From Candidatus Odinarchaeia archaeon (GTDB taxonomy: Archaea > Asgardarchaeota > Odinarchaeia > Odinarchaeales > Odinarchaeaceae), in the NCBI GenBank assembly GCA_029856525.1, contig JAHQXC010000027.1, forward strand, positions 1 to 15,425: a stretch of 15,425 nucleotides of DNA. The letters are read 5' to 3'. Position 1 is the stretch's first letter; every line of letters starts with the position of its first letter. The notes under the pieces are model-generated. The model made no database searches and was not told the origin of the DNA. It worked only from the letters and a program-made list of their open reading frames with translations. A program made the position numbers and the translations under genes. Of this stretch, positions 1 to 15,425 are shown in pieces.

Positions 1-65
1 GTTGAGTAAAAATCAGGTAAATAAGATAATTTTTATAAAGGGTTTTAACTTAAAATGGTTATCGC

Positions 66-77
66 AAAAGTTTATAA
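66..77 (+). promoter_or_regulatory. Putative BRE/TATA promoter of the rpl7ae operon
   Basis: AAAAG followed by TTTATAA (71-77), about 75 nt upstream of the rpl7ae ATG. A second TTTATAA lies near 32-38. Motif match only. Confidence 0.5.
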
Positions 78-106
78 CAGCTTTTGTAATCAGTTATCTA
101 AATTTG

Positions 107-149
107 ATAACTATGATTGATGAAGGCTGAGCCCTGAAGGAGGAGTTAT
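107..149 (+). promoter_or_regulatory. Putative kink-turn (C/D-box-like) element in the rpl7ae 5' leader, overlapping the SD
   Basis: UGAUGA (118-123), CUGA (127-130 and 134-137), flanking complementary ATAACT (107-112) and AGTTAT (144-149), SD GGAGGAG (139-145). Confidence 0.55.
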
Positions 150-152
150 AGA

Positions 153-521
153 ATGGTTAAACCAATTCATGTAAGATTTGAAGTTCCGGCTGATCTAGCT
201 GAGAAAACGTATCAAGCATTAGAGATAGTGAGAGATACAGGTAAGATTAGGAAAGGCACTAATGAGACAACTAAAGCTATTGAAAGAGGCTTAGCTAAAC
301 TAGTCGTCATCGCAGTTGATGTAGACCCGCCTGAAGTAGTCGCGCATATACCATTACTCTGCGAGGAGAAAAAAGTCCCCTATACTTACGTGCCTAGTAA
401 ACAGAAACTAGGCGCTTCCGCGGGCATAGATGTAAGCGCCTCAGCTGTAGCAGTTATCGATGAAGGTAAGGCTAAAGATCAAATAATTGAAATCACTAAA
501 AAAATATCTGAACTAAAATAA
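153..521 (+). CDS. rpl7ae: 50S ribosomal protein L7Ae (eL8), K-turn-binding protein
   Basis: [48 protein letters not shown] signature; strong SD. Confidence 0.98.
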
Positions 522-535
522 TCTGAGGTATTAAA

Positions 536-754
536 ATGAGCTCTCAGGAGGATACAGCTACACCGGCGGAGGTTATACAACTAGCCGGTAGAACAGGTAT
601 AACCGGTGAAATCATCCAGGTGAAGGTGAGAATATTAGCCGGTAAAGATAAAGGTAGAGTGCTAACCCGCAATGTTAAAGGTCCTGTAAGAATCGGAGAT
701 ATCTTAATGCTACGGGAGACTGAAAGAGAGGCTCGGAAAATAAAAATACGTTGA
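536..754 (+). CDS. rps28e: 30S ribosomal protein S28e
   Basis: [24 protein letters not shown]...[24 protein letters not shown] signature. Confidence 0.98.
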
Positions 755-768
755 TAAGAGGTTTTTAT

Positions 769-990
769 ATGAGAGTTTTTAAGTGCTCATTTTGCGGTGA
801 AGATATTCAAATAGGTAAGGGGCTAACATACTTTAAAATCGACGGAACGCCTCTTCATTTCTGTTCCTCTAAATGTAAGAAGAGCCTATTACTTTACAAT
901 AGGAAGCCTAGACGTGTTAAATGGACTAAACACTATCCTAGGCAGGCTCAACGTGAGGTAAAGTCGAATTCTAACCCTTCTACGACTTAG
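769..990 (+). CDS. rpl24e: 50S ribosomal protein L24e
   Basis: CSFCG...G...FCSSKC zinc motif and PRRVKWT. Start moved from the track's 751 to ATG 769, which follows SD GAGGT (758-762). Confidence 0.95.
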   Translation: MRVFKCSFCGEDIQIGKGLTYFKIDGTPLHFCSSKCKKSLLLYNRKPRRVKWTKHYPRQAQREVKSNSNPSTT

Positions 991-999
991 AAAAACTAA

Positions 1000-1668
1000 T
1001 CACTTTTTCCGTTCTTGAAGATTATCAGCTATTATTCTAACAAATTTTTTTATAATTGTTTCATCAGAGTCCACGCACTCCTCTTTCAGTAATTTAAAAA
1101 ACTCCTCTTCACAGTCTTCAATGCTTCTCTCCCCGGTAGCTATCAAGCGGCAAATCCCTCTAAGTTTTAACGTATTATCTATCCTAATCTTAGACCATCG
1201 TTTAATATAATCGTCGATAAGAGAATTAACAGTATCCCCCCCGGTTTCTTCGACACCAGCTTCTTTACGCCAAAGCGAGATCTCATATTTAGCCGTCTCC
1301 TCACCGTCTGAAGCATGTACTACATTAATTCCATTCCATATTCCATACTTACCTCTAATAGTATGAGGCTCAGCTTTCTCACTGAAAGTGTTACCGAGCA
1401 TTACTCTTATTGAAGGTATAACGTTTTCTCCTTCAATCACCATTGCTATAACAGGGCCTAGTGTAAGGTAGTCTACTAGTTTTTTAAAGAACGGCTTCTC
1501 TCTGTGAACTGAATAATGCTTCTCCGCTAAACTTTGAGAAGGCGTTACTTCTTTGAAGGCTTTTATCTTAAATGCTTTATTATCTCTAAACTCTTTTAAA
1601 ACACAGGCGCCCACGTAACGTCTCAGATACGCGTCAGGTTTTAATAAAACTAGCGTATTCTGTATCAT
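1000..1668 (-). CDS. ndk: Nucleoside diphosphate kinase with a long C-terminal extension
   Basis: TLVLLKPDA, HYSVHREKPFF, GPVIAM, TIRGKYG and NVVHASD (catalytic His). Probable start ATG 1668; GTG 1677 is the alternative. Confidence 0.93.
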   Translation of the reverse strand: MIQNTLVLLKPDAYLRRYVGACVLKEFRDNKAFKIKAFKEVTPSQSLAEKHYSVHREKPFFKKLVDYLTLGPVIAMVIEGENVIPSIRVMLGNTFSEKAEPHTIRGKYGIWNGINVVHASDGEETAKYEISLWRKEAGVEETGGDTVNSLIDDYIKRWSKIRIDNTLKLRGICRLIATGERSIEDCEEEFFKLLKEECVDSDETIIKKFVRIIADNLQERKK

Positions 1669-1737
1669 ATCAACCACAGTTTTTATTAGTAATGAAATTA
1701 TTGTTTTAAATGTTATTTAAAAATCTTTTAGTAACAG

Positions 1738-3525
1738 GTGGTTATATTGGTTAAAAGACAGCCGATTATAGCAGTCTTAGGTCATATAGACACAGGTAAG
1801 ACATCTCTACTAGATAAGATTAGAGGTACAGCGGTTCAGCTTAGAGAGGCTGGTGGAATAACTCAGCATGTGGGAGCGAGTTATTTACCGATAGAGACGA
1901 TAAAAGAATTCTGCGGTAGTTTACTTGAAAGACTAAACGTGGAGTTAACTATCCCTGGTTTACTTATCATCGATAGCCCAGGTCACGCTGTATTCATGAA
2001 TTTAAGGAGAAGAGCCGGGAGTGTTTGTGATCTAGCTGTTTTAGTCGTAGATTTAACAGCAGGATTCCAGCCTCAAACATACGAGTCTATAAGCATACTT
2101 AAAGAACGTAAAACACCGTTTATAGTAGCAGCTAATAAAATCGATCTCATACCAGGGTGGAAGTCTACTCAAAACGCATGTTTTTTAGACAGTTTCAAGT
2201 TACAGGATAAACAGGTTATAAAAGAGCTTGACGCTAAGATATATGAAATAATCGGTAATCTTTCAAATCTAGGTTTTCAATCTGAACGTTTTGATAGAAT
2301 AAGAGATTTTACAAGGAATATTGCGATAGTCCCTACTAGCGCTAAAACCGGGGAAGGAATCCCTGAGCTTTTAATGGTTTTAGCCGGTTTAGCGCAGCAG
2401 TATATGGCTAAAAAATTAGAGTTGAAAGATGAACCTGCGAGGGGGGTTATCTTAGAGGTTAAAGAGGAAGCAGGGCTAGGTGTAGCGGCTGATACCATAA
2501 TATATAATGGAATTCTTAGAAAAGGAGATACCGTGGTTGTAGGGACTTTAACAGAACCTCTTGTTACAAAGATTAAAGTTATACTTAAACCCAAGCCTTT
2601 AGATGAGATACGGGATCCACGTGAAAGATTTGATTCAGTCGACGAGGTTTGGGCTGCAGCCGGTGTTAAATTAGTCGCACCAGGTTTTGAACATATTATA
2701 GCAGGCGCTCCTATTATAGCTGTGGCTACCGAATCTGACATCCAGAAAGCTGTCACTGAGATTAAAGAGGAGATTAATAGAATAATAATAAACACGGATA
2801 AAACCGGTGTAGTGTTGAAAGCTGATGCTTTAGGTTCATTGGAGGCGATTATAGGCTATTTTAAGGAGCGTGGCTGTCCGATTAGAATAGCAGATGTAGG
2901 CGATGTCTCTAAACGCGATGTAATCGAAGCTGAAGTGGTAAGAGAAGAAGACCCTTACTCTTCGATAATCCTCGCTTTTAATGTGAAAGTTCTCCCCGAT
3001 GCTAAAGAAGAAGCTGAGAAGAAAAACATCCCTATTATTAAAAGCAATATTATCTATGATTTATTCGATAGATATGATGAATGGGTTAAATTAAAACGGG
3101 AGGAGGAGAGGAAAAAAATATTTGAAAACATAACATTACCTGGTAAATTCGAAATACTCCCAGGCTATGTTTTTAGAACAAGTAAGCCGGCGATTGTAGG
3201 TGTAAAGGTTTTAGCAGGTAAAATCTCAAGTAAAGTAGGTTTAATTAACCAGAACGGTGAAAAAATCGGGGAGATTCTTCAAATACAGGATAAAGGTCAG
3301 GTGATTCAGAAAGCCTCCGCCGGGCAATCCGTCGCGGTCTCTATAAGAGGGCCTACAGTCGGCCGTCAAATAAACGAAGGTGACATACTATTCGTAGATG
3401 TTCCTGAAAACGATGTGAGAATCTTAAACACTAAGCTTTCAGGCGAGCTCACCTCTGATGAAAAAGAGGCGCTTGAAGAATTAATTAAAATTAAAAGAAA
3501 AGTAAATAAATTCTGGGGTGTCTAA
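1738..3525 (+). CDS. infB: Translation initiation factor aIF5B (IF2/eIF5B)
   Basis: RQPIIAVLGHIDTGKTSLLDKIRGT, GGITQHVGA, NKID, TSAKTGEG, KADALGSLEA. Normal length, no intein. The true start may be TTG 1747. Confidence 0.98.
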   Translation: MVILVKRQPIIAVLGHIDTGKTSLLDKIRGTAVQLREAGGITQHVGASYLPIETIKEFCGSLLERLNVELTIPGLLIIDSPGHAVFMNLRRRAGSVCDLAVLVVDLTAGFQPQTYESISILKERKTPFIVAANKIDLIPGWKSTQNACFLDSFKLQDKQVIKELDAKIYEIIGNLSNLGFQSERFDRIRDFTRNIAIVPTSAKTGEGIPELLMVLAGLAQQYMAKKLELKDEPARGVILEVKEEAGLGVAADTIIYNGILRKGDTVVVGTLTEPLVTKIKVILKPKPLDEIRDPRERFDSVDEVWAAAGVKLVAPGFEHIIAGAPIIAVATESDIQKAVTEIKEEINRIIINTDKTGVVLKADALGSLEAIIGYFKERGCPIRIADVGDVSKRDVIEAEVVREEDPYSSIILAFNVKVLPDAKEEAEKKNIPIIKSNIIYDLFDRYDEWVKLKREEERKKIFENITLPGKFEILPGYVFRTSKPAIVGVKVLAGKISSKVGLINQNGEKIGEILQIQDKGQVIQKASAGQSVAVSIRGPTVGRQINEGDILFVDVPENDVRILNTKLSGELTSDEKEALEELIKIKRKVNKFWGV

Positions 3526-3644
3526 AGTTTTAACTAAAAATCATAGTTAAACGCAAAGTTCTTTATCAAAATAGTATAATTTAAATACGCTTCAATAAAA
3601 CTCTTTCATAAATTAAATCTAGTTTAAGAGTGGAGGTTTATTCA

Positions 3645-4034
3645 ATGCCCGAGTTTAAACTAGTTATATCAGATAGAGAGACTGGTAAAACAGTTCAAAT
3701 ACCGGTTAAAGACGCTAAAGCTAATGCTTTAATCGGCCGTAAAGTAAACGAGATTATCTCAGGGGATTTAATTGGACTACCAGGCTATGAGTTGAAGATA
3801 ACCGGTGGAAGTGACCGAGATGGCTTTCCTATAAGACCCGGCGTTCACGGACCGGGGCGGAAAGCAGTGTTAATCTCCCAGGGTCCAGGTATTAGAGATA
3901 AAGAGGTTAAGCGAAGAAAATATGTTAGAGGGGACACCATATCCCAGGATATAGTTCAAATAAACATGGTTATCACTAAGAAAGGTAAACGCTCCATAGA
4001 AGAGCTTGCCGGTTTAAAAGAGGAAGGGTCTTAA
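3645..4034 (+). CDS. rps6e: 30S ribosomal protein S6e
   Basis: FKLVISD...YELKITGGSDRDGFP...VRGDTISQDIVQIN. ATG 3645 follows SD GTGGAGG. Confidence 0.97.
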   Translation: MPEFKLVISDRETGKTVQIPVKDAKANALIGRKVNEIISGDLIGLPGYELKITGGSDRDGFPIRPGVHGPGRKAVLISQGPGIRDKEVKRRKYVRGDTISQDIVQINMVITKKGKRSIEELAGLKEEGS

Positions 4035-4060
4035 TAAAAATATAATGAGGCGCGTCTTTA

Positions 4061-5326
4061 ATGAGTTATGATATTGAAAGTAAGCTAGGTCAAGCCGTCG
4101 TTAACGTAGGCGTCGTCGGCCATGTCGATCACGGTAAAACTACACTAGTCCACGCTATAACAGGAGAGTGGACTGACCGGCATAGCGAGGAGATCAAAAG
4201 AGGAATCTCCATTAAACTAGGCTACTCTGATGTTACAATTTTCAGATGCCCTAACTGTCCTGAGATGGAATCATATACTACAAGAAATCTATCCCCGGCT
4301 CTGAAATGCGCTAAATGCGGGGGGGAGCTTACCCCTGTGAGGAAAATCTCATTTGTAGACGCGCCCGGTCATGAAGTGCTCATGGCGACTGTAATATCCG
4401 GCTCCTCTCTGATGGACGGCGCTCTACTTATAATCGCAGCGAATGAAAAATGCCCTCAACCCCAAACACGCGAGCATTTAGCTGTTTTACAGATAACAGG
4501 TATAAAAAATATAATAATCGTCCAAAATAAAGCGGAACTAGTGAGTGAACGAGAAGCCTTAGAAAATTATAAGCAAATTAAAGAATTTGTTAAAGGCACA
4601 GTCGCTGAGAACGCGCCCATTATCCCCACATCCGCTATTTTAAAAAAGAATATAGACATCGTCCTCTACGCTATTCAAAAATATATTCCAACACCTCAAA
4701 GAGATGACAGTAAACCACTGTTAATGTATGTTACAAGATCATTCGACGTTAATAAACCGGGATGTGAACCTCAAAACTTGCAGGGTGGTGTTTTAGGCGG
4801 TTCAATACTTCAAGGTAAGTTAAGTGTAGGTGAAACGATAGAAATAAGACCGGGTATAAAAATAGATAAACCAGGCGGAGCATCCTACACTCCTATAACC
4901 ACAACTGTGACAAGCTTGAAAGGAGGCGGTGTTGAGTTAAAAGAAGCCCGACCTGGCGGACTTATAGGAGTTGGAACAAAACTAGACCCGTCGCTAACAA
5001 AAGCCGACGGGTTTATAGGTAACGTGGTTGGAAGAGTTAACAGTTTACCACCCGTGGTTGATGAAATCACAATCTCCGTTAATTTAATGCAGAGGGCTGT
5101 AGGTACTAATGAACTTGTTCAAGTGGATGAAATCCAGTTGAAAGAACCTTTAATGGTTAACGTAGGAGCAACAGTTACAGTCGGCTTGGTGACGAAGATT
5201 TCAAATAACCAGGTTACTTTAAAGTTGAAGAGACCGGTGTGCGGTGAATCCAAGCAGAGAGTTGCTATAAGCCGTCAGATAAAAGGCCGGTGGAGGCTTA
5301 TAGGATGGGGTGAACTATTAGGATAA
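4061..5326 (+). CDS. eif2g: Translation initiation factor aIF2 gamma subunit
   Basis: VNVGVVGHVDHGKT, EEIKRGISIKLGY, zinc knuckle CPNC/CAKC, SFVDAPGHEVLM, CPQPQTREH, WRLIGWG. Confidence 0.98.
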   Translation: MSYDIESKLGQAVVNVGVVGHVDHGKTTLVHAITGEWTDRHSEEIKRGISIKLGYSDVTIFRCPNCPEMESYTTRNLSPALKCAKCGGELTPVRKISFVDAPGHEVLMATVISGSSLMDGALLIIAANEKCPQPQTREHLAVLQITGIKNIIIVQNKAELVSEREALENYKQIKEFVKGTVAENAPIIPTSAILKKNIDIVLYAIQKYIPTPQRDDSKPLLMYVTRSFDVNKPGCEPQNLQGGVLGGSILQGKLSVGETIEIRPGIKIDKPGGASYTPITTTVTSLKGGGVELKEARPGGLIGVGTKLDPSLTKADGFIGNVVGRVNSLPPVVDEITISVNLMQRAVGTNELVQVDEIQLKEPLMVNVGATVTVGLVTKISNNQVTLKLKRPVCGESKQRVAISRQIKGRWRLIGWGELLG

Positions 5327-5376
5327 AGCTTATCTTATATTTTTGAAAATTTTAAACCTAATTATAAGGCGTTCAA

Positions 5377-5778
5377 ATGATCGCAAAATTATTAATAGAC
5401 ACAAACTTTCTCATTCTACCTTTAAAAATGGGTAAAAATATTCGTATTCAACTCGATAACTTACTAAAAATAAAATATACTATAATCGTTTTAGAGGATT
5501 CGATAAGCGAGCTTAAATATGTGGATGCACGTTTTCACGAAAACCTCTCCTCTGATAGCTCTATACTCGAACAGTTATGGCCTGGTATAAAAATAGTTAA
5601 ATTCAACTCTCCAGCCGCCTATAAAGTAGACGATAAGATACTCGCTTACGCTGTGGAAAATAAATGTATAGTTGCAACGAATGATAGAGATTTAAGAATC
5701 CGGTTAAGAGATAAAGGTGTAGCAACCGTATATTTAAAGCATAGAAGCCGTCTAGCACTAGACGGAGATATTCCTTGA
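5377..5778 (+). CDS. PIN-domain ribonuclease (archaeal Fcf1/Utp24-like)
   Basis: LLIDTNFL, SISEL, VDDKIL, IVATNDRDL acidic PIN motifs; conserved position between eif2g and rpoE1. Confidence 0.9.
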   Translation: MIAKLLIDTNFLILPLKMGKNIRIQLDNLLKIKYTIIVLEDSISELKYVDARFHENLSSDSSILEQLWPGIKIVKFNSPAAYKVDDKILAYAVENKCIVATNDRDLRIRLRDKGVATVYLKHRSRLALDGDIP

Positions 5779-5903
5779 TTTTTCAAAAATAAATTATTAA
5801 ACATAAATATTTATAAATAAAGAAAATCATTCAATGCCAGCGTTAAATTAAAAATAACTGAAAAACTTATTAAACCGGAAGCTAAAACTGTAAAAATATT
5901 AAC

Positions 5904-5931
5904 AAACATATATAAGGTAACTTATATGTTT
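5904..5931. repeat. Imperfect inverted repeat over a TATA-like sequence upstream of rpoE1
   Basis: AAACATATATAAG-GTAA-CTTATATGTTT: 11-bp arms with a 2-nt bulge. Confidence 0.6.
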
Positions 5932-5979
5932 ATAGATTATTCGATACCTATCCGCTAATCTTATTGAGAGGCTGATTTC

Positions 5980-6558
5980 ATGTATAAACTGTTAACTGTA
6001 AGAGATAATATTCGCATACCCCCATCCAGATTCGGCGAGGAGATTGAGAAGGTTTCCCTTGAAATATTAAGAGAAACATATGAGGGGGTTATGACAGCCG
6101 AGTTAGGTTTCATAATCGCTGTTATAAAAGTTTTAGAACTCGGTCCAGGTAGAATAATACCAGGAGACGGTGCAACATATCATAATGTAGTTTTTGAAGC
6201 TTTAGCGTTTAAACCAGAACTTCAACAAATAGTTGAAGGAGAAGTGGTTGAAGTAGTCGACTTCGGTGTCTTCATCAGATTAGGACCACTAGACGGGCTC
6301 TGTCATGTAAGCCAGGTAACCGACGACTTCATCAGCTACGATCAGAAAAGATCAGCGCTACTTGGAAAGGAAAGCGGCCGTGTTCTATCTGTAGGCGATC
6401 ACGTGCGAGCTAGAATTATCGCAGTCAGCTTAAAAGGCGGCTCTAGAAGCGGTAAAATAGGGTTAACTATGAGACAGCCATACCTCGGTAAAATCGAGTG
6501 GATTAAAGAGGATGCTAAAAAAATTATAGAAGCTAAGGAGTCTAAAAAGTCTAGTTAA
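5980..6558 (+). CDS. rpoE1: RNA polymerase subunit Rpo7 (E', Rpb7 homologue)
   Basis: IRIPPSRFGE, GRIIPGDGATYH, FGVFIRLGPLDGLCHVSQV, KIGLTMRQPYLGK. Confidence 0.98.
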   Translation: MYKLLTVRDNIRIPPSRFGEEIEKVSLEILRETYEGVMTAELGFIIAVIKVLELGPGRIIPGDGATYHNVVFEALAFKPELQQIVEGEVVEVVDFGVFIRLGPLDGLCHVSQVTDDFISYDQKRSALLGKESGRVLSVGDHVRARIIAVSLKGGSRSGKIGLTMRQPYLGKIEWIKEDAKKIIEAKESKKSS

Positions 6559-6574
6559 AGTAACGGTGGTGTAA

Positions 6575-6760
6575 ATGAAGGAGCGCGCGTGTAAAACATG
6601 CAGGCGAATAGTGAAGACTCAGATCTGCCCTAATTGTAAAACATACACTTTATCATATGATTACGACGGTCTTGTAATAATAAACGATTATCAGAATTCT
6701 CAAATCGCCGAGAAATTAAACATCAATGAAAACGGTAAATACGCTTTGAAGGTAAGATAG
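6575..6760 (+). CDS. spt4: Transcription elongation factor Spt4 (RpoE'')
   Basis: ACKTC...CPNC zinc ribbon, GLVIIND...SQIAEKLNI...GKYALKVR. Confidence 0.96.
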   Translation: MKERACKTCRRIVKTQICPNCKTYTLSYDYDGLVIINDYQNSQIAEKLNINENGKYALKVR

Positions 6761-7284
6761 TGAAAACACGGAAGATTACACCCGAATTAAGAGACTACTT
6801 GAAAAAACCGTTAGGACAGCTGATAAAATTAGAAGGCGATGCGCAGATAGATCTGTTAATGAGAGTGATAACGGAATATAATCCTGTGAAAATAATAAGT
6901 GTAGGGGATGTGATAACGGAAACCCTTTTAAAAAATAACATCACCCCAGACCTGTATATTATAGATGGGAAAACTTTAAGAAATAAATTCATCTCCAATC
7001 TCATATCTAAATGCGATCTAAAAATAGTTAATAAACCTGGAACCGTTGATTCCTCAGCTTGGTCGGCTATTGAAACCTGTTTACAGCAAGGTGGAAGGAA
7101 AGGATTATTGGTTGAAGGTGAGGAAGATTTATTAGTACTTCCGTCTGTTATACTAGCACCGCTTGGGTCAGCGGTACTCTACGGGCAACCCGGTGAAGGC
7201 GTCGTTATTATAAAAGTCGACTTTGAAACTAAACAAGCTTTTCGAAAAATTCTAGATTTAATGGAGGAGACAGCTGATGAGTAA
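6760..7284 (+). CDS. dpck: GTP-dependent dephospho-CoA kinase (DUF359 family)
   Basis: LKKPLG, ISVGDVIT, IIDGKTLR, VEGEEDLL, YGQPGEG motifs; conserved position between spt4 and rps24e. Confidence 0.9.
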   Translation: MKTRKITPELRDYLKKPLGQLIKLEGDAQIDLLMRVITEYNPVKIISVGDVITETLLKNNITPDLYIIDGKTLRNKFISNLISKCDLKIVNKPGTVDSSAWSAIETCLQQGGRKGLLVEGEEDLLVLPSVILAPLGSAVLYGQPGEGVVIIKVDFETKQAFRKILDLMEETADE

Positions 7285-7636
7285 GGAGATTGAAATAATA
7301 AACGATTTTAAAAACCCGTTACTTAGTAGAAGAGAATTGACATTGATAATAAGCCACCTCGGCGGCGGCACACCGAACCGTTTAGATATTAGAAAGAAGA
7401 TAGCTTCCAAGTTTGGTGAGGAAATAGATAAAATATACGTTAAAAAAATAATTCAACAAGCTGATAATACTTGTAAAGTCCTCGCCAACATCTATGAGAG
7501 TAAAGAGATCGCTTTAAAAATCGAGCCTGACTATATTATAAAAAGGAACTCTGAGGTTAAAGAAGAGAAGGCTCAGGCTGAATCCGGCGAAGCAGCTGGT
7601 GAAAAACCAGCAGCTGAAACCGATAAGGAGGAATAA
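7277..7636 (+). CDS. rps24e: 30S ribosomal protein S24e with an acidic/Ala-rich tail
   Basis: NPLLSRREL...H.GGGTPNRLDIR...ANIYES...EPDYIIKRN. Confidence 0.96.
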   Translation: MSKEIEIINDFKNPLLSRRELTLIISHLGGGTPNRLDIRKKIASKFGEEIDKIYVKKIIQQADNTCKVLANIYESKEIALKIEPDYIIKRNSEVKEEKAQAESGEAAGEKPAAETDKEE

Positions 7637-7638
7637 AA

Positions 7639-7800
7639 ATGAGCGTTAAAGATTATTTTAAAATAGAGGGTGATAAACTAATTCGTTTAAAAAGGAATTG
7701 CCCCCGTTGCGGTCCAGGTACATATATGGCTGAGCACAGTGACAGGTTTTCATGCGGTAAGTGCGGTTGGACTGTTTTTAAAAAACAGGATAAAACATGA
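7639..7800 (+). CDS. rps27ae: 30S ribosomal protein S27ae (eS31), 53 aa, absent from the ORF track
   Basis: Hand translation: MSVKDYFKIEGDKLIRLKRNCPRCGPGTYMAEHSDRFSCGKCGWTVFKKQDKT. CxxC/CxxC zinc finger; directly follows rps24e. Confidence 0.97.
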   Translation: MSVKDYFKIEGDKLIRLKRNCPRCGPGTYMAEHSDRFSCGKCGWTVFKKQDKT

Positions 7801-7826
7801 TCTTAATTTTCAGGAGCATGTAAAAA

Positions 7827-8363
7827 TTGTTTAAAAAAATAGACGACGCTTCACTCCTAGCTTTAGCTCAGCTACTAGAACTTGATGCAACTGCAGGAGT
7901 GTTAAAAGTATTCAATCAAAGAGTGGGGATATTCCCAATTAACGCTGTTCTCCAATTATTCGATGAGATTAAAAATCAAATAGATTCAAATAACTTTAAT
8001 GAGATAATTAAAAACGCAGGGGTTAAATTCGGTGAAAAACTTTTAGATACTATTCTCTCACTGGATAAAGAGGATTTAATCGAGTTTAACCCTCTTCAAG
8101 GACGTGAAGCCCTATCAAGGATTCTATCATTTTTCGGGTTTGGTAAAATAGAGTATCTAACAGGCTTCAAAGATAACACCGCGATCCTCAACTATTATAA
8201 TTCTCCTGCAAAAGAAGTGGATAGTGATACTTTCTGTCTACTAATATCAGGAGTTTTAGAAGGGGTTTTAGGCAAATTATATTCGAGGAAGGTTAAAGTT
8301 GAAGAAATAAAATGTGTTAAGCGTAAAAATAAATTCTGCTCTTTTAAAATATTTTTCAGCTAA
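7827..8363 (+). CDS. V4R-domain protein (V4R/TRAPP-Bet3-like fold)
   Basis: NAGVKFGEK, SFFGFGKIE, FCLLISGVLEGVLGKLY and VKVEEIKCVKRKNKFCSFKI match the V4R pattern. TTG start after AGGAG. Confidence 0.8.
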   Translation: MFKKIDDASLLALAQLLELDATAGVLKVFNQRVGIFPINAVLQLFDEIKNQIDSNNFNEIIKNAGVKFGEKLLDTILSLDKEDLIEFNPLQGREALSRILSFFGFGKIEYLTGFKDNTAILNYYNSPAKEVDSDTFCLLISGVLEGVLGKLYSRKVKVEEIKCVKRKNKFCSFKIFFS

Positions 8364-8368
8364 ATTTT

Positions 8369-8965
8369 TCAACCAGAACTCTGCGGGATACTTACAAGCT
8401 TACTTTTCCTCACTTCACATTTACGGAGAGGAACTATCTTTTTAGCTTCATTATATATTTCAGACGCCACCTTCCCTAATACAGCTTCTTGCACAAACTG
8501 TTCAAAGTTAAGTTCACTAGCCTTCCTATAAACTACCTCTTTCATTATTTTTCTAACAGCCTGCTCTTGACTTGTTTTAGCCCTATTATTAGTGAAAGCG
8601 ATAGTTGATACTATCATCTTATAACCGTCTTTAGTGGAAATACTGAATCTCCCATCTATTCTAGTTGTCCCTCTTCTAATCAGGCTTCTTAAATAATCTC
8701 TCGCTAGATCATGGCCTTTAAAAATAGTGTAAGCTTTATTACCGTCAACGCTCGTTATTTGGAGAAATATTTTAACATGGATCAACGATATATCACCTGT
8801 TATATCATAGAGAGTGGTTTCTACAACTCTCCCTATCACCGCGTCTTTATTATTCGCCAAAGTCTGTCCGACTTCAATATTTCCAAGATATTTCGGGGAG
8901 ACAACTGTGAAAAACTCTTTCATCGCCCATTGATCTTTCGAAGCCGCGCTTCTCGAACTAGACAT
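8369..8965 (-). CDS. rps3ae: 30S ribosomal protein S3Ae (eS1)
   Basis: KDQWAMKEFFTVVSP, IGRVVETTLYDITGD, DYLRSLIRRGTTRID, IYNEAKKIVPLRKCEVRKSK. Confidence 0.97.
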   Translation of the reverse strand: MSSSRSAASKDQWAMKEFFTVVSPKYLGNIEVGQTLANNKDAVIGRVVETTLYDITGDISLIHVKIFLQITSVDGNKAYTIFKGHDLARDYLRSLIRRGTTRIDGRFSISTKDGYKMIVSTIAFTNNRAKTSQEQAVRKIMKEVVYRKASELNFEQFVQEAVLGKVASEIYNEAKKIVPLRKCEVRKSKLVSIPQSSG

Positions 8966-9108
8966 TTACGCATCCTCCAAACACTTTAAGATTAGATTTC
9001 CAAATACCTCTTTATAATATTTTTAAAGCTCCAACTTCAACTATTACCATTAAAGTTGGGGTAACTACTTAATTCGTTTATCAAATACTATTTATAAATA
9101 TACTTGTT

Positions 9109-9345
9109 TTACCTTAAACCTATTTTTAGACTATCTCTTAAATAAACTATGATGTTATCTAGTATTGCGATTATATAATCCATTCCATAAGTTAATGGAA
9201 AAGTTATTTCAAAATGATTTTCAGAAAATATTTTAAATTCGATCTCATTTAAATTAAATTTTTCTTTTAAATATTCTTTTAACATGTTTACGTTAGCTTT
9301 AACGCTATCAATAACCGATAGTTTCAAATTAATTTTCTTTAACAT
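9109..9345 (-). CDS. Putative divergent KEOPS subunit Pcc1
   Basis: 78 aa at the canonical pcc1 position between GAN and rps3ae; apparent beta-alpha-beta-beta-alpha pattern. Sequence similarity is weak by eye. Confidence 0.55.
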   Translation of the reverse strand: MLKKINLKLSVIDSVKANVNMLKEYLKEKFNLNEIEFKIFSENHFEITFPLTYGMDYIIAILDNIIVYLRDSLKIGLR

Positions 9346-9346
9346 T

Positions 9347-10804
9347 TCAATCCACGCCTATTTGGCTTTTTATAATCTTATTTAAATAAGATGCGAATGT
9401 TTCCTCGCTGCCTACAGGTATCTCCGCTCCAGCTGCTATATCATGACCCCCAGCTTCAGACTCAGTTAACCCCATTTCAGTTACCGCTTTTCTCAGCGCT
9501 TGGTTCAGATTTAACCCTTTTTTGACAAGCGCATCTGTTCCTCTAGCTGAAACCTTAACACCATCCCCTTCACTTTTATAAGCGAAGCATAAAAGTACCT
9601 TGTTTTCAGATCGCGCTGTAATTCTAGAATATATCGAGGCGATTGTAGCTATCATCCGGTCGTCTATAAGGTCTTCGCCATGTATTATTTTCAAGTATTC
9701 GTATTCTTTTACTCTACCAGGCTCTTTCAGCCAGCTTATATATTTTGATATTCTCTGTCTGTACTCGTTTATAATATTCTGAGCTTCTAAAAGAGCTTTA
9801 TCCCGGTCTCCTAAACACAGGGATACCGCTAGACCTGAGTATCCTAGCCGACTGCACGCGTTAAGCGTGTACGCGTACTCTCTTATATCTTTGAGAGGTG
9901 ACCCGTCTTCTTCGCTTGTGATAATATATTTTGTTCCTATTAACTGTTCAGCGCTTTTAGTATCGTAGCCTATTTGAAGCATGTAAGTGACTAGAGCACT
10001 GTAGAGTTTCACTTTCTCCTCCTGGTTTAAATCAGATAAAGTCCGCCAATCCCCGTCTCTTTTTAACTGTATATCCAGGTTAGTTAAAAATGCTATACAC
10101 TTATCCTCTTCACCGGTTAAACCCTCTATGAACGGGTCGCTCGTATATTTTAGCGCTAAATGAACAGGGCGAGTCTCAGAGCCGAATAATAAAATATCTT
10201 TAACAACTTTCACAAGCCCTCTGTTCACAGCGTCGCTAAGTATAATATCATTATTTAAACCTGTAAAAGTGCGTTGCGGTCCTTTATCTTGAATATCCCC
10301 AATCGCCCCCACTAAGGCTAGAGGAGATAGATCAGTATTCTTCTGGTTTAATGATTTAGCTAGAATATAGGTTACGCCGGCTCCGCTGATTTCACTTGAT
10401 CCGTTTAATCCGTGCAGGTGAGGGTTTAATTCAAGTATTGTATCAGTCTCTCGGCGAGTTAATATTTCATGATGATCGATTATGAAAACAGTTGTTTTAT
10501 CCCCTAGAGTCTGCGATATTTTTTCAAACTGACCGCTCCCCATATCTAGGAAAATATAAGCTTTCTTTTCACGACCGTCGCTTAACGCTTTAATTTCACT
10601 AGCACTTAAACGTTTAATTATTCGAACATTGAATCTGGCGTTCTCCCTTATAAGCGCCTTTGAAATTATACCTGCAGCTGCAACGCCATCAGCATCTATG
10701 TGTGATACTATTTGGAAAAACTTGTTTTCTTTTACCAGCTCTCTCAACTGTTTGCTTATATTATCAGCGCTCTTTAATAGACTAGAATACCTGTCATTCA
10801 TCAT
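9347..10804 (-). CDS. gan: DHH-family RecJ/Cdc45-like nuclease (GAN, GINS-associated nuclease)
   Basis: SHIDADG, FLDMGSG, IIDHHE, GAIGDIQ and AGGHDIAAGA (DHHA1) motifs; rps15-DHH-pcc1-rps3ae synteny is typical of the GAN orthologue. Confidence 0.85.
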   Translation of the reverse strand: MMNDRYSSLLKSADNISKQLRELVKENKFFQIVSHIDADGVAAAGIISKALIRENARFNVRIIKRLSASEIKALSDGREKKAYIFLDMGSGQFEKISQTLGDKTTVFIIDHHEILTRRETDTILELNPHLHGLNGSSEISGAGVTYILAKSLNQKNTDLSPLALVGAIGDIQDKGPQRTFTGLNNDIILSDAVNRGLVKVVKDILLFGSETRPVHLALKYTSDPFIEGLTGEEDKCIAFLTNLDIQLKRDGDWRTLSDLNQEEKVKLYSALVTYMLQIGYDTKSAEQLIGTKYIITSEEDGSPLKDIREYAYTLNACSRLGYSGLAVSLCLGDRDKALLEAQNIINEYRQRISKYISWLKEPGRVKEYEYLKIIHGEDLIDDRMIATIASIYSRITARSENKVLLCFAYKSEGDGVKVSARGTDALVKKGLNLNQALRKAVTEMGLTESEAGGHDIAAGAEIPVGSEETFASYLNKIIKSQIGVD

Positions 10805-10841
10805 AGTTTTTTTAAACCGTTAGAAAATTTATGTAAAAAGG

Positions 10842-11297
10842 TTAACGAGCGGTGCTCGAGACCGCTGCGTAAGTATACTTCCAGTCTAATGGCAGAATCT
10901 TCCTATTTTTATAGTATTTTGTTAATCTGTGAATTTTACTTTCAATTAATTGTAATCCACGTTTAGAGTGAAGGTCTTTAGGGTGCTCTTCTAAATGAGC
11001 TTTAAGTCTCTGAGCTTTTCTGACCAGATTCATTAAATCTTCAGGGTATTGCGGGGCTAGATTCTTCTCTCTGAGTATTTGTGTAATCCTTTTACCTGTT
11101 ATATTTTTAACTAATGGGATCCCATGCTGATCTCTTAAAATTAACCCTATTTTAGACGCGCTTTCACCGCTTCTAGCATATTTAACTATTAGAGCTTCCA
11201 CTTCTTCAGGTGTTCTCTTACACCATTCAGGTGCTTTTTTACTAGCCGGTCTAACTGACTTCGATTTCCCGTGTCTTTTAGAGTATAGTCGAGCCAT
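10842..11297 (-). CDS. rps15: 30S ribosomal protein S15 (uS15/S13e)
   Basis: MARLYSKRHGKSKS...ASKIGLILRDQHGIP...PEDLMNL...KDLHSKRGLQLIESKIHRL. Start moved to ATG 11297, after SD GGTGGAG. Confidence 0.97.
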   Translation of the reverse strand: MARLYSKRHGKSKSVRPASKKAPEWCKRTPEEVEALIVKYARSGESASKIGLILRDQHGIPLVKNITGKRITQILREKNLAPQYPEDLMNLVRKAQRLKAHLEEHPKDLHSKRGLQLIESKIHRLTKYYKNRKILPLDWKYTYAAVSSTAR

Positions 11298-11342
11298 ATT
11301 ACTCCACCAAATCAGAGATATGATATAATTCAAACAATCTTT

Positions 11343-11912
11343 TTAAACTTTTCTCAGAAACTCCCCTAATAATTTTAAAGCTTTAAACCTGTGTGAAAGC
11401 TTATTTTTCTCCTCTAAACTCATCTCCGCATACGTTCTACCATCCCCCTCTAACGGGATGAACACAGGGTCGTAACCCCACCCCTCCCCTCTGATATCTT
11501 CAGCGATAACCCCTGATGTTTCACCTATAAATATTTTAATAGGTGTTTTATCTGACTCTTTGAAGGCTATAACTGTTTTAAACACCGCTCTCCGATTATT
11601 CTCCCCGCGCAGTAGTCTTATTATCCCCTTATTCCCTAAAGTTTTAAAAACATAGGATGAAAACGGTCCCGGGAACCCGTTTAAACTATCTATAAATAGC
11701 CCTGTGTCTTCAACGAAAACAGGTTGTTTAAACTCTTTAACAATCTGGTTTAAGCTGTAAGTTGCTATATCAACTAAATCCGGTGACTGAATTTCTATTC
11801 TCTGAATATTTAAATGAGCTAATTCCACGTTATAATTTCTGAGAATTAGTTTAGCTTCTTCAATTTTATGAGGATTACCTGTTGCGAAATAGACTCTCCG
11901 CATTTCGATCAT
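11343..11912 (-). CDS. rdgB: XTP/dITP diphosphatase (HAM1/RdgB)
   Basis: FATGNPHK, EIQS, VEDTGL, GFPGPFS, GYDPVF, KNKLSHR. Confidence 0.96.
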   Translation of the reverse strand: MIEMRRVYFATGNPHKIEEAKLILRNYNVELAHLNIQRIEIQSPDLVDIATYSLNQIVKEFKQPVFVEDTGLFIDSLNGFPGPFSSYVFKTLGNKGIIRLLRGENNRRAVFKTVIAFKESDKTPIKIFIGETSGVIAEDIRGEGWGYDPVFIPLEGDGRTYAEMSLEEKNKLSHRFKALKLLGEFLRKV

Positions 11913-12541
11913 CTTCTATCTTGAATATACCTTCCCCTCTTCTCTATTAGAGTTATTCTTTTTATAACATCCTCAGCATCTTCACCCGCGGTCTCACGAT
12001 AACCTTCTAGCACCTCTCGAAAACTCGCTGAAGCGATTCGGAAATGCGTGCTCTCTAACGCTCTCTTCATCAAATGTAAATCCACGCCTTTATTTTCAAT
12101 ATCGGTTGAATGCTCGCATAAACCGAAATCTATGAAGTAAATATTTCCGGAGCTTGTTAACAACATGTTTGAAGTGGTTAAATCACCGTGTATTAAACCG
12201 TTTTTATGAAGTAAACCGATTAAAACCCCTATTCTCTTATTTAATTTTCTTCTTTCTATTTCATTTAGCTGTTCTAATATATTTTTAACTTTAACACCGT
12301 CTATGAATTCGTATATTATGCTAGTCCTCTCTAAATCTACATCATATACGATGGGTGTTGGAACCCCGGCGGCTCTAGCTTCATTCATCATTCTAGCTTC
12401 TGAAATTGTCCTGTAAGCTCTAAGCTTATAGTCTAAAATAGGATGACGGTAATTTTTCTTAATCCTCTCTTTTACGATGACATCGAAGCCGTACCATTTC
12501 GTTTTATAAAGACACGCTTCCGCGCCTTTCGCTATCAACAT
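11909..12541 (-). CDS. bud32: KEOPS kinase/ATPase Bud32
   Basis: IAKGAEA, RTISEAR, GVPTP, HGDLTTSN, IDFGL, DLHLMKRALESTH, RGRY tail. Confidence 0.97.
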   Translation of the reverse strand: MLIAKGAEACLYKTKWYGFDVIVKERIKKNYRHPILDYKLRAYRTISEARMMNEARAAGVPTPIVYDVDLERTSIIYEFIDGVKVKNILEQLNEIERRKLNKRIGVLIGLLHKNGLIHGDLTTSNMLLTSSGNIYFIDFGLCEHSTDIENKGVDLHLMKRALESTHFRIASASFREVLEGYRETAGEDAEDVIKRITLIEKRGRYIQDRR

Positions 12542-13283
12542 TTAAATCTCTCTCCAAGGTATATCCACTTCGTCAAGTCTCCATTTAGGTTTAATACGAC
12601 TCTCAGATAGTTTTATAGTTTTACCGCTCTTCATGTAAAGTATACCAGTCCACGCGATCATTAAACCGTTATCTCCAGCATACTCTTTAGGGACTACGTG
12701 AAACCTAGCGTTATGTTCCTCTGATATTATTTTAATCATTTCTTGAAGCCGCTTATTTGCGGCAACACCTCCAGTTAATAATACATCCTTCTTCTCGGTA
12801 TGGGCTAAAGCTCTCTCAGTAACCTCAGCTAGCATCGCGAAAGCTGTCTCTTGTAGACTATAACATAAATCCTCAACCTTATATTTTTTAATAATACCTG
12901 ATATTGCTGTAAGCAAACCAGAGTAGGAGAGATCCATCCCCTTCACTATATAAGGCAGCTCTATTAGTTCACCGCCTTTTTCCGCGTAAGCCTCTATCTT
13001 AGGACCTCCTGGGTGTTTAAAACCCATCAATCTAGCGAAACTGTCTAGAAGATTTCCAATCGCTAAATCTAAAGTTTCACCGAAAACCCGGTATCTGCCT
13101 GAATCATATGCTGCTACGATCGTGTTACCTCCTGAAACATATAATGTAAGAGGATCCTCTGTGTTAGTGGCTTTCCTCCCTATCTCAATATGAGCTATAC
13201 AGTGGTTCACTCCGATTAAAGGCTTTTTTAATATCATTGAAAGCGTTCGAGCCACTATTGCGCCTGTTCTCAGACAGGGCCCT
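12542..13283 (-). CDS. kae1: Kae1 tRNA t6A threonylcarbamoyltransferase, exon 2 of the predicted spliced gene
   Basis: Frame is open from GGG CCC TGT CTG AGA (GPCLRTGAIVAR) at 13282; contains NHCIAHIE, LYVSGGNT, GETLD, HPGGPKIE, GGVAAN, GDNG. Confidence 0.92.
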
Positions 13284-13315
13284 TTAAGCGCTTAATTTTT
13301 AGAAAAATTTAAGCT
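13284..13315 (-). other. Predicted 32-nt bulge-helix-bulge (BHB) intron in kae1 pre-mRNA
   Basis: CAGGGCCC-GGGU-UU^A-GCUUAA...UUAAGC-GCUU-AA^A-GGGCCCUG: 8-bp exon helix, 4-bp central helix, two 3-nt bulges, intron helix. Canonical cuts give an in-frame GPGL-GPCLR. Confidence 0.88.
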
Positions 13316-13557
13316 AAACCCGGGCCCTGAGAGAATGCTATAAAATCTAAATCTGAAAGATTGAGTTTAACACTGTTAAGCGCTTCTTTAATAGCTTTAT
13401 CAGCGTTTTCAAGGTGGTGTTGGACAGCCTCACGGGGGTGTATCCCACCTACAGCCGGAGTATATGTTTTCTGTACATTCGCTTTTATATTAAACTCTTC
13501 ATCGGTTATCCCTACACCGAATGTGTGAGCGGTGGCTTCTATCCCCATCCCTAACAA
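13316..13557 (-). CDS. kae1: Kae1 exon 1 of the predicted spliced gene (327 aa in total)
   Basis: MLGMGIEATAHTFGVGI...GGIHPREA...IAFSQGPGL; TTG start after GGGAG. Exons 242+742 nt = 984 nt = 327 aa plus stop. Confidence 0.92.
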
Positions 13558-13907
13558 TTCAGCACACTCCCTTCATATATCTTCTCAGAAAGATAGAATT
13601 ACACTGTAATATTTAATTTTTGATTAATATAAGCGACCTTGTTAAAATTTTATTTTAATAATTAAACCGGTAGGTGTAAGTAGAATTCACAGTAACCTTT
13701 TGTAATCTACTTATTAAGCTGAGCCGGAGACTCCGATACACTTGACAACAGGTCTTTTTAGATTTTCTAATAGGCTTCATCACTATGCTGTGAAAGATGC
13801 CGGCTTACATCAAGTAACTCATGGATAACATTATATATATTTAGGAGTAAATAATTGATAATAACTTAAGCTTCAAACTTAGTCTACTCAGGGAAGTAGG
13901 GGGTATT

Positions 13908-14423
13908 ATGGCATCCTATAAGTTTAAAATACCTTTAGTAGGCGATGGAGCTGTTGGGAAAACCTCCCTTATAATAAAATTCGTTGAAAACATGTTTAAA
14001 CACGAATATAAGTCTACGATCGGCGTTGACATATTCACTAAATCTGTGAAAATAGATAAAGATGATGTTTTAATAACTTTATGGGATATAGCAGGCCAGG
14101 AAAGATTTAAAATTATTAGAAAAGGTTTTTTCGAGGGTGCAGCCGGAGCTATAATAGTTTACGATGTTACTAGAAAGGAGACATTTGAAAACATTGAAAA
14201 CTGGTTGAAAGAAGTTCAAGAGTTCACAGGGCCTATACCTATGATTATATGCGGTAATAAAATAGATTTAGCCAACCAGAGGCAGGTTTCAACTAAACAG
14301 GGAAGCAGCTACGCTTCTAAACTTAATAAAACATTTATAGAGACTAGTGCTAAAACCGGTGAAAACGTTGAAAACGCGTTCATAGAATTATGCAGTGAAA
14401 TACTCTCAACACGTAAAAATTGA
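13908..14423 (+). CDS. Rab-like small GTPase 1 (Ras superfamily)
   Basis: GDGAVGKT, YKSTIGVD, WDIAGQERF, GNKID, ETSAKTG; no C-terminal Cys. Confidence 0.93.
   Translation: MASYKFKIPLVGDGAVGKTSLIIKFVENMFKHEYKSTIGVDIFTKSVKIDKDDVLITLWDIAGQERFKIIRKGFFEGAAGAIIVYDVTRKETFENIENWLKEVQEFTGPIPMIICGNKIDLANQRQVSTKQGSSYASKLNKTFIETSAKTGENVENAFIELCSEILSTRKN
14341..14374 (+). repeat. 34-nt exact direct repeat, copy 1 (G5 region of GTPase 1)
   Basis: AGACTAGTGCTAAAACCGGTGAAAACGTTGAAAA is identical to 14898-14931. Confidence 0.95.
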
Positions 14424-14440
14424 GCTTCGAGGTATGTTAA

Positions 14441-15118
14441 ATGTCAGCTGCAGGAAACACTGAAACCCATTTCGTGTTCAAGGTCCTCTTACTAGGCGAC
14501 GGAGCGGTGGGTAAAACCTCTCTTATATCTATGTTCACTAAAGGCTTCATTAAACAAGATTATAAAATGACTATAGGCGTAGATATAATGGCTAAAACAG
14601 TTAAAGTTGATGATAAAATAGCTAAATTATCTATCTGGGATTTAGCCGGTCAGCAGAGGTTTAAAGCTATAAGAAGCGCCTTCTACGGTGGTGTAGCTGG
14701 CGCGTTACTCGTATTCGATCTAACTAGAGCTTTAACCTTTAAGAATTTAGTTAACTGGCTTCAAGAGCTATACCAGTTCGGTAACCCTGAGTGTCCGACG
14801 ATATTAATAGGGAATAAATGCGATCTTGTAGAGCTTAGAGATGTTAGACAAGAGGACATAGACTGGTTTGTGTCTGAAATCGGAAGCGAGTATATTCAGA
14901 CTAGTGCTAAAACCGGTGAAAACGTTGAAAAAGCATTCATAAGTTTAACTAGAAAAATGATTGAGAAGTCAACCGGTAAAAAAATAAGAGTTGTCAAAGA
15001 TCAAAGTGAAGCTAAATATTATACTACAATCGACTCTGAAAATATTAGATCCGAGTCTAATAACGTTCACCGAGAGTCTGAAAGCAAAAATACTTTAAAT
15101 TCAAACCCTCATAGTTAA
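14441..15118 (+). CDS. Rab-like small GTPase 2 with a low-complexity C-terminal tail
   Basis: GDGAVGKT, YKMTIGVD, KLSIWDLAGQQRF, GNKCD, QTSAKTG; Ser/Asn/Glu-rich tail ending NPHS. Confidence 0.93.
   Translation: MSAAGNTETHFVFKVLLLGDGAVGKTSLISMFTKGFIKQDYKMTIGVDIMAKTVKVDDKIAKLSIWDLAGQQRFKAIRSAFYGGVAGALLVFDLTRALTFKNLVNWLQELYQFGNPECPTILIGNKCDLVELRDVRQEDIDWFVSEIGSEYIQTSAKTGENVEKAFISLTRKMIEKSTGKKIRVVKDQSEAKYYTTIDSENIRSESNNVHRESESKNTLNSNPHS
14898..14931 (+). repeat. 34-nt exact direct repeat, copy 2 (G5 region of GTPase 2)
   Basis: Identical to 14341-14374. Confidence 0.95.
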
Positions 15119-15195
15119 AAGACTACTAGCTGATTCCACTTTACACTCTTACAATTAACTCAGCTATCTAATAACATGTTAATGTGTGATATTAA

Positions 15196-15425
15196 TTGAA
15201 AGCGGTTGTGTTAGCGGCTGGTAAAGGTAAACGCCTTCAACCTTTAACTTTAACTAGACCTAAACAGCTTCTCTCAGTCGCCGGCGCTCCTTTAATAAAA
15301 CATGTTTTAACCGGTTTAGAATCAGTCGGTTTAACTGAGATTCTCATCATCGTTAAACATATGAAGGAGCAGATAATCGAATGGTGTTCTAAACAGAATT
15401 TTAAAGTTAAAATCACATTTAAAGA
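15196..15425 (+). CDS. Sugar-phosphate nucleotidyltransferase (GlmU/NTP_transferase family), truncated by the window end; absent from the ORF track
   Basis: Hand translation from TTG: MKAVVLAAGKGKRLQPLTLTRPKQLLSVAGAPLIKHVL..., matching the LAAG.G.R...LT..RPK signature. Confidence 0.9.
   Translation, partial: MKAVVLAAGKGKRLQPLTLTRPKQLLSVAGAPLIKHVLTGLESVGLTEILIIVKHMKEQIIEWCSKQNFKVKITFK

Follow-up and report, generated by a model that had tools for sequence, protein, structure and literature searches.

In the literature searched, the cbf5 gene of Crenarchaeota has for two decades been the only protein gene reported to be interrupted by a bulge-helix-bulge (BHB) intron, and recent papers cite cbf5 alone. 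Work on this intron was reportedly published by Watanabe in 2002 and by Yoshinari in 2006. [quoted passage not shown] Furthermore, very intron-rich tRNA genes have been described for some Asgard classes (PMC11291895; 10.64898/2026.10.13.758758), and neither of these two publications mentions introns in mRNA.

The window analysed here is a stretch of 15,425 nt from an Odinarchaeia genome (contig JAHQXC010000027.1 of assembly GCA_029856525.1). The 32 nt at positions 13315-13284 of its minus strand very probably constitute a tRNA-type (BHB) intron in the pre-mRNA of the single-copy gene kae1, which would be spliced by EndA and RtcB. [quoted passage not shown] In contrast to cbf5, the host gene is kae1 with its role in t6A synthesis, the host belongs to the Asgard phylum, and the exon helix is formed by a coding repeat (GGNCC...GGNCC); the kae1 inserts are also shorter, with a minimum of 13-14 nt reached in family f7. 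The motif in kae1 is a strict 3-4-3 hBHBh' motif, whereas a relaxed form has been discussed for cbf5. Moreover, splicing was confirmed by cDNA for cbf5 and is predicted for kae1.

The motif, the predicted enzymes, the size range and the occurrence in intron-rich lineages are the same as in the BHB introns of archaeal tRNAs and rRNAs. Unlike these, the kae1 intron resides in an mRNA, in which the reading frame must hold and splicing would compete with coupled translation. With the HAC1/XBP1 mRNA (PMC13149111), which is spliced in the cytoplasm of eukaryotes, it shares the predicted spliceosome-independent excision of a short intron by protein enzymes, the paired stem-loop sites and the sealing by a tRNA ligase or RtcB. 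In HAC1/XBP1, however, the cut is made by IRE1 and not by the tRNA-splicing endonuclease, the sites are two 7-nt loops and not a BHB, and the splicing is regulatory.

The first-pass annotation of the window had known of no BHB intron in kae1 or in any Asgard mRNA. Our full-text literature search, with many subscription papers outside its coverage, agrees in having returned no report of a kae1 intron or an Asgard mRNA intron, and an earlier report is possible. What appears to be new is thus the gene and the phylum that harbour this pre-mRNA BHB intron, which is part of a predicted multi-gene Asgard set; the kind of intron itself is known.

Reading frames and predicted fold of kae1

Kae1/TsaD is the t6A synthase core of KEOPS. 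Its gene lies on the minus strand of the window in two pieces. Exon 1 (13316..13557) comprises 81 codons and two nucleotides of a Leu codon, with TTG 13557-13555 or ATG 13548-13546 as start candidates, and belongs to an ORF at 13309..13557. Exon 2 (12542..13283) supplies the missing third nucleotide of this Leu codon, followed by 245 codons and a stop codon at 12544-12542. The exon-1 frame, an ORF of 82 aa, is closed by a TAA at 13311-13309 inside the intron and the exon-2 frame is shut upstream by a TAA at 13294-13292, so that the intron (13284..13315) contains the stops of both exon frames, and the two open frames do not overlap. Excising the 32 nt at 13315-13284 results in a frame of 984 nt and 327 codons that reads ...FSQGPGLGPCLRTG..., with GGUUUAGGGCCC as the predicted junction of the spliced mRNA, corresponding to GGUUUAGGGCCCUGU as a read span. 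The first-pass annotation had placed the two stop codons at the same positions, which the ORF listing reproduces, and had predicted that the EndA bulge rule removes 32 nt and restores SQGPGLGPCLR in a 327-aa protein, with which our translation agrees.

Besides SQGPGLGPCLR, the spliced Kae1 of 327 aa contains ATAHTFGVG in exon 1 as well as NHCIAHIE and AGDNG in exon 2. The Pfam profile TsaD (PF00814) matches with its positions 7-63 at 13312-13482 and with its positions 64-264 at 12650-13279 (E = 2e-64), and is therefore broken exactly at positions 63/64. The membership in the Kae1/TsaD family is indicated by this full profile match in two pieces, the metal-binding motifs and the bud32 neighbour. 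The latter, a bud32-like kinase gene (ORF 11909..12541, minus strand) with Pfam matches to RIO1, Kdo and Pkinase, begins where kae1 stops, and both genes probably form an operon of the KEOPS complex.

Genes in the surroundings of kae1 encode aIF5B, aIF2-gamma, Rpo7, S15, Ham1 and two Ras-family GTPases; a homing endonuclease gene is not among them. The two small GTPase genes are arranged in tandem on the plus strand (13908-14423 and 14441-15118), divergent from kae1; they match Pfam Ras with E = 8e-58 and 3e-49 and are typical Asgard 'eukaryotic signature' genes. A nucleoside diphosphate kinase ORF of 225 aa (1000-1677, minus strand) matches the NDK domain with its residues 6-139 only, which leaves about 85 aa at the C-terminus unexplained. 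The assignment of the DNA to Asgard in the first-pass annotation is borne out by the closest named records, which are Candidatus Odinarchaeota MAGs with amino-acid identities of 93% and 88%. Identity to named MAGs of the Promethearchaeota (Asgard) was found for other members of this phylum.

Both ORFs are open, and some archaea with reduced genomes do have protein genes that are split. A split gene, whose polypeptides of 82 aa and 237 aa (from GTG 13255) assemble into Kae1, nevertheless seems very unlikely, given that the break falls within the conserved GPGLGPCLR loop and that the first start codon of the second ORF would remove GPCLRTGAIV. Such a split would furthermore leave the conserved RNA structure and the exact restoration of the frame unexplained.

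As a BHB intron, in contrast, the insert and its flanks can be drawn as a complete hBHBh' motif (13275..13329, minus strand) consisting of outer, central and inner helices and two bulges. The outer (exon) helix is formed by eight Watson-Crick pairs between 13329-13322 (CAGGGCCC) and 13282-13275 (GGGCCCUG). It is followed by the central helix between 13321-13318 (GGGU) and 13289-13286 (GCUU) with the pairs G.U, G.U, G-C and U.G, two bulges of 3 nt each at 13317-13315 (UUA) and 13285-13283 (AAA), and the inner (intron) helix of 6 bp between 13314-13309 (GCUUAA) and 13295-13290 (UUAAGC), which encloses a loop of 13 nt (13308-13296). On re-reading of the minus strand each of the coordinates and letters given for these elements in the first-pass annotation proved correct. 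The borders of the intron can shift by 1 nt (A/A) with the product unchanged. A 4-bp helix between two 3-nt bulges on opposite strands, flanked by exon-exon and intron helices, assigns the structure to the BHB class; scans of the window against Rfam and for tRNAs returned no match.

The folding energy of the 76-nt region amounts to -29 kcal/mol compared with -16.7 +/- 2.8 kcal/mol in shuffled sequences (z = -4.3), and none of 200 shuffles folded as well. The minimum free energy structure of the kae1 region consists of the outer and inner helices only, with the four central pairs open, and the calculated energies are -20.6 kcal/mol for the full BHB versus -22.0 kcal/mol with the central helix open and -23.4 kcal/mol for the minimum. 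In this genus of Odinarchaeia (f1) the central helix contains three G.U pairs and is thermodynamically marginal, with a penalty of about 1.4 kcal/mol for its formation according to the nearest-neighbour model. The fold had been proposed to work on the sense RNA only. This holds for the 4-bp central helix, but not for the overall fold, which is equal on the antisense strand (-29.3 kcal/mol).

The insert in kae1 of other Asgard genomes

When 400 genomes of the phylum were searched for a kae1 gene split at TsaD positions 63/64, the split was detected in four families: in 4/4 members of f1 (this genus), 3/3 of f2 (same order), 5/5 of f7, including one in which the contig ends within exon 1 shortly upstream of the site, and in all five members of f19 that had a match. 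It is present in every member of these families with a readable site, while kae1 is without a split at this site in about 370 other Asgard genomes. The inserts measure 32, 30, 28 and 26 nt in f1 (32 nt in the window genome), 25 nt in all three members of f2, 14, 14, 14, 13 and 14 nt in f7, and 29, 28, 29, 29 and 29 nt in f19.

All 17 inserts have two 3-nt bulges and a 4-nt central segment at the same codon, and a cut after the second bulge nucleotide would in each of them bring Leu(TTA/CTA)-Gly-Pro-Cys into frame. The central helix is completely paired in 16/17 inserts. All eight pairs of the outer helix are formed in 14/17 intron-bearing genes (10/11 in the set tabulated first), and the remaining three have one mismatch. 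In the alignment of the 17 inserts 97.9% of the pair cells are paired versus 82.2 +/- 1.8% in column shuffles, a value that none of 500 shuffles reached, and only 30-62% are paired if the 3' partners are slid by 1-3 columns. Six of the 14 pairs have changed on both sides, with 43 doubly changed cells versus 16 expected, counts which overstate the number of independent events as the 17 genomes represent only four lineages. The most informative pair is the one between the third positions of both Gly codons, at which changes are synonymous; it occurs as G-C, U-A, C-G, A-U, U.G and G.U. The alignment of kae1 over Asgard genomes, suggested as a check in the first-pass annotation, thus revealed an insert at the same site and compensatory changes in six pairs. 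Based on this comparison, the BHB structure appears to be kept by compensatory substitutions among relatives.

For comparison, 28 distinct QGPGxGPC sequences from genes without the intron were examined. The two synonymous pairs show complementarity in only 10/28 and 7/28 of them, and the outer helix is complete in 2/28, with 6-7 of 8 pairs on average. This suggests an origin of the intron in which the GGNCC...GGNCC hairpin pre-exists in intron-less genes and a short insert completes the BHB. In a tree of Kae1 exon 2 the intron label requires three changes, of which well-supported branches force only one, and the tree is compatible with a single gain as well as with several.

Translational recoding, in which the ribosome bypasses or frameshifts over the insert without any cutting of the RNA, was considered as well. 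A stop codon two codons past the take-off site followed by a hairpin gives the locus a superficial likeness to phage T4 gene 60. However, no matching take-off and landing codons yield the GPC frame, with TTA or CTA in front of the insert and AAA, TAA, TGA or AGA in front of exon 2. The open frames do not overlap, and the length of the insert varies from 13 to 32 nt. Taking furthermore into account that recoding leaves the invariant 3-4-3 geometry and the covariation of the exon-exon helix without a reason, it is highly improbable that kae1 is expressed in this way.

Several other interruptions of kae1 were encountered among the Asgard genomes. The gene of G338 (family f6, L137:2130-2160) contains a frameshift resembling a 2-nt deletion in a G/C run four codons upstream of the site, without a BHB, which is probably either an assembly error or a true frameshift. 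In G014 (family f10, L040:1350-1371) the frameshift lies near residue 205 with overlapping alignments and without an insert. These two genes, like those of G141, which contains Ns, G084, which has two full kae1 copies, and G240, in which kae1 is split over two contigs, were not regarded as intron-bearing.

The kae1 gene of the window is formally frameshifted with stop codons in both frames, and it originates from a fragmented MAG of 127 contigs. The insert might hence be regarded as junk or as an assembly or sequencing error, with kae1 being dead or located elsewhere. However, no second kae1 was detected by Pfam TsaD/Kae1 in the genome (1.32 Mb, 93% complete, 127 contigs), which makes this copy the sole one. 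Between the spliced coding sequence and those of three congeners dN/dS amounts to 0.04-0.08 over both exons (dN/dS pairs of 0.046/0.93, 0.045/1.25 and 0.091/1.19), according to which the kae1 exons appear to be under strong purifying selection. Moreover, the same read data, probably those of the source sample, were re-assembled by a different assembler into a Logan contig (9,025 nt, depth 17) that is identical to the window over 12900-13700. Absence of the 32 nt as well as an intact second copy with relaxed selection had been named beforehand as observations that would speak against the intron; the former is countered by the re-assembly, within the limits of the shared data, and neither of the latter was found. 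Inserts at the identical codon occur in 17 genomes from different assemblies, closed ones included, and the true frameshift-type breaks of G338 and G014 look different and are without a BHB. Because of the single copy, the selection, the recurrent insert and the identical re-assembly, an artefact or pseudogene is largely refuted and seems extremely unlikely. Pseudogene, bypass and split gene alike fail since none of them explains a covarying 3-4-3 geometry together with purifying selection.

Splicing enzymes and proposed mechanism

Two paralogous EndA proteins are encoded in the genome, and both of the Pfam EndA domains are present in either one. The best solved relative of the alpha subunit (188 aa, contig C56) is the catalytic subunit of the A. 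pernix heterotetramer (E = 6e-44), to which it aligns in the Tyr/His/Lys triad as well as in the N-terminal loop region. The second paralogue (187 aa, contig C61) carries an Ala at the position of the catalytic His of the M. jannaschii EndA, as expected for a structural beta subunit, and is thus considered beta-like. [quoted passage not shown]

A gene encoding RtcB was identified on contig C95 (L123, C95:1-1311, minus strand). It contains a LAGLIDADG intein after about 50 profile positions and runs off the end of the contig, and due to both the intein and the contig end its integrity is in doubt. Endonuclease and RNA ligase are accordingly represented in the genome by EndA alpha, the beta-like paralogue and an intein-bearing, contig-cut RtcB. 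The cbf5 gene of the window genome is uninterrupted. Only 19 tRNA genes were detected by Aragorn, 14 of them with an intron at the canonical site, which is consistent with a heavily intron-laden genome; many further tRNA genes probably escape detection because their introns are non-canonical or multiple.

According to the proposed mechanism, the kae1 transcript would fold such that the exon ends pair in the 8-bp helix encoded by the QGP...GPC codons, and the 4-bp helix between the two 3-nt bulges would present both splice sites. The heterotetrameric (alpha-beta)2 EndA would cut after the second nucleotide of each bulge, and RtcB would join the exons (GGU UU|A GGG) and probably circularise the intron. 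Full-length Kae1 would be produced from the spliced mRNA only, whereas ribosomes on the unspliced transcript would stop two codons into the intron. We infer that cleavage, ligation and circularisation of the intron would take place in vivo on the basis of the geometry, the restoration of frame and motif, the conservation with covariation, the selection on the exons and the enzymes encoded. The computational tests (frame, covariation, selection and enzymes) all support the assumption of the first-pass annotation that an EndA/RtcB intron is present in the kae1 pre-mRNA.

Further interrupted genes and implications

Four further protein genes with a putative BHB insert were identified in the same genome. 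In gatA an insert of 29 nt (C23:3669-3697, minus strand), whose central helix is GCGG/CCGU and whose inner stem measures 9 bp, splits the Pfam Amidase profile at positions 153/155, and its excision restores the amidase signature GSDTGGSVRQPASFCG. The insert of gcvPA (29 nt, C123:4019-4047, plus strand) forms a BHB almost without an exon-exon helix; it splits the GDC-P profile at positions 99/101, and excision restores EFLTAYTPYQAEASQG (TAYTPYQAE). A radical-SAM activase gene carries an insert of 29 nt inside its CxxxCxxC motif (C124:8175-8203, minus strand), the excision of which restores CTFRCAYCQN, and a DUF355/adenosine-kinase-like gene carries one of 32 nt (C1:17691-17722, plus strand), in which the central helix is GGGG/CCCC and the inner stem comprises 9 bp. 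Together with gatA, gcvPA, the radical-SAM gene and the DUF355 gene, kae1 is thus one of at least five protein genes in this genome that are predicted to be BHB-interrupted. The split of gcvPA is common to G001, G002 and G005 and absent in the six other Asgard families searched. It is probably also present in G003, the gcvPA gene of which shows one in-frame TAG within a contiguous profile match.

The insert of gatA emerged from a genome scan for other BHB-split genes, as had been recommended in the first-pass annotation, but the structure-first scans themselves did not rise above decoys. Structural BHB matches numbered 1319 in the genome versus 1300 in the reversed-genome control, and the hits of the de novo BHB scan with ORF fusion that 'restored' a frame equalled decoys with shifted cuts at each of the loose thresholds (115 vs 115-140, 79 vs 62-92 and 339 vs 295-344). 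Because their hits match the decoys, structure-first scans give no intron census, and a scan hit was accepted only if it also restored a known family motif.

The persistence of the intron, which has not been lost in any readable member of the four families, might point to a regulatory switch, in which the EndA site is genuine and inefficient ligation or conditional splicing tunes Kae1, and thereby t6A, to the tRNA-splicing capacity. Such a role would be in line with cbf5, kae1 and gatA being RNA- or tRNA-related genes and with the weak, possibly tunable central helix kept in genus f1. On the other hand, gcvPA, the radical-SAM gene and the DUF355 gene are not related to tRNA and fit a passive spread of introns in an intron-rich genome, and we regard a regulatory function as improbable.

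Under the preferred interpretation of the insert as a spliced BHB intron, an essential and universally conserved Asgard gene would depend on the tRNA-splicing machinery, for which the comparative support is strong. The variants of 13-14 nt would be among the smallest conceivable introns in coding sequence. Annotation pipelines would label such essential genes as pseudogenes or split ORFs, and this mis-annotation would distort completeness estimates and metabolic reconstructions of Asgard MAGs.

It furthermore seems rather likely that Odinarchaeia, and probably two further Asgard families, systematically splice protein transcripts by the tRNA endonuclease and ligase, with at least five genes concerned in a genome of 1.3 Mb and some of the introns conserved at the order level or beyond. 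The kae1 gene offers a concrete, testable case in which protein enzymes would splice an mRNA, and it comes from the lineage closest to eukaryotes. If true, prokaryotes closely related to eukaryotes would regularly rely on enzyme-catalysed pre-mRNA splicing to express their genes.
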